Assembly: GCA_016217725.1 (NCBI GenBank)
Contig: JACRHB010000081.1
Span: forward strand, 1-48,015
Length of the DNA stretch: 48,015 nt
Reading direction: 5' to 3'
From: Nitrospirota bacterium
Lineage (GTDB): Bacteria > Nitrospirota > Thermodesulfovibrionia > UBA6902
How positions within the stretch are numbered: the stretch's first letter is position 1; the number at the start of each line of letters is the position of its first letter. The position numbers and the translations under genes are program-made. Below the pieces are notes generated by a model. That model saw only the letters and a program-made list of their open reading frames with translations. It had not been told where the DNA came from and did no database searches. This document shows positions 1 to 48,015 of this stretch, in pieces.

Positions 1-48
1 AAGTAAAGTAATTCTTTTGATTTAAATTAGGGAAGGTTTTTTATTGTA

Positions 49-702
49 TTATTTCTTAAAAAGCCTCCTGAAAGCCAGAGTTGCGCCGCCGGCAATAAAT
101 AGTACAGTGCTTACCGGTTCAGGCACAACCGTTTCTGGCGCACCTATTGTAACGCCTGCAGCCCCGTAAGAACCGAATGTAAAATCTTCTGCTCCTCCAC
201 CTTCCGACGGTGTAAAGCTAATGTCAATAAGACCATTGCCCCCGCCAGCAGAAAGCAATTCGTCTATATACCTTGAATAAGGAGCGCCGTCAACAGTCTC
301 GATGTTATAAAGATTGCCCCCAATCAACGCAGAGTCATGAACAACAAAATTGTCAAGCGTTGCAGTAATAAAGCCGTCAATTGAAAAGTCTACCGGGCCG
401 GTACTTCCTCCAGGAGACGGACCAAAAATCAGATTATCAGAGGCGCTGTTCATCAGCAGACCGAATGATAATGTGGTGCCGAGTATAGGATCATCATAAC
501 CATATTCACCGTCCGCATATTGTAATAAGTCCACGGTAACATATTCATTGAATGAAAGTACTTTTGTATCGGCATTATAAGTGTAATTTCCTCCGTAAGA
601 TAGTAACAAAGGCAGATCAACCGCCGAAGCATTGGTTGATAACAAAATGACACTCGTCAACAAGATAAAAGACATCAACGCATTCTTGAGGGATTTTTTC
701 AT
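49..702 (-). CDS. PEP-CTERM-anchored secreted protein (exosortase substrate)
   Basis: ATG at 702 with GGGAGG about 7 nt upstream. N-terminal signal peptide (..LLSTNASA). C-terminus is VPEP + hydrophobic helix + RRLFKK, the PEP-CTERM sorting signal. Confidence 0.8.
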   Translation of the reverse strand: MKKSLKNALMSFILLTSVILLSTNASAVDLPLLLSYGGNYTYNADTKVLSFNEYVTVDLLQYADGEYGYDDPILGTTLSFGLLMNSASDNLIFGPSPGGSTGPVDFSIDGFITATLDNFVVHDSALIGGNLYNIETVDGAPYSRYIDELLSAGGGNGLIDISFTPSEGGGAEDFTFGSYGAAGVTIGAPETVVPEPVSTVLFIAGGATLAFRRLFKK

Positions 703-776
703 GTTAAACCTCCCAAATTGATATATTTGTATTTGTACTTTTGTAAATTATTAGAGACGCTAATATGTTTATTATT

Positions 777-815
777 TAGTAAATATACGTATATATTAAA
801 TAGTAAATTTACGTA
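777..815. promoter_or_regulatory. Two 15-nt direct repeats upstream of the PEP-CTERM gene
   Basis: tagtaaatatacgta (777-791) and tagtaaatttacgta (801-815), 24 nt start-to-start, each ending in the TACGTA palindrome. They lie 75-113 nt upstream of ATG 702. Confidence 0.4.
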
Positions 816-981
816 GATGTCAAGATTTTTTTACAATTACTTATAGAGGTCATAAGAATTCCAAATTTGCGTTATTGCGCAGATAGTTAGTGGATTTATT
901 CAAAGAAAAACTTTAACCACACCGCACAGTATAAGTCCTTGCAAATTTGCCTGAATCAATTCACTCAACCAGCGGGACTTC

Positions 982-3900
982 TTATCTCGCTACCCCAATT
1001 GCCGCCAATTGTGAAGAATCAAAATTGGCCCCTGAAAAATCAAGCTCAAATTCTTGCCTGAAACCTATTGGCAAGGCATTATCAGAAATATTGATTATGC
1101 CGACAATGCGTCTATCAAAAACCCAATCAGTGACCCAATTATTCCCGTCCGCATTATTTCTTTCTACAATGTACGTATAACCCATATTAGTATCATTTAT
1201 TTGACAGGACAGCCCGCTAATTCGATTGCCTGTGAGATTGTAATTTTTCGTCCAGACATAATCACTGTATAGCTCAGAAGCTGATCTTGTAAAGCTAACG
1301 CCCAGATCAGTCTTATTTAACATGTTTCCTATCTTATAAACCATTACATAACCGGTCCGTATTATGTTTGTATATTCCGAATTAAATATCTCATCATAGC
1401 CGAAGTCATTTATAACAACCACATTGTCTCCTGTCCCGGTTATACCGACCCCTGTCGCAGATTGACTGCTGGAATGGAAATCGTTATCGTCATATACATA
1501 AAAAAGTATATAATTTTTATCTCCATCCATATGGTCGTAATCCATTACTCCCCTAAATTTTCTCTCGCTTGAATCGCTATTGCCATATTCTATAAAGGAC
1601 GTATAGGGCTCCCCGTCTTTTGTCAACGTTACGGTATCCCCGGAAATTGTGCTTACGATCGAGTCATAACCAGAGACCGCAGGACCTGAACAACAACAAT
1701 CAGGGTTGCTGTCAGAAATTATCTCCAGGCCCGATGTCGTACTGTCAATATTATAAGGAGATCTGCCATTTCTATATGATTCGCTCATAAATTCTTCTAT
1801 AATGTTATCGCCGACAACTAATCTGGAATGTCCGGAAGATGTAGATGAAGATACGTTATATCCGACAGTAAATGATTCCGTCGTTCTTGTTGTTACAGTA
1901 CGTTCGCACGGAGAATAGTCTATAAAATCATTATATGTGCGCGTCCTCGTAATTATTTCTTCCATGGCTCCGCCGCTTTCCGAGGAATATTGAGATGAGT
2001 CGGAACCATCTGTATTTGTATGGATGGTTTTATTCCTGTCCAATACAGCAAGGTAATCATTCCCCTCCGGAAGGTCTATCCCTCTAACCCAATTGCCGGT
2101 TTCGTCTTTATACTGAATGTGAAAAGGACCGGCATAATCGCTGCCGCTATAGGCATAGGCGCCATTTTTTCTTATATTGATATTCCTTGCTGCCAGCTTA
2201 TTATCTATGACTTCAAACGGCCTTCTGCCATGAATATAATTTGCAAGTCTTATGCCGTCTTGTCCTGACACCCATTCTCCATATGTAAACCCGCTATCCC
2301 AGGCATAAGGGCTTCCTTCAGCAAAATTAATTGGGACGTAAGCCTGCGGGAAACCCTTTACAATATCGTGCCACCATGAATCATAATCAAACCTTTTACC
2401 ATATTTGCTTTCGCCTATCAGTGTAGGTCCGTAACTCGTCTGAAAACTGCTGTCCGCATTATAACGGGAAATCGGCAACATAGCCGTATGTTCCTTTTTA
2501 TTCGGATGGGACTGTACTGTTAATGATGTCGAACCGTAGGATGTATTGATATTGATGTCTTTATCAGTTGCCGGTATTAACTGATATTGATTGTTAGCGG
2601 GTTTAATTTCAAAAGCTGTCTGCTGCCTATCGAGGTTCACTAAAAACAAGAAATCCCTGTTAAGCTCATGCACTCTCCCGACAACCGCCTCTTCTTCATT
2701 GCCGAGCCTTCCTCTAAAAACAAGGGCGTATCTTTTTGCATCATACGGCAGGTTAAGCTGTACGTTGCTGCTTTTGTTATTACCTGAGCTCAATGTGCCG
2801 AGTGTGAAGCTGTAACTCCAGAGCATTATTCTCTCGTCATCTGAGTCATCATAGTAAAGCTCAAACGTTCCGTCCATGTTTTCTTCCGTGTTGTTTACGA
2901 TCACGTACCCTGAGCCGGTCTCTGTATCATCTGCCAAGTCAATGTCTCCCCGGAAGAAATAATTCAAAAGCCCCGCTGAGTAACCGACGGCGCGGGGGAT
3001 GAGAAGGGTAGCATAGTCTTTGTAAACATTATCGTCCAACACCGGAATTTTAGGAAGAGCAAAGCTCAATAATGGGTATTGATTTCTGTAATAATCAAGA
3101 AAATCCACAGCAGCGAGTAAATATCCCTGCCCCCTATTCGTCTCGCCACAGCAATTCTTTTTATAATATTGTCTCATGTACGTACCAAAAGGGCTTGCAT
3201 GAGATGTTTCAGTTATTGTCGTACCTTCAATTCTCGGATAAGGATAATCGTTAAAATTTGCAGCGAACAGGCCTTCACTCACAAAATTTGCATTGGCATA
3301 TTCCGCAAGTCCAATCGCAGTTCCAGCCGTCACAGTTGGGTCAGGAGCCGCGCTGTTGTATTGATCTGTATCAAATATCTTCGCAATCGGGATCGGGGCT
3401 AATGGGTTCGGCGTATATGTAAGAATGACAGGGTCAAAGGGGACCGGATTTGCAAGTGCATTATCAAATATAATTCTTTCTTGCAGGTCATCACTTGTCC
3501 TAAATTTATCCACTGCTACCTCATAGGGCTCATCAAGAACATGAATATCATCCCTCGTATGCGCAGGCACGCTCATATCTTCTACCAGATGCATAATCTG
3601 GCCTATGCCCTGGAAAGTGTAACCGAAATATTTTTCTCTTTCAAGTTGAGTAGAGACAACTAATGCTCCATCAAAGTCTTTACCAGTCAAGGCTATGTAG
3701 TAATACTCCCTGACTGCTTTCCAAGAATACTTCCCTCCCAAAAGACTCCCAAATAAACCCTGATCCTGCGCCCACAATATGGATGATTGAGATATTCCTT
3801 TCAAACCAGCGCTGTCCCATGTTTTTAATGGATCATGGAAATGATTAAGGGATCGGGTATACATCGGCTCGTCTTCGGCCTTGCCGCCGTCTGTTATCCA

Positions 3901-4113
3901 CTTAATAATCTTCTTTTTGTTTACAGTGTCATCTATCCCGCCCGCAAAACCTAATTCCTTTATCAGATAGTCCTTTAGAGAAAAACCATTTATACTTGTT
4001 GAAGCTATTACTTCATTAAGCCTCTCATGCGTTGGTTTTTCTAATGCACTTGATAGAGATGATGAGAGTACAAGAATTATATATAATATAACTGATATTA
4101 ATCGTCTATTCAT
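982..4113 (-). CDS. Large secreted protein with N-terminal zinc phospholipase C / S1-P1 nuclease-like domain, C-terminal ~750 aa unassigned
   Basis: Signal peptide. Motifs KPTHERL, NHFHDP and HLVEDMSVPAHTRDD (H-x3-D-x3-P-x-H) match the zinc-ligand pattern of the PLC/P1 nuclease fold. It starts 13 nt after the upstream gene stop, so it is in an operon. Confidence 0.65.
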   Translation of the reverse strand: MNRRLISVILYIILVLSSSLSSALEKPTHERLNEVIASTSINGFSLKDYLIKELGFAGGIDDTVNKKKIIKWITDGGKAEDEPMYTRSLNHFHDPLKTWDSAGLKGISQSSILWAQDQGLFGSLLGGKYSWKAVREYYYIALTGKDFDGALVVSTQLEREKYFGYTFQGIGQIMHLVEDMSVPAHTRDDIHVLDEPYEVAVDKFRTSDDLQERIIFDNALANPVPFDPVILTYTPNPLAPIPIAKIFDTDQYNSAAPDPTVTAGTAIGLAEYANANFVSEGLFAANFNDYPYPRIEGTTITETSHASPFGTYMRQYYKKNCCGETNRGQGYLLAAVDFLDYYRNQYPLLSFALPKIPVLDDNVYKDYATLLIPRAVGYSAGLLNYFFRGDIDLADDTETGSGYVIVNNTEENMDGTFELYYDDSDDERIMLWSYSFTLGTLSSGNNKSSNVQLNLPYDAKRYALVFRGRLGNEEEAVVGRVHELNRDFLFLVNLDRQQTAFEIKPANNQYQLIPATDKDININTSYGSTSLTVQSHPNKKEHTAMLPISRYNADSSFQTSYGPTLIGESKYGKRFDYDSWWHDIVKGFPQAYVPINFAEGSPYAWDSGFTYGEWVSGQDGIRLANYIHGRRPFEVIDNKLAARNINIRKNGAYAYSGSDYAGPFHIQYKDETGNWVRGIDLPEGNDYLAVLDRNKTIHTNTDGSDSSQYSSESGGAMEEIITRTRTYNDFIDYSPCERTVTTRTTESFTVGYNVSSSTSSGHSRLVVGDNIIEEFMSESYRNGRSPYNIDSTTSGLEIISDSNPDCCCSGPAVSGYDSIVSTISGDTVTLTKDGEPYTSFIEYGNSDSSERKFRGVMDYDHMDGDKNYILFYVYDDNDFHSSSQSATGVGITGTGDNVVVINDFGYDEIFNSEYTNIIRTGYVMVYKIGNMLNKTDLGVSFTRSASELYSDYVWTKNYNLTGNRISGLSCQINDTNMGYTYIVERNNADGNNWVTDWVFDRRIVGIINISDNALPIGFRQEFELDFSGANFDSSQLAAIGVAR

Positions 4114-4126
4114 ATAAACCTCACTT

Positions 4127-4696
4127 TTATTTCCTAAACCCTAAGTTTCTATTCTCAATATCAACCATTTTTAGCGTATTCTTAAATTTCTCTTCTGGGA
4201 CAGAACTATCAATAACTGTTTCGACTGCATTAAGACTTTTTATTCTCTCCTCTCTCGTCTTAAGTTTCGGAAGTTCGATAATGCCAGGAGATAATCTGAA
4301 TACCTTCCCTTTCTCGGGCAACTCAACTGCCTTGTCTGTCACATTTTCATCAAGACGTATGTCTATACTTAAATACCCAGGCTTGAAGATCGTGAATTCC
4401 GGCTCTCTGATGTAACTTACTATCGGCAATAGATTAATCGGCGTATATGACGGAATCTCAAAAGTTCCTTCCTTATTGGTTAAAACCTCCTTGGCTTCAT
4501 AGAAATAAGTATTAGCACCTGCAAGGGTTCTATAAGCCCTCTGCCATACTGCCAGAACAACCGCGTCTTCAAGAGGCTCTTTTGTTTCTATGTCGATGAT
4601 CTTACCCTTCCAGGGACCTGCGGCAAAAACATATCCACAGTTCAGTGAAATCGATAACAAAATGTAAAAAGCGCTTAATAAGATTTTATTAATCAT
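4127..4696 (-). CDS. Small secreted protein, possible carboxypeptidase-regulatory-like beta-sandwich
   Basis: Signal peptide (..GYVFA/AG). GKIIDIETKEPLEDAVVLAV resembles the CarboxypepD_reg-type strand pattern. Sandwiched 13-16 nt from both giant genes. Confidence 0.6.
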   Translation of the reverse strand: MINKILLSAFYILLSISLNCGYVFAAGPWKGKIIDIETKEPLEDAVVLAVWQRAYRTLAGANTYFYEAKEVLTNKEGTFEIPSYTPINLLPIVSYIREPEFTIFKPGYLSIDIRLDENVTDKAVELPEKGKVFRLSPGIIELPKLKTREERIKSLNAVETVIDSSVPEEKFKNTLKMVDIENRNLGFRK

Positions 4697-4712
4697 ATCA
4701 ACTCCCTATCTT

Positions 4713-7700
4713 TTAAAATTTCCCTATCTTCCATAATCCATCCGCATCTTTTACAAACAAGAGATGGAAAGAATATGCAACACCATTTCTCGTTACAATT
4801 ACTTCATACTCGGCTCTACGATCTTCGATCGTGACCAGTTGGATTTGTCCCATGTCATTGGCGATGATGTCAAGGATAGGTGATAGGGCAGTAAATTGTT
4901 GTCTGTATGCTTCCTGTGAATTTGTATCGAAAAGTTCGACCGCCCCTTCAACATTCTGATTCGCCAAAGCCGTTCTCATGCCATTCCACTTTCCCTGCAG
5001 CAATACATCCAATTGTGCCGAATTGAGTACTGCTATTGCAATTGTATCGGTATAAGTATTGTTCTGGTCATCTGTTACCGTCACAGTCGGATAGTAGATG
5101 CCTTCTGTTGTGTAGGTATAGCTTATATCGTCAAAGTTTGCTCCGGTATAATCAATCGTTCCGTCCCCCTCGTAATCAATCTGATAACGTGCCGCCGAAT
5201 TGGGTACCTCTGTTGATACCGAGAAATAAGTTGTAAATGGAGCTATACCTGATTCGACGTTTGCCCTCAGGGTCACATGCGGTGATGAGATTGCAGCATT
5301 TACGGTTATTGAGGCGGTTGATGCGTTACCCGATGTGTCTGTTGCGGTGACCGTTATTACGTTTGAACCCTCTGTTAACGGCACATGGTTTATTACAAAT
5401 TCATTATTGTAGACAGTCGCTGTCGTTCCGTTTACAACCACGCCTGTTTCATTGCCTGTGGCATTAATTATGGCGCCTATGACCATTACATCCGGCCTTG
5501 ATATGACAGCTCCGTTCAAAGGATAGGTTATGATTATCGGTGGAGTTGTAAAGCTCATATCCTCTCCATAACTCGTTCCGCCGCCGTTGGATGCCGCTGC
5601 TCTGTAATGGTAAGTTGTGTTTGGGATAAGTCCCGTTATATTTGCCGATACCCCGACATTGTTTATTCCATTTCCTATGGACTGAATAGTCGTAGTATTT
5701 CCATAAGAAGTAGTTGTCCCCCATAGAAAATATACAGTGGTATCCGCGCCGTTTGCATTGACTGCTGCGTTTAATGTAGCAGAGCTGCCGTTAACATTTG
5801 TCGGCGGATTGGTTGTTACCATCGGAGGAATAATCAATGTTGTTGCATTTGCCTCGTTGCTGAAGTCGGAATTTCCATCAGCGTTATAAGCCCGCACCCT
5901 ATAGTAATAAGTTGTTCCTGTCAGCAGCCCGGTGTCAGAGTATGTAGTTACATCCGCTTCCTTAGTTGCAATCAGCCTGTATGTCCCATCAATACCGAGC
6001 TTACGCTCTATTTTGAAGCCGATTTCGTTGCCGGAATTATCCGTCCATGAAAGGTTTATCTGACCGGAAGATATTGCCGTAGCCGTTAAATTGGAAGGCG
6101 CCGGAGGAGCTATTTTGAAGCTTATGTCATCGCCATAGCTTGTCCCGATAATATTGGCTGCTACTATTCTATAATGGTAAGTAGTATTCGGTAAAAGCTC
6201 CGCTATATCGGAAGATACAAAGACGGCATCTATCCCATTCCCTATGGATTGAGAGGGGGTGACAGTTCCATAGGATGTGTCTGTGCCCCACTGAAAATAG
6301 ACCGTTGTCTCTGCGCCATCGGGATTGACTATGGCATTTAATGTAGCGGAGCTGCTGTCTATATCGGTTGCAGAGTCGGTTATGACGGCAGGCGCGCCTG
6401 CCGAAGCAAGAGGAAAGGCGTCATCTCCGTCATTTATGCCGTCGCCGTCGGTGTCGGGGTTTGACGGATCTGTGCCTATAAAGCTTTCTTCAACGTCCGT
6501 TAACCCGTCATTATCATTATCGGCATCGCATACATCACCTATTCCGTCGCCGTCCGCATCTAATTGGTCCGGGTTGTAAACAGACGGACAATTGTCAGCG
6601 TTGTCTCCCACCCCATCGCCAATATTCAAGGTGTAAAGATAGATATCTTCGTTTCCATTTCTATCATCTGTATACACAATGTTGTCCCCTGATATTGCCG
6701 GGGAATATTGCGCTGAGGGATTTGCAGTAGCCTGAATCTCCGAGCCTGAGGCTATGTCATACATATAAATATCTGAGTTGCCGTTTCTCCAATCCTCCCA
6801 GGCAATGCGGTCTCCTGAAATCACGGGGTAATACTGATCTGAGGCATCTATGGTAATTTGTGTCTCAACGCCTGTGGATATATCATACGTGTAAATATCA
6901 TCGTATCCATCTCTATAACCTTGCCAGACAACACGACTCCCTGATATGGCCGGATAATATCGTCCTTCAGGATTTGAAGTTGCCTGCGTTTCAACTCCTG
7001 TTAATATATCATACATATAGATTTCAGCATTGCCGGTTCTATAATCCATCCAGACGATGCGACTCCCCGATATGGCCGGATCGTATGCATAAGTATTTGC
7101 GGCAATCTGTGCCTCAACACTTGTGGATATGTCATACATATAAAGGTCGCTTCTATAATCCGTCCAGACGATGCGGTTACCTGATATGGCAGGATTGTAT
7201 TTGGATGTGGCGGATGTGCTTAATCGCGATTCAACACCTGTGGAGATGTCATACATGTAGATATCACCGTATCCGTCTCTATAATCTTCCCAGACAATAT
7301 AATCGCCGGAAATAGCAGGAGACCAGGGGTCCGAGGAATCCGTAGTAACCCGTATCTCAACTTTTGCAGCCTTATCATACATATAGATATCCCACTTGTC
7401 GTTTCTTCTGTCCAGCCATACGATTCTGTTTCCTGAAATTGCAGGATAACGTTGATCAAAAGGGTCTGTAGTAATTCTCAATTCTCCGGCATCTGAATCC
7501 CGGGTATCTTCAGGATTTAAAGGAAAGGCATCATCTTTATCATTTACTCCGTCACCATCCGTGTCGGGATTAGAGGGATTGGTTCCCAATTGAAACTCTT
7601 TAAGGTTGGTCAGCCCGTCTCCGTCAGAATCTTCATCAGCATCATTAACAAGAGGATTTAGGTGATTATTAACTTCCCATCCGTCAGGCATTCCGTCATT

Positions 7701-9002
7701 GTCCGTATCGGCTTTTGAGGGGTCTGTCCCAAGAACTCCTTCTTCATAGTCTGTTAAATCATCATTATCGGTATCCGGATCGGGCGTCATAAAGCTCATG
7801 TCATTCCCGTTGCTTGTACTTCCGTCATTGACTGCAACTGCTTTGTAATGATATGTCGTACCGGGTAAAAGGCCCGTCAAATTAACCGATGCGCTAACAG
7901 CGCTTATTCCGTTTCCTATTGTCTGTGAAGGGGTTATATTCTCATAAGATGTAGTTGTTCCCCATTCAAAGTAAACGATGGTTTCAGAGCAATTAGGATT
8001 GACTGTTGCATTCAATGTGACGACGTCACCATTTACAATAGTCGCGGGTTGGGTAGTCACAGTCGGGGGAGTCATTGTCGCAGAATTTGCTTCATTGCTG
8101 TAATCAGAGTCTCTATAGGAATTATATGCTTTTACTCTGTAATAGTATGTCGTTCCAGGTGGCAACCCTGTATCAGAGTATGCGGCAATGTCTGCTCCGA
8201 CAGAAGCTATTTCTACATATGTGCCGTCAGCGTTTGTCTTCCGCTCTATTTTAAAGCCGGTTTCATCATTGGAATTATCTGTCCATGAAAAATCTATCCG
8301 GCTTGAGGAGATTGCTGCTGCATTAAGTCCGGATGGCGGGGGAATGTTTAATGACTGAAGACCATCTATCAATCCAAATGTAATTGGGCCTGAGCTGATG
8401 GTTGTAAAATTTTGTGTAGGAGGAACATACAATTGCATTTTCATACCGCTGACATTTGTTGCCCCCAGATAAGCCGCCAACTCGTTAATATATCTTGAAG
8501 GATGCAGACTGTCATCTCCGTTCGGGTGCAAAATTATATTGTGTAAATTTAGGGTAGCAGGATCATTGGCATTCAACCATTGATTCATCCAAACATAATA
8601 CGTGCCTTGCTGCGTAAATGTGCTGTCAGCTAAGACAGATGTAAAATAAACATAACCATCAGTTCCGATAATTGAAAAAGTGACATCATCCGGATCAGCC
8701 GGAACACCATTAAAACTATAATCCCCCGTTCTTGTAGCTCCGGAAAGAACTACACGCGCGCCATAAATAGTTTCAACACCGGGGACATTCACCTTCCAAA
8801 CATCTCCGTTTTCATAATCCATTTCCTTCACGGTTGTATTAAGGGTCAATGAACCGGTTCCGATCCCGGCAGTAACCTGATAAGTACCGCCAAACCGTAC
8901 CCATGGAAGAAGAGTAGCCGCCCAGCTACGTTCAATCATAAAAGACATTAGAGACAGGATAACGATTAATGCTACTGTTAATCTTTTGTTAACGCTCCCC
9001 AT
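4713..9002 (-). CDS. Giant secreted multidomain surface protein (FN3, TSP3 calcium-binding repeats, 7-bladed beta-propeller, Ig-like, PKD, NTF2-like C-terminus)
   Basis: Signal peptide aa 1-28. FN3 signatures ([21 protein letters not shown]) x2. [11 protein letters not shown]-type domains x3. DTDNDG/DTDGDG TSP3 repeats x2 blocks. 7 x [24 protein letters not shown] blades. PKD (YxxDYEGDG). AGGAGG SD upstream of ATG 9002. Confidence 0.85.
6624..7490 (-). repeat. Seven tandem ~42-aa beta-propeller blade repeats inside the giant CDS
   Basis: aa ~505-793: seven copies of (Y/S/N/D)PAISG(N/D/S)RIVW.D.R.G..DIYMYD...G.E. The periodicity also creates the spurious antisense ORF 6860-7315. Confidence 0.8.
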
Positions 9003-9162
9003 TCGCCACGCCCTCCTCGATATATTTTAAAAGTACTATTTTCTTATCAGTTGTTATTTGCTTTGCGGACATTAGTCCGATAAATAGGTTGTTGAAGGTC
9101 AGTACGACTCAATCCCAAAATTGAAGCCATGTCTTGTTCCTCGCTTAAATACAGGATGGATT

Positions 9163-9192
9163 AATTTACCCCCGAAGGAGCGTGGTTGTCAA
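9163..9192 (-). promoter_or_regulatory. Candidate divergent promoter of the secreted-protein operon
   Basis: On the minus strand: TTGACA (9187-9192), 18-nt spacer, TAAATT (9163-9168). Would give a ~150-nt leader. Confidence 0.3.
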
Positions 9193-9224
9193 GATTTTTT
9201 TAACGTTTTATTTTTTAAGATAAC

Positions 9225-9253
9225 TTGACAAATATATTGTCATATTCTAATAT
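9225..9253 (+). promoter_or_regulatory. Sigma70-type promoter of the arsR-dsrE operon (near-leaderless)
   Basis: TTGACA (9225-9230), 17-nt spacer, TAATAT (9248-9253). ATG 9262 is only 8 nt after the -10 and there is no SD. Confidence 0.6.
9226..9242. promoter_or_regulatory. Inverted repeat TGACAA-N5-TTGTCA overlapping the -35 and spacer (candidate ArsR operator)
   Basis: Perfect 6-bp arms. A third TTGTCA copy lies at 9186-9191. Confidence 0.45.
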
Positions 9254-9261
9254 TTGAATGT

Positions 9262-9603
9262 ATGAATAATTTAACAGCGCGTATAGACCTTTTAAAGCTT
9301 ATCGCCCATCCTACAAGGATCGCCATTTTAGATGAGCTGTCTAAAGGCGTAAAGTGTGTCAGCGACCTCGAAGAATTCCTTGAAGTAAGCCAGTCCAATA
9401 TCTCACAGCATCTTTCTTCATTACGGCTTGCGGGTATTATTGATTACTTCATTGATGGAAGACTGCGCTGTTATTTCTTAAAGAATCCATTCATTCCCGA
9501 TTTACTCGAAATCCTGAAAAAAGAATATTCTTGCGATTTACCGGGACCCGAGTGTTGTCCCGTTACAAAGAAAGGCACATACCACGGAGAAAGGAGAAAA
9601 TGA
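9262..9603 (+). CDS. ArsR/SmtB-family HTH transcriptional regulator
   Basis: LKLIAHPTRIAILDELSKGVKCVSDLEEFLEVSQSNISQHLSSLRLAGII is a typical ArsR winged HTH. Cys in the alpha2 position plus a C-terminal CDLPGPECC cluster. Confidence 0.85.
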   Translation: MNNLTARIDLLKLIAHPTRIAILDELSKGVKCVSDLEEFLEVSQSNISQHLSSLRLAGIIDYFIDGRLRCYFLKNPFIPDLLEILKKEYSCDLPGPECCPVTKKGTYHGERRK

Positions 9604-9960
9604 ATGGCAAAGAAGATCACGTTGTTCCTGAATACATCTCCTTACAGCTATGAAAACACTTACACGGCGATGAAGATCGCTGAAGCCGCTCTTGAAAAAG
9701 GATTGCAGACGCACGTTGTAGCGTCTGCCGACGGCGTCTACAATTTCCTCAACGGACAAAAAGGCAAAGGACTTCCCCATGCCGCAGATGGATTTAAAGC
9801 GTTGATGGACAAAGGACTGAAAGTCGACCTCTGAGGCGGCTGTGTGAACTTCCGTTGTATTACGGGAGCGAGTTACATCGAAGGGACCAATAAAGGCGCT
9901 TTGAAGGGCCTTTTCTCATTAATGAAGCAATCGGATATTTTTGTTAACCTGGGGTTTTAG
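9604..9960 (+). CDS. DsrE/TusD-like sulfur-relay protein with in-frame TGA (9832-9834) read as selenocysteine
   Basis: ORF track ends at TGA after 76 aa. The same frame continues GGCVNFRCITG...VNLGF to TAG 9958-9960 (118 codons, normal DsrE size). TGA falls where homologues carry the catalytic Cys, giving U-G-G-C. Hairpin 14 nt downstream. Confidence 0.65.
9849..9868 (+). promoter_or_regulatory. SECIS-like stem-loop
   Basis: cttccgt / acgggag forms a 7-bp stem (one G-U) with loop tgtatt. It begins 14 nt 3' of TGA 9832-9834. Confidence 0.45.
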
Positions 9961-9995
9961 AGATACTTTTTGAAAAGCACACAAATATATAAAAT

Positions 9996-10070
9996 GTCAT
10001 TCTGAGGGACAAAGTTCCGAAGAATCTTTGAATATACAAAGGCGAGATTCTTCGCTTCGCTCAGAATGAC
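9996..10070. mobile_element. MITE/REP-like palindromic element, GTCATTC...GAATGAC family (copy 1)
   Basis: Terminal inverted repeats GTCATTCTGAG / CTCAGAATGAC. Internal cgaagaatc / gattcttcg arms. Sits between the dsrE-like and dsrH-like genes. Confidence 0.65.
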
Positions 10071-10086
10071 AAAGACGGAGATAAAG

Positions 10087-10350
10087 ATGCTTTTCCTTAT
10101 ATCGAGCGCACCGGATACAAAAGAGTTCAAGACCGCTTATGCGATGGCAAATGATATGAATGCCGACATCTGCCTTTTGCAAAATGCAGTCTACGCTTCA
10201 AGCAGCTCGAAAGACAAGACTTTATACGTGATGAGTGGCGATATGAAACTGAGAGGCTTAAGCGAAAATGAAATCTCCGGCAGGCTGATAGATTATAGTC
10301 AATTAATAGACTTAATGACTGAGACCGATAAAGTTGTCGGAATATTTTAG
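10087..10350 (+). CDS. DsrH/TusB-like sulfur-relay protein
   Basis: MLFLISS..ADICLLQNAVYA..LYVMSGDMKLRGL..LIDYSQLIDL parallels E. coli TusB (LLLLQDGV, VYAL.EDL.ARGL, IDY.DFV). Start moved from 10066 because 10066-10070 lies inside a repeat element. GGAG 6 nt before ATG 10087. Confidence 0.75.
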   Translation: MLFLISSAPDTKEFKTAYAMANDMNADICLLQNAVYASSSSKDKTLYVMSGDMKLRGLSENEISGRLIDYSQLIDLMTETDKVVGIF

Positions 10351-10359
10351 GGCACCTAA

Positions 10360-10417
10360 GTCATTCCAGCTTGTCTGGAATCTTTTTGGGAAACGATTCC
10401 GAACAAGTCGGAATGAC
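10360..10417. mobile_element. MITE/REP-like element, same family (copy 2)
   Basis: GTCATTCCAGCTTGTCTGGAATC ... GATTCCGAACAAGTCGGAATGAC. Confidence 0.65.
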
Positions 10418-10457
10418 TGCAACTGAATAACAAGTTAAAATTTTACAGGAGGAAGAT

Positions 10458-11705
10458 ATGGCAGGCAAAACCATAGTGGTTCTCGGCGCCGGGGTCGGCG
10501 GATTGGTAACCGCAAATGAACTGCGGAAGAAATTGGGCGTGGAGCACAAAATAATTTTAATAGACAAATCGAAGGAGCACGTTTCATATTCCTCCGCCTT
10601 ATGGGTAATAACGGGCGATAGAGCTATCGAAGAAATCAAAAAGCCGGTCACACGTCTGCTGCAAAGCAATATAGAATTTCTCAATGAAGAAATTCAAAAG
10701 ATCGATCCCGCAGGCAAAATCGTTAAAACTGCAACGAAAGAGATCCGCTTCGATTATCTTGTCATCTCGCTCGGGGTTTCCTTAACGCCTGAAATAGTGC
10801 CGGGGCTGACGGACGCGCTTCAAAAGAATGCCTGCAATTTTTATGATCTTAACGGGGTCACAAAGGCAAGAGACGTGATAAAGGGCTTTACCAAAGGCAC
10901 GATAATAATCATGGTCTCTGCCCTGCCATATAAATGTCCTGTTGCGCCGAATGAGTTTTCTCTTCTGCTGAACTCTTATTTCACTCGGAGAGGCGTCAGA
11001 AAGGACGTCAAAATTAAAGTTTGCACGCCCGAAGTCCTCCCGATGGGCGGCAACGGTCCCAAGACAGGAGGCATCGTTAAAGGTTTGATGGAGAGCGCCG
11101 GGGTGGAGTACAATTCCCAGCATGTGCTGCAATCCGTCAACGCAGAGAAAAACGAAGTGGTGTTTGACAAAGGCAAGATGAACTACGATCTGCTGCTGGC
11201 AATACCGCCGCATAAAGCGCCGAAGGTGATTGTCGAGGCAGGATTGGCTGAACCGGACTGGATCCCCGTGGACAAGGGAACTTTGAAAACGAAATTCGAC
11301 AAGGTTTATGCGCTCGGCGACGTGGTAAAGGTGAAGCTTCCCGGTGAATGGAAACAGGGCGTGCCCTTGATGCTTTCAAAAGGCGGCGTCTTCGCGCATT
11401 TTGAGGCAAAGGTAATTGCGGAAAATATCGCCAATGAGATTTCGGGTAAAAAAGAAAGAATCGAATATGCAGGACGCGCAGCATGCTTTGTTGAGGCAGG
11501 CTTCGGAAAGGCTGGTCTTGCGCAGGGATATTTCTTTGCAACGCCGACGCCGGATACCGTTTTCCTGCAGCCGTCAAAGATGCTGCACTTCAGCAAAATC
11601 ATGTTTGAAAAATACTGGCTCTCCGAATCGGCGCTGTTCAGAGGAATAATGGACTTCTTCATGGAGAACTGGATGTACGGGGAATATAAGAGGAAAGTGG
11701 TTTAG
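10458..11705 (+). CDS. Sulfide:quinone oxidoreductase-like FAD-dependent oxidoreductase
   Basis: N-terminal VVLGAGVGGL Rossmann motif. Cys motifs YKCPVAP and RAACFVEAG. LGDV FAD-binding motif. AGGAGG-like SD upstream. Confidence 0.75.
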   Translation: MAGKTIVVLGAGVGGLVTANELRKKLGVEHKIILIDKSKEHVSYSSALWVITGDRAIEEIKKPVTRLLQSNIEFLNEEIQKIDPAGKIVKTATKEIRFDYLVISLGVSLTPEIVPGLTDALQKNACNFYDLNGVTKARDVIKGFTKGTIIIMVSALPYKCPVAPNEFSLLLNSYFTRRGVRKDVKIKVCTPEVLPMGGNGPKTGGIVKGLMESAGVEYNSQHVLQSVNAEKNEVVFDKGKMNYDLLLAIPPHKAPKVIVEAGLAEPDWIPVDKGTLKTKFDKVYALGDVVKVKLPGEWKQGVPLMLSKGGVFAHFEAKVIAENIANEISGKKERIEYAGRAACFVEAGFGKAGLAQGYFFATPTPDTVFLQPSKMLHFSKIMFEKYWLSESALFRGIMDFFMENWMYGEYKRKVV

Positions 11706-11825
11706 CCACAGACTTTCACTGAATAAAGAACTAAGATCAAAGAGCCAACATCATCTTCCTTTAATCTTTGCTCTTTGTTCTATCAGTCTGTCTTTTTGTC
11801 TGTGTCAGTCAGTGGCAAAAAAAAT

Positions 11826-12614
11826 ATGGACCTCCCTTTTCTGACAACACTCGTTGCCCTCGGGCTCGGCGGCGGTTTTCTCTCCGGGCTTCTCGGGCTC
11901 GGCGGAGCGATCTTTATGATCCCGCTGCTGCTTTACGTTCCTCCTCTTTTAGGCGTTGGGCATCTCGACATGAAACAGGTTGCGGCCATCAGCATGGTTC
12001 AGGTGCTTTCCGCTTCTCTTTCCGGACTTATCATTCATCATAAAAACCGTTTTGTCAGCAAATCGCTTCTTTTATACATGGGAGTTTGCAATGCGATAGG
12101 CAATCTCGCAGGCTCGGTATTCTCAAAACACACAAAGAGCGATTTCCTTCTTGCGATATTCGCCGCAATGGCTGTAATTGCGTCAATCGTCATGTTCATC
12201 CCGAAGCGTGAGCAGGGGGAGAATATCCCGCCCGACGAGCTTCAATACAAAAAACCGCTTGCTTGCTTCTTCAGTCTATTGATCGGTTCCTTCGGCGGAA
12301 TGGTGGGCGCCCCCGGCGCTTTCATCTATATACCGGTTATGATTTATTTGTTGAATATCCCGACACGCATCGTCATCGGCAGCACGCTTGGAATAGTTTT
12401 TCTCGGCGCGATTACGGGCACCATAGGCAAAATGGCTACAGGACAGATTATCTGGCCGTACGCAATAGCCCTTGTCATCGGCACAGTGCCGGGGGCGCAA
12501 TTCGGCGGGAACGTCAGCAAGAAGGTAAATACGAAATATCTGCGACTTGCCATTGCGGTTATCATAGCGATCACAGGACTTCGGATGTGGTATCAGGTGG
12601 TGACGGGGCAATAA
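11826..12614 (+). CDS. TauE/SafE (TSUP) family anion exporter
   Basis: Polytopic membrane protein with LGLGGGFLSGLLGLGGAIFMIPLL and a second GxxGxPG half. ATG 11826 preferred over the longer ORF-track start 11775. Confidence 0.75.
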   Translation: MDLPFLTTLVALGLGGGFLSGLLGLGGAIFMIPLLLYVPPLLGVGHLDMKQVAAISMVQVLSASLSGLIIHHKNRFVSKSLLLYMGVCNAIGNLAGSVFSKHTKSDFLLAIFAAMAVIASIVMFIPKREQGENIPPDELQYKKPLACFFSLLIGSFGGMVGAPGAFIYIPVMIYLLNIPTRIVIGSTLGIVFLGAITGTIGKMATGQIIWPYAIALVIGTVPGAQFGGNVSKKVNTKYLRLAIAVIIAITGLRMWYQVVTGQ

Positions 12615-12761
12615 ATATTATGAATATGAGGAGATTTACCCTGGAGAGTTTCTGAAGCAGCTTGCTGTAACTTTTCATTGGAAAGTGCTAAGCTTTCAAA
12701 TATGAAAACAGCCTTATGCGCTGAATTTGATAAAAACTAAAGATGAAAGGAGGTGGAGAGA

Positions 12762-13148
12762 ATGAGATTTTTAAAAATAATATTGCTCTCCATGATTGCC
12801 GCGGCTTTTCTTGCATCGTTCGTGCTCGCAGCAGGGATGGAAGGCAGCGCCGAAAAAGGGAAGGCCTACTTTAATGACGCAAAATTCGCCGGAGGAGCTG
12901 CTTCATGCGGTTCATGTCATCCCAACGGAAAGGGCCTGGACAAGGCTGCCGTGAAGATGCAGTGGAAGAATCCGGCAGGGACGTGGCTTAACCTTGAAGA
13001 TACGATCAACGTATGCATCATCATGGGGAACAAGGGCAAGGCCATTGATCCGAAATCCGCTGAAATGATGGATTTGATCGCCTATCTCAAATCCCTTGGC
13101 AAAGAGACGAAGGAAATGCCCAAGAAGGGAAAGACCGGAGGCTATTAA
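12762..13148 (+). CDS. Periplasmic mono-haem cytochrome c
   Basis: Signal peptide, CGSCH haem-binding motif, distal Met region. AAGGAGG 8 nt before ATG 12762 (ORF track starts at GTG 12753). Confidence 0.8.
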   Translation: MRFLKIILLSMIAAAFLASFVLAAGMEGSAEKGKAYFNDAKFAGGAASCGSCHPNGKGLDKAAVKMQWKNPAGTWLNLEDTINVCIIMGNKGKAIDPKSAEMMDLIAYLKSLGKETKEMPKKGKTGGY

Positions 13149-13170
13149 ACAATAAGGAGTTAAGAGTAAG

Positions 13171-13193
13171 GGCGGGGTCACCCCGCCTTTTTT
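13171..13193. terminator. Intrinsic terminator between convergent cytochrome c and PilZ genes
   Basis: ggcgggg-tca-ccccgcc stem followed by T6. Preceded by AAGGAGT TAAGAGT heptamers (13154-13167). Confidence 0.75.
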
Positions 13194-13239
13194 AATTCCC
13201 CGCGTCTCCGTATCATTTTCTGTCTATTGTGACGGACTA

Positions 13240-13953
13240 TTACAAGACCACTACGGAATCATCGGAGCCGAAGGAATTGGGGACGTATTTATCAGCGGAC
13301 CAATCGTTCTCCCAGTGATGACCGTCTATGAGATATTTAAACCTGTACTCCTTCTTGCCGTTCAATTTTAGAGATGCGGTAAAATCGCCGTTTTCAAGTT
13401 TTGTCATCGGCGCTGCGGACGCGTCCCAGGCATTAAAGTCTCCGACGATTACAACGCTCCCTGCGTCAGGCGCAGCCTCTTTAGGCAGCCTGAAGGTCAC
13501 CTCGCACTTCCCGTCTTTAAGATACTGTTTTAAAAGTCCTGATCTCTGAAGCTCCGAAGACTGTTCTTCAGTTTTGACGGGTTTTGTTTCCTTGCTCTTC
13601 AAAAGGGCGTCAAGAGGAATATTAGCATTGCATGAGATTTTCTCTATTAAATCATTTTTAATATTTTCCTCTTCAAAGCGGAATTTGATCCCGGCGCAGC
13701 TTATCTTCCCATCCCGCTTTTTCCACATAATGTTGCCGAAGAGAGAAATAGACGAATTGCCGCGGGGAAACTTCATCTCCATTTCCAGGTTCTCGAACTT
13801 GATGAAATTGAAGTCGCGCGCTTCAAGACAAAGCCCTCCGAGGGAGATGTTTTTAGTCAGCCCCAGGTGGTATTGGGTTGCTCCGTAAGTCGGCCTGAAT
13901 TTTACGATAAGAGGCAGGTCGAATCTTCCAAATTCCCTTTTACTCTCCAACAT
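13240..13953 (-). CDS. PilZ domain - CBM48 (glycogen-binding, AMPK-beta-like) fusion protein
   Basis: N-terminus carries REFGR (RxxxR) and NISLGG (N-x-S-x-x-G), the PilZ c-di-GMP motifs. C-terminus VIVGDFNAWD...MTKLENGDFTASLKL..KEYRFKYLIDGHHWENDW is a CBM48/E-set pattern. Confidence 0.75.
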   Translation of the reverse strand: MLESKREFGRFDLPLIVKFRPTYGATQYHLGLTKNISLGGLCLEARDFNFIKFENLEMEMKFPRGNSSISLFGNIMWKKRDGKISCAGIKFRFEEENIKNDLIEKISCNANIPLDALLKSKETKPVKTEEQSSELQRSGLLKQYLKDGKCEVTFRLPKEAAPDAGSVVIVGDFNAWDASAAPMTKLENGDFTASLKLNGKKEYRFKYLIDGHHWENDWSADKYVPNSFGSDDSVVVL

Positions 13954-14096
13954 GGTTTCTCTCCTTTCACGGTGAATTGATTTTTAAGATCGGAAATCGG
14001 ACATGCAAAATTATATAACGGGCTGAGATAAAAATAAAGAAAAAATTATAATTTGAGCAACCCTTCAGTGAAGGGCTACCCCTCGAGGTGAAAAAA

Positions 14097-14126
14097 TTGA
14101 CAATAAGCCTGGACACTCCTTATAAT
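14097..14126 (+). promoter_or_regulatory. Consensus sigma70-type promoter of the yceD-rpmF-plsX-fabH operon
   Basis: TTGACA (14097-14102), 18-nt spacer, TATAAT (14121-14126). Confidence 0.65.
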
Positions 14127-14156
14127 TTAAAGTCGAACTTAAGGTCGGTTATTATT

Positions 14157-14678
14157 ATGAAAATAATAATCTCGGATATCCCGGATGAAGGACTGATACA
14201 GGAAGCGGATCAGCCTTTATTAATAAATGACAATGCAAAACCCGATATCGCTCATGTCTTTATAAAAGCCGTCAGGTTCGGGAAAAGGGTTTTAGTTGAA
14301 GGCTTGGTAAAGATCTCCGCAACCTTAAAATGCAGCCGTTGTTTAACGGAATTCCCGCGGCCCTTTGATCTGGCATTTAAGGAGGAATATCTCCCTTCGG
14401 AAGATATAAGCAGAGACAAGGACCATGAATTGACGGGCGGTGAAATGGACGTGAGCTTTTACAGTAATGATGAATTGGATATCAGCGAGCTTTTAAAGGA
14501 GCAGGTCCTTCTTGCAGCGCCGATGAAACCTCTATGCCGCGATGATTGCAGGGGGTTATGCCCTGCGTGCGGAGAGGATTTGAATAAGGGCGCATGTGAT
14601 TGCAGGAAGGAAGAAATCGATCCGAGGCTTGCTTCTCTCGAAAAATTCAAAGAGCTGCTTAAAGAGCGAAAGGAGTAA
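14157..14678 (+). CDS. yceD: YceD/DUF177 family protein
   Basis: CSRCLTEF ... CRGLCPACGEDLNKGACDC zinc-ribbon pattern and the conserved position upstream of rpmF. Start moved to ATG 14157 because 14088-14126 is the promoter. Confidence 0.8.
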   Translation: MKIIISDIPDEGLIQEADQPLLINDNAKPDIAHVFIKAVRFGKRVLVEGLVKISATLKCSRCLTEFPRPFDLAFKEEYLPSEDISRDKDHELTGGEMDVSFYSNDELDISELLKEQVLLAAPMKPLCRDDCRGLCPACGEDLNKGACDCRKEEIDPRLASLEKFKELLKERKE

Positions 14679-14681
14679 AAA

Positions 14682-14873
14682 ATGGCAAATCCTACTTCAC
14701 GGCACTCAAAAGCCAGGAGAGACAAAAGACGCGCCAACTGGAAAATCCAGTCGGTGACTTTTTCCGTCTGCCCCGAGTGTCAGGAGCCGAAGCTTCCGCA
14801 CAGAGTATGCATGAGCTGCGGAACATATAACGGTAAAAAGATACTCGAAGTCGTAGAAAAAAAATCCGTATGA
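14682..14873 (+). CDS. rpmF: 50S ribosomal protein L32
   Basis: MANPTSRHSKARRDKRRANW..CPECQEPKLPHRVCMSCGTY. Confidence 0.95.
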   Translation: MANPTSRHSKARRDKRRANWKIQSVTFSVCPECQEPKLPHRVCMSCGTYNGKKILEVVEKKSV

Positions 14874-15895
14874 GGATAGCCCTTGACGCAATGGGCGGCG
14901 ATTACGCCCCTGCCGTAACCGTCGAAGGCGCGGTAGAGGCGCTCAGCGAGAACGACGAGCTTTCCGTCATACTCGTAGGCGATGAAGCGGAGATCTCCCG
15001 CGAGCTAAGGAAGAAAGCGTCCACGAGGCTGAAGATAAGCATCAAACACGCCTCGCAGACGGTCGAGATGGACGAATCTCCTCTTACGGCCTTAAGGCGC
15101 AAAAAGGACTCCTCGCTGAGGGTGGCCATCGACCTCGTTAAGGTCGGTGAGGCCGATGCAATGGTGAGCGCGGGTAATTCAGGCGTTGTGATGGCTACCG
15201 CCCTTCACGTCCTGGGAAAGATCCCCGGCATTGAAAGACCGGCCATAGCCGCGGTCATGCCCACATTGAAAGGCCGCTTTATCCTGATAGACGCAGGCGC
15301 AAACGTAGACTGCAAACCGGTCCACCTCCATCAGTTCGCCGTCATGGGAGAGGCTTACGCACGGTATATCTTCAACGTCGAAAGTCCCAAGATCGGACTG
15401 CTCGGGATAGGCGAAGAAGACGCAAAAGGCAATGAGCTCACGAGGGAGGCAATCAAGCTGTTAAGGAATTCGCACGTTAATTTTATCGGTAACGTAGAGG
15501 GCAAAGAGGTGTTCGCCGGAGAAGCGGACGTGGTCGTGTGCGACGGCTTCGTGGGCAATATAGCCCTTAAAATAAGCGAGGGTCTGGCCGAGGCGATAAC
15601 AAAGATGCTGAAGAGAGAGATCTCCGAAAACGCCGCCGGAAGGATCGGCTATCTGTTTTTAAAAGGCGCCCTCAAAAACTTCAAGAGAAAGACCGATTAT
15701 TCCGAATACGGAGGGGCGCCCCTCCTCGGGATCAACAAGCCCTGCATCATAAGTCACGGCCGCTCCACCTCAAAGGCCATTAAAAACGCAATAAAGGTTG
15801 CGGGGACCTTACACAGCAAAAACGTCCTGGGGATCATATCAAAGGAATGCAACGAGGGGCTGTCAAGGAGGGAAGAGGTTGTCGTTAAGGAGTAG
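14870..15895 (+). CDS. plsX: Phosphate acyltransferase PlsX
   Basis: MRIALDAMGGDYAP...SAGNSG...DGFVGN. ATGA overlap with rpmF. Confidence 0.95.
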   Translation: MRIALDAMGGDYAPAVTVEGAVEALSENDELSVILVGDEAEISRELRKKASTRLKISIKHASQTVEMDESPLTALRRKKDSSLRVAIDLVKVGEADAMVSAGNSGVVMATALHVLGKIPGIERPAIAAVMPTLKGRFILIDAGANVDCKPVHLHQFAVMGEAYARYIFNVESPKIGLLGIGEEDAKGNELTREAIKLLRNSHVNFIGNVEGKEVFAGEADVVVCDGFVGNIALKISEGLAEAITKMLKREISENAAGRIGYLFLKGALKNFKRKTDYSEYGGAPLLGINKPCIISHGRSTSKAIKNAIKVAGTLHSKNVLGIISKECNEGLSRREEVVVKE

Positions 15896-16862
15896 GATCA
15901 CAGGCACCGGCTCTTACGCGCCCGAAACCGTTCTTACCAATTCCGACCTTGAAAAAAAGGTGGATACCTCGGACGAGTGGATCACCGAAAGGACCGGCAT
16001 AAAAGAGCGCAGGATCGCAAAGAGCTCGGAGACGACTTCCGACCTGTGTCTTGAGGCCTCAAAAAACGCCCTGCAGGCGGCGGGTCTGAAGGCCTGGGAG
16101 CTAGACCTGATAATCGTCGCTACAATGAGCGGCGACATGCCTATGCCTTCAACCGCTTCACTGCTCCAGAAAAAACTCGGCGCCAAAAATGCAGGCGCTT
16201 TCGATCTCAATGCCGCATGCAGCGGTTTTCTTTACGGGCTTTCGGCTGCGGACAATTTTATAAAAGGCGGCGCAGTCAAGAGGATACTGCTTGTCGGCGC
16301 TGAAGTCATGTCAAAATTTATAGACTGGAAGGACCGTTCAACGTGCGTATTGTTCGGAGACGGCGCAGGCGCCGTGACGCTTGAGCCTTCGAGAGGTAAA
16401 AGGGGCGTGCTTTCAACCCATCTTTATTCGGACGGGAGCATGTGGGATTTTATATGTCTGCCCGGCGGCGGCTCTCAACACCCGCCTTCATCAAAAACCA
16501 TAAAAAATAAAATGCACTGTATAAAAATGAAGGGGAATGAGACCTTCAAGGTCGCAGTGAGGACCCTTGAAAAACTCGTTGTCGACACCCTTAAGAAAAA
16601 TAAGGTGAAGCCGTCCGAGCTTTCCATGCTGATCCCGCACCAGGCGAACCTCAGGATAATAAAGGCAACGGCTGAAAGACTGGACCTGCCGATGAGCAAG
16701 GTCGCGGTCAATCTCCACAGATACGGCAATACCTCAAGCGCTTCAATCCCGCTAGCCCTTGACGAGGTCGTTAGGGCTGGCAGGATAAAGAAAGACGATT
16801 ATATCCTGCTGGAGGCCTTCGGAGCGGGCCTGACCTGGGCGTCGGCGCTGATTAGATGGTGA
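15879..16862 (+). CDS. fabH: 3-oxoacyl-ACP synthase III
   Basis: RITGTGSYAPE, DEWITERTGI, active-site NAACSGF, HQANLRI, GNTSSASIP. TTG 15879 with AAGGAGGG 5 nt upstream is preferred over track start 15798, which overlaps plsX by about 100 nt. Confidence 0.9.
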   Translation: MSLRSRITGTGSYAPETVLTNSDLEKKVDTSDEWITERTGIKERRIAKSSETTSDLCLEASKNALQAAGLKAWELDLIIVATMSGDMPMPSTASLLQKKLGAKNAGAFDLNAACSGFLYGLSAADNFIKGGAVKRILLVGAEVMSKFIDWKDRSTCVLFGDGAGAVTLEPSRGKRGVLSTHLYSDGSMWDFICLPGGGSQHPPSSKTIKNKMHCIKMKGNETFKVAVRTLEKLVVDTLKKNKVKPSELSMLIPHQANLRIIKATAERLDLPMSKVAVNLHRYGNTSSASIPLALDEVVRAGRIKKDDYILLEAFGAGLTWASALIRW

Positions 16863-16866
16863 AATT

Positions 16867-16934
16867 AGTTTTTAGTTGTTGGTTGTTAGTTTTCAGTCTA
16901 ACAACTAACAACTAACAACTAACAACTAAAAACT
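16867..16934. repeat. AGTTGTT/AACAACT heptamer-built hairpin (family H, copy 1)
   Basis: agtttttagttgttggttgttagtt ... aactaacaactaacaactaacaactaaaaact. Lies between fabH and acd. Confidence 0.8.
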
Positions 16935-16944
16935 TTCTGGAGGC

Positions 16945-18111
16945 ATGATGGACTATTTCTTGACCGAAGAGCAATTAATGATAAGAGACCTGGCGCGTGA
17001 GATCGCCGATGAAAAGGTGCTGCCCGTTCGCGCGGAGCTTGACGAGAAAGAGGAATTCCCGTGGGAGATCATGAAGACGCTGGCACAGTCGGACTTTTTC
17101 GGCATTTACATCCCCGAAGAATACGGCGGCATGGGCAAAGGCGGTTTTGAGCTTTCGTTGGCGATCGAAGAATTAAGCAGGGCCTGTCTCGGCGTATCCA
17201 CTTCATATGCGGCAAATGCGCTCGGCACATATCCCCTCCTTTTGCACGGCTCTGAGGAGCAGAAGAAAAAATACCTCCCCGACATCGCCTCGGGCAAACG
17301 GCTTGTCGCCTTCGGGCTCACCGAAGCAAGCGCAGGCAGCGACGCCGCAGGCGTTCAGACTACTGCGAAGCTTGAAGACAGTGAATATGTTTTAAACGGG
17401 ACCAAACAGTGGATAACCAACGGAGGCGAGGCGGAGATTTATACGATAATAGCGATGACGGATAAGAATAAAGGGGCGAGAGGCGCGTCGGCGTTTGTTG
17501 TTGAAAAAGGCACCCCGGGTTTTACCTTCGGAAAGAAAGAGAACAAGCTCGGGATACGCGCTTCATCTACACGGGAGCTTGTATTTGAAAACTGCCGCAT
17601 CCCGAAAGAAAACATCATCGGCAGAGAAGGCATGGGTTTCATCGTAGCCATGAAGACCCTTGATAAATCGAGAACGGGCGTGGGCGCACAGGGCGTGGGT
17701 GTTGCGCAGGGCGCCTTTGAGGCGGCCGTAAGCTACGCAAGAGAAAGGCATCAGTTCGGACAGCCTGTAATCAGCATTCAGGCGGTTCAGCACATGCTTG
17801 CCGATATGGCGACACAGATTGAAGCCGCAAGATCGCTCGTTTATTCCGTCGCGAAATACATCGACAGCGACGCAAAAGACGTGTCTAAGGAGTCCGCAAT
17901 GGCGAAGCTGTTCGCTACCGACGTTGCAATGAAGGTTACGATCGACGCCATACAGGTAATGGGCGGCGCCGGATACATGAGAGAATATCCCGTCGAGAAG
18001 ATGATGCGCGATGCAAAGATACTTCAGATCTACGAAGGCACCAACCAGATACAGAGAAACGTCATCGGACAGGCGCTGATAAAGGAAACGGCGAAGAAGA
18101 AAAAGGAGTAA
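16945..18111 (+). CDS. Acyl-CoA (butyryl-CoA-type) dehydrogenase
   Basis: FGLTEASAGSDAAG, QWITNGG, YEGTNQIQRNVI. Confidence 0.9.
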   Translation: MMDYFLTEEQLMIRDLAREIADEKVLPVRAELDEKEEFPWEIMKTLAQSDFFGIYIPEEYGGMGKGGFELSLAIEELSRACLGVSTSYAANALGTYPLLLHGSEEQKKKYLPDIASGKRLVAFGLTEASAGSDAAGVQTTAKLEDSEYVLNGTKQWITNGGEAEIYTIIAMTDKNKGARGASAFVVEKGTPGFTFGKKENKLGIRASSTRELVFENCRIPKENIIGREGMGFIVAMKTLDKSRTGVGAQGVGVAQGAFEAAVSYARERHQFGQPVISIQAVQHMLADMATQIEAARSLVYSVAKYIDSDAKDVSKESAMAKLFATDVAMKVTIDAIQVMGGAGYMREYPVEKMMRDAKILQIYEGTNQIQRNVIGQALIKETAKKKKE

Positions 18112-18114
18112 TAC

Positions 18115-18816
18115 ATGAACACCGACTGGCAGGAGCTTGAAAACGTTCGCAAGAGATGCGAAGCGCTGGACCATGAATTGAATACGTTTTTTCAGTCCAT
18201 AAAAGAGATGAAGGAGATAAGAGATTCCGTTTCCATGCTTCCCGACAAGCTGAAGCAGAGTGAAGAGGAGCTCGAGAATCAGAAGAAAGAGATAGAGCGC
18301 CTTATGTCTTTCACGGGCAATCTGCTTATAACGTTTGAGGAGCAGGCGAAAGGGCTGTTCTTCGATCTGGAAAAGAAGACCGAGACCCTGGCGGGCGACG
18401 TGAGATCAGGCATATCCGATCTGAAAAACGTCTTTGAAATGAACAGCATGAGACTGAGCGACGAGCAGAAAGAGAAACTCGAACAGATAGCAAAGGCGTT
18501 TGATCATATGAAGACTTATTATGAGGAAATGAAAAAGGCGCTTGAATCTCACGAGCAGGCGATCAACAGCCTGAAGAACAGCCACGTTGAGCTGTTGAAA
18601 ATGTTTGAGAGCGTTGAACCGTCTCTTAAAAACATCCATAAGACAATATCCGATCTGCAAAGAAGGCCGTCTGACGTCGAAAATAAATTAAGGGCTGTGG
18701 AAGAGCAATTGAGGGAGCTGTTTTTCAAAAAACTCGAAAGGCAGAAGCACGTTATCCTGGCGATGCTGATAGTGCTGCTGGTGAGTGTCATCTTCTTTGT
18801 TTTTTATCCTAAATAA
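18115..18816 (+). CDS. Tail-anchored coiled-coil protein, unknown function
   Basis: About 200 aa rich in E/K/L heptad-like sequence, then a single C-terminal TM helix (HVILAMLIVLLVSVIFFVFY). Starts 3 nt after the acd stop. Confidence 0.6.
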   Translation: MNTDWQELENVRKRCEALDHELNTFFQSIKEMKEIRDSVSMLPDKLKQSEEELENQKKEIERLMSFTGNLLITFEEQAKGLFFDLEKKTETLAGDVRSGISDLKNVFEMNSMRLSDEQKEKLEQIAKAFDHMKTYYEEMKKALESHEQAINSLKNSHVELLKMFESVEPSLKNIHKTISDLQRRPSDVENKLRAVEEQLRELFFKKLERQKHVILAMLIVLLVSVIFFVFYPK

Positions 18817-18834
18817 TTGCCGCTGATTTGCGGC

Positions 18835-18905
18835 TGGTTCAGACTTGCAGCCTGAACCACATATTAATGCCGTAAATGTTTGGTTCAATCTACAAGATTG
18901 AACCA
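18835..18905. promoter_or_regulatory. Four alternating TGGTTCA / TGAACCA segments (two hairpins with alternative pairings)
   Basis: TGGTTCA 18835-18841, TGAACCA 18853-18859, TGGTTCA 18881-18887, TGAACCA 18899-18905. Confidence 0.4.
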
Positions 18906-19036
18906 GCAGGAGAAAAACTATTACATATTTTAATATCCTGATTTCCCCTTGACTTTGTCTTCGATTTTTAATTAAATATTTTCCGCAATCCTTGATTGCT
19001 TTCCATAATAATCTTAAATAACAGGAGGAGTTTTAT

Positions 19037-19723
19037 ATGAGATTGTCAAAAGTTCTGATTGCGCTGCTTTGTACAATCGCCGTTGCGGCGCTTGTCTATG
19101 CCGGCGCAGGAAAAGGCGATGAGTCACTGGGTAAACTTCTTGACGGCAATAAGAGATTCATCTCGGGAGGATTATCTAAAAAGGATTTAGGCGACGCCAG
19201 AAGGAAAGAGCTTACAAAGGGACAGCATCCGTTTGCCACCGTTTTATCCTGCTCCGATTCAAGGGTGCCGCCTGAGCTCGTTTTTGATCAGGGTCTCGGA
19301 GATATTTTCATAGTAAGAGTGGCGGGAAACGTCTTGGAGCCTACCACCCTCGGCAGCATCGAGTACGGCGTAGAGCACCTCCACACTCCTTTATTGGTTA
19401 TTCTCGGACACGAACAGTGCGGCGCGGTAAAGGCGACGCTTGAGCTGAGCGGTGAGCCGGAGGGGAATATCGGCGCCATTTTGAAAAAGATAATGCCGGC
19501 AGTCAAGAAAGCCAAAGAGGCCAAGAAAGACAAAGACTCCACCCTGCAGTTAGCTGTACAGGAAAACGTTAAGAACACATACAAAGACGTAATGAAGAGC
19601 CATATAGTCGAGGAGCTGGTACATAAGGGGGAATTGAAGGTCGTCGCAGCGGAATATTATCTGAGCTCCGGCAAGGTGGAGCTTGTGGAGCTTCCTTCAT
19701 CTTCAGCAGAGCATAAACATTAA
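19037..19723 (+). CDS. Beta-class carbonic anhydrase with signal peptide
   Basis: Signal peptide (..ALVYA/GAG), then CSDSRVPPE and GHEQCGAV zinc-ligand motifs. Confidence 0.85.
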   Translation: MRLSKVLIALLCTIAVAALVYAGAGKGDESLGKLLDGNKRFISGGLSKKDLGDARRKELTKGQHPFATVLSCSDSRVPPELVFDQGLGDIFIVRVAGNVLEPTTLGSIEYGVEHLHTPLLVILGHEQCGAVKATLELSGEPEGNIGAILKKIMPAVKKAKEAKKDKDSTLQLAVQENVKNTYKDVMKSHIVEELVHKGELKVVAAEYYLSSGKVELVELPSSSAEHKH

Positions 19724-19776
19724 AAAACTGCATATACCCTTTAAGGCTCAAAGGTTTTTCTGTGGAAACCCTTTCG

Positions 19777-19815
19777 TCCCCTCCCTTGACGGGAGGGGAT
19801 TGAGGGGAGGGTGAT
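19777..19815. repeat. C/G-tract hairpin element TCCCCTCCCTTGACGGGAGGGGATTGAGGGGAGGGTGA
   Basis: Differs at only 2 of 38 positions from 35122-35159. Confidence 0.8.
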
Positions 19816-19851
19816 CCGGATAATTCATCCTTATAACTATTCTTTTCAGAA

Positions 19852-22386
19852 TTAAAACAACCTTTCCTGCGCCTTTGCGCCTTTTGCAGAAGTTCCGGCG
19901 CTGAGATGTTTTTTATTAATGATAGAGTAAATATCCAAGTCCATTTTTTCTTTTGAATATGCAGCCCTAAGTGCGTCAAAGAAGATAATCTTCCAGTTTT
20001 CGTCTTCAAAATGCTCTTTAAAAAGGGGAGACGTCATCTTGTTATAAAACTGCGCTTCCCTCTCCTCCGGCAGAACCATGAATTTATCAACCGTTTTATC
20101 AACATTTGAGCCTCTCATTAATGCGCTCATCATGCTTGTCGTTGATTCAACTTCAAAGACAGCCTCAATCTTGTTATCTTTTATCCAGAGAAGATCGATG
20201 TTTTCTACAACGTCAAAGTTTTTAGAGTTGTCAACTTTCAGATGTGTCACTGTCATGTATTCAGACAGCTTTCTTGTTTCAATTAAATGGTCTCTTTCCG
20301 GCTGCTCCCTTCTGCCGATCCAGATATCATACCCCTGTTTCTTCCCAATCATGGCTAATGTGGCTATCATCTCGTTATGCTCCTTGACCCTTTGCTGTAT
20401 CTCCTGCTTCAGCATCCAATATCCGCCTGTCAACTGACGGGCATAAATTTTTAATGCGTCAAGTATGCTTGTGCTGTCGGAAGTGAGAGAATTAGGGAAT
20501 TCCGTGCTAACCGCATCCCATACTTCAGTGAAAGTGACTTTGCCTTTTTGATGTAATTTTCTATAAACAGTTTGCTCAACTCTTTCAGTTAACGGGATTT
20601 CATTTAATCGGGAGACGATTGATGTGTCTTTAAACCACCACAGCTTGCCTTCTGCGCTGCCGATCTTTACAGGCAAAAGGACGAACTCTTTTTCAAGGTG
20701 ATTTTTTAAAACCATATTAATATCAAGTCCCGTATGAAGGCTTGAAAAGTACCCCTGCCTTGCAAGCACAGGATCAATGTAGTTGATTATAATTGTGTAC
20801 GGCGTCGGCTCCGCCCTCTCTGCAAGAAGCGCTATAGTTGTCTCAACAACAATCTTTTCAAATCTCACCTCATCAATCTCTTTTGGGGCAGCAGCCGCAG
20901 ATTGGCTTTGCGGTTTAAAGAATCTCAGATAAAAATCCCCCTGCGCCGAGCCGAAAGGCTGGAGCAAGGACTTTGCAGACGGTCTTGCAAGCTCCTGATG
21001 ATGAATCTTTTCAAATTCAAATCCCGAAAATACGCCTGCGCGGATTGTAGCGTTACGCACTTTAAAGGTCGGGTTGTGAAATGTCAGTGTAAGAAAATTT
21101 TCAGGCTTTAATACCCTGAACATGTTTCTGAAACTATCCGACAGAAGCGAGTGATAAACGCCGAAGTCTTTGCGCTGCTTTTCATTTCTGATAATCTCAT
21201 TCGACACTATGCCGTTAAGATAATCGCCATTCATATTCAGCCACGATACCCACATGTATGACAGTTCGCCGTACTGTATTGAGGCGTCATACGGTGGGTC
21301 GGTAAAAATGTAATCAGCCGAGTCTTCCGGCATCTCTTTCATCAGATCAATGCACGAACCGTTATGAATATAGATATCAGCCTTGCCGTCAATAACCTGC
21401 TCAAATGAAGAAGCGATTTTGACATCTTTAAAGAACTTATTGGACTCTGCCTTTGCCTTTAAAAGTCCCTGATGTCCGTTAATGGCGCTGTCGAATTTAT
21501 TCCAGACATTCTGCTCCATATATGGTCCTGACGGATACCAATAGCTGTGTTGAGTCCATGCAGAGCTAAACGGTGTGAAATGCCCTGCCTCTGAAATTGG
21601 ATTCATTCTTGAGCAGAGATGCGCCATTGATGAAAAAGCCATCTTGAGAAAATCCTTTAAAACTCTTTTAGGCTCGTCCTCAATTGCCTGCATCAACCAT
21701 GCAAGCGCCTGAAGATTGCGCTTTGTGAAAAGCTCATCAACCGAGTCGTATTTTTCCTTCTTCATAAAAGGATGTCCATCAGGATAATAAAGCTTATTGG
21801 TTGGGTACCATTCCTTGATTTTGGATGATTCTATTTTCTTAAGTAGACGTTTATCGTCATGAGTCAGTTCACAATCAGCCCTGCAACTGTTTCCACATTT
21901 CGGGCACTCCTGATACCTGATTTCAAGGCATTCATTGTTTTTCCATATTGCGCAGGCAAAAGGGAATTCCTCGCCGCAATCCCTGCACTTTGTCAGATAG
22001 AGGCTTTCTATCTGTTTCTTGACCTTCTCCTCAACTCTTTTGAATGCATCATGCAGCTCTATGTCCTTGACTGGTTTGATCGTTAAACGTATTATCTCGG
22101 TCGCAATCGGATTGAGATCGCAGACGATGGCCTTTCTGCCGTTTTTAAAAGCCTCCATTGCTGTGATTCCGCTTCCGGCAAAGGGATCAAAAACAATTCC
22201 GCCTTCAGGGCAATAAGTTTTTATAAATTCTGAAACGACATTCCACGTCTTTCGTGACCAGTATTTATGCCATACGTACATTGACGTATGTGCCTGCGGG
22301 GGGATTTGACGGTTGAGATGATTATAGATTTTTCCTGATGCGCCTGCCTTTGCGTCTCTTTCTTTTCTTAATCTATTCCGCCTCAA
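19852..22386 (-). CDS. Alpha-permuted N6A/N4C DNA methyltransferase with internal Zn-ribbon and long C-terminal extension (nuclease-like)
   Basis: HKYWSRK, FDPFAGSG (aa 66-73, motif I), CRDCG..CPKCG Zn-ribbon (aa 134-164), DPPY (aa 363-366, motif IV). Unassigned C-terminal ~340 aa include IDLLW...EAVFEVEST. Putative TTG start overlaps the upstream gene by 14 nt; the next in-frame ATG is at 22281. Confidence 0.75.
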   Translation of the reverse strand: MRRNRLRKERDAKAGASGKIYNHLNRQIPPQAHTSMYVWHKYWSRKTWNVVSEFIKTYCPEGGIVFDPFAGSGITAMEAFKNGRKAIVCDLNPIATEIIRLTIKPVKDIELHDAFKRVEEKVKKQIESLYLTKCRDCGEEFPFACAIWKNNECLEIRYQECPKCGNSCRADCELTHDDKRLLKKIESSKIKEWYPTNKLYYPDGHPFMKKEKYDSVDELFTKRNLQALAWLMQAIEDEPKRVLKDFLKMAFSSMAHLCSRMNPISEAGHFTPFSSAWTQHSYWYPSGPYMEQNVWNKFDSAINGHQGLLKAKAESNKFFKDVKIASSFEQVIDGKADIYIHNGSCIDLMKEMPEDSADYIFTDPPYDASIQYGELSYMWVSWLNMNGDYLNGIVSNEIIRNEKQRKDFGVYHSLLSDSFRNMFRVLKPENFLTLTFHNPTFKVRNATIRAGVFSGFEFEKIHHQELARPSAKSLLQPFGSAQGDFYLRFFKPQSQSAAAAPKEIDEVRFEKIVVETTIALLAERAEPTPYTIIINYIDPVLARQGYFSSLHTGLDINMVLKNHLEKEFVLLPVKIGSAEGKLWWFKDTSIVSRLNEIPLTERVEQTVYRKLHQKGKVTFTEVWDAVSTEFPNSLTSDSTSILDALKIYARQLTGGYWMLKQEIQQRVKEHNEMIATLAMIGKKQGYDIWIGRREQPERDHLIETRKLSEYMTVTHLKVDNSKNFDVVENIDLLWIKDNKIEAVFEVESTTSMMSALMRGSNVDKTVDKFMVLPEEREAQFYNKMTSPLFKEHFEDENWKIIFFDALRAAYSKEKMDLDIYSIINKKHLSAGTSAKGAKAQERLF

Positions 22387-22924
22387 GAAGTTTCACCATC
22401 CTACGGATTAGCTCATAAGCTGCGGCGATCCTGATTACTTTTACGTCGCCTAATCCTTTTATTGTTGCCATGTCAGACAGCTTTTCTCCCATTATGCCGC
22501 TTAATGATCTGTACCTTCTTAACAACTCCTCTGCAAGGTCTTCCGGTGTTTTGTCTTTGTAACCGCTGCAAATCAAAACGGCAAGGAGCTCTGCATCCGT
22601 ATAATCAGGCAATCCCAGCGTAACTTTTCTCACAGCGGGCAGATGCCATTGATTTTCTTTTATTACCCTCTTGCCGATTTCATATGGAGCGGCAAGCCTC
22701 TTAATCTTACCATTTTTCAAACCCTTTATTTTTGAGAGATCGTCAAAGGTTTTATTCCAGAGACCATAAATCCCGAAATAGCTATCAAGCAGCTCCTTTG
22801 CAATATCCTGCGCCGTCCTTCCTTTGTAGCCCGATCCAATGAGAATCTCAAAAAGCTCGTCCTGTGATAATGAGTGTGCGCCAAGCTCTATAAGCTTCCC
22901 GCCCGGGTGCGTCCATGTCTGCAT
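22373..22924 (-). CDS. Tandem RadC-N-terminal (helix-hairpin-helix) domain protein lacking the JAB/MPN domain
   Basis: Two copies of the L(S/T)..EL..(I/V)L(I/C)(G/C)SGYK..(T/P).(Q/E)D(I/L)A.ELL......(L/I)......(D/S)(L/M)..IKGL pattern typical of the RadC/YicR N-terminus. No JAMM motif. ATG 22924 with GAGGGG SD preferred over track start 22981. Confidence 0.7.
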   Translation of the reverse strand: MQTWTHPGGKLIELGAHSLSQDELFEILIGSGYKGRTAQDIAKELLDSYFGIYGLWNKTFDDLSKIKGLKNGKIKRLAAPYEIGKRVIKENQWHLPAVRKVTLGLPDYTDAELLAVLICSGYKDKTPEDLAEELLRRYRSLSGIMGEKLSDMATIKGLGDVKVIRIAAAYELIRRMVKLLEAE

Positions 22925-23114
22925 AATATCCCCTCTCAGTTTCCAACGCCTTAAATTGTAATTCTCCTTTAAAAATGTCAACGCTTAATTTTAATCAAAC
23001 AAAATATAAACGGCAAGGGAGAAATAGTGCCATCAACGGGGTTTACCTGTTTAAACTCAATGTCGTATAATATTCCCTCAATTCAGTCATAAAAAAACTT
23101 TAGGAGAATAAACA

Positions 23115-23897
23115 GTGAACATCATCGTCTGCATAAAACAGGTGCCCGATACCTCGGAGATAAAGATCAATCCTGAGACGAACACGCTCATGAGAGAAGG
23201 CGTGCCGAGCATAATCAACCCGTTCGACCTCCATGCGCTTGAGGCGGGTCTTCAGATAAAGGAACGGGTTGGAGGTAAGGTTATCGTTTTAACCATGGGA
23301 CCGCCGCAGGCGGAGACGGCCCTTCGAGAAGCGATCTCGATGGGCGCTGATGAAGCGGCGCTGCTTTCGGACAGGGCCTTTGCAGGCTCCGATACGTGGG
23401 CGACGTCTTACACGCTTGCTCAGGCGATAAGGAAGCTCGGCGCCGATATTATTTTCTGCGGAAAACAGGCGATTGACGGCGATACCGCGCAGGTGGGTCC
23501 GGAGACGGCGGAATTCCTCGGCATCCCGCATATTTCATATATAAGAAAGATAGAAGAAATAAAGGACGGGTACATCAGGGTTCAGAGGCTGATGGACGAA
23601 GGATATGACGTCGTGGAATCTTCAACGCCTGTGCTGCTTACCGTCGTCAAGGAATTAAATCAGCCGAGGATGCCTTCTTTAAAAGGCAAGATGGCCGCAA
23701 AAAAGGCCGGGATAAAAAAGATGGGAAAGGCCGAGATCGAAGCCGATGAAAACAATATCGGCTTGAAAGGCTCGCCGACACGGGTAAAAAATATCTTTGC
23801 GCCGCAAGTGAAGGCGGAGAGAAAGATGCTGGCAGGCTCACCGGAAGAACAGGTGAATTTATTGATGGAAGAATTGAGGAAGGTCAAATGCATATGA
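23115..23897 (+). CDS. etfB: Electron transfer flavoprotein beta subunit
   Basis: (M)NIIVCIKQVPDT..., GADE, DLIFCGKQAIDGDT-type motifs. GTG start after a GGAGAA SD. Confidence 0.9.
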   Translation: MNIIVCIKQVPDTSEIKINPETNTLMREGVPSIINPFDLHALEAGLQIKERVGGKVIVLTMGPPQAETALREAISMGADEAALLSDRAFAGSDTWATSYTLAQAIRKLGADIIFCGKQAIDGDTAQVGPETAEFLGIPHISYIRKIEEIKDGYIRVQRLMDEGYDVVESSTPVLLTVVKELNQPRMPSLKGKMAAKKAGIKKMGKAEIEADENNIGLKGSPTRVKNIFAPQVKAERKMLAGSPEEQVNLLMEELRKVKCI

Positions 23898-23962
23898 GCC
23901 GAAGGCGAATGAATGTAATAAATAAGAAAATCCTTACATTGTATTCCCGGAGGGAATACTAA

Positions 23963-25162
23963 ATGTCTATAGCAGTCAAACTTGATAAATGCACAGGGTG
24001 TGAGACGTGCCTGACTTCATGCCCCTTTGACGCAATCGTGATGAAAGAGGGCAAGGCGTTCATTAATGAATATTGCAACTACTGCAAGACCTGCATTTCA
24101 GTTTGTCCCGAAGGAGCGATATATGAAGTCGAAGAAATTTCAAATCTCAAATCTCAAATTTCAAATCTCAAAGATTATAGGGACGTTTTAATATTCGCCG
24201 AGCAGAGGGAGGGGAAGGTCGCTCAGGTTGCGTTCGAGCTGCTTGGCGTCGGCAGAAGGCTTGCGGATGAGCTCGGCGCAAAGCTGCTTGCGGTATTGCT
24301 TGGCGCAGGTGAGTCAGGAGCAAAGGAGCTGATCAAATGGGGCGCAGACAAGGTATTTTTATGCAGCGATGCACAACTGCAAAAATTCAATGACGATCCG
24401 TATGCCGACGTCCTTACAAAGGTCATAAATGAACAGAAGCCTTCAATAGTTCTTGCAGGGGCGACACCTATCGGGAGGTCTTTTATCCCACGGGTTGCGG
24501 CAAGGTTGAGGACGGGACTTACGGCGGACTGCACTTCGCTCGAAATCGATAAGGAAACGAAGAACCTCCTGCAGGTCAGACCGGCCTTCGGCGGCAATAT
24601 CATGGCGACGATCCTGTGTCCCGAATATCGGCCGCAGATGGCGACCGTGAGGCCGCGCGTGATGAAGCGGGGAGAGTACGACGAAAACAGGACCGGCGAG
24701 ATTATAAATTTAAAACCGGATAACATTAATTCAAGGACAAAGGTAATAGACACCGTCAAGGAATCTTCCGGGATAAGCGTCAATCTTCACGAGGCCGAGA
24801 TCATCGTTGCAGGCGGAAGGGGCGCAGGAGGAGAGAAGGGGTTCAAGCTTCTTGAAGAGCTCGCGCAGGCCCTGGGAGGCGTAGTCGGCGCATCAAGGGC
24901 GGCCGTTGACGAAGGATGGATCTCATACAGCCATCAGGTGGGACAGACGGGCAAGACTGTCTGCCCTAACATATATATTGCCTGTGGAATTTCCGGCGCG
25001 GTGCAGCACCTTGTAGGCATGCAGTCGTCCGACATCATAATCGCGATCAATAAAAATCCCGAGGCCCCGATTTTCAGCGTAGCGACTTACGGCATTGTCG
25101 GTGACTTGTTTGAAATAATCCCTTTGCTGACTAAAAAGGTTAAAGAACTGAGAGGATCATAA
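23963..25162 (+). CDS. etfA: Electron transfer flavoprotein alpha subunit with N-terminal 2x[4Fe-4S] ferredoxin domain
   Basis: CTGCETCLTSCP and CNYCKTCISVCP, then an EtfA core (GASRAAVDEGW, QVGQTGKTV.P.IYIACGISGAVQH). Linker encoded by a heptamer repeat. Confidence 0.9.
   Translation: MSIAVKLDKCTGCETCLTSCPFDAIVMKEGKAFINEYCNYCKTCISVCPEGAIYEVEEISNLKSQISNLKDYRDVLIFAEQREGKVAQVAFELLGVGRRLADELGAKLLAVLLGAGESGAKELIKWGADKVFLCSDAQLQKFNDDPYADVLTKVINEQKPSIVLAGATPIGRSFIPRVAARLRTGLTADCTSLEIDKETKNLLQVRPAFGGNIMATILCPEYRPQMATVRPRVMKRGEYDENRTGEIINLKPDNINSRTKVIDTVKESSGISVNLHEAEIIVAGGRGAGGEKGFKLLEELAQALGGVVGASRAAVDEGWISYSHQVGQTGKTVCPNIYIACGISGAVQHLVGMQSSDIIIAINKNPEAPIFSVATYGIVGDLFEIIPLLTKKVKELRGS
24136..24170 (+). 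repeat. Tandem heptamers AATTTCA/AATCTCA x5 inside etfA
   Basis: Translated in frame as ISNLKSQISNLK between the ferredoxin and EtfA domains. Confidence 0.85.
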
Positions 25163-26092
25163 ATGAAAATCGCTTTCGTCTTCCCCGGACAAGGATCGCA
25201 GCATGTCGGCATGGGGAAGGATTTGTATGACAACCTGGAAGAAGTTAAAAAGATATACAAAGAAGCGTCGGATGCCCTTGGATACGATGTTGCAGACCTC
25301 AGCTTTAACGGGCCGGAAAGCGAGCTGAACAAGACCTTCAGGACCCAGCCGTGTCTCTTGACGGCAAGCTTTGCGGCATTCACGGTTCTTTCTTCAAAAG
25401 GCATAACCCCTTTCTGCGCTGCCGGACACAGTCTCGGAGAATATACCGCCGTGACTGCGGCAGGCGTCATTTTATTTACAGACGCGGTCAGGATCACCGA
25501 GAAAAGAGGAAGGTATATGCAGGAAGCGGTTCCGGAAGGAAAAGGATTGATGGCCGCCGTCATAGGTTTAGAGAGGGAAGCGATCATTGAAGTATGCAAG
25601 AATGTAAAAGCAGGATATGTTTCTCCCGCAAATTATAACTGTCCGGGTCAGATCGTCATTGCGGGTGAAAAGAGCGCCGTTGAAGAGGCGATTAAACTTG
25701 CTGAAGGCGCAGGGGCAAAGAGGGCGATACCGCTTGCCGTTTCCGCGCCTTCTCACTGCTCGCTCATGAAAGGCGCATCGGAAAGACTTGCGGAATTATT
25801 GAACGGCATTGAATTCCGACAGCCACAAATACCGGTCGTCAACAATGCCGACGCCTCTTTCCTGAACAACCCGCGCCAAATCAAGGAATCCCTGGTCCGC
25901 CAGCTTGATCAACCTCTACTATGGGAAGATTCGATAAAGGCAATGGTTGAAAACGGCGTCGATACCTTCATCGAAATCGGTCCTCGAAAAGTCCTCTCCG
26001 GTCTGATAAAAAGGATAGACGGCGGCGTGAAGCTCTTTAACGTCGAAGACACAAAGAGCCTTCATGAGACGATAAATTCCTTACTGCATTGA
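25163..26092 (+). CDS. fabD: Malonyl-CoA-ACP transacylase
   Basis: FPGQGSQ, GHSLGEYTA. Starts at the nucleotide after the etfA stop. Confidence 0.9.
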   Translation: MKIAFVFPGQGSQHVGMGKDLYDNLEEVKKIYKEASDALGYDVADLSFNGPESELNKTFRTQPCLLTASFAAFTVLSSKGITPFCAAGHSLGEYTAVTAAGVILFTDAVRITEKRGRYMQEAVPEGKGLMAAVIGLEREAIIEVCKNVKAGYVSPANYNCPGQIVIAGEKSAVEEAIKLAEGAGAKRAIPLAVSAPSHCSLMKGASERLAELLNGIEFRQPQIPVVNNADASFLNNPRQIKESLVRQLDQPLLWEDSIKAMVENGVDTFIEIGPRKVLSGLIKRIDGGVKLFNVEDTKSLHETINSLLH

Positions 26093-26097
26093 GCCTT

Positions 26098-27417
26098 TTA
26101 TTGATAAATAGGCAGATGCGAGATGCGGTCGTTGATCACGTTCACGATATTAACGTATTTGGGGTTTTCGACGTTTACGTAAATGCGCTCGAATTCGGTC
26201 TTGGTGAGATCCTCAGGAAGGTCGTTGATCGCGGGGAAGAACGTGTCTTCGCTGATCTCTCCGTCGAGCATGGATTGTATTTTCCGTGCGCCTCCCGTAC
26301 GGTCGGTTGCGACCTCGGCAAGGCGCATCCCTGAAAGGTCGGCGGCGAGATCAATGAAACTGAACCCGCTGCCGCCCCTGTTTGAGTCCAGCATCTCCTT
26401 GAATTCTCCGATCGCGTATGTAATGCCGCTGTCCGTAATTATTTTAAGCCCGGCGGAGATGACGAAGTGCAGCCTCAGGTCTTCCCGTCCGCCGAGAAGC
26501 GCTCTCCGTAATACCGTGCGGCGGTATTTCACACCCTCCGGGTGCACCGGACCTATAAACCTTTCGAACCCTCTGTCTCCGGCAAAGGTTGCGAGCGCAA
26601 GCAGAGCCGCCTTGTTTTCTTCCGCGGGCTCGCTCTCAAGCGAGCGCTGCCGCGCCAATTGAAATAAAGGGCCGATGAAATAGGCCAATGATACAGGCGG
26701 CCCGGACCGAACGCGGTCTTCAAGAGTTAATAATTCGGCATAATAAAGGCGTATGGCTTCCGGGTCGGAGAGGGGGGGGAAGAACTCACGAAGGGATTGA
26801 AAGCGCTTGACGATCTTCTCCCTGCGCTCAATGAGATCGGGGATCCGCTGCAGATTTAAAGTAACGGTGTCGCGTCTGAAATTAACGGATTGCACGGAGC
26901 CCGTCCATACGGTGCCGTTTTCATTGCCGAGAACGATGTCGAGAACCAGGCGAAACAGAAAAAGCGCGAGGCGGTCGGATATTTTAATTTTGCCGATGGC
27001 AACCTGTGACAAATGAAGTCCCGGGTCCGACGGGAAAACGCCGACGCGCACGTTTATGAAATCGCCGACGGGGTTGTGCGGCAAATGATAGGTCATCGCA
27101 GCATAAAGTCCCGACTGTGTAATGTTCACGCGGCCTTCCAGCCGCTTTATTCCACGCGCTGCAACGGCCATCAGGCTGTTGAGGTCCTCTTCGGAGGCCG
27201 AGATGGAGATGGAGGCATGATCCTGTCTTATGATCCCTCTCAGGGTTCTTTTTGCCAGGTTCTTTGCGAGCGCCGCCCTTTCGGTATTGATTATCTCCGT
27301 CTCTTGCACCGCCGGTTTTTTTTCAAGAATCAGCAGAAATAAAACGGACGGGACTACGACCATCAGGAGCAGAAGGAATAAAAATAAATTTCGGAATATT
27401 CTACTGCGCGATTTCAC
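26098..27417 (-). CDS. Membrane-anchored hypothetical protein (439 aa)
   Basis: Single N-terminal TM helix. No motif I recognise. Long uninterrupted ORF convergent with fabD and 4 nt from ilvE. Confidence 0.6.
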   Translation of the reverse strand: MKSRSRIFRNLFLFLLLLMVVVPSVLFLLILEKKPAVQETEIINTERAALAKNLAKRTLRGIIRQDHASISISASEEDLNSLMAVAARGIKRLEGRVNITQSGLYAAMTYHLPHNPVGDFINVRVGVFPSDPGLHLSQVAIGKIKISDRLALFLFRLVLDIVLGNENGTVWTGSVQSVNFRRDTVTLNLQRIPDLIERREKIVKRFQSLREFFPPLSDPEAIRLYYAELLTLEDRVRSGPPVSLAYFIGPLFQLARQRSLESEPAEENKAALLALATFAGDRGFERFIGPVHPEGVKYRRTVLRRALLGGREDLRLHFVISAGLKIITDSGITYAIGEFKEMLDSNRGGSGFSFIDLAADLSGMRLAEVATDRTGGARKIQSMLDGEISEDTFFPAINDLPEDLTKTEFERIYVNVENPKYVNIVNVINDRISHLPIYQ

Positions 27418-27421
27418 AACA

Positions 27422-28336
27422 TTAAATATACGTAAGCCAGGACTTGTAAGCCTTCACTTCTCCCTTTACGACCTTGAAGAAAAGGCTTTGCAGCTTTTTC
27501 GTCATCGGCCCGGGTTTGCCGCTGCCGATGCTCCTGCCGTCCACTTCCCTTACAGGCGTCACCTCGGCGGCAGTTCCCGTCAGGAACACCTCATCGGCGA
27601 TGTAAATCTCGTCTCTTGTAAAGTTTGTCTCCCTGCACACTGTCTTCAGTTTGGCGGCCATTTCAATAATGCTCCCGCGTGTAATGCCTTCAAGGATTGA
27701 CGGCAGCGGCGGCGTTATCAGCGCGCCGTTTCTCACAATGAATATATTCTGCCCCGTGCCCTCGGAAACAAATCCTGCCGTATCAAGCAAAAGCGCCTCT
27801 TCGTAACCGCAGGCCAGGGCTTCACGTTTGGCAAGGGTGGAATTCACATAGTCGCCGCACGTCTTGCTTTTTGTCATGCCTGAATTCGGGTGCTGCCTGG
27901 CAAAAGAGGATATCTTGGCCCTGATGCCGTTTTTAATGCCGTCTTCTCCAAGGTAGGCGCCCCACGGCCACACCGCAATTGCAGCCTTTATCGGGTTTTC
28001 TTTAGGATACAAACCCATTGCGCCGTAACCTATATAAACAAGCGGGCGTATATAGCATTCCTTCAGGCCGTTGATCTTAATAGTGTCGATAATCGCCCTG
28101 CTGATTTCTTTACGTGAAAACGGAGGGTCGATTTTCAATATATGACAGGAATGGAAAAGCCTGTCCACATGCTCTTTCAATCTGAAAACAGCGGAGCCGC
28201 TCTTGGTCTTATAGCATCTGATGCCTTCAAAGGCCCCCGTGCCGTAATGCAGCGTATGGGTCAGGATATGAACGTTGGCGTCGGCCCATTTAATAAATTT
28301 TCCGTCCATCCAGATAAATTTAGATTCGTTAAGCAT
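27422..28336 (-). CDS. ilvE: Branched-chain amino acid aminotransferase
   Basis: HTLHYGTGAFEGIRCY, EGTGQNIF, LTGTAAEVTPV. Confidence 0.9.
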   Translation of the reverse strand: MLNESKFIWMDGKFIKWADANVHILTHTLHYGTGAFEGIRCYKTKSGSAVFRLKEHVDRLFHSCHILKIDPPFSRKEISRAIIDTIKINGLKECYIRPLVYIGYGAMGLYPKENPIKAAIAVWPWGAYLGEDGIKNGIRAKISSFARQHPNSGMTKSKTCGDYVNSTLAKREALACGYEEALLLDTAGFVSEGTGQNIFIVRNGALITPPLPSILEGITRGSIIEMAAKLKTVCRETNFTRDEIYIADEVFLTGTAAEVTPVREVDGRSIGSGKPGPMTKKLQSLFFKVVKGEVKAYKSWLTYI

Positions 28337-28366
28337 CTTTCCTCCAGAGGTTGTAAGAGATAATTT

Positions 28367-28445
28367 AAAAATCCCCCTTAGTCCCCCTTTTTCAAAGGGG
28401 GAGACTCATTCCCCTCTTTGGTAAAGAGGGGCTAGGGGAGATTTT
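28367..28445. repeat. Three-stem element (outer AAAATCCCC/GGGGAGATTTT stem enclosing two CCCC(T)C..GAGGGG hairpins)
   Basis: Hairpins at 28382-28402 and 28411-28431. Confidence 0.75.
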
Positions 28446-28505
28446 ATAATTAGTTTGTTTTACAGTTTCAAAATTATACTGCTTTATATAAGAACTTCAC
28501 AACTG

Positions 28506-29159
28506 TCAGCAAGCTTCTTTTTCGTCCCATCCGTCCTTGCCGATAAGCGGGACAAAGACACAGGGAGTCGATACGGTCTTTTTCAATCCCGAAGGCGTCT
28601 TCTTGATCTGATAAAGCACCTGGGAAAATCTGCTCCCGACAGGGATCACAAGTCTGCCGTTTCCCTTGAGCTGTTCTGTGTATTGCTGAGGGAGATCCGG
28701 CGCACCTGCGGTGACAATAATGCCGTCATAAGGTGCATGCTCAGGCAGCCCCATGGTTCCGTCCGATACGGTCACATGCACGTTGGTGTAATTCAATTTG
28801 TTCAAGAGTATTTTTGCTTTTTCAGCAAGGGTCTTTATCCTTTCAACTGTGAAAACCTCTGAAGCGAGCATCGAAAGCACGGCAGTCTGATACCCTGAGC
28901 CGGAGCCTATCTCAAGGACCTTTTCATCCCCCTTCAATTCTAAAAGCTCGGTCATTAGAGCCACCATATACGGCTGTGAGATGGTCTGTCCCTCGCCGAT
29001 CGGGAGCGCGCAGTCGTCATACGCCTGATCCTGAAGACGCGCATCGACAAAAAGATGCCTCTGCACCTTTCCCATCGCGCCAAGCACCCGTTCATCCCTT
29101 ATGCCGCGCATCCGCAATTGATACTCGACCATCAGATGACGCTGTTTTTCGTATGCCAT
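28506..29159 (-). CDS. pcm: Protein-L-isoaspartate O-methyltransferase
   Basis: QTISQPYMVA, VLEIGSGSGYQTAVL, YDGIIVTAGAP. Confidence 0.9.
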   Translation of the reverse strand: MAYEKQRHLMVEYQLRMRGIRDERVLGAMGKVQRHLFVDARLQDQAYDDCALPIGEGQTISQPYMVALMTELLELKGDEKVLEIGSGSGYQTAVLSMLASEVFTVERIKTLAEKAKILLNKLNYTNVHVTVSDGTMGLPEHAPYDGIIVTAGAPDLPQQYTEQLKGNGRLVIPVGSRFSQVLYQIKKTPSGLKKTVSTPCVFVPLIGKDGWDEKEAC

Positions 29160-29164
29160 GTCTT

Positions 29165-29188
29165 AGCTATCAGCTATCAGCTATCAGC
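29165..29188. repeat. Tandem heptamer AGCTATC x3.4
   Basis: Read directly. Begins 6 nt upstream of the pcm start codon. Confidence 0.85.
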
Positions 29189-29204
29189 GATTTATTATAC
29201 TTCT

Positions 29205-29232
29205 GTAGGGGCGTATTGCAATACGCCCCTAC
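29205..29232. repeat. Perfect 28-bp palindrome GTAGGGGCGTATTGCAATACGCCCCTAC
   Basis: Self-complementary over its full length. Confidence 0.85.
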
Positions 29233-29237
29233 CCTAT

Positions 29238-29320
29238 GTCATTCCGGGCTTGACCCGGAATCTCGTAGGGGCAATTCATGAATTGCCCCTACACCGGATT
29301 CCCGCCTTCGCGGGAATGAC
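29238..29320. mobile_element. MITE/REP-like element, same family (copy 3) with a nested 28-bp palindrome
   Basis: GTCATTCCGGGCTTGACCCGGAATC ... GGATTCCCGCCTTCGCGGGAATGAC. Palindrome 29265-29292 sits in its centre. Confidence 0.65.
29265..29292. repeat. Perfect 28-bp palindrome GTAGGGGCAATTCATGAATTGCCCCTAC
   Basis: Self-complementary. Shares the GTAGGGGC...GCCCCTAC ends with 29205-29232. Confidence 0.85.
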
Positions 29321-29322
29321 AA

Positions 29323-29343
29323 ACTCTTAACTCTTAACTCTCC
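29323..29343. repeat. Tandem heptamer ACTCTTA x3 (reverse complement TAAGAGT)
   Basis: Covers the stop and the last codons of the FAD oxidoreductase gene. Confidence 0.85.
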
Positions 29344-30712
29344 TCAATATCTCCCTCGCTGCAATAATCCCCGACGCGGAGGCCTGAATTAATCCCCTGC
29401 TTACTCCGGCGCCGTCGCCGATTGCGAACAAATTTTCAATTTCCGTCTCAAGATTGCCGCTGAGCTTCAGTTGTCTTGAGTAAAATTTCACCTCTGCCCC
29501 ATATAACAGCGTATGCCGGCTGTAAACTCCCGGCGCGATCTTATCCATTGTCTTGAGCATTTCAAGGATGTCGGTGATGTAGCGATGGGGGAGCACAAAG
29601 CTGAGGTCTCCGGGAGCGGCGTCCTTAAGCGTCGGCTTAACGCGCCCCCTTGCAATCCTTGCGGTCGTTGATCTCCTGCCTGCCTGTAAATCTCCGAGTC
29701 TCTGGACAATGACGCCTTTGCCGAGGAGGTTCGCAAGCCTCGCAACGTATCGTCCGTATAGATGAGGCTCGTCAAAAGGCTCCGTGAAATGCGTGCTTAC
29801 CAGAAGCGCAAAATTAGTATTGGCCGTTTTTTTATCGGAATAGCTGTGACCGTTGACGATCCACACGCCTTTTACGTATTCTCTGACAATCTCTCCGTAA
29901 GGGTTTACGCAAAAAGTCCTGACCCTGTCATGAAATTTCCTTGAATAAAATATCAGCTTCGGCTCATAAACGACCTTTGTCAGGGGTTCAAGCACCGAAG
30001 CAGGCAGCTCAACCCTGACGCCTATGTCGACGGGGTTTTTCAAAAGTGAAAGCCCCAATATCTTGGCCTGTCTCTCAAGCCAGAGCGCGCCTTCCCGGCC
30101 CGGGGCGATAATCACGAAATCTCCATGAAAAGCTTCTCTGCCGAAGGTCTCAACGCCGGAGGCCTTCCCGTGGTCCGTTAAGATCGTCCTGACGTCTTTT
30201 GAGAACGCAATATCTATTTTTGAATTAAGGTCCGCCTTTAATTTTTTGAGAAGCTCGGGACAGCGGTCCGTTCCGATATGTCTTATCCGGGAGGGGATGA
30301 GGGTCAGCCCGTTTTCTTCGGACAGCTTCTTCAGCGCCTTGACTTTCTCTTCGTCGGCGCCGAAGACCTCGGACGGCGCGCCGTGTTTCACATAGATCTC
30401 ATCCGTATAATCGATAAGACCTTCAAGCCCGGATACATCCACGTAACGGGACAAGTTGCCCCCGATTTCACTTGATAAATTGAGCTTGCCGTCGCTGAAG
30501 GCGCCGGCTCCTCCCCAGCCGCATAAAAGACCGCAGTCGGTACACGTCATGCAAGGGACGTTTTCAGCGTTAGAAGGACAAACCCTTTCTTCGATGTCCC
30601 GGCCCTTTTCGACAAGCAGGATTTTAAGACCTTTGTTTGCAGACACAAGCTCAAGCGCCGCAAAAATGCCCGCAGGCCCCGCCCCGACTATTATCACGTC
30701 GTAGTGTTTCAT
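29327..30712 (-). CDS. FAD-dependent oxidoreductase (COG2509-like uncharacterised dehydrogenase)
   Basis: YDVIIVGAGPAGIFAA, CxxCxxC-like PCMTCTDCG, GWGGAGAFSDGKL, GDGAG. The last codons (VKS*) are encoded by a heptamer repeat. Confidence 0.75.
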   Translation of the reverse strand: MKHYDVIIVGAGPAGIFAALELVSANKGLKILLVEKGRDIEERVCPSNAENVPCMTCTDCGLLCGWGGAGAFSDGKLNLSSEIGGNLSRYVDVSGLEGLIDYTDEIYVKHGAPSEVFGADEEKVKALKKLSEENGLTLIPSRIRHIGTDRCPELLKKLKADLNSKIDIAFSKDVRTILTDHGKASGVETFGREAFHGDFVIIAPGREGALWLERQAKILGLSLLKNPVDIGVRVELPASVLEPLTKVVYEPKLIFYSRKFHDRVRTFCVNPYGEIVREYVKGVWIVNGHSYSDKKTANTNFALLVSTHFTEPFDEPHLYGRYVARLANLLGKGVIVQRLGDLQAGRRSTTARIARGRVKPTLKDAAPGDLSFVLPHRYITDILEMLKTMDKIAPGVYSRHTLLYGAEVKFYSRQLKLSGNLETEIENLFAIGDGAGVSRGLIQASASGIIAAREILRRVKS

Positions 30713-30715
30713 TGT

Positions 30716-30765
30716 TTTAGTTTTTAGTTGTTAGTTTTTAGTTGTTAGTCTAAAAACTAACAACT
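30716..30765. repeat. Family H hairpin, copy 2
   Basis: gttgttagttttta-gttgttagtc-taaaaactaacaac (14-bp stem). Lies between surE and the FAD oxidoreductase gene. Confidence 0.8.
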
Positions 30766-30770
30766 TTCTT

Positions 30771-31535
30771 TTAAATCCTCCACTTCTTCTTTATAAACTC
30801 CAGTGCGCTGTAATTAGTCAGGTCGAGATGCACGGGCGTTATGGAGATATACCCTTTCCGGATCGCTTCCAGGTCCGTATCCTCGCCGGCTTCCCACTGC
30901 GGCGCCCCGCCGCCTATCCAGTAATATTGTCTGCCTCTCGGATCCAACAATTCCTGAACGGCGTTTTCATAAACTCTCTTTCCCTGTTTTGTGAACTTTA
31001 CCCCTTTTATCTTTACGGTATTCGGGACATTAATATTTAACAACGTATCGTTAGGCAGTCTCTTATCAAGGACTTTCAAAACAAGCTTTTTCGCAAAATC
31101 CGCCGCCGTCTTGAATCTTGACGCGCGGCTGCGTAAATCACCGTCGCCGTTTTCCCTCACAAGAGAAACCGCAATCGACGGGATCCCGAGGAGCGTGCCT
31201 TCAATCGCAGCAGCAACCGTTCCCGAGTAAGTTATGTCGTCTCCGAGATTTGCGCCGTTGTTTATGCCGGAGATAATAATATCCGGCTTACAGGGAAGTA
31301 TCTTGCTTACGCCTACGATAATGCAATCGGTAGGGGTGCCGTTGATGAAATATGTATTGTTCCCGGCCCGGTCAAATTTTAAAGGTCTGTGAAGCGTTAG
31401 GGCATGCGCGACCGCGCTCTGCTCGGTTTCAGGGGCGATGACGTAAACTTCACCGGCGGATTTGAGAGTCTTTGCTAAAATCTTGATCCCCGGCGAAGAG
31501 ATACCGTCGTCATTTGTAATCAGGATAGAAGGCAC
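30771..31535 (-). CDS. surE: 5'/3'-nucleotidase SurE
   Basis: ILITNDDGISSPGI, GINNGANLG, YSGTVAAA. GTG start. Confidence 0.9.
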   Translation of the reverse strand: MPSILITNDDGISSPGIKILAKTLKSAGEVYVIAPETEQSAVAHALTLHRPLKFDRAGNNTYFINGTPTDCIIVGVSKILPCKPDIIISGINNGANLGDDITYSGTVAAAIEGTLLGIPSIAVSLVRENGDGDLRSRASRFKTAADFAKKLVLKVLDKRLPNDTLLNINVPNTVKIKGVKFTKQGKRVYENAVQELLDPRGRQYYWIGGGAPQWEAGEDTDLEAIRKGYISITPVHLDLTNYSALEFIKKKWRI

Positions 31536-31627
31536 GGTCTTATTTTAGCATTTTTATTTAATTGTTAGGCTGTAAATGATTAATACCGACGTTGTCACAC
31601 ATAACACACTTTTCGGTTACGGCTTCA

Positions 31628-31656
31628 TTGACAACCGTGTGGGGACATGTTATGCT
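31628..31656 (+). promoter_or_regulatory. Candidate promoter of the cold-shock gene
   Basis: TTGACA (31628-31633), 17-nt spacer, TGtTATGCT extended -10 (31648-31656). Leaves a ~110-nt 5'UTR. Confidence 0.5.
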
Positions 31657-31691
31657 TAATCCAGAATTTTGGAAGTTTTTGTCGTTTATGA

Positions 31692-31725
31692 GGCCACAAA
31701 GATTTTTAACTTTGCGGCCTTTTTT
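31692..31725 (+). promoter_or_regulatory. Terminator-like hairpin plus U-run inside the csp 5'UTR
   Basis: ggccacaaag / ctttgcggcc pair at 9 of 10 positions, loop atttttaa, followed by tttttt. Confidence 0.45.
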
Positions 31726-31775
31726 ATTGGTTAGACCTTCTGAGATTTTAATATATAGATAAGGAGGTAAAAGAA

Positions 31776-31976
31776 ATGAACCAGGGAACTGTAAAATGGT
31801 TTAACGACCAAAAAGGTTTTGGCTTTATTGCGTGTGAAGACGGAAGCGATGCTTTTGTTCATCATACGGCCATCCAGGGCAATGGATATAAATCCCTTGC
31901 CGAAGGTGACACGGTAAGCTTTGATACCGAGAGCGGCCCGAAAGGCCCCAGGGCTATCAATGTTGTCAAACTGTAA
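31776..31976 (+). CDS. cspA: Cold-shock protein (CspA family)
   Basis: [15 protein letters not shown] (RNP1) and DAFVHH (RNP2). AAGGAGG SD. Confidence 0.95.
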
Positions 31977-31991
31977 ATAGATAGACGGAGA

Positions 31992-32020
31992 AGGCTCCTT
32001 CCCGGGGGAGGGGCCTTTTT
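31992..32020 (+). terminator. Intrinsic terminator after cspA
   Basis: aggctccttcc-cgg-ggaggggcct forms an 11-bp stem (with G-U pairs), followed by T5. Confidence 0.7.
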
Positions 32021-32033
32021 GATTAGGAGGAAC

Positions 32034-32390
32034 ATGTTCAGCAGAAACAATCAGGCAAGGATAGAAAAAAAGCAGGAGAGGCTGGACGCAGGCTTTGTGT
32101 CCAAGCATTTCCCGGAGGTTGCAAGCATCGTTATCAGCATGATGTACAAACAGAAGGGGGCAAGATCTTTACTCCGGACCCTGAGTTTCTCTCCGGACAG
32201 TCATGCTTTTTTCAAGGTAGCTTGTTTGAGCGACGACTGTGTTGACGGCGGGTTTGATATGACACAGATTATAACCTCGATGATCAGAAACCACAGCGAA
32301 GCGTCAAAAGGAGAACTTGGTTGTGATGACAACGGTCCTCGCCCCGGGCACTCAAATATTGTCTATGAAGTGGCTATACAATACACATAG
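32034..32390 (+). CDS. Hypothetical Cys-containing protein (118 aa)
   Basis: AGGAGG at 32025-32030, ATG at 32034. Track start TTG 32019 lies in the terminator U-run. No recognisable family; contains CLSDDCVDGGFD. Confidence 0.45.
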   Translation: MFSRNNQARIEKKQERLDAGFVSKHFPEVASIVISMMYKQKGARSLLRTLSFSPDSHAFFKVACLSDDCVDGGFDMTQIITSMIRNHSEASKGELGCDDNGPRPGHSNIVYEVAIQYT

Positions 32391-32693
32391 AAAAAGCGCC
32401 ACAGCTCCAAAGTGCGGAAACCCGTAAGAGTGAAAGTTTTATAAAAATTCCACGGGGGGCAAAAGAATCGCCCGATTCAGGTAAAAACCGTCTGTCTGCA
32501 TCTCATAAATCCGTGTCCCATTCTATTCATCAACCATCCTTATAATTTTATAACCGAATTTTTATTGATTTTTATAAATAGAGTGCTTTAAAATAATCCG
32601 CCTGTTACAGAATAAAACGGGTATGCTTCAAAATGAAGCAGTTTTATCTTGTCAAATACTTCTAAGAAAAAATTCATCAAAAAGGAAGGACTG

Positions 32694-33674
32694 ATGATGC
32701 CAACCAAAACGTTGAAAATCTCAAAAACTTTTATCGCTCTAATAGCTGTTTTGATTTTAATGTCTGCAGCCGTGACCGTATTTGCTTCGCATGAAGCGGC
32801 GGAGGCCCCGCCCCCGCCGGTTTCCGATGTCGCATGGTGGGTCTGGCCGCTGACTCTTTTGATCGTTACATTCGTTCTCGGTATTCTTGCAGTTCTCGGC
32901 GGTGTAGGCGGCGGCGTTTTATTTGTTCCTATTGTCGGCGGCTTCTTCCCCTTCAATCTTGATTTTGTCAGAGGGGCGGGACTTCTTGTAGCGCTTGCCG
33001 GAGCGCTTGCGGCAGGCCCCGGGCTTCTGAAAAGAAATCTCGCAAGTCTCCGTCTGGCCTTGCCTGTAGCAATAATCGCTTCATCCGCCGCCATAGTAGG
33101 CGCGATGATCGGGCTTGCGCTTCCACAAAACGTCATACAAACAATGTTAGGCGCTACTATCCTCATGATAGTGGTTATCATGGCAACGGCAAAAAAATCG
33201 GATTTCCCGAATGTGCCGAAACCGGACGCCTTATCCCAGAGCCTTGCAATTACCGGGATATACAGAGAAGAATCCATCGGAAAGGACGTTGAGTGGCGCG
33301 TGCACAAGACGCCTCTGGGATTGGCTTTGTTTATTGTTATCGGCGTGATGGCAGGCATGTTCGGACTCGGCGCGGGATGGGCGAATGTCCCTGTTTTGAA
33401 CCTTCTTATGGGCGCTCCACTGAAGATCTCGGTTGCAACGAGCAAATTCCTTCTCTCAATCACTGATACCTCGGCAGCGTGGATTTATCTCAACGCCGGC
33501 GCGGTGCTGCCGATGATCGTTGTCCCGTCCATTGTCGGAATAATGTTCGGCTCTATCGTCGGGGTCAAAATACTCGCAAAGGCAAAACCAAAGGCGATCA
33601 AGTGGATGGTCATCGGCCTCCTGCTCTTTGCAGGCTTGAGGGCGCTTTTAAAGGGACTGGGAATATGGAAATAA
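32694..33674 (+). CDS. TauE/SafE (TSUP) family permease, second copy, with N-terminal extension
   Basis: LGGVGGGVLFVPIVG and a second-half motif. GGAAGGA SD before ATG 32694. Confidence 0.75.
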   Translation: MMPTKTLKISKTFIALIAVLILMSAAVTVFASHEAAEAPPPPVSDVAWWVWPLTLLIVTFVLGILAVLGGVGGGVLFVPIVGGFFPFNLDFVRGAGLLVALAGALAAGPGLLKRNLASLRLALPVAIIASSAAIVGAMIGLALPQNVIQTMLGATILMIVVIMATAKKSDFPNVPKPDALSQSLAITGIYREESIGKDVEWRVHKTPLGLALFIVIGVMAGMFGLGAGWANVPVLNLLMGAPLKISVATSKFLLSITDTSAAWIYLNAGAVLPMIVVPSIVGIMFGSIVGVKILAKAKPKAIKWMVIGLLLFAGLRALLKGLGIWK

Positions 33675-33712
33675 AAAGTAGCGCCCTCATTTATTGGGGG
33701 CGTAAATATATT

Positions 33713-33733
33713 CGTCGGGGATAAACCCCGACG
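33713..33733. repeat. GC hairpin cgtcgggg-ataaa-ccccgacg
   Basis: Perfect 8-bp stem downstream of the TSUP gene. No U-run. Confidence 0.5.
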
Positions 33734-33790
33734 CTACGGAAATTGAAAGCTAATGATAATGGCTTCCATATTAATAAAAAGGAGAGCATT

Positions 33791-34210
33791 ATGAGCAATG
33801 ATAGATTAAAGGCATCGGAAGAACAGTTAGCGTATGCAAACATTTTGAACTACGGGATGTGGATCGGGCTTGCAGTTGCGGTTGTTACTTTTATTGTTTA
33901 TGTATCGGGGGTCCTTCCGACTTTTGTGCCGATTGAGGACATGCCTAAATATTGGGGCATGAAGGCGGGGGATTATATTCACACCCTGAATGCGCCTACG
34001 GGATGGGGCTGGGTTGCGTTGATAGGGAAAGGCGATTATTTGAATTTTATAGGCATTGCCATGCTTGCAGGGCTGACGGTTTTGTGTTATTTAATAATCA
34101 TACCGATACTCATGAGAAAGAAAGATACGCCGTATGTAATCATTGCAATACTTGAAGTCGCAGTTCTGGTATTAGCCGCGAGCGGGATACTGAAGACAGG
34201 AGGGCACTAA
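33791..34210 (+). CDS. Small integral membrane protein (3-4 TM), unknown function
   Basis: GGAGAG SD before ATG 33791. Hydrophobic helices. Its stop lies 1 nt before the usp start. Confidence 0.55.
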   Translation: MSNDRLKASEEQLAYANILNYGMWIGLAVAVVTFIVYVSGVLPTFVPIEDMPKYWGMKAGDYIHTLNAPTGWGWVALIGKGDYLNFIGIAMLAGLTVLCYLIIIPILMRKKDTPYVIIAILEVAVLVLAASGILKTGGH

Positions 34211-34211
34211 A

Positions 34212-35105
34212 ATGACCGCACAATTTTGTCCCACAAAGATTGAGAAGATGCTTTTAACGACCGACGGCTCCGAATTCAGCGAAGGCGCCGTAAGAGAGGC
34301 GATAAAGCTCGCTAAAACATGTTCAAGCAAATTATTCGCTCTCTCGGTGGTCGAAACAAATCCTGAATATGAAGCCGTAGCGCCACAGGTTGTCGAGAAG
34401 GCGGAAAAAGAGACAAGGAAGATACTTGAATCAGTAAAAGACAGGGCGTCAAAAGAAGGCGTTGACTGCGAGATTATAGCGCGCCATGGAGAAAGCCCAT
34501 ATGAATACATCGTTGAAGAGGCGGAAAAAGCTCAAGCGAATATGATAATCATGGGCAGGCGCGGCAGGAAGGGTCTTAAAAGGCTCATGATGGGAAGCGA
34601 AACTGCAAGGGTCATCGGACATGCAAAGTGCAATGTGCTTATTGTTCCACGCGCGGCGTCGGTTGATTTCAAAAGAATTGTTGTCGCCACCGACGGCTCA
34701 AAGTACAGTGACGCTGCGGTCAGTGAAGCCGTAAGCATTTCAAAACGCTGCGGCTCAAGCCTTTTCGCGATCTCCGTTGTTCCTTCCGAAACCGAATCGC
34801 CTTTTGACATTGTGCATATGGAGATGCACAAGGATATAATTTCCGAAAAAGAATCTAAAATGGCTGAATGCCTTGTCAAGGACATAAAAGATCTTGCCGA
34901 AAAAGAAGGCGTAGGCACGCAGGGATTTGTTTATTCCGGCAAGCCCTATGAGTCTATAATAAGCATGGCTAAAGAAAAACATGCAGACCTGATCGTTGTC
35001 GGCAGTCACGGCAGAACGGGTCTGGCAAAGCTTCTCATGGGAAGCGTGACCGAAAGGGTAATCGGTCTCGCGGAATGCGCCGTGCTTGTTGTAAAGGCGG
35101 CATGA
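34212..35105 (+). CDS. Tandem universal stress protein (2 x UspA domain)
   Basis: Two repeats of the ..D(L/M)I(I/V)(M/V)G..GR.GL..L(L/M)MGS(V/E)T..V pattern. Confidence 0.85.
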   Translation: MTAQFCPTKIEKMLLTTDGSEFSEGAVREAIKLAKTCSSKLFALSVVETNPEYEAVAPQVVEKAEKETRKILESVKDRASKEGVDCEIIARHGESPYEYIVEEAEKAQANMIIMGRRGRKGLKRLMMGSETARVIGHAKCNVLIVPRAASVDFKRIVVATDGSKYSDAAVSEAVSISKRCGSSLFAISVVPSETESPFDIVHMEMHKDIISEKESKMAECLVKDIKDLAEKEGVGTQGFVYSGKPYESIISMAKEKHADLIVVGSHGRTGLAKLLMGSVTERVIGLAECAVLVVKAA

Positions 35106-35121
35106 ATTACTAACGAATATC

Positions 35122-35211
35122 TCCCCTCCCTTGATGGGAGGGGATTAAGGGGAGGGTGAAGATCCTTTTTAAATCCCCCTCTCCCTAACCCTCTCCCGCC
35201 AGGGGAGAGGG
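35122..35211. repeat. C/G-tract hairpin element (second copy) plus ccctctccc-gccag-gggagaggg hairpin
   Basis: TCCCCTCCCTTGATGGGAGGGGATTAAGGGGAGGGTGA at 35122-35159. Second hairpin at 35189-35211. Confidence 0.8.
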
Positions 35212-35221
35212 AAAAACCTAC

Positions 35222-36574
35222 TTATAGAATATACCTGCTTAAATCTTCGTCCTTAACAATGTCGCTTAACTTTTCCCTCACGTATTTTGCGTCTATCGAA
35301 AGCTCCCCGGCCTTTATGTCGGGCGCGTTAAACGAGATATCTTCAAGGACCTTCTCAAGGATGGTGTGAAGCCTCCTCGCCCCGATGTTTTCGGTCTTTT
35401 CATTAACCGTCGCTGCGGTGGAGGCGAGCTCCTCTATCGAGTCGTCCGTAAAATTTATCTTCACGTCCTCGGTCTCGATGAGGGCGACGTATTGCTTTAT
35501 AAGCGCGTTCCTCGGCTCCTTCAAGATCCTGAGGAATTCATTTTTACCGAGGGCGTCAAGCTCCGCCCTTATGGGGAACCTTCCCTGAAGCTCGGGGATG
35601 AGGTCGGACGGCTTTGATACGCTGAAGGCGCCCGCCGCAATGAAGAGTATATGGTCCGTCTTTACCGGTCCGTGTTTGGTCTGGACCGTAGAGCCTTCGA
35701 CGATCGGGAGCAGGTCCCTCTGCACGCCTTCTCTTGATACGTCGGGGCCGTAGGAGCTGCCTTTTGAAGCGATCTTGTCTATCTCGTCTATAAAAATTAT
35801 GCCGTTCTGCTCGGTGCGCTCGATTGCTTCTTTGACGACCTTATCCATGTCTATAAGCTTATTCGCTTCTTCCTGCTGAATAATCCTCAGCGCCTCCGGG
35901 ACTTTAACTTTTTTTCTCTTTGCCTTCTCGGGCAGGAAATTGCCCAGCATCTCCTTTAAATTCATCTCGATCTCATCCATGCCGATATTGGAGATGACGC
36001 CGAAGGGGACCACTTTTTCCCGCACTTCCAGGTCGATGTACCTGTTGTCGAGTTTTCCTTCTTTTAACTGGCTCCGCAATTTCTCGCGGGTTTCCTGATA
36101 ATTCTGTTTTTCTTCTTCAAGCGTTTCCTCGGCCAGGGACATCTTCTTCGGCGGTCTCGGCGGGGGAAGCAGGAGGTCGAGAATCTTTTCCTCGGCAAGC
36201 CACTGCGCCTTCTCCTGCACCTTTTCCATATGCTCGGTCTTCACCATGTTGAGGGCCAGTCCCGAAAGGTCTCTTATCATCGATTCCACGTCTCTGCCGA
36301 CATAGCCGACCTCCGTGAATTTTGAGGCCTCAACCTTTATGAAGGGCGCCTGAGCCAGCTTCGACAGTCTCCTGGCTATCTCTGTTTTGCCCACGCCCGT
36401 CGGGCCGATCATCAGTATATTCTTAGGCAGTATCTCATCCTTCATCTCATCGGATAAGAGTTGTCTTCTCCAGCGGTTTCTGAGGGCGATAGCCACGGCC
36501 TTTTTCGCCTTGCCCTGGCCGATGATATATTTGTCGAGCTCTTCGACGATCTTTTTTGGTGTAAGGTTATCCAT
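35222..36574 (-). CDS. hslU: ATP-dependent protease ATPase subunit HslU
   Basis: [41 protein letters not shown]. Confidence 0.95.
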
Positions 36575-36588
36575 GTAAACTCCATTAA

Positions 36589-36648
36589 GTTGTCAGTTGT
36601 CAGTTTTTAGTTGTTAGTCTAAAAACTGACAACTAAAAACTAACAACT
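36589..36648. repeat. Family H hairpin, copy 3
   Basis: gttgtcagttttta-gttgttagtc-taaaaactgacaac, with the same loop as copy 2. Lies between hslV and hslU. Confidence 0.8.
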
Positions 36649-36666
36649 AATTTGCTTTGCAAATTT

Positions 36667-37197
36667 CTAAGGCAGCTCCTCTATGCTGATTGACTCATTC
36701 GTATAAATGCATATCTTTGAAGTTATCTTCATAGCTTCTTCAACGATCTTTCCCGGCTCTAATTGCGTATGCACGATAAGGGCCTTTGCAGCGGCCTGCG
36801 CATACGGCCCGCCGGAGCCGATGGCCGCTATCCCGTCTTCCGGCTCTATGACGTCGCCGTTTCCGGATATGATAAAAGAGTGCTCCTTATCGGCGACAAC
36901 GAGCAGCGCTTCCAGACGTCTCAATATTTTATCGGTCCTCCAGTCCTTGGCGAGCTCAACTGCGGCACGGGCGATATTGCCCCTGTACGTTTCGAGCTTT
37001 CCCTCGAATTTTTCAAAGAGGGTGAAGGCGTCGGCCGTCGCCCCGGCGAAACCCGCGAGGACGTTGTCGTGGTACATTTTCCTGATCTTCTTCGCATTGT
37101 GCTTCAGAACGGTCTGCCCGAGCGTAACCTGTCCGTCGCCGCCGATGGCAACCTTGCCGTCTTTTCTGACACACAGCACCGTTGTACCGTGAAACAT
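36667..37197 (-). CDS. hslV: ATP-dependent protease subunit HslV
   Basis: [32 protein letters not shown] 5 nt before ATG 37197. The track start 37263 runs into a repeat element. Confidence 0.9.
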
Positions 37198-37217
37198 AAT
37201 GTTCTCCATGATTTTTT

Positions 37218-37297
37218 TGAAAAATCTCCCCTCACCCCTCTTTTTCAAAGAAGGGAACAACACACCCCTTTAATCCCCTCTTATTAGAGGGGAAATC
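37218..37297. repeat. Degenerate member of the CCCCTC..GAGGGG hairpin family
   Basis: ccctcttt-ttc-aaagaaggg and cccctc-ttatta-gagggg (37275-37292). Confidence 0.6.
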
Positions 37298-37313
37298 TGC
37301 CATTCTTCCTCCT

Positions 37314-38204
37314 TCACTTCTTGACTTCTTCACTTTCCTTTGCCCTCGGATGCGCCTTGTCGTAAACCTCCATCAGATGCTTAATATCAACATGCGTATA
37401 TTTTTGTGTCGTCGAAAGGGATGAGTGTCCCAGGAGCTCCTGGATCGCTCTCAAATCCGCACCTTCGTGAAGCAAATGTGTCGCAAAGGTATGCCTTAGA
37501 ACATGGGGACTGAGGTCGCTTTTAAGATGGACCATCCTGCTATAGTGTAATAATATACGTCTTACGCTCCTCTGTGTCAACCTGCCGCCGTGATTATTCA
37601 GGAATAAAGCCTGGGACTTTTTCTTCAGGGAGATCCTTTCGGGGAGATAATTCCGTATGGCCTCCATCGCCTTGGACCCGACAGGGACTATCCGCTCCTT
37701 CATCCCTTTGCCTTTCACCCTGACGAGAGCCTCTTTGATATCAAGGTCGCCCATATCGAGCGAGGTCAGCTCGGATACCCTCAACCCCGAGGAATAGAGG
37801 AGCTCGAGGATAGCCTTGGCCCTTGTCGGCATGAAGGTCTCACCCTGCGGTTTATCCATAAGAGTAAACGCTTCATCAACCGTCAGAAAACGGGGAAGGA
37901 TCTTCGGGACTTTCGGGCTTGATACGAGTCTCGCCGGATTTTTTTTCACGTATCCTTCCCTGTGAAGGTATTTGAAGAAAGACCTGACGGCTGCAAGTTT
38001 TCTTGCGATGGAAGATTTTTTTAATTTCTTATGATGTAAAGACGCGAGAAAGCTTCTTATGTCAAGGTTGTCGATCACCCTCGGGTTTTTGTCCAGGAAT
38101 TCGTGAAACTCCCGCAGGTCTTCGTCATAAGCCCTCAGCGTGTGAAGCGATGACCCCCGCTCCGCCTTTAAATAATAAAGAAATTGCTCGACGTGTTTTT
38201 TCAA
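37314..38204 (-). CDS. xerC: Tyrosine recombinase XerC/XerD
   Basis: RGLR..., HVLRHTFATHLL, LLGHSSLSTTQKYTH. Conserved xerC-hslV-hslU synteny. Confidence 0.85.
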   Translation of the reverse strand: MKKHVEQFLYYLKAERGSSLHTLRAYDEDLREFHEFLDKNPRVIDNLDIRSFLASLHHKKLKKSSIARKLAAVRSFFKYLHREGYVKKNPARLVSSPKVPKILPRFLTVDEAFTLMDKPQGETFMPTRAKAILELLYSSGLRVSELTSLDMGDLDIKEALVRVKGKGMKERIVPVGSKAMEAIRNYLPERISLKKKSQALFLNNHGGRLTQRSVRRILLHYSRMVHLKSDLSPHVLRHTFATHLLHEGADLRAIQELLGHSSLSTTQKYTHVDIKHLMEVYDKAHPRAKESEEVKK

Positions 38205-38250
38205 TTTTTAATCCCGTTGAATAGTGTCTGTTTATAAACTCGGTTTAGTT

Positions 38251-38319
38251 GTCATTCCGGCTTGTCCGGAATCTTTCTTAAAGAAGGATTCCCGATCCCG
38301 ATGTTTCGGGAGGAATGAC
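38251..38319. mobile_element. MITE/REP-like element, same family (copy 4)
   Basis: GTCATTCCGGCTTGTCCGGAATC ... GGATTCCCGATCCCGATGTTTCGGGAGGAATGAC. Confidence 0.65.
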
Positions 38320-38384
38320 GAAAAAGGCACTTTATAAACAAACCCTAATATAGAGTCTTTAGTGCTATTGTAAACGGTATATGT

Positions 38385-39590
38385 TCATCTTGCAAGCCAG
38401 CGAACGACAAGGAAGTATTCCAGCAATGCAGCGCTTATAATCAATATCGTCACTTTAATGATCTTCTCGTATATGCCGTTCATGGCCGCCTTGAAATATT
38501 CCCTCGTCAGCACGAGGCAGAGATGAACGGGCGATAAGAGCACGCCGACGTATCCCGAGGCAAAGGCGAAAGAGATCGCGCCGATGTGGTTTGCATTCTC
38601 AAGCCCTAATATAATGGGGAACGTGCTGCCGACAAAGGCGAACGTAAGCCCCGTCAGGAGTCCGGAGATGAACGGAAGGATAAACAGCACTGGCAGGGTA
38701 GGGATGCCTTCTTTTGCGAAAAAGGCGCTTATGTTGGTCACAGCCCCTGAAAAATTCAGAATCGCCTTAAAGGTCATTACACTGATTATGATGGCCAGGA
38801 TATCCCATGAAAACCCCTCTTTTAAACTCTGAAGCATATTTTTCAGAGGAGGCCGTAAAACCGCAAACAGGCCGATGAGCACCGCGCCGAGACTTATTGA
38901 TAAATGGAGATGAAAGACCATAACCATGACAAGAATGACGGTTATAGGGATGAAGCTCATGAGACCGGACCTCGACAGTTTTCTGAAGCCTTCTTTCTGC
39001 ATACCGACGCCTCTTAATCCCCAGATATATCCTCCGATCAGAAGACACAGCGCATAAGGCAGATTGGCTAACATCAAATCCCTAAGCGAATATGAGGTGA
39101 CGGCCGCTGCAAGCACTACCCCCGGATAAAGCGGCAGCACAAATTCCCAGGGGTGTCTGAACATGTAATTTACAAAGGCCTTCTTCTCGGGAGATATTTT
39201 AACGCCTTTTGCCGCCTCCTCCACCATCGGGGCGGAGAACAGCGCTCCCCCCATTGACGGCAGCAGGCCGATAAGCGCGGGCATTGACGCCATCAATATT
39301 CTCCGGTCCATGACCATTCCCCTGAAGGAATCCATCATCTGCTGCATGATACCGTTTTTCCTCATGACGTTCTCGAAGATTCGTATGAGAGTCAGGGCTA
39401 AAATAAGGCCGAGAGTCGTCTTGTCGGTTGAAGCCGTATAAAAAGCTTTTATAAAATCAACCGGGGCGAGAAGATACAGTAACGCGAGGATTACGGATGA
39501 TAGGGCCATTACGAGTCCGAGATTCCATTTCCTTTTCAGGAGAAAGACGATGAGCACGAGCACGGCTGTAATTTTAAGGATGTCTGACAT
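38385..39590 (-). CDS. Polytopic membrane protein, putative transporter (DUF401-like)
   Basis: About 11-12 predicted TM helices over 401 aa. The family assignment is from memory only. Confidence 0.55.
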   Translation of the reverse strand: MSDILKITAVLVLIVFLLKRKWNLGLVMALSSVILALLYLLAPVDFIKAFYTASTDKTTLGLILALTLIRIFENVMRKNGIMQQMMDSFRGMVMDRRILMASMPALIGLLPSMGGALFSAPMVEEAAKGVKISPEKKAFVNYMFRHPWEFVLPLYPGVVLAAAVTSYSLRDLMLANLPYALCLLIGGYIWGLRGVGMQKEGFRKLSRSGLMSFIPITVILVMVMVFHLHLSISLGAVLIGLFAVLRPPLKNMLQSLKEGFSWDILAIIISVMTFKAILNFSGAVTNISAFFAKEGIPTLPVLFILPFISGLLTGLTFAFVGSTFPIILGLENANHIGAISFAFASGYVGVLLSPVHLCLVLTREYFKAAMNGIYEKIIKVTILIISAALLEYFLVVRWLAR

Positions 39591-39613
39591 GGGTTAATTA
39601 TACAACAGTAGTT

Positions 39614-39634
39614 TAAGAGTTATGAGTTAAGCAG
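39614..39634. repeat. Tandem heptamers TAAGAGT TATGAGT TAAGCAG
   Basis: Upstream of the ACT gene. Confidence 0.75.
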
Positions 39635-39662
39635 TTGACTTTCAGAATGTATGATGTAGAAT
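39635..39662 (+). promoter_or_regulatory. Candidate promoter of the ACT-domain gene
   Basis: TTGACT (39635-39640), 16-nt spacer, TAGAAT (39657-39662). Confidence 0.4.
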
Positions 39663-39696
39663 TTAATTTAACCATAAAATTATTAAGGAGGCTGCT

Positions 39697-40095
39697 ATGG
39701 CAAAGGCAACAAAAATGAAACAGCTCAGTCTGGAGATGCCCGACAAACCCGGACAGCTTGCGGAAGTCGCAACGACTCTTGCAGGAGTAAAAGTAAATAT
39801 AAGCGCAATATGCGCATACGGTATGGAGGGTAAGGCATATTTCATGCTCATAACCGACAGTAATGCAAAGGCCAAAAAGGCGCTTGCAAAGCTTGGATGC
39901 GAGATCAAAGAAGAAGACGTTTTTGCCGTGGAGATGCCCGATAAAGTCGGAGAGATGCAGAAAACTGCAAGAAAAATTGCGGATGCGGGCATAAACGTCA
40001 ACTATATATACGGAACGATTTCATCGGGTAAAACTTCCGTCTGCGTTTTCTCAACGGATGACGACAAGAAGGCGCTGCGGGTGATTAATAAGTAA
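39697..40095 (+). CDS. ACT-domain protein (tandem ACT)
   Basis: Two MPDKPGQLAEV / MPDKVGEMQK beta-alpha-beta-beta-alpha-beta starts. AAGGAGG SD. Confidence 0.7.
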   Translation: MAKATKMKQLSLEMPDKPGQLAEVATTLAGVKVNISAICAYGMEGKAYFMLITDSNAKAKKALAKLGCEIKEEDVFAVEMPDKVGEMQKTARKIADAGINVNYIYGTISSGKTSVCVFSTDDDKKALRVINK

Positions 40096-40096
40096 A

Positions 40097-40145
40097 TAAG
40101 AGTTAAGAGTTGAAAGTTAAGAGTAGGGGCGAGGTGACCTCGCCC
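40097..40145. repeat. Tandem heptamers TAAGAGT x4 (one variant TGAAAGT) followed by a gggcgagg-tga-cctcgccc hairpin
   Basis: Begins 2 nt after the ACT gene stop. Same module as 13154-13187. Confidence 0.8.
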
Positions 40146-40289
40146 GAAAGGGAACCTGATAAAAATTCGGCGCCTTACTCACAGGAGGCAGCAGAAGCTG
40201 GAAGAATACCTCGAAGAAAAAAGACATCTGGTCGATGAAGAAGCGTAGTATATGGTATTGGGAGCGTATTCTGCCCTTCGCATCCATTA

Positions 40290-40895
40290 TTAACCAAGAA
40301 CAACCGCTATCTCTTTCGTATGCCACGCGATACCCTTTATTGCTCCAAGCATGCCTACATAAACGGATGAAGCCAAAGGCAGGCATTCACCTGTTATTAA
40401 CCTGTTTTCGTGTAATGTGGCATACTCATCCGCCATGTTTTCTATGTTTACCCGGGATTCCTGTATGTATTTGCTCAGGAATGTGTTCCTGGCAAGGATC
40501 AGGTCCGCTGTAGGTCTCAGTATTTCCACCAGCCGTTGAAGAAGGTATATTGTTTCGTTGACAGCCTTGTCGGAAAAAAGGACCTTCTCACTGATCTTTT
40601 TATCTATCAGCTCATAAAGTTTACCGAGGTTTCTCCAGACCTTCGCAAGGTGTTCCGCTACCGCGACATATGGCTTCATGCCTTCTTCACCCGAAGCCGC
40701 TTCCTTAATAATTGCCGACAGGGGACGGATTTCTTTCTCGACGGCCTCAGCCTTTGACCTGTATTCCTGTAAATGTTTAGACGTGTTATAAATGAATGCC
40801 GTCTGCAGAGTTGATATAACTTCAACTGTCTCATTCGTAATTTCATATAATTCGGTCAGCTTGCTTTTAATGTCTATTTTGGTCGCTGATTTCAT
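40290..40895 (-). CDS. Hypothetical helical protein, possibly PhoU/DUF47-like
   Basis: All-helical sequence ending ..GAIKGIAWHTKEIAVVLG, reminiscent of PhoU-type repeats. The assignment is weak. Confidence 0.35.
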   Translation of the reverse strand: MKSATKIDIKSKLTELYEITNETVEVISTLQTAFIYNTSKHLQEYRSKAEAVEKEIRPLSAIIKEAASGEEGMKPYVAVAEHLAKVWRNLGKLYELIDKKISEKVLFSDKAVNETIYLLQRLVEILRPTADLILARNTFLSKYIQESRVNIENMADEYATLHENRLITGECLPLASSVYVGMLGAIKGIAWHTKEIAVVLG

Positions 40896-41084
40896 ATGTT
40901 CACCTCCTTGTTATAAATATTTTTCTTCTATAATTAATACATATCACATAATTTCGGGCTGTGCAACTATTTGTTGAAAGGTTTTAGACAAGCGAGGACA
41001 ATTTCAAGGTCAGACCCCATCTATTCTACAAGCAGCTGCGGCTCAACTTCATAACGCTGAGGAGAGGGAAATTCAAGACATTAA

Positions 41085-41753
41085 TTACATCCTCTTCTCC
41101 CACATCAAGGCCTTATCATAATGCTTAAACAGCCTCTCACGTTTTCTGAATTCGCTTGAATGCGCCCTTTTCCCGCAGGCTGCATCCATATCGGCGTGCA
41201 GCATCTCATGATAAACAACGTACTCAAGGTAATATCGCGGCGTCTTTGCGGAATCGAGCAGCGGATTGATCCTGATGACCCTGTCGTGCCTGTTGAAGCT
41301 GCCGAGTATCCTGCGCCTTACCGCGCGTTTCGGGCTTTTTGCGCCCCAGGTAATACGTGCTGAGATCTTTCCGTTAAAGTAAGCGGCATTCACCGAATTG
41401 TAAATTTCCATAAGATCATAAAATCTTCCAGCCGTCAATATCTTCAGCCTTTTCGGCTTCCTTTGAATATACTTCGTGTTATTCCGTATAAACCTCCTGA
41501 TGTGCGGGGTATCGTTTTTTCTTCTGTTTTTGATCAAGCCCGCTATCTCCCGCAGAACGTCAGGACCGGCGTGCAGGAACATTTTGTGCAGTCTGACGGA
41601 TACGGCGCATCCGTTTGTTTTTACGGAGAGCATGCTTGAAGAATTTTCCGTAATGACAAGCGAAACGGCTTTGCCCGCGGCTTTTTCAAGATACGCTTTC
41701 AGAGAGCCTTCCTCATGGAGAAAAGGCAGGCTTAGTTGACTGATATTTTCCAT
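41085..41753 (-). CDS. SprT/DUF45-like zinc metallopeptidase-motif protein
   Basis: YVVYHEMLHA (HExxH) near the C-terminus. Its start overlaps the aat stop by 22 nt. Confidence 0.55.
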   Translation of the reverse strand: MENISQLSLPFLHEEGSLKAYLEKAAGKAVSLVITENSSSMLSVKTNGCAVSVRLHKMFLHAGPDVLREIAGLIKNRRKNDTPHIRRFIRNNTKYIQRKPKRLKILTAGRFYDLMEIYNSVNAAYFNGKISARITWGAKSPKRAVRRRILGSFNRHDRVIRINPLLDSAKTPRYYLEYVVYHEMLHADMDAACGKRAHSSEFRKRERLFKHYDKALMWEKRM

Positions 41754-42421
41754 TTGCCTTTTTTAGTCGGCGCCTTCAGGGCGGATTTAAGCAGCATCAT
41801 AAAATCAGAGCGCGGTATATCCCGCGCGCCGAAGCTTTTCAGATGAGCGGTCGTCACCTGACAGTCAATCAGGGTGAAGCTCCATTTTATCAGTTGCCGG
41901 ACGAGCGTAACGAATGCAACCTTTGATGCGTCGCTCTTTTTTGCAAACATCGATTCCCCGAAGAAAGCGGAGCCGAGGGAAACACCGTAAATACCGCCTG
42001 CAAGCTCGCCGTCGGACCAGCTTTCGACCGAATGAGCATAACCTGAATTATGCAGATTAATGTAGGCGTCGATCATTTCCCTTGTGATCCACGTGGCGCC
42101 CTTGTCCCGGAGATGAACCGAGGCGCAATTCCTGATGACCCGTTCAAAGGCCGTATCGAGCGTAACTTTAAAGGCCTCCTTTTTTATCGTCTGCCTCAGG
42201 CTTCTTGAGGTTTGAAAATCTTCCGGCAGAAGGACGAGCCTCGGCTCGGGAGCCCACCAGAGGAGCGGGTCGCCTTCCGAGTACCACGGAAAGATCCCCA
42301 TTGAATAGGCCAGGAGCAGACGTTCTTCACTCAGGTCGCCGCCTACAGCAAGAAGCCCGTTGTCTTCAGCAAGGTCGGGAGCCGGAAAGATGAGTTCGTC
42401 TGAGAGCCGGAAGATGGGCAT
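41732..42421 (-). CDS. aat: Leucyl/phenylalanyl-tRNA-protein transferase
   Basis: GIFPWYSEGDPLLWWAPEPR, GELAGGIYGVSLGSAFFGESMF. Confidence 0.9.
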   Translation of the reverse strand: MPIFRLSDELIFPAPDLAEDNGLLAVGGDLSEERLLLAYSMGIFPWYSEGDPLLWWAPEPRLVLLPEDFQTSRSLRQTIKKEAFKVTLDTAFERVIRNCASVHLRDKGATWITREMIDAYINLHNSGYAHSVESWSDGELAGGIYGVSLGSAFFGESMFAKKSDASKVAFVTLVRQLIKWSFTLIDCQVTTAHLKSFGARDIPRSDFMMLLKSALKAPTKKGKWKISVN

Positions 42422-42423
42422 TT

Positions 42424-42504
42424 AAAAAATCTCCCCTGCCCCCTCTTTACCAAAGAGGGGAAATAAGAATCCCCCTTTGGCAAAGGGGGACAAAGGGGGA
42501 TTTT
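42424..42504. repeat. Three-stem element, inverted copy of 28367-28445
   Basis: Hairpins at 42440-42460 (cccctctttaccaaagagggg) and 42470-42490 (tccccctttggcaaaggggga), with the same outer stem. Confidence 0.75.
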
Positions 42505-42518
42505 GAGGGATCAGGATA

Positions 42519-44768
42519 TTACGAATAGTCAAAGGTTGGTTTTCCATTCTCCGTATCAATATAAACCTTCCCGCCCTTCATCAATTTGCCGAAAAGGATC
42601 TCTTCGGACAGCGCGTCCTTTATCTCTTTCTGTATGAGCCTGCCGAGAGGTCTTGCTCCAAGCTGGGGGTTGTAGCCGTGTTCCGAGAGATAGTTTCTTG
42701 CGCCTTCCGAGACGGTGAGCACAACCTTTTTCTCGTTAAGCTGCCTCTGCAATTCGTTGATGAATTTGTCCACGACCATTTTCATGATCTCAGGCGTCAG
42801 AGAATTGAAGGTGATGATGGAATCAAGGCGGTTTTTAAACTCAGCGCTGAACAGTCTGTTGACTGCGTCTTTGCCTTTGGACCGCGTGTCTTTTGCCCTG
42901 TCCCCGAAACCTATAACGCCTCTGCTCATTTCGGTGGTCCCGGCATTTGAAGTCATGATCAGGATGACGTTGCGGAAATCGGCTTTCTTTCCGTTGTTGT
43001 CGGTCAATGTAGCGTAATCCATCACCTGCAATAGAATGCTGAAGATATCGGGGTGGGCCTTTTCGATTTCATCCAGCAGTAAAACGCTGTGAGGGTGTTT
43101 CCTGATCGCGTCCGTCAGCAGTCCTCCCTGATCAAATCCCACGTAGCCCGGAGGCGCTCCTATCAATCTGGAGACGGTGTGTTTCTCCATGTACTCGCTC
43201 ATGTCGAAGCGGATGAATTGAATGCCGAGGACTGATGCTGTTGTTTTTGACGCCTCTGTCTTTCCCACACCCGTAGGGCCGGTAAAGAGGAAAGACCCGA
43301 TGGGTTTTTCGGCGGCTCCGAGGCCGGCGCGCGCGCGTTTGATCGAGGAGGCGAGGGAGTGCAGGGCCTCGTCCTGTCCGAAGACCGCGCCCTTAAGCTC
43401 CTCTTCCAGTTTTTTCAGCTTGTCCATGTCGGACGTCGAGACATTGCGCTTCGGGATTTTCGCAATCTTCGCAACCACGTCTTCTATTTCAGGCTGACCC
43501 ACGGTCTTTTTGGTCTTAAACGAAGGGGAGAGCTTTAATAACGCCCCTGCTTCGTCAATAACGTCAATCGCCTTGTCAGGAAGATATTTGTCGTTAATAT
43601 ATTTGGCCGAAAGCTCCGCCGCCGTCTTCAGAGACGTATCGGTATATTTCACTCCGTGATACTCTTCATAGTAGGATTTCAGCCCTTTCAATATTTGATA
43701 GGTTTCATTGACGTCAGGCTCATGGATCTCGAGCTTCTGGAAGCGCCTTGAGAGGGCCCTGTCTTTTTCAAAATAGTTTTTGTATTCCTCATACGTGCTT
43801 GCGCCTATGCACCTCATCTTGCCGGAATTGAGAATGGGCTTCAGGATATTGGAGGCGTCCATCGAGCCGCCGCTCGTGGCGCCCGCGCCGACAACGGTAT
43901 GTATCTCATCAATGAACAGGATCGCATCCGGGATCGCTTCGAGGCTCTTTATCGTCGCCTTGAGCCGGGCCTCAAAGTCGCCCCTGTATTTTGTCCCTGC
44001 AAGCAGCCCTCCCATGTCGAGAGAGAAGATGCGCGCCTTCTTCAGAAGCTCGGGGATTTCACCTTTATGAATTTTTAATGCCAGCCCTTCCACGATTGCG
44101 GTTTTGCCTACCCCGGGGTCTCCGACAAAAACTATATTATTCTTCCTTCGTCTGCACAAAACCTGGATCGTCCTTTTCAATTCCTTTTCACGCCCCACGA
44201 GGGGGTCGATGCCGCCGTCCGCCGCCTTCCGCACCAGGTCCACCGTAAACTGTTTCAGGGTGTCGCTCTTTGAAACGTGTTTCTTTTCCGGCGCTGTTTC
44301 GGTTTCATCGAGCTTTTCGTCCGCATATCTGTCTCCGGCCTTGGTTATTCCATGAGATATATAATTCAGGACGTCAAGGCGCGTGATCCCTTCCGACTCA
44401 AGGAAATATACGGCGTGAGAATCTTTTTCCATAAAGATCGCTGAAAGGATATCGCCTGCGTCCGTCTCCTGCTTCTCCGAGGACCTGACATGGTTCACCG
44501 CCGTCTGTATCACCCTTCTGAAGGCGAGGGTAGGCTCGGGGTAGCCTTTTGAAGCTTCGGATAATTTGGGGATTTTTTTGTTGAAAAAGTCTTCTATGAT
44601 CGTCTTGAGCTTTCCGATGTTCCCGCCGCAGTTGGTTATGATGTCGATTCCCCAGTCATTATGAAGTACGGCGAACAGGATATGCTCTACGGTAAGATAC
44701 TCATGACGCCGTGACTCTGCGTCCCTTATGGTCGCCTCTATCGATAATTCAAGCTCTTTGTTTATCAT
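42519..44768 (-). CDS. clpA: ATP-dependent Clp protease ATP-binding subunit ClpA
   Basis: Two AAA+ modules ([17 protein letters not shown]). ATG 44768 forms an ATGA overlap with the clpS stop; track start 44786 rejected. Confidence 0.95.
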
Positions 44769-45082
44769 TCCTTCTCCATCGTGCATTTAAGGGGGAAGCC
44801 GTTTTGCCTTGAGAGCTTATGCGCAGCCGCAATCTTCGTTTCCGCAATCTCACGGGTATAAACTCCGGCAAGCCCCTTGCCGTTTTTGTGGACGTGAAGC
44901 ATTATCTGTGTCGCTTCTACGGGGGGTTTGTGAAAAATATTTTCAAGAACGTGGATGACAAAATCCATCGTAGTGTAATCGTCGTTGATGAGGAAGACCT
45001 TATAGAGCGACGGAGTTATTACCTCCTGTCTCTCTTTTACCTCAAGGCCTTCACCTGGTTTAGATCTGATGTCGTCCGTCAT
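44765..45082 (-). CDS. clpS: Clp protease adaptor ClpS
   Basis: [20 protein letters not shown]. Confidence 0.95.
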
Positions 45083-45152
45083 TTTGTTACCTTATGATTA
45101 TTTTATTTCAACTTGAGAATAAATAAAAGGGGGAGCATGGAAAGGGGTGGTC

Positions 45153-45199
45153 AGTTTTTAGTTGTTAGTTTTTAGACTAACAACTAAAAACTAAAAACT
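45153..45199. repeat. Family H hairpin, copy 4 (overlaps the ribF stop)
   Basis: tttttagttgttag-tttttaga-ctaacaactaaaaa. Lies between clpS and ribF. Confidence 0.8.
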
Positions 45200-46119
45200 T
45201 TCAGGACGTTCCTCACGTCCTCTATGTCTTTTTTGATCTGTGAGGCCAGGGACTCGACTGATGAAAACTTCATTTCATCCCTGAGCCTTTTGATAAAATT
45301 GACCTTTATGGTTTTTCCAAGAAGCTCGCCCTCGAAATCCAGGACGTGAGTCTCAAAGCTGAATTTCTTTTCTTCAAACGTCGGATTGCAGCCTATGTTC
45401 GTCGCCCCCCCGTATTTTTTACCGTTTATTTCGACAGTGACCGCATATACACCGTCTTTAGGGAGCAGCTCATTTGCGGTTAGAAGATTGGCCGTCGGGA
45501 TATTCATGAGACTCTTTCCTCTTTTCGCCCCTTCCACTACGATGCCTTCCACCGAGTAATTTCGTCCAAGAAGGGATGCGGCCTCATCCATTTTGCCTTT
45601 TGCTATAAGCGTCCTTATCCCGGAGCTGCTGATCGTCACGTTTTTAAGCGTGATCTCTTCTACTACGGCGACCTCAAAGCCGTATTTTTTACCGAGCCCT
45701 TTTAATAATTCAGGCGAGCCTTTTCTGCCTTTTCCGAAAGTATAATTGGAGCCTATGAGAACCTCTTTGACCCCCAGGGTGTTAAAAAGGACCTCCCTCA
45801 CAAAGTCTTCGGCTGTTACATTGGCAAATTCCCTTGTGAAATTTATGCAGATCACGACGTCGACGCCGGAATCTTCTATAAGCTTTACTCTGTCTTTGTA
45901 CGTTGTAATCAGTTTAGGCGCCCGTTCAGGGGCGAGGACCTTCAGCGGATGAGGCACAAAGGTCAAAACAACCGACGTCCCGTTTTTTACCCGCGCCCTT
46001 TCCATCAGCATCTTGAAGATCTCCCGGTGTCCGAGATGCACGCCGTCAAAATTGCCGATAGTCAGCACAGGGTATGGCAGTTTTTCTTTAATGTTTTCGA
46101 CCCCGTCGATAATCTTCAA
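45184..46119 (-). CDS. ribF: Bifunctional riboflavin kinase / FMN adenylyltransferase
   Basis: GNFDGVHLGH, PTANL. The C-terminal VFSF* is encoded by repeat 45153-45199. Confidence 0.9.
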   Translation of the reverse strand: MKIIDGVENIKEKLPYPVLTIGNFDGVHLGHREIFKMLMERARVKNGTSVVLTFVPHPLKVLAPERAPKLITTYKDRVKLIEDSGVDVVICINFTREFANVTAEDFVREVLFNTLGVKEVLIGSNYTFGKGRKGSPELLKGLGKKYGFEVAVVEEITLKNVTISSSGIRTLIAKGKMDEAASLLGRNYSVEGIVVEGAKRGKSLMNIPTANLLTANELLPKDGVYAVTVEINGKKYGGATNIGCNPTFEEKKFSFETHVLDFEGELLGKTIKVNFIKRLRDEMKFSSVESLASQIKKDIEDVRNVLKVFSF

Positions 46120-46178
46120 GTCGGATGTCTCCTGTTACAATTAAAGTTTGTCTATCTATAAAAGTACGCATTAGTTTT

Positions 46179-46271
46179 CCCCTCTAACAAGAGGGGATTA
46201 AGGGGTGTGTGCTTTCTTAATCCTCAACTTATAAAAGATTTAACACACCCCGACCCCTCTTTTTAGAGGGG
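46179..46271. repeat. CCCCTC..GAGGGG hairpin pair flanking a ggggtgtgt/acacacccc stem
   Basis: Hairpins at 46179-46196 and 46254-46271. Long-range stem 46202-46210 / 46243-46251. Confidence 0.65.
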
Positions 46272-46367
46272 ACATTTAAAGGTAATAATATTTGTATTTG
46301 CCGGTTTTTGTCAAATGGCGGACGCTGATGATTGATTGATAAAAAAACCTTCTGTTATACTCAAACG

Positions 46368-47096
46368 ATGCTTGTAATTCCTGCTATAGACCTTAAAGAC
46401 GGGAAATGCGTGCGGCTTCTCCAGGGGAAGAAAGAGGAAGTCACCGTTTACTCCGACGATCCCGCCTCAACGGCAAAACACTGGGCGTCTCTTGGAGCGG
46501 AATTGCTTCACGTAGTAGACCTTGACGGGGCGTTTACCGGAGAGCAGAAGAACCTCGACATTATTAAAGCGATCAGAAAAGCTATTGAGATTCCCATTGA
46601 AGTCGGTGGAGGGATAAGGGATTTGGAGAGGATAGAAAAGCTTATCAGCCTCGGCGTGGACAGGGTGATCCTCGGGACTTCAGCGGCAAAAAATCCCGAT
46701 ATAGTTAAGAAAGCAAGCGATAAATTCCCCGGCAGAGTGCTTGTCGGCATTGACGCAAAGGACGGTAAGGCTGCCGTTAAAGGGTGGGTGGAAGTGACTG
46801 AATTTAATGCAATTGAATTTGCAACAAAGATGGAATCATCAGGTGCGGCGGGGATTATCTATACTGATATTTCACGGGATGGAATGCTTTCGGGACCGAA
46901 TATTAATGCAATGGAGAAAATGGTGAATGCAGTGAATATTCCGGTCATTGCCTCCGGAGGGGTATCGAAGATTGACGACGTAAGGAGTTTAATGAGAATA
47001 AAAGATTTGTGGGGCGTGATAACCGGAAAGGCGCTGTATGCCGGGACGCTGGACCTTAAAGAGGCAATAGGAATTGTTAGAAACAATGTCAAATGA
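46368..47096 (+). CDS. hisA: ProFAR isomerase HisA
   Basis: MLVIPAIDLKDGKCVRL, VVDLDGA, GGGIR. ATG 46368 preferred over track start 46332. Confidence 0.9.
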   Translation: MLVIPAIDLKDGKCVRLLQGKKEEVTVYSDDPASTAKHWASLGAELLHVVDLDGAFTGEQKNLDIIKAIRKAIEIPIEVGGGIRDLERIEKLISLGVDRVILGTSAAKNPDIVKKASDKFPGRVLVGIDAKDGKAAVKGWVEVTEFNAIEFATKMESSGAAGIIYTDISRDGMLSGPNINAMEKMVNAVNIPVIASGGVSKIDDVRSLMRIKDLWGVITGKALYAGTLDLKEAIGIVRNNVK

Positions 47097-47111
47097 CAAA
47101 GCTCAAATTAC

Positions 47112-47318
47112 ATGGAAGCTGATGCGGCAGAATCAAAAAAAGATTTTAATCACAAAATATCTATTACAAGAAAAGAAGCGAAAGAAACAAAGCACTGGCT
47201 ACGCATGATAGCAAAAGCAAATCCTGATAAGAAGGATACTTGTCGTTTATTATGGCGCGAATCACATGAGCTGACATTGATTTTTTCTGCCATCTTAAAA
47301 TCTAATAATACGAGGTAG
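47112..47318 (+). pseudogene. 5'-truncated four-helix-bundle (23S rRNA intervening-sequence-type) protein remnant
   Basis: AESKKDFNHKISITRKEAKETKHWLRMI matches the C-terminal half of the family. The N-terminal ~55 aa are missing. No SD. Confidence 0.5.
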
Positions 47319-47345
47319 TTGAAATTATAACATTGGAAATTTATT

Positions 47346-47373
47346 TGACATTTGGATTTTGAAATTTGGATTT
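47346..47373. repeat. Tandem heptamers TGACATT TGGATTT TGAAATT TGGATTT
   Basis: Intergenic between the four-helix remnant and hisF. Its reverse complement resembles the etfA heptamers. Confidence 0.75.
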
Positions 47374-47418
47374 AAAGCTTAAAAGAAGCACGATTCGTGT
47401 AGCATTATAGGAGGTTAA

Positions 47419-48015
47419 TTGCTGGCAAAAAGAATTATTCCCTGCCTCGACGTAAAAGACGGGAGGGTTGTGAAGGGGGTGAACTTTCTCAATCTTACCG
47501 ATGCTGGCGACCCTGTGGAGAACGCTAAGTTCTATGACGAACAGGGCGCGGACGAGCTTGTGTTCCTGGACATCACGGCTTCGCATGAGAAGAGAAAGAT
47601 CATCCTCGACGTTGTCGCCCGGACGGCGGATGACGTGTTTATGCCTTTAACTGTGGGAGGCGGGATAAAGACACTCGATGATATACGCGACCTTCTGAAT
47701 TCCGGCTGCGACAAGGTTTCCATCAACACTACAGCAGTCCGCAATCCGTATTTTATAAAAGAAGCCGCGGAAAGGTTCGGAAGCCAGTGCATAGTTGTTG
47801 CCGTTGACGCAAAGAGGGTAAGACAGGATATGACATACGAGCCGGAAGAACCGTGGTTTGATGATGCTTTTTTAAAAGAGGTGAAACTTGAATTATCTAC
47901 TTCCCACTTCCCACTTCCCACTTCCCACTTGTCGTTAACATGGGCTATCTCCACGCACGGCGGAAGGAAGATGCGGCGGATTGACGCCATAAGATGGGCG
48001 AAGAAGATGGAAGAG
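47419..48015 (+). CDS. hisF: Imidazole glycerol phosphate synthase cyclase subunit HisF (3' partial, with ~35-aa insertion)
   Basis: Not in the ORF track (TTG start, runs off the window). [46 protein letters not shown] at 47409-47414. Confidence 0.85.
47899..47926 (+). repeat. Tandem heptamer ACTTCCC x4 inside hisF
   Basis: Translated in frame as [10 protein letters not shown] within the hisF insertion. Confidence 0.85.

Follow-up and report, generated by a model that had tools for sequence, protein, structure and literature searches.

The dsrE-like gene at 9604-9960 of the window, by which we mean the whole 48,015-nucleotide stretch of DNA analysed here, in all likelihood contains a genuine selenocysteine (Sec) codon followed by a SECIS hairpin, as far as can be judged from sequence. 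Comparison with related sequences establishes its recoding signature, its fold, the equivalence of its active site and the conservation of its operon. The explanation that we favour, with high confidence, is that the gene encodes a 118-residue selenoprotein of the DsrE/YchN fold, here called DsrE(U), whose UGA codon is recoded and which would act as a subunit of a sulfur relay. The gene does not represent a new kind of selenoprotein, since DsrE-like selenoproteins have been listed since 2004-2005; it is very probably a new and mis-annotated member of that known family, of which it carries both sequence-level marks, U77-G-G-C80 and PF02635. Current concepts of Sec decoding are left unchanged, and the main value of the finding lies in annotation correction and in the operon context. 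The features concerned are as follows.

9262-9603, forward strand: ArsR/SmtB-family regulator (Pfam HTH_5, E 3e-15), whose stop TGA (9601-9603) abuts the dsrE-like start.
9604-9960, forward strand: predicted selenoprotein gene of the DsrE/YchN-like type, with 118 codons before its TAG, the 77th of them for Sec; it has a Pfam match, and 46 loci are built likewise.
9832-9834, forward strand: in-frame TGA, read as Sec (U77), the first residue of U-G-G-C with Cys80 (9841-9843).
9835-9957, forward strand: 41-codon extension missed by gene callers, indicated by dN/dS and by the fold of a Cys homologue.
9849-9868, forward strand: putative bacterial SECIS-type hairpin with a 7-bp stem and an apical loop, indicated by conservation and covariation.
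10066-10350, forward strand: DsrH/TusB-like gene (Pfam DsrH, E 1.6e-8).
10458-11705, forward strand: sulfide:quinone-reductase-like (SQR-like) flavoprotein of 415 aa (Pfam Pyr_redox_2), a conserved partner.
11775-12614, forward strand: TauE/SafE-family sulfite or anion exporter (Pfam TauE, E 4e-46), tied to the operon by adjacency only.
12753-13148, forward strand: small SoxA/TsdA-type c-type cytochrome (Pfam SoxA-TsdA_cyt-c, E 5e-9), also tied by adjacency only.
Relatives L001, L009, L042 and L052-L055, same operon: second TGA gene, YedE/YeeE-like, with the TGA at a conserved Cys site.

The dsrE-like gene begins with ATG at 9604-9606, preceded by AAAGGAG at 9590-9596, and its upstream part consists of 76 sense codons ending in ...KGLKVDL. 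Beyond the TGA at 9832-9834 a further 41 sense codons, GGCVNFRCITGASYIEGTNKGALKGLFSLMKQSDIFVNLGF, lead to the TAG at 9958-9960, and the Cys80 codon, TGT, completes the U-G-G-C motif. The 118-residue read-through product matches Pfam DsrE (PF02635) over residues 3-114, corresponding to positions 1-114 of the 116 in the profile, with an E-value of 9e-18 and a score of 64.9 bits against a gathering cut-off of 22.7. An earlier note on this DNA had ended the ORF at the TGA after 76 aa and continued the frame for 41 codons to the TAG, with coordinates that proved exact throughout. It had also regarded 118 codons as the normal size of a single-domain protein of this type and had proposed a U-x-x-C pair with the Cys at 9841-9843, where U-G-G-C is indeed read.

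An arrangement of this sort is not informative by itself. Across its six frames the window has 61 in-frame TGAs flanked both before and after by 35 or more open codons, so that the pattern is common by chance; besides the TGA at 9832, none of these 61 sites lies in frame within a supported gene. Similarly, the 69-nt fold of the window sequence alone has a z-score of -0.40, and 63 of 200 shuffled sequences fold at least as well. Since neither the TGA frame nor the 69-nt fold exceeds chance alone, the case rests on comparison with other sequences. A reassigned genetic code was ruled out because TGA is the ordinary stop for 10 of the 38 other ORFs of the window; the HisF and DUF401 genes of the window, which end in TGA, have complete domains.

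The DNA compared came from 17 loci in genome assemblies (L001-L017), 28 metagenome loci and four further contigs. The sources are MAGs of Nitrospirota/Thermodesulfovibrionia, among them three closed chromosomes, a 'Deferribacteres' MAG and an unclassified bacterium; the close relatives with a complete genome are CP070644.1, CP070632.1 and CP070788.1. A TGA occupies the homologous codon in 46 loci besides the window, at protein identities of 58-88%, and it is invariant across all Sec-type loci in the alignment. Every TGA-type locus that is long enough stays in frame and reaches a stop 40-41 codons later or, in two clades with an insert, 50-66 codons after the TGA. For 28 distinct genes built of 118 codons, mean pN/pS rises from 0.13 before the TGA to 0.17 after it and median dN/dS from 0.05 to 0.08, giving an overall range of 0.08-0.17 downstream versus 0.05-0.13 upstream. 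Selection downstream is thus close to that upstream, which indicates that the extension 3' of the TGA is translated and that its protein sequence is maintained by purifying selection. The 46 loci with a conserved and selected downstream frame exclude truncation, a pseudogene and an assembly error. The earlier note had named orthologues that truly terminate here, and a TGA produced by misassembly, as grounds for doubt; all 46 other TGA-type loci continue with their protein sequence conserved, and misassembly is excluded because many independent assemblies agree. An internal restart 3' of the TGA was likewise ruled out, as no start codon is conserved there: codon 81 is GTG in the window and GTA, GTC, GTT, ATA or CTT in relatives.

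This extension is systematically lost in protein databases. In the protein search, 119 of the 120 clusters listed had been called short, most of them at 75-77 aa, which bears out the expectation of the earlier note that gene callers would truncate the gene; among the matches listed, those short clusters that bear a name are called 'DsrE family protein' or 'TusD component'. The single full-length cluster among the 120 listed is P0116, a Cys-type protein of 118 aa containing ...VELCGTCLTFRG.... No NCBIfam model matches the protein (none at E <= 0.001), so that annotation resting on these models keeps truncating DsrE(U), with nothing to flag the Sec codon. Marking the Sec position in a model of the family would correct many database entries.

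A search with P0116 against 1.84 billion cluster representatives returned a small family of 211 proteins at E <= 0.001. Of 112 full-length representatives, 107 have Cys in the TGA column and 84 have Cys at the +3 position, and an R-G pair follows at +7 (105/112) and +8 (102/112). In a 41-sequence alignment the TGA column is the sole invariant one. A profile search of PDB sequences places this column on Cys78 of Allochromatium vinosum DsrE (2hy5_A; the residue number comes from a manual count along the alignment) and on the equivalent Cys of Escherichia coli TusD (2d1p_A), which we take to be Cys78 of that protein. The closest Cys-type forms are P0116, which is 54% identical to the window protein, L044, L045 and L047. 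In the AlphaFold model of P0116 (pLDDT 97.6) the Cys ends strand 73-77 and is followed by helix 78-83, and the extension contributes two helices (78-83 and 100-109) and two strands (95-98 and 112-116) to the DsrE fold. A 76-aa product would be without these two of the five strands and without both helices. Foldseek gave E. coli YchN (1jx7) as the best PDB match to the model (TM 0.91, rmsd 1.3 Å), with DsrF, DsrE and TusD next. The earlier note had suggested testing for a Cys column at the TGA, had placed the codon after a strand at the persulfide Cys position, and had judged that 76 aa would lack the last third of the fold; the alignment and the model agree with it on all of these points.

The hairpin that follows the TGA has the arms CUUCCGU (9849-9855) and ACGGGAG (9862-9868), with one U-G pair, and a 6-nt apical loop, UGUAUU (9856-9861), in which G9857 and U9858 are invariant. 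The stem begins 14 nt and the loop 21 nt after the TGA, and the fold energy of the window hairpin is -9.4 kcal/mol. The stem, its G-U pair, the loop and the 14-nt spacing given in the earlier note were all recovered, and the hairpin is conserved in a gap-free alignment of 37 distinct sequences covering 57 nt from the TGA, for which RNAalifold predicts the same 7-bp stem as the consensus. Counting one pair in one sequence as a pair position, 97.7% of positions in the 37 sequences can pair, and displacing the 3' partners by 1-3 columns lowers this to 44-61%. The observed pairing and covariation scores were not matched in any of 500 column shuffles, a control that is lenient for related sequences. 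Two-sided change is confined to one stem pair, the loop-closing pair 24-31 (CG in 19 sequences, UA in 15, UG in 2 and CA in 1), where a synonymous CGU/CGC difference at Arg84 is coupled to Thr/Ala (ACG/GCG) at codon 87; pair 20-35 is U-G in some sequences and U-A in others. In alignment columns the invariant loop bases are G26 and U27.

Codon usage in this region is also restricted. The third position does not vary at codon 85, where it is U, or at codon 87, where it is G although four bases are possible (entropy 0.00 at both); entropy is 0.22 at Asn82 and Phe83, and the flanking four-fold sites have values of 1.5-1.96. Codon 85 specifies Gly in 102/112 family members, and the Sec clades use UGU (Cys), AGU (Ser) or GGU (Gly) there. 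That GU persists through these changes of amino acid points to a constraint on codon 85 acting at the RNA level. In the Cys-type loci L018, L044 and L045 the hairpin is absent (0 to -2.6 kcal/mol versus -9.4 to -12.1 in Sec forms), and the Cys-type locus L047 has a different hairpin in the same region (-8.6 kcal/mol). In the bacterial SECIS model about 16-37 nt separate the UGA from the loop. PMC1088965 describes bacterial SECIS elements as stem-loops that follow the UGA immediately on its 3' side and have a G in a small apical loop, and in spacing, small loop and loop guanosine the hairpin at 9849-9868 resembles them. An Rfam scan of the whole window, this hairpin included, gave no match.

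The genes around DsrE(U) are consistent with a role in sulfur metabolism. In relatives the conserved order is ArsR-DsrE(U)-DsrF-like-DsrH-like-SQR-like, and in the closest of them a YedE(U)-like transporter and a TusA-like protein are added to the operon. An ArsR gene lies directly upstream in the 17 genome-assembly loci L001-L017, and it is likely that this ArsR/SmtB gene regulates the dsrE-like operon. In the window it matches NCBIfam HTH_metalloreg at 72.6 bits (cut-off 55) and, as a second match, the sulfite-sensing repressor BigR at 42.9 bits, below the cut-off of 155. A DsrF-like gene, with 36.5 bits against a cut-off of 94, is present in every relative with enough sequence and is missing from the window. 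Relatives keep the DsrH/TusB-like gene downstream, with a called length of 87 aa; in the window it scores 37.9 bits with TIGR03011, below the cut-off of 49.2, and its true start is probably ATG 10087. The best NCBIfam match of the SQR-like gene is the selenoprotein subtype of type III SQR (264 bits, below the cut-off of 525), and L052-L055 have 415-aa orthologues at the equivalent position. The window copy was considered as a further selenoprotein and rejected because it ends in a plain TAG stop. It is followed in the window by the TauE gene, which is also found near the operon in L001, L002 and L007, and by the SoxA-like cytochrome c, which scores 31 bits with TIGR04484 SoxA, below the cut-off.

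'DsrE-like protein, PF02635, UxxC' has been a computationally predicted selenoprotein family since 2004-2005 (PMC1088965, PMC1794560 and PMC13188914), and the remark in the earlier note that DsrE-like proteins appear in lists of selenoproteins was correct. Members have been reported from Desulfovibrio vulgaris, from symbionts of Olavius and from Sargasso Sea sequences (PMC1794560, PMC1976440, PMC1088965, PMC9312934 and PMC13188914), and the reference member is D. vulgaris WP_014524487.1. The window gene shares with this family the Pfam domain, the U-x-x-C motif, the Sec at a conserved Cys and a SECIS-type hairpin directly downstream with a loop G, and function is uncharacterised in both cases. 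The window clade differs in lineage, belonging to Nitrospirota/Thermodesulfovibrionia, and no counterpart of the operon ArsR-DsrE(U)-DsrF-DsrH-SQR-like-YedE(U)-TusA is noted in the accessible parts of PMC1794560, PMC1976440, PMC1088965 and PMC13188914.

The window protein resembles YchN more closely than it does canonical DsrE or TusD. YchN is the best sequence-profile match (82 bits, E 3e-22), is of the same length class (117 aa) and shares a C-x-x-C-x-x-x-R-G motif, LCKTCTDGRGI compared with LUGGCVNFRCI in the window. It has Cys in place of Sec and is a DsrE-family homohexamer of uncharacterised function. The YchN gene presumably stands alone, whereas in relatives of the window DsrF- and DsrH-like genes come after the DsrE(U) gene, an arrangement shared with the heterohexameric systems. 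With these systems, DsrEFH of A. vinosum (2hy5) and TusBCD of E. coli (2d1p), the relatives share the E-F-H gene order and a TusA-like gene in the operon, the active-site Cys78 of DsrE and TusD aligns with U77, and the fold of the P0116 model matches at TM 0.86-0.89. In both systems the Cys of DsrE and TusD receives sulfur from TusA and transfers it to DsrC or TusE. There are, however, several differences: the F and H partners here score below the TusC, TusB and DsrH equivalog cut-offs; DsrE and TusD lack a second Cys at +3, where DsrE(U) has Cys80; no dsrC, tusE, dsrAB or mnmA context lies beside DsrE(U); and, of the three adjacent subunit genes of the relatives, the one for F is missing from the window.

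In the mechanism that we propose, the UGA at 9832-9834 would be recoded as selenocysteine, with the hairpin at 9849-9868 serving as a bacterial SECIS that would recruit SelB with GTP and Sec-tRNA(Sec) to the ribosome, and 41 more codons would then be translated up to the UAG. Sec77 would lie at the end of a beta-strand, before the short helix carrying Cys80, in the position of the persulfide-carrying Cys78 of DsrE and TusD. DsrE(U) could form the reactive subunit of a DsrEFH/TusBCD-like sulfur relay, of which dsrH is retained in the window and dsrF is missing. By analogy with Cys78 of DsrE and TusD, Sec77 may bind sulfane sulfur in a Se-S(H) adduct before handing it to the next carrier, and Cys80 could resolve this adduct to a selenenyl-sulfide. 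The neighbouring SQR-like flavoprotein may be the relay partner, with sulfur arriving from the SQR-like enzyme or from imported thiosulfate, and in relatives the relay may also involve the Sec-containing YedE/YeeE-type transporter and the TusA-like carrier. An ArsR/BigR-type repressor would control the relay operon. The chemistry, substrate and partners of DsrE(U) we infer from these analogies. The clade would be a natural test case for what selenium does in a sulfur-relay active site, since Sec replaces the persulfide-carrying Cys of DsrE and TusD.

It is conceivable, although we consider it unlikely, that selenium and not sulfur is carried, DsrE(U/C)-DsrF-DsrH acting with the YedE-like and TusA/YedF-like proteins to deliver, for example, selenide to SelD. 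Such a system would be a disassembled YedE/YedF-type module. YedF combines TusA-like and DsrE-like domains and has a CGxC motif (PMC5322559), the Cys version of U-G-G-C, and the YedE plus YedF pair contains the same three building blocks as the operon of the relatives (PMC5322559). This operon resembles both the YedE/YedF pair of selenium metabolism and the YeeE(TsuA)/YeeD pair, which takes up thiosulfate, in having a PF04143 transporter, a TusA-like protein and a DsrE-like protein with (C/U)GxC. The best NCBIfam match of the relatives' transporter is 'selenium metabolism membrane protein YedE/FdhT' (115 bits) and that of their TusA-like gene is YedF (24 bits), but both are far below the cut-offs (350 and 79). 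In relatives these are separate genes whose scores all fall below the family cut-offs, and the window has neither the transporter nor TusA. The identification of DsrE(U) itself with YedF was rejected, as it is a single-domain protein of 118 aa with no fused TusA-like domain and, as noted above, matches no NCBIfam model, those for YedF included. A genuine selD, scoring 359 bits with TIGR00476 (cut-off 125), is found two genes upstream of the closest Cys-type homologue, L018 (54% identity); this adjacency, however, occurs in one of about 55 loci, and at the Cys-type locus L047 the neighbours are instead an ArsR-rhodanese gene and methyltransferases. The constant partner, the SQR-like flavoprotein, together with the TauE exporter and SoxA-like cytochrome of the window, points to sulfur.

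The pairing, within one operon, of DsrE(U) with a second selenoprotein of YedE/YeeE-like type hints at selenium-dependent trafficking of sulfur or selenium in anaerobic Nitrospirota. A dedicated chalcogen-trafficking operon, widespread in Nitrospirota/Thermodesulfovibrionia, in which the YedE-like protein as the entry point at the membrane and the DsrE-like protein as the carrier in the cytoplasm both contain Sec and might move selenium towards SelD, is a doubtful reading; if it were true, the YedE(U)/DsrE(U) operon would constitute a selenoprotein-dependent route of selenium supply. Such an operon would have the order ArsR-DsrE(U)-DsrF-DsrH-SQR-like-YedE(U)-TusA and a persulfide- or selenium-sensing repressor of ArsR/BigR type, and may possibly extend to Rokubacteria and others.

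Our preferred reading, a Sec-containing sulfur-relay subunit, presupposes Sec machinery, and for this the available DNA was searched. ARAGORN detected no tRNA-Sec in the 48-kb window or in 55 loci (about 400 kb), and no tRNA of any kind in the window. A Pfam scan of about 38 window ORFs revealed no SelA, SelB or SelD domain. The related loci likewise have no selA or selB; a tblastn search of all fetched loci with the L018 SelD found only L018 itself, and with the same query the complete chromosomes of the relatives are absent among the 120 matches listed. These results would fit a read-through of the UGA without Sec, in which a near-cognate or suppressor tRNA inserts Cys or Trp while the hairpin slows the ribosome or release factor, and the conserved TGA, translated extension and hairpin are equally compatible with stimulated read-through. 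We nevertheless regard this as highly improbable. The site is that of the family's catalytic Cys, a classic place for Cys/Sec exchange, and a plain Cys codon would be simpler if Cys were wanted. The spacing, small loop and loop G of the hairpin are as in bacterial SECIS elements (PMC1088965), and selB and selC have been described in Nitrospirae (PMC9312934). The selC of Nitrospirae may be located within selB. In addition, seven relatives have in the same operon a YedE/YeeE-like gene in which a conserved in-frame TGA occupies the Cys site (ITGG-U-MAG) and the frame stays open past it. Both loci folded, L053 and L054, have a predicted hairpin following this TGA, and the YedE/YeeE-like family is already among listed selenoproteins (PMC13188914).

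That the TGA is a true stop and only a 76-aa product is made, whether through gene truncation, decay to a pseudogene, misassembly or the presence of two separate small proteins, is the least credible possibility, for although most of the 119 short clusters listed are called at 75-77 aa and the window has 61 such TGAs by chance, it is already contradicted by 46 independent loci with the same TGA and an open downstream frame at dN/dS 0.08-0.17, by a Pfam and structural match that crosses the TGA to residue 114, by the loss of two of five strands from such a product and by the lack of a conserved start codon after the TGA.

Two further observations may be added. Similar-looking truncated clusters also occur in Rokubacteria and other groups. 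The spacer between the dsrE-like and DsrH/TusB-like genes of the window (9961-10065, 105 nt) contains no dsrF, only a nested palindrome at 9995-10071.

The operon that carries dsrE(U), the DsrE-like gene whose in-frame TGA is read as selenocysteine, appears to encode more than one protein of this kind in related loci fetched from genome assemblies, metagenomes and further contigs. A gene for a YedE/YeeE-like (PF04143) transporter lies in the same operon as dsrE(U) and has a conserved in-frame TGA, in the context ITGG-U-MAG or ADG-U-VVG, and gene calling splits it into a product of 311 aa and fragments of 61-83 aa. A hairpin with a loop G was predicted 3' of this TGA in L053 and L054, the two loci folded. 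Judged by its sequence, the gene is a second selenoprotein gene of the operon, from a family already listed as selenoprotein; there is no YedE/YeeE-like transporter gene in the window. A third selenoprotein gene may be present in L052 and L053, where some 10 kb separate dsrE(U) from a gene of the GRDB family (PF07355, glycine/proline-reductase selenoprotein B family). This GRDB-family gene was called at only 158 aa and extends past the locus edge in both, and may likewise be truncated at a TGA. The features of the related loci are as follows.

L053 7470-8657, YedE/YeeE-like gene with in-frame TGA; also in L052, L054, L055, L001, L009 and L042
L052 19850-20234 and L053 14949-15333, GRDB-family gene
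L053 5474-5824, dsrF-like gene between dsrE(U) and dsrH
L004 6402-6752, dsrF-like gene between dsrE(U) and dsrH
L047 6001-6369, Cys-type DsrE homologue (Cys codon at the position of the TGA), Chloroflexota MAG
L014-L016, L040 and L041 (codons ~96-120), and L037-L039, Sec-type dsrE (TGA at the homologous codon) with insert

The stop codon of arsR (9601-9603) is also a TGA and shares the frame of dsrE, and therefore two TGAs are in frame within 9229-9960. Since arsR and dsrE lie 27-45 nt apart in L009 and L011, the TGA at 9601-9603 is a true stop. Upstream of the operon, on the minus strand at 4713-9002, is a gene for a secreted-looking protein of 1429 aa in which FN3, PhoD_N-like and bacterial TSP3 repeats recur; the three ORFs flanking it (49-702, 982-4113 and 4127-4696) had no Pfam match.

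In all relatives with enough sequence the interval between dsrE(U) and dsrH holds a dsrF-like gene; none is found there in the window (9961-10071). The 105-nt spacer instead contains a nested palindrome, TGTCATTCTGAGGGA...CGAAGAATCT...AGATTCTTCG.TCGCTCAGAATGACA (9995-10071), which resembles either a deletion scar or a palindromic repeat element of small size and has no second copy elsewhere in the window. Because the first ATG of dsrH (10066) falls inside it, the true start is probably the ATG at 10087. The SQR-like gene at 10458-11705, whose best NCBIfam hit is the selenoprotein subtype of type III SQR (264 bits, below the cut-off of 525), ends in a plain TAG and has no in-frame TGA; it is possibly a Cys-type relative of that selenoprotein family.

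Downstream of the closest Cys-type DsrE homologue, in L018, come DsrF, DsrH and an SQR-like gene, and two genes upstream of the homologue is a bona fide selD (142-1116; TIGR00476, 359 bits), an adjacency observed in one of about 55 loci. The surroundings of the homologue in L047 differ, with an ArsR-rhodanese fusion gene, two SAM methyltransferases, DsrE-F-H and an SQR-like gene. Folding of its mRNA gave a different hairpin (-8.6 kcal/mol) directly 3' of the Cys codon, which may be due to chance or may be a relic of a SECIS. Among the Sec-type genes, two subclades have inserts directly beyond the SECIS region, one a Cys-rich insert of 24-25 aa (ERGGCADGxCSIE...) and the other an insert of about 10 aa with one Cys (DDNFKTVCPING).

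Follow-up and report, generated by a model that had tools for sequence, protein, structure and literature searches.

What are two co-oriented, minus-strand genes doing between acd and etfBA in a 48,015-nt stretch of Nitrospirota DNA (here referred to as the window)? The larger, the M-R gene (19852-22386), is an ORF for an 844-aa protein that fuses a methyltransferase to winged helices and an NmeDI_C, nuclease-like domain; the smaller (22373-22924) encodes an HhH partner of 183 aa. Both ORFs, and a 14-nt overlap between them, lie where the original prediction had placed them. Locus comparison showed that the order plsX-fabH-acd-etfB-etfA is uninterrupted in five other loci (L098, L118, L121, L123, and L132), and locus L088 represents an empty site, where the end of a coiled-coil gene, a remnant of the carbonic anhydrase, and the promoter of etfB are present but the module is absent. 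Since acd adjoins etfB in relatives and the L088 site lacks the two genes, the two-gene unit is, judged by gene order, a foreign insertion between fatty-acid genes, as had been predicted. Alignment with the empty site shows that the insert ends, on its right side, short of the conserved etfB promoter region (~23040-23075). The upstream region of the module (22925-23040, minus strand) carries a promoter-like site upstream of the HhH gene (TTGCCG-17-TAAAAT, 23016-22988) that comes from the consensus scan only. Between the M-R gene and the carbonic anhydrase gene, which converge on the left margin of the insert, lies a G/C-rich hairpin read from the sequence, CCCCTCCC-TTGAC-GGGAGGGG (19778-19798, with no strand assigned); it was absent from the output of a consensus terminator scan and is possibly a bidirectional terminator. 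The lower G+C content originally reported for the unit was borne out against the flanking genes (0.428 for the module versus 0.50 to 0.55), but 11% of windows of equal size have a G+C content this low (mean over the window, 0.467; sd, 0.03), and the tetranucleotide distance of the module ranks at 17%. Composition by itself is weak evidence for an insertion.

The smaller gene can be extended mechanically to a TTG at 22981, giving an ORF of 202 aa (22373-22981, minus strand). An ATG at 22924 is the more likely start, because it is preceded by a ribosome-binding site, GAGGGG, and yields a protein of 183 aa, like most homologues (mostly about 183 to 187 aa, with a range of 103 to 234, among the matches listed). 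The protein matched Pfam UPF0758_N (2.3e-26, 92 bits) in two stretches, corresponding to two tandem units, in agreement with its earlier description as a tandem RadC-N HhH protein. It thus shares with RadC (UPF0758) the N-terminal HhH domain (PF20582), present in two copies, and differs in missing the defining JAB/MPN domain of full-length RadC: a Pfam profile search found no JAB match in the protein, and among the listed homologues PF20582 is present in 120 of 120 and JAB in none of the 120. Consistent with this, the NCBIfam RadC model is covered only at positions 3 to 86 of 212 (104 bits, against a cut-off of 180). Without a JAB/MPN domain, the database label "DNA repair protein RadC" is misleading for these homologues. 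Tandem and single-unit forms of the HhH protein swap between clades.

The 14-nt overlap (22373-22386, minus strand), which spans the large gene's start codon and the HhH stop codon, holds if the large gene starts at TTG 22386. This start is supported because protein conservation begins near residue 20, no other in-frame start is available, and the geometry recurs: the same TTG at -14 was seen again in 12 other loci. Relative to the HhH stop, a start codon is positioned between -14 and +10 nt in 58 of 60 loci, most often at -1 (25 loci), -14 (12 loci), or -4 (10 loci), and gene callers report the same overlaps in L079, L081, L083, and L168. This spacing indicates that the two genes are translationally coupled, as the overlap had first suggested. 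The original prediction had also set beforehand, as a test that could refute it, the conservation of the pair elsewhere; the HhH gene was found directly upstream of the large gene in 56 of 74 loci. Divergence of the HhH protein tracks that of the enzyme (r = 0.91), and the pairing persists even for HhH proteins of only 44% identity. About a quarter of loci have an otherwise intact enzyme and no HhH partner.

A small, DNA-binding gene immediately upstream of and overlapping a nuclease-bearing gene recalls the controller (C) genes of restriction-modification (R-M) systems, which in PvuII-type systems are placed in a C-R operon ahead of the nuclease gene. By analogy, the HhH protein would be a transcription regulator that delays the nuclease after entry into a new host. 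Clade-specific conserved promoter-like sequences are indeed found upstream of HhH genes, but no palindromic operator common to the clades was detected in 59 upstream regions, the HhH fold normally binds the backbone nonspecifically and is not an HTH, and the interchange of tandem and single-unit forms is unlike dimeric operator binders. In addition, with M and R in one polypeptide, delaying R would equally delay M. We consider a controller role highly unlikely; a C-protein-controlled R-M operon was rejected on the fold of the partner and the operator search.

We next consider the large protein. Its N-terminal half is an amino-methyltransferase domain (20911-22323, minus strand; residues ~22 to 492) with Dam-like (alpha) motif order, in which the target-recognition domain (TRD) is inserted in the Rossmann fold. 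The protein matched Pfam N6_N4_Mtase (PF01555) with 57.4 bits against a cut-off of 26.7; PF02086 also matched, as did the PADLOC Type II model MTase_II (3e-34). Along the chain, motif I (FDPFAGSG, the AdoMet-binding loop; residues 66 to 73; 22168-22191, minus strand) is followed by a Zn ribbon in the TRD insert (C134-x2-C137 ... C161-x2-C164; 21895-21987, minus strand) and then by motif IV (DPPY, the catalytic loop; residues 363 to 366; 21289-21300, minus strand), which is the order of the alpha class. Motifs I and IV lie at the residues given in the original prediction. Both motifs (in motif I, D67, P68, F69, G71, S72, and G73) and all four cysteines are invariant in 45 sequences. Motif I was aligned to M.RsrI, and motif I and DPPY together align to motifs of M.RsrI and CcrM. 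In the full-length AF2 model (pLDDT, 75; pTM, 0.69), beta-hairpins occupy residues 131 to 158, the Zn-ribbon region, and the top Foldseek match of the methyltransferase was Escherichia coli Dam (~465 columns; E value, 7e-5; TM score normalized to the target, 0.52). These features indicate that the methyltransferase is intact and of the DNA type. Full-length homologues of the 844-aa protein are 70 to 90% identical, and conservation is high and even along the whole protein, TRD included; such TRD conservation is atypical of R-M enzymes, which often diversify in specificity. Related methylases occur on plasmids in R-M-type contexts, beside an AAA ATPase and DUF2357.

The C-terminal half begins with two tandem winged helices (20410-20871, minus strand; residues ~506 to 585 and ~599 to 659), predicted to be the DNA-recognition module of the R half. 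An H-H-H-E-E pattern appears twice in both AF2 models, and the sole Foldseek matches of this region were winged-helix proteins (TrmBL2, RPC62, cullin WHB, and E2F/DP), with weak E values. The terminal NmeDI_C domain (19927-20406, minus strand; residues ~661 to 820) is a putative PD-(D/E)xK-type nuclease core. In the AF2 models its elements follow the order α-β-β-β-α-β at a pLDDT of 80 to 95; helix 1 carries H670, strand 2 opens with D731, and strand 3 closes with E745-x-E747. Among 34 sequences of 23 to 48% identity, H670, G681, D731, E747, and W798 are invariant and position 745 is nearly so (E, occasionally D), giving the pattern D-x13-(E/D)-x-E; E694 is invariant in close relatives and variable in the wider family. 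The canonical lysine of (D/E)-x-K is replaced by E, as in BamHI, which has a K-to-E variant of the PD-(D/E)xK motif, and the order of the core together with D731 and E745-x-E747 fits a putative variant of the same kind. Foldseek searches against the PDB and BFVD gave no nuclease match, only weak winged-helix matches, and HMM profiles found nothing in PDB sequences, Pfam, or PHROGs. The NmeDI_C assignment of the window protein was made via precomputed matches (E ≤ 1e-5) on its homologues: all the homologues consulted carry PF27126, among them P0001 (90% identical), and so does P0316, a 182-aa protein that consists of the terminal domain alone. The 340 residues that had lacked an assignment are accounted for by the pair of winged helices and the terminal domain, which is homologous to the C-terminal domain of R.NmeDI. 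Given this homology and a nuclease-like core that bears the D..ExE motif, we infer that the terminal domain is an endonuclease. The original prediction had listed a separate endonuclease as lacking; given the composition of the C-terminal half, the endonuclease would be fused, not missing.

A split form of the system occurs in locus L087, where a 506-aa M gene and a 313-aa NmeDI_C gene overlap (GTGA) beside a resolvase gene, with no HhH gene. The L087 M protein is 33% identical to the fused protein over residues 22 to 492 and ends exactly at the linker position of the fused form, and the split suggests that the C-terminal module is a separable R unit. The genes neighboring the module differ in every lineage and frequently include toxin-antitoxin genes, NERD, Abi_alpha, and AAA_15+DUF4276. 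Identity reaches 70 to 80% between MAGs that carry different phylum labels; every carrier in the survey of reference genomes is uncultured (a MAG). Varied neighbors, empty sites, and cross-phylum identity indicate that the module is horizontally mobile. Locus L171 retains a lone terminal-domain remnant without a methylase, and this and two other decay products (P0257 and L170) are typical of selfish or defense modules.

These observations bear on whether the module restricts DNA at all. The large protein could be an orphan methyltransferase whose C-terminal domain is inactive, derived from a nuclease, and used only in DNA binding or regulation, with the HhH protein as a DNA-binding helper; the module would then set an epigenetic mark or shield DNA from other restriction systems, with no restriction of its own. 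The terminal domain matches no known nuclease by structure or profile, its canonical lysine is missing and E694 is variable, the even, high cross-phylum conservation is closer to that of a housekeeping methylase than to that of a diversifying R-M enzyme, and the persistence of the L171 remnant without a methylase suggests that the terminal domain is not toxic alone. However, the invariance of D731 and E747, and near invariance of position 745, at 23 to 48% identity argues for selection on a catalytic-type site, and an active restriction enzyme contains a region homologous to this domain. The split M and R operon also resembles a classical R-M pair, and the patchy, mobile distribution, often near toxin-antitoxin or defense genes, and the decay products also speak against an orphan enzyme. 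We regard the orphan reading as improbable.

Instead, the mobile unit probably encodes a Type IIC-like R-M enzyme in a single chain, assisted by the HhH protein as an accessory subunit, and the module most likely represents an uncharacterized, widespread variant of the R-M system. The original prediction had offered an orphan methylase, a fused Type IIG-like enzyme, or a two-component system; a fused R-M enzyme is favored here, and "Type IIG-like" proved wrong in detail. Under this model, the 844-aa protein would be a single-chain M-R fusion, formally Type IIC. Its N-terminal half, a Dam-topology DPPY amino-methyltransferase with a Zn ribbon in the target-recognition insert, would most likely make N6-methyladenine at a specific site, and such site-specific methylation is proposed to mark host DNA as self. 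The C-terminal half would be a complete restriction enzyme subunit, in which the two winged helices recognize DNA and the NmeDI_C-like domain, with its metal-binding-type motif, cuts unmethylated incoming DNA, possibly away from the site, as R.NmeDI does. Through translational coupling, the HhH protein would be made in a fixed ratio with the enzyme, most likely as an accessory, nonspecific DNA-binding subunit rather than a transcriptional controller; candidate tasks are DNA loading, bridging of two sites, and restraint of the nuclease. A defense phenotype is likewise predicted. In such a fusion, the M and R recognition modules would have to read the same site, which counts against the M-R reading. 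So do the atypical motif, the lack of an independent nuclease match, the indirect route to the NmeDI_C label, the even, high conservation that extends to the TRD, and the dispensability of the HhH protein in some lineages.

The partnership could also be closer than an accessory role implies. It is conceivable, although we think it rather doubtful, that the M-R fusion is obligately complexed with the HhH protein, which, as a nonspecific subunit, loads the enzyme onto DNA or bridges it there and gates NmeDI-like, two-sided, two-site cleavage. If so, immunity would hang on a DNA-clamp-like accessory and not on a specificity subunit or controller, and the module would be a new R-M subtype. In a stronger version, HhH-licensed defense may have its own logic, other than "cut if unmethylated."

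A further alternative, which also departs from simple "cut if unmethylated" logic, is a nonclassical two-component defense system in which the HhH protein, as sensor or loader, permits the M-R protein to act on DNA that is invading or being replicated; this might be akin to BREX/Pgl-type exclusion or to a system that responds to free DNA ends. The best PADLOC match of the methylase core is BREX type 3 PglXI (1.2e-43), for residues 170 to 492 against profile positions 333 to 623 of 919 only, and a core with the TRD inside the fold is common to PglXI and DUF1156 methylases. RadC-N HhH domains bind DNA without sequence specificity, the coupled, co-evolving HhH protein has no counterpart among R-M systems in the literature searched, and we know of no R-M system with such a tightly coupled partner. 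In contrast, no BREX or DISARM partners (BrxC, PglZ, or a helicase) were found in the window or the loci inspected, and the split M and R form lacks the HhH gene. The absence of the HhH gene from about a quarter of loci, with an otherwise intact enzyme, rules it out as an obligatory sensor. We judge this alternative distinctly improbable.

We then compared the favored fusion of M and R with known systems. The NmeDI system of Neisseria meningitidis includes a Vsr gene, and M.NmeDI is a C5-cytosine methylase. R.NmeDI is a biochemically proven Type II restriction enzyme of 351 aa that cuts on both sides of a palindromic site, needs two sites, and is tetrameric in its active form; its gene, nmeDIR, overlaps nmeDIM (PMC2095814). 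The R.NmeDI C-terminal domain and the terminal domain of the window protein fall in one Pfam family (PF27126), the whole C-terminal module is of similar length (~348 aa), and the L087 R gene overlaps the 3' end of its M gene in the same way. NmeDI differs in having a separate R protein with a different methylase, where R is here fused behind an amino-methyltransferase, and the available text of that account mentions no HhH partner (PMC2095814).

The large protein shares with PglXI, DUF1156, and COG1743 proteins a TRD inside the Rossmann fold, an N-terminal HKYWSRK-type motif, and a Zn ribbon, and by tblastn it matches "DUF1156 domain-containing protein" genes at 22 to 24% identity. The resemblance to COG1743/DUF1156 noted originally nevertheless falls short of membership, which was rejected: Pfam DUF1156 (PF06634) gave no match at E ≤ 0.01, and NCBIfam DUF1156_antiphage scored 30.5 bits against a cut-off of 1000, in the motif I region only. 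PglXI and DUF1156 proteins also lack the wH-wH-NmeDI_C module, and the BREX type 3 partners BrxC, PglZ, BrxHII, BrxA, and BrxF were all absent from the window and the homologue neighborhoods.

In BcgI (Type IIB), an RM subunit is joined by a small partner that resembles Type I specificity subunits and has two TRDs. The module is similar in encoding a putative combined R-M polypeptide alongside a smaller DNA-binding subunit, and a relative of its nuclease-like domain, NmeDI, excises its site by two-sided cutting (PMC2095814). The partner here differs in being a presumably nonspecific HhH protein that is dispensable in some lineages. Type IIG/IIC enzymes of the MmeI, BpuSI, and Eco57I type consist of a nuclease, a gamma-class methylase, and then one TRD serving both activities. 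Like these, the large protein would hold a methyltransferase and a putative endonuclease in one chain, with no need for a separate R gene. Unlike them, it has an alpha-topology methylase with its own Zn-ribbon TRD, followed by two winged helices and the nuclease-like domain. The MmeI/Eco57I type of Type IIG was rejected on the order of M before R, a methylase that is not gamma-class, and an R half with its own DNA-binding domains. Judged from the AF2 models, the Dam match, and the split L087 form, the architecture is instead that of an entire M and an entire putative R joined head to tail.

Both open reading frames (ORFs) of the module were found as originally predicted on the minus strand, a large gene at 19852-22386 encoding 844 amino acids and a small helix-hairpin-helix (HhH) gene at 22373-22981 whose mechanical ORF encodes 202 amino acids. 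For the HhH gene, the ATG at 22924 is the more probable start; it is preceded by GAGGGG and gives a 183-amino-acid product, the length of most homologs. In the large gene, conservation begins near residue 20 and no other in-frame start precedes the conserved region, so the TTG at 22386 stands, and with it the 14-nt overlap already noted between the two genes. The positions first read for FDPFAGSG (residues 66 to 73) and DPPY (residues 363 to 366) were exact, and the cysteines of the Zn-ribbon (C134, C137, C161, and C164) are all invariant. The module has acd and genes for a coiled-coil membrane protein and a beta-carbonic anhydrase on one side and etfB/etfA on the other. The intergenic stretch where the carbonic anhydrase and large genes converge contains a perfect 8-bp G/C hairpin (CCCCTCCC-TTGAC-GGGAGGGG, window 19778-19798), followed by a second GAGGGGAGGG copy. 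This hairpin may be a bidirectional terminator; a consensus terminator scan missed it because it has no T-run.

The methyltransferase (M) half of the large protein, residues ~22 to 492, matched Pfam N6_N4_Mtase at 57.4 bits (cutoff, 26.7) as well as MethyltransfD12. In PADLOC it gave a partial match to PglXI (1e-43) and matches to several Type II methyltransferase models (~3e-34). An AlphaFold model of the 844-residue protein, built on an alignment of 45 sequences from two clades, had a pLDDT of 75 and a pTM of 0.69; Foldseek searches with the full model were dominated by Dam-like proteins, the best PDB matches being Escherichia coli Dam complexes over ~465 columns. The M half is a DNA amino-methyltransferase with the alpha (Dam-like) motif order and a Zn-ribbon insert in the target recognition position, and it is related to PglXI and the DUF1156 methylases. 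The resemblance to COG1743/DUF1156-type enzymes seen originally thus holds as a relationship but not as family membership, since the DUF1156 profiles did not match the M half. Because of the DPPY motif, the methylated base is probably m6A. The closest annotated relatives of this half, at 29% identity and without the C-terminal module, are encoded on Kurthia plasmid pND2a (locus L084) and Thiospirochaeta plasmid pSpe (L085). Their methylase genes are divergent to an upstream gene (for an AAA family ATPase in L084 and a "hypothetical protein" in L085), and a DUF2357 gene follows, which is a McrBC/LlaJI-like restriction context.

The C-terminal residues, previously unassigned, are predicted to form two winged helices (wH) and an NmeDI_C domain. 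Within residues ~497 to 844, two helix-helix-helix-hairpin units (~506 to 585 and ~599 to 659) appeared both in the full model and in a separate model of the C-terminal region (pLDDT, 78.7), and a confident α-β-β-β-α-β domain (~661 to 800) comes after both. Foldseek searches of the C-terminal model against PDB and BFVD returned only winged-helix proteins, with weak E values, and no nuclease, which supports the assignment of the helical units as tandem winged helices. For the terminal domain, a hidden Markov model profile of 34 diverse members gave nothing credible against PDB sequences (best match, uL13; E = 0.68), and per-member scans against Pfam and PHROGs gave no shared family. In precomputed Pfam matches, every homolog examined carries PF27126 (NmeDI_C), and because one of these homologs, a 182-amino-acid protein (P0316), consists of the terminal domain alone, the label maps to that domain. 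The namesake R.NmeDI of Neisseria meningitidis is a biochemically characterized 351-amino-acid Type II enzyme that cleaves DNA on each side of RCCGGY, requires two sites, and is active as a tetramer (PMC2095814). Among the 34 terminal domain sequences, which are only 23 to 48% identical to the window copy, H670, G681, D731, E747, and W798 are invariant and E/D745, T750, and R758 nearly so; E694 is conserved in the close clade only. In the model, D731 lies at the start of strand 2 and E745-x-E747 at the end of strand 3. BamHI has E instead of K in its PD-(D/E)xK site. The placement of D731, E745, and E747 is suggestive of the canonical PD-(D/E)xK positions, with the same E-for-K replacement.

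An exhaustive phmmer search with the C-terminal 348 residues against 1.84 billion representatives yielded 717 matches at E ≤ 1e-3, and the family comprises at least 717 clusters at 50% identity and >1,800 at 90%. Full-length matches are nearly all 800 to 870 residues long with the C-terminal module at ~490 to 810, the remainder being shorter fragments. One locus (L087) encodes the two halves separately: a 506-amino-acid methylase, 33% identical to window residues 22 to 492, ends just past the last methylase strand, and its stop codon overlaps (GTGA) the start of a gene for a 313-amino-acid NmeDI_C protein, with a resolvase gene adjoining. The break falls exactly where the fused form has its low-confidence linker. 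Here, then, the C-terminal module acts like an independent "R" gene placed after M in a classical operon, and this arrangement is our strongest argument that the fusion would be a restriction-modification (R-M) enzyme. Three candidate standalone R proteins were rejected, one (P0269) cut by a contig end and two (P0270 and P0318) starting within the last methylase strand, and L087 is the only convincing split form. We consider it probable, with moderate confidence, that the module is a mobile single-chain R-M module, in which the M half would mark host DNA, the wH-wH-NmeDI_C half (R, the putative restriction nuclease) would cut unmarked DNA, and the coupled HhH protein would be an accessory nonspecific DNA-binding subunit.

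Partial forms were also found. Two loci, L168 (5001-8236) and L170 (5001-7481), are syntenic (Amdase ... RecD2); L168 has a tandem HhH gene and an 866-amino-acid M-R gene, and in L170 the HhH gene is left alone, with an opposite-strand gene for a 292-amino-acid N6_N4_Mtase in place of the large gene. A lone 182-amino-acid NmeDI_C-only ORF lies between EF-G and a DUF72 gene in two further loci (L171:1497-2045 and L172:1280-1828), with no methylase nearby, and seems to be what is left of the module. In P0257 (359 amino acids), an internal deletion joins the motif I region directly to the second winged helix and the putative nuclease domain, and in P0251 (331 amino acids) this C-terminal part follows an unrelated N terminus; both proteins indicate that members of the family often decay. 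The alternative reading, that the large protein is an orphan methylase carrying a dead nuclease-derived domain, is an unlikely one.

The HhH partner consists of two tandem RadC-N-type HhH units, as first described, and neither it nor any of its listed homologs (120 of 120 are HhH only) has a JAB domain. We surveyed 78 loci from reference metagenome-assembled genomes (MAGs) and metagenomes, 74 of them with room upstream; in 56 of the 74, an HhH gene is the immediate upstream neighbor, in the same orientation. The pair is thus conserved elsewhere, and the proposed translational coupling was borne out: the large-gene start codon lies at −14 to +10 nt from the HhH stop in 58 of 60 loci, most often at −1 (25 loci), −14 (12 loci), or −4 (10 loci). 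The identities of the HhH and large proteins to the window copies correlate (r = 0.91), and in L168 an HhH protein with only 44% identity is still paired, with a 4-nt overlap. The clade of the window has the tandem form of the HhH protein, and Verrucomicrobiota and others have a single ~90-residue unit. Loci of Bacteroidota and Acidobacteriota, and some of those of Planctomycetota, lack the gene; in two loci (L021 and L022) the enzyme gene directly adjoins enolase. By these comparisons, the two genes are co-inherited as a translationally coupled unit, with a partner that some lineages can dispense with. A nonclassical defense licensed by the HhH protein seems quite improbable. With regard to the partner alone, it is very unlikely that the HhH protein is a controller of the C-protein kind, because no operator was shared between clades in 59 upstream regions and the fold is HhH, not helix-turn-helix. 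Verrucomicrobial copies from different genomes (L027, L034, L044, L062, L072, L073, and L077) have in common the motif CTTGC-N14-15-CTTGCC-GTTTYC, located ~50 nt ahead of the HhH gene; the module may carry it as a promoter or as a direct-repeat operator.

We also compared the acd-etfB junction with that of relatives. The order plsX-fabH-acd-etfB-etfA is unbroken in five metagenomic relatives of etfB (L098, L118, L121, L123, and L132), with a gap of only 18 nt from acd to etfB in L098. In L088, whose etfB is 85% identical, the end of a coiled-coil gene and a 43-amino-acid carbonic anhydrase remnant are followed by an etfB promoter region that aligns with window ~23040-23075, with no methylase or HhH gene between remnant and promoter. 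Together, these alignments show that the two-gene unit was inserted into the stretch that separates the carbonic anhydrase gene from the etfB promoter. The genes for the coiled-coil membrane protein and the beta-carbonic anhydrase (window 18115-19723) are also extra relative to the five unbroken loci and look like an earlier, separate addition, and the junction seems to be a site of repeated insertion or deletion. At least one insertion, and probably a second, has split the fatty acid/ETF operon of the host genome. The foreign origin proposed earlier is supported by this locus comparison but not by composition: the GC content of the module is 0.428 versus 0.50 to 0.55 for the flanking fab/acd/etf genes, but the window mean is 0.467 (standard deviation among same-size windows, 0.03), a GC content as low occurs in 11% of those windows, and by tetranucleotide distance the module ranks only at 17%. 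Composition as evidence of foreignness was therefore ruled out as not significant at window scale. Only short, chance-level repeats were found when the module flanks were searched for repeats and att sites, and no tRNA, Rfam RNA family, or integrase was found at the insertion.

The family occurs in Nitrospirota, Nitrospinota, Desulfobacterota, Verrucomicrobiota, Planctomycetota, Acidobacteriota, Bacteroidota, and other phyla; carriers in the reference genome survey were uncultured organisms (MAGs) only. Copies from MAGs labeled Nitrospirota, Nitrospinota, and Desulfobacterota share 70 to 80% identity over their full length. Apart from the HhH gene, neighbors vary between lineages and frequently include toxin-antitoxin genes (PIN/PhdYeFM and HTH_3+SecB), NERD, Abi_alpha, and AAA_15+DUF4276, along with housekeeping genes. 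Consistent with the original observation that no separate endonuclease is present, the window holds no other R-M or defense component. Elsewhere in the window, three co-oriented minus-strand genes (982-9002) encode probable cell surface proteins of 1,043 (no Pfam match), 189, and 1,429 amino acids (fn3, TSP3, and PhoD_N-like repeats). The lowest GC of the window (0.36 to 0.39, around 500-1500 and 3500-5000) falls in this stretch, and the largest tetranucleotide deviation is at about 4250-9100. A 439-amino-acid minus-strand ORF right after fabD (26098-27417) carries a membrane helix at its N terminus and matched no Pfam family at E ≤ 1e-5.

The most likely function of the module is ordinary restriction-modification; the family is widespread, its architecture is unusual, and its partner is unexplained. 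If this reading is correct, these proteins would form a large uncharacterized family of single-chain R-M enzymes that could offer new specificities and possibly site-excising cleavage. Database names for them are "DNA adenine methylase," "RsmD," and "DNA repair protein RadC"; many of the latter two would be explained as mislabels, and JAB-less RadC-N proteins would gain a first functional context. Literature searches on UPF0758, DUF1156, COG1743, and RadC with Type IIG gave no description of the pair. To our knowledge, there is no studied counterpart in which a complete methylase is joined head to tail with what would be a complete NmeDI-type restriction subunit, nor any R-M system whose partner is a translationally coupled RadC-N HhH protein. 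Lacking the JAB domain, the partner is not RadC, and the module is not BREX, because the partner genes of that system are absent beside the M-R gene. Nor does the earlier "Type IIG-like" label fit the architecture, because the M-R fusion differs from Type IIG enzymes in domain order, methylase class, and its separate recognition modules. Formally, the M-R fusion, with its predicted nuclease activity, would belong to Type IIC.
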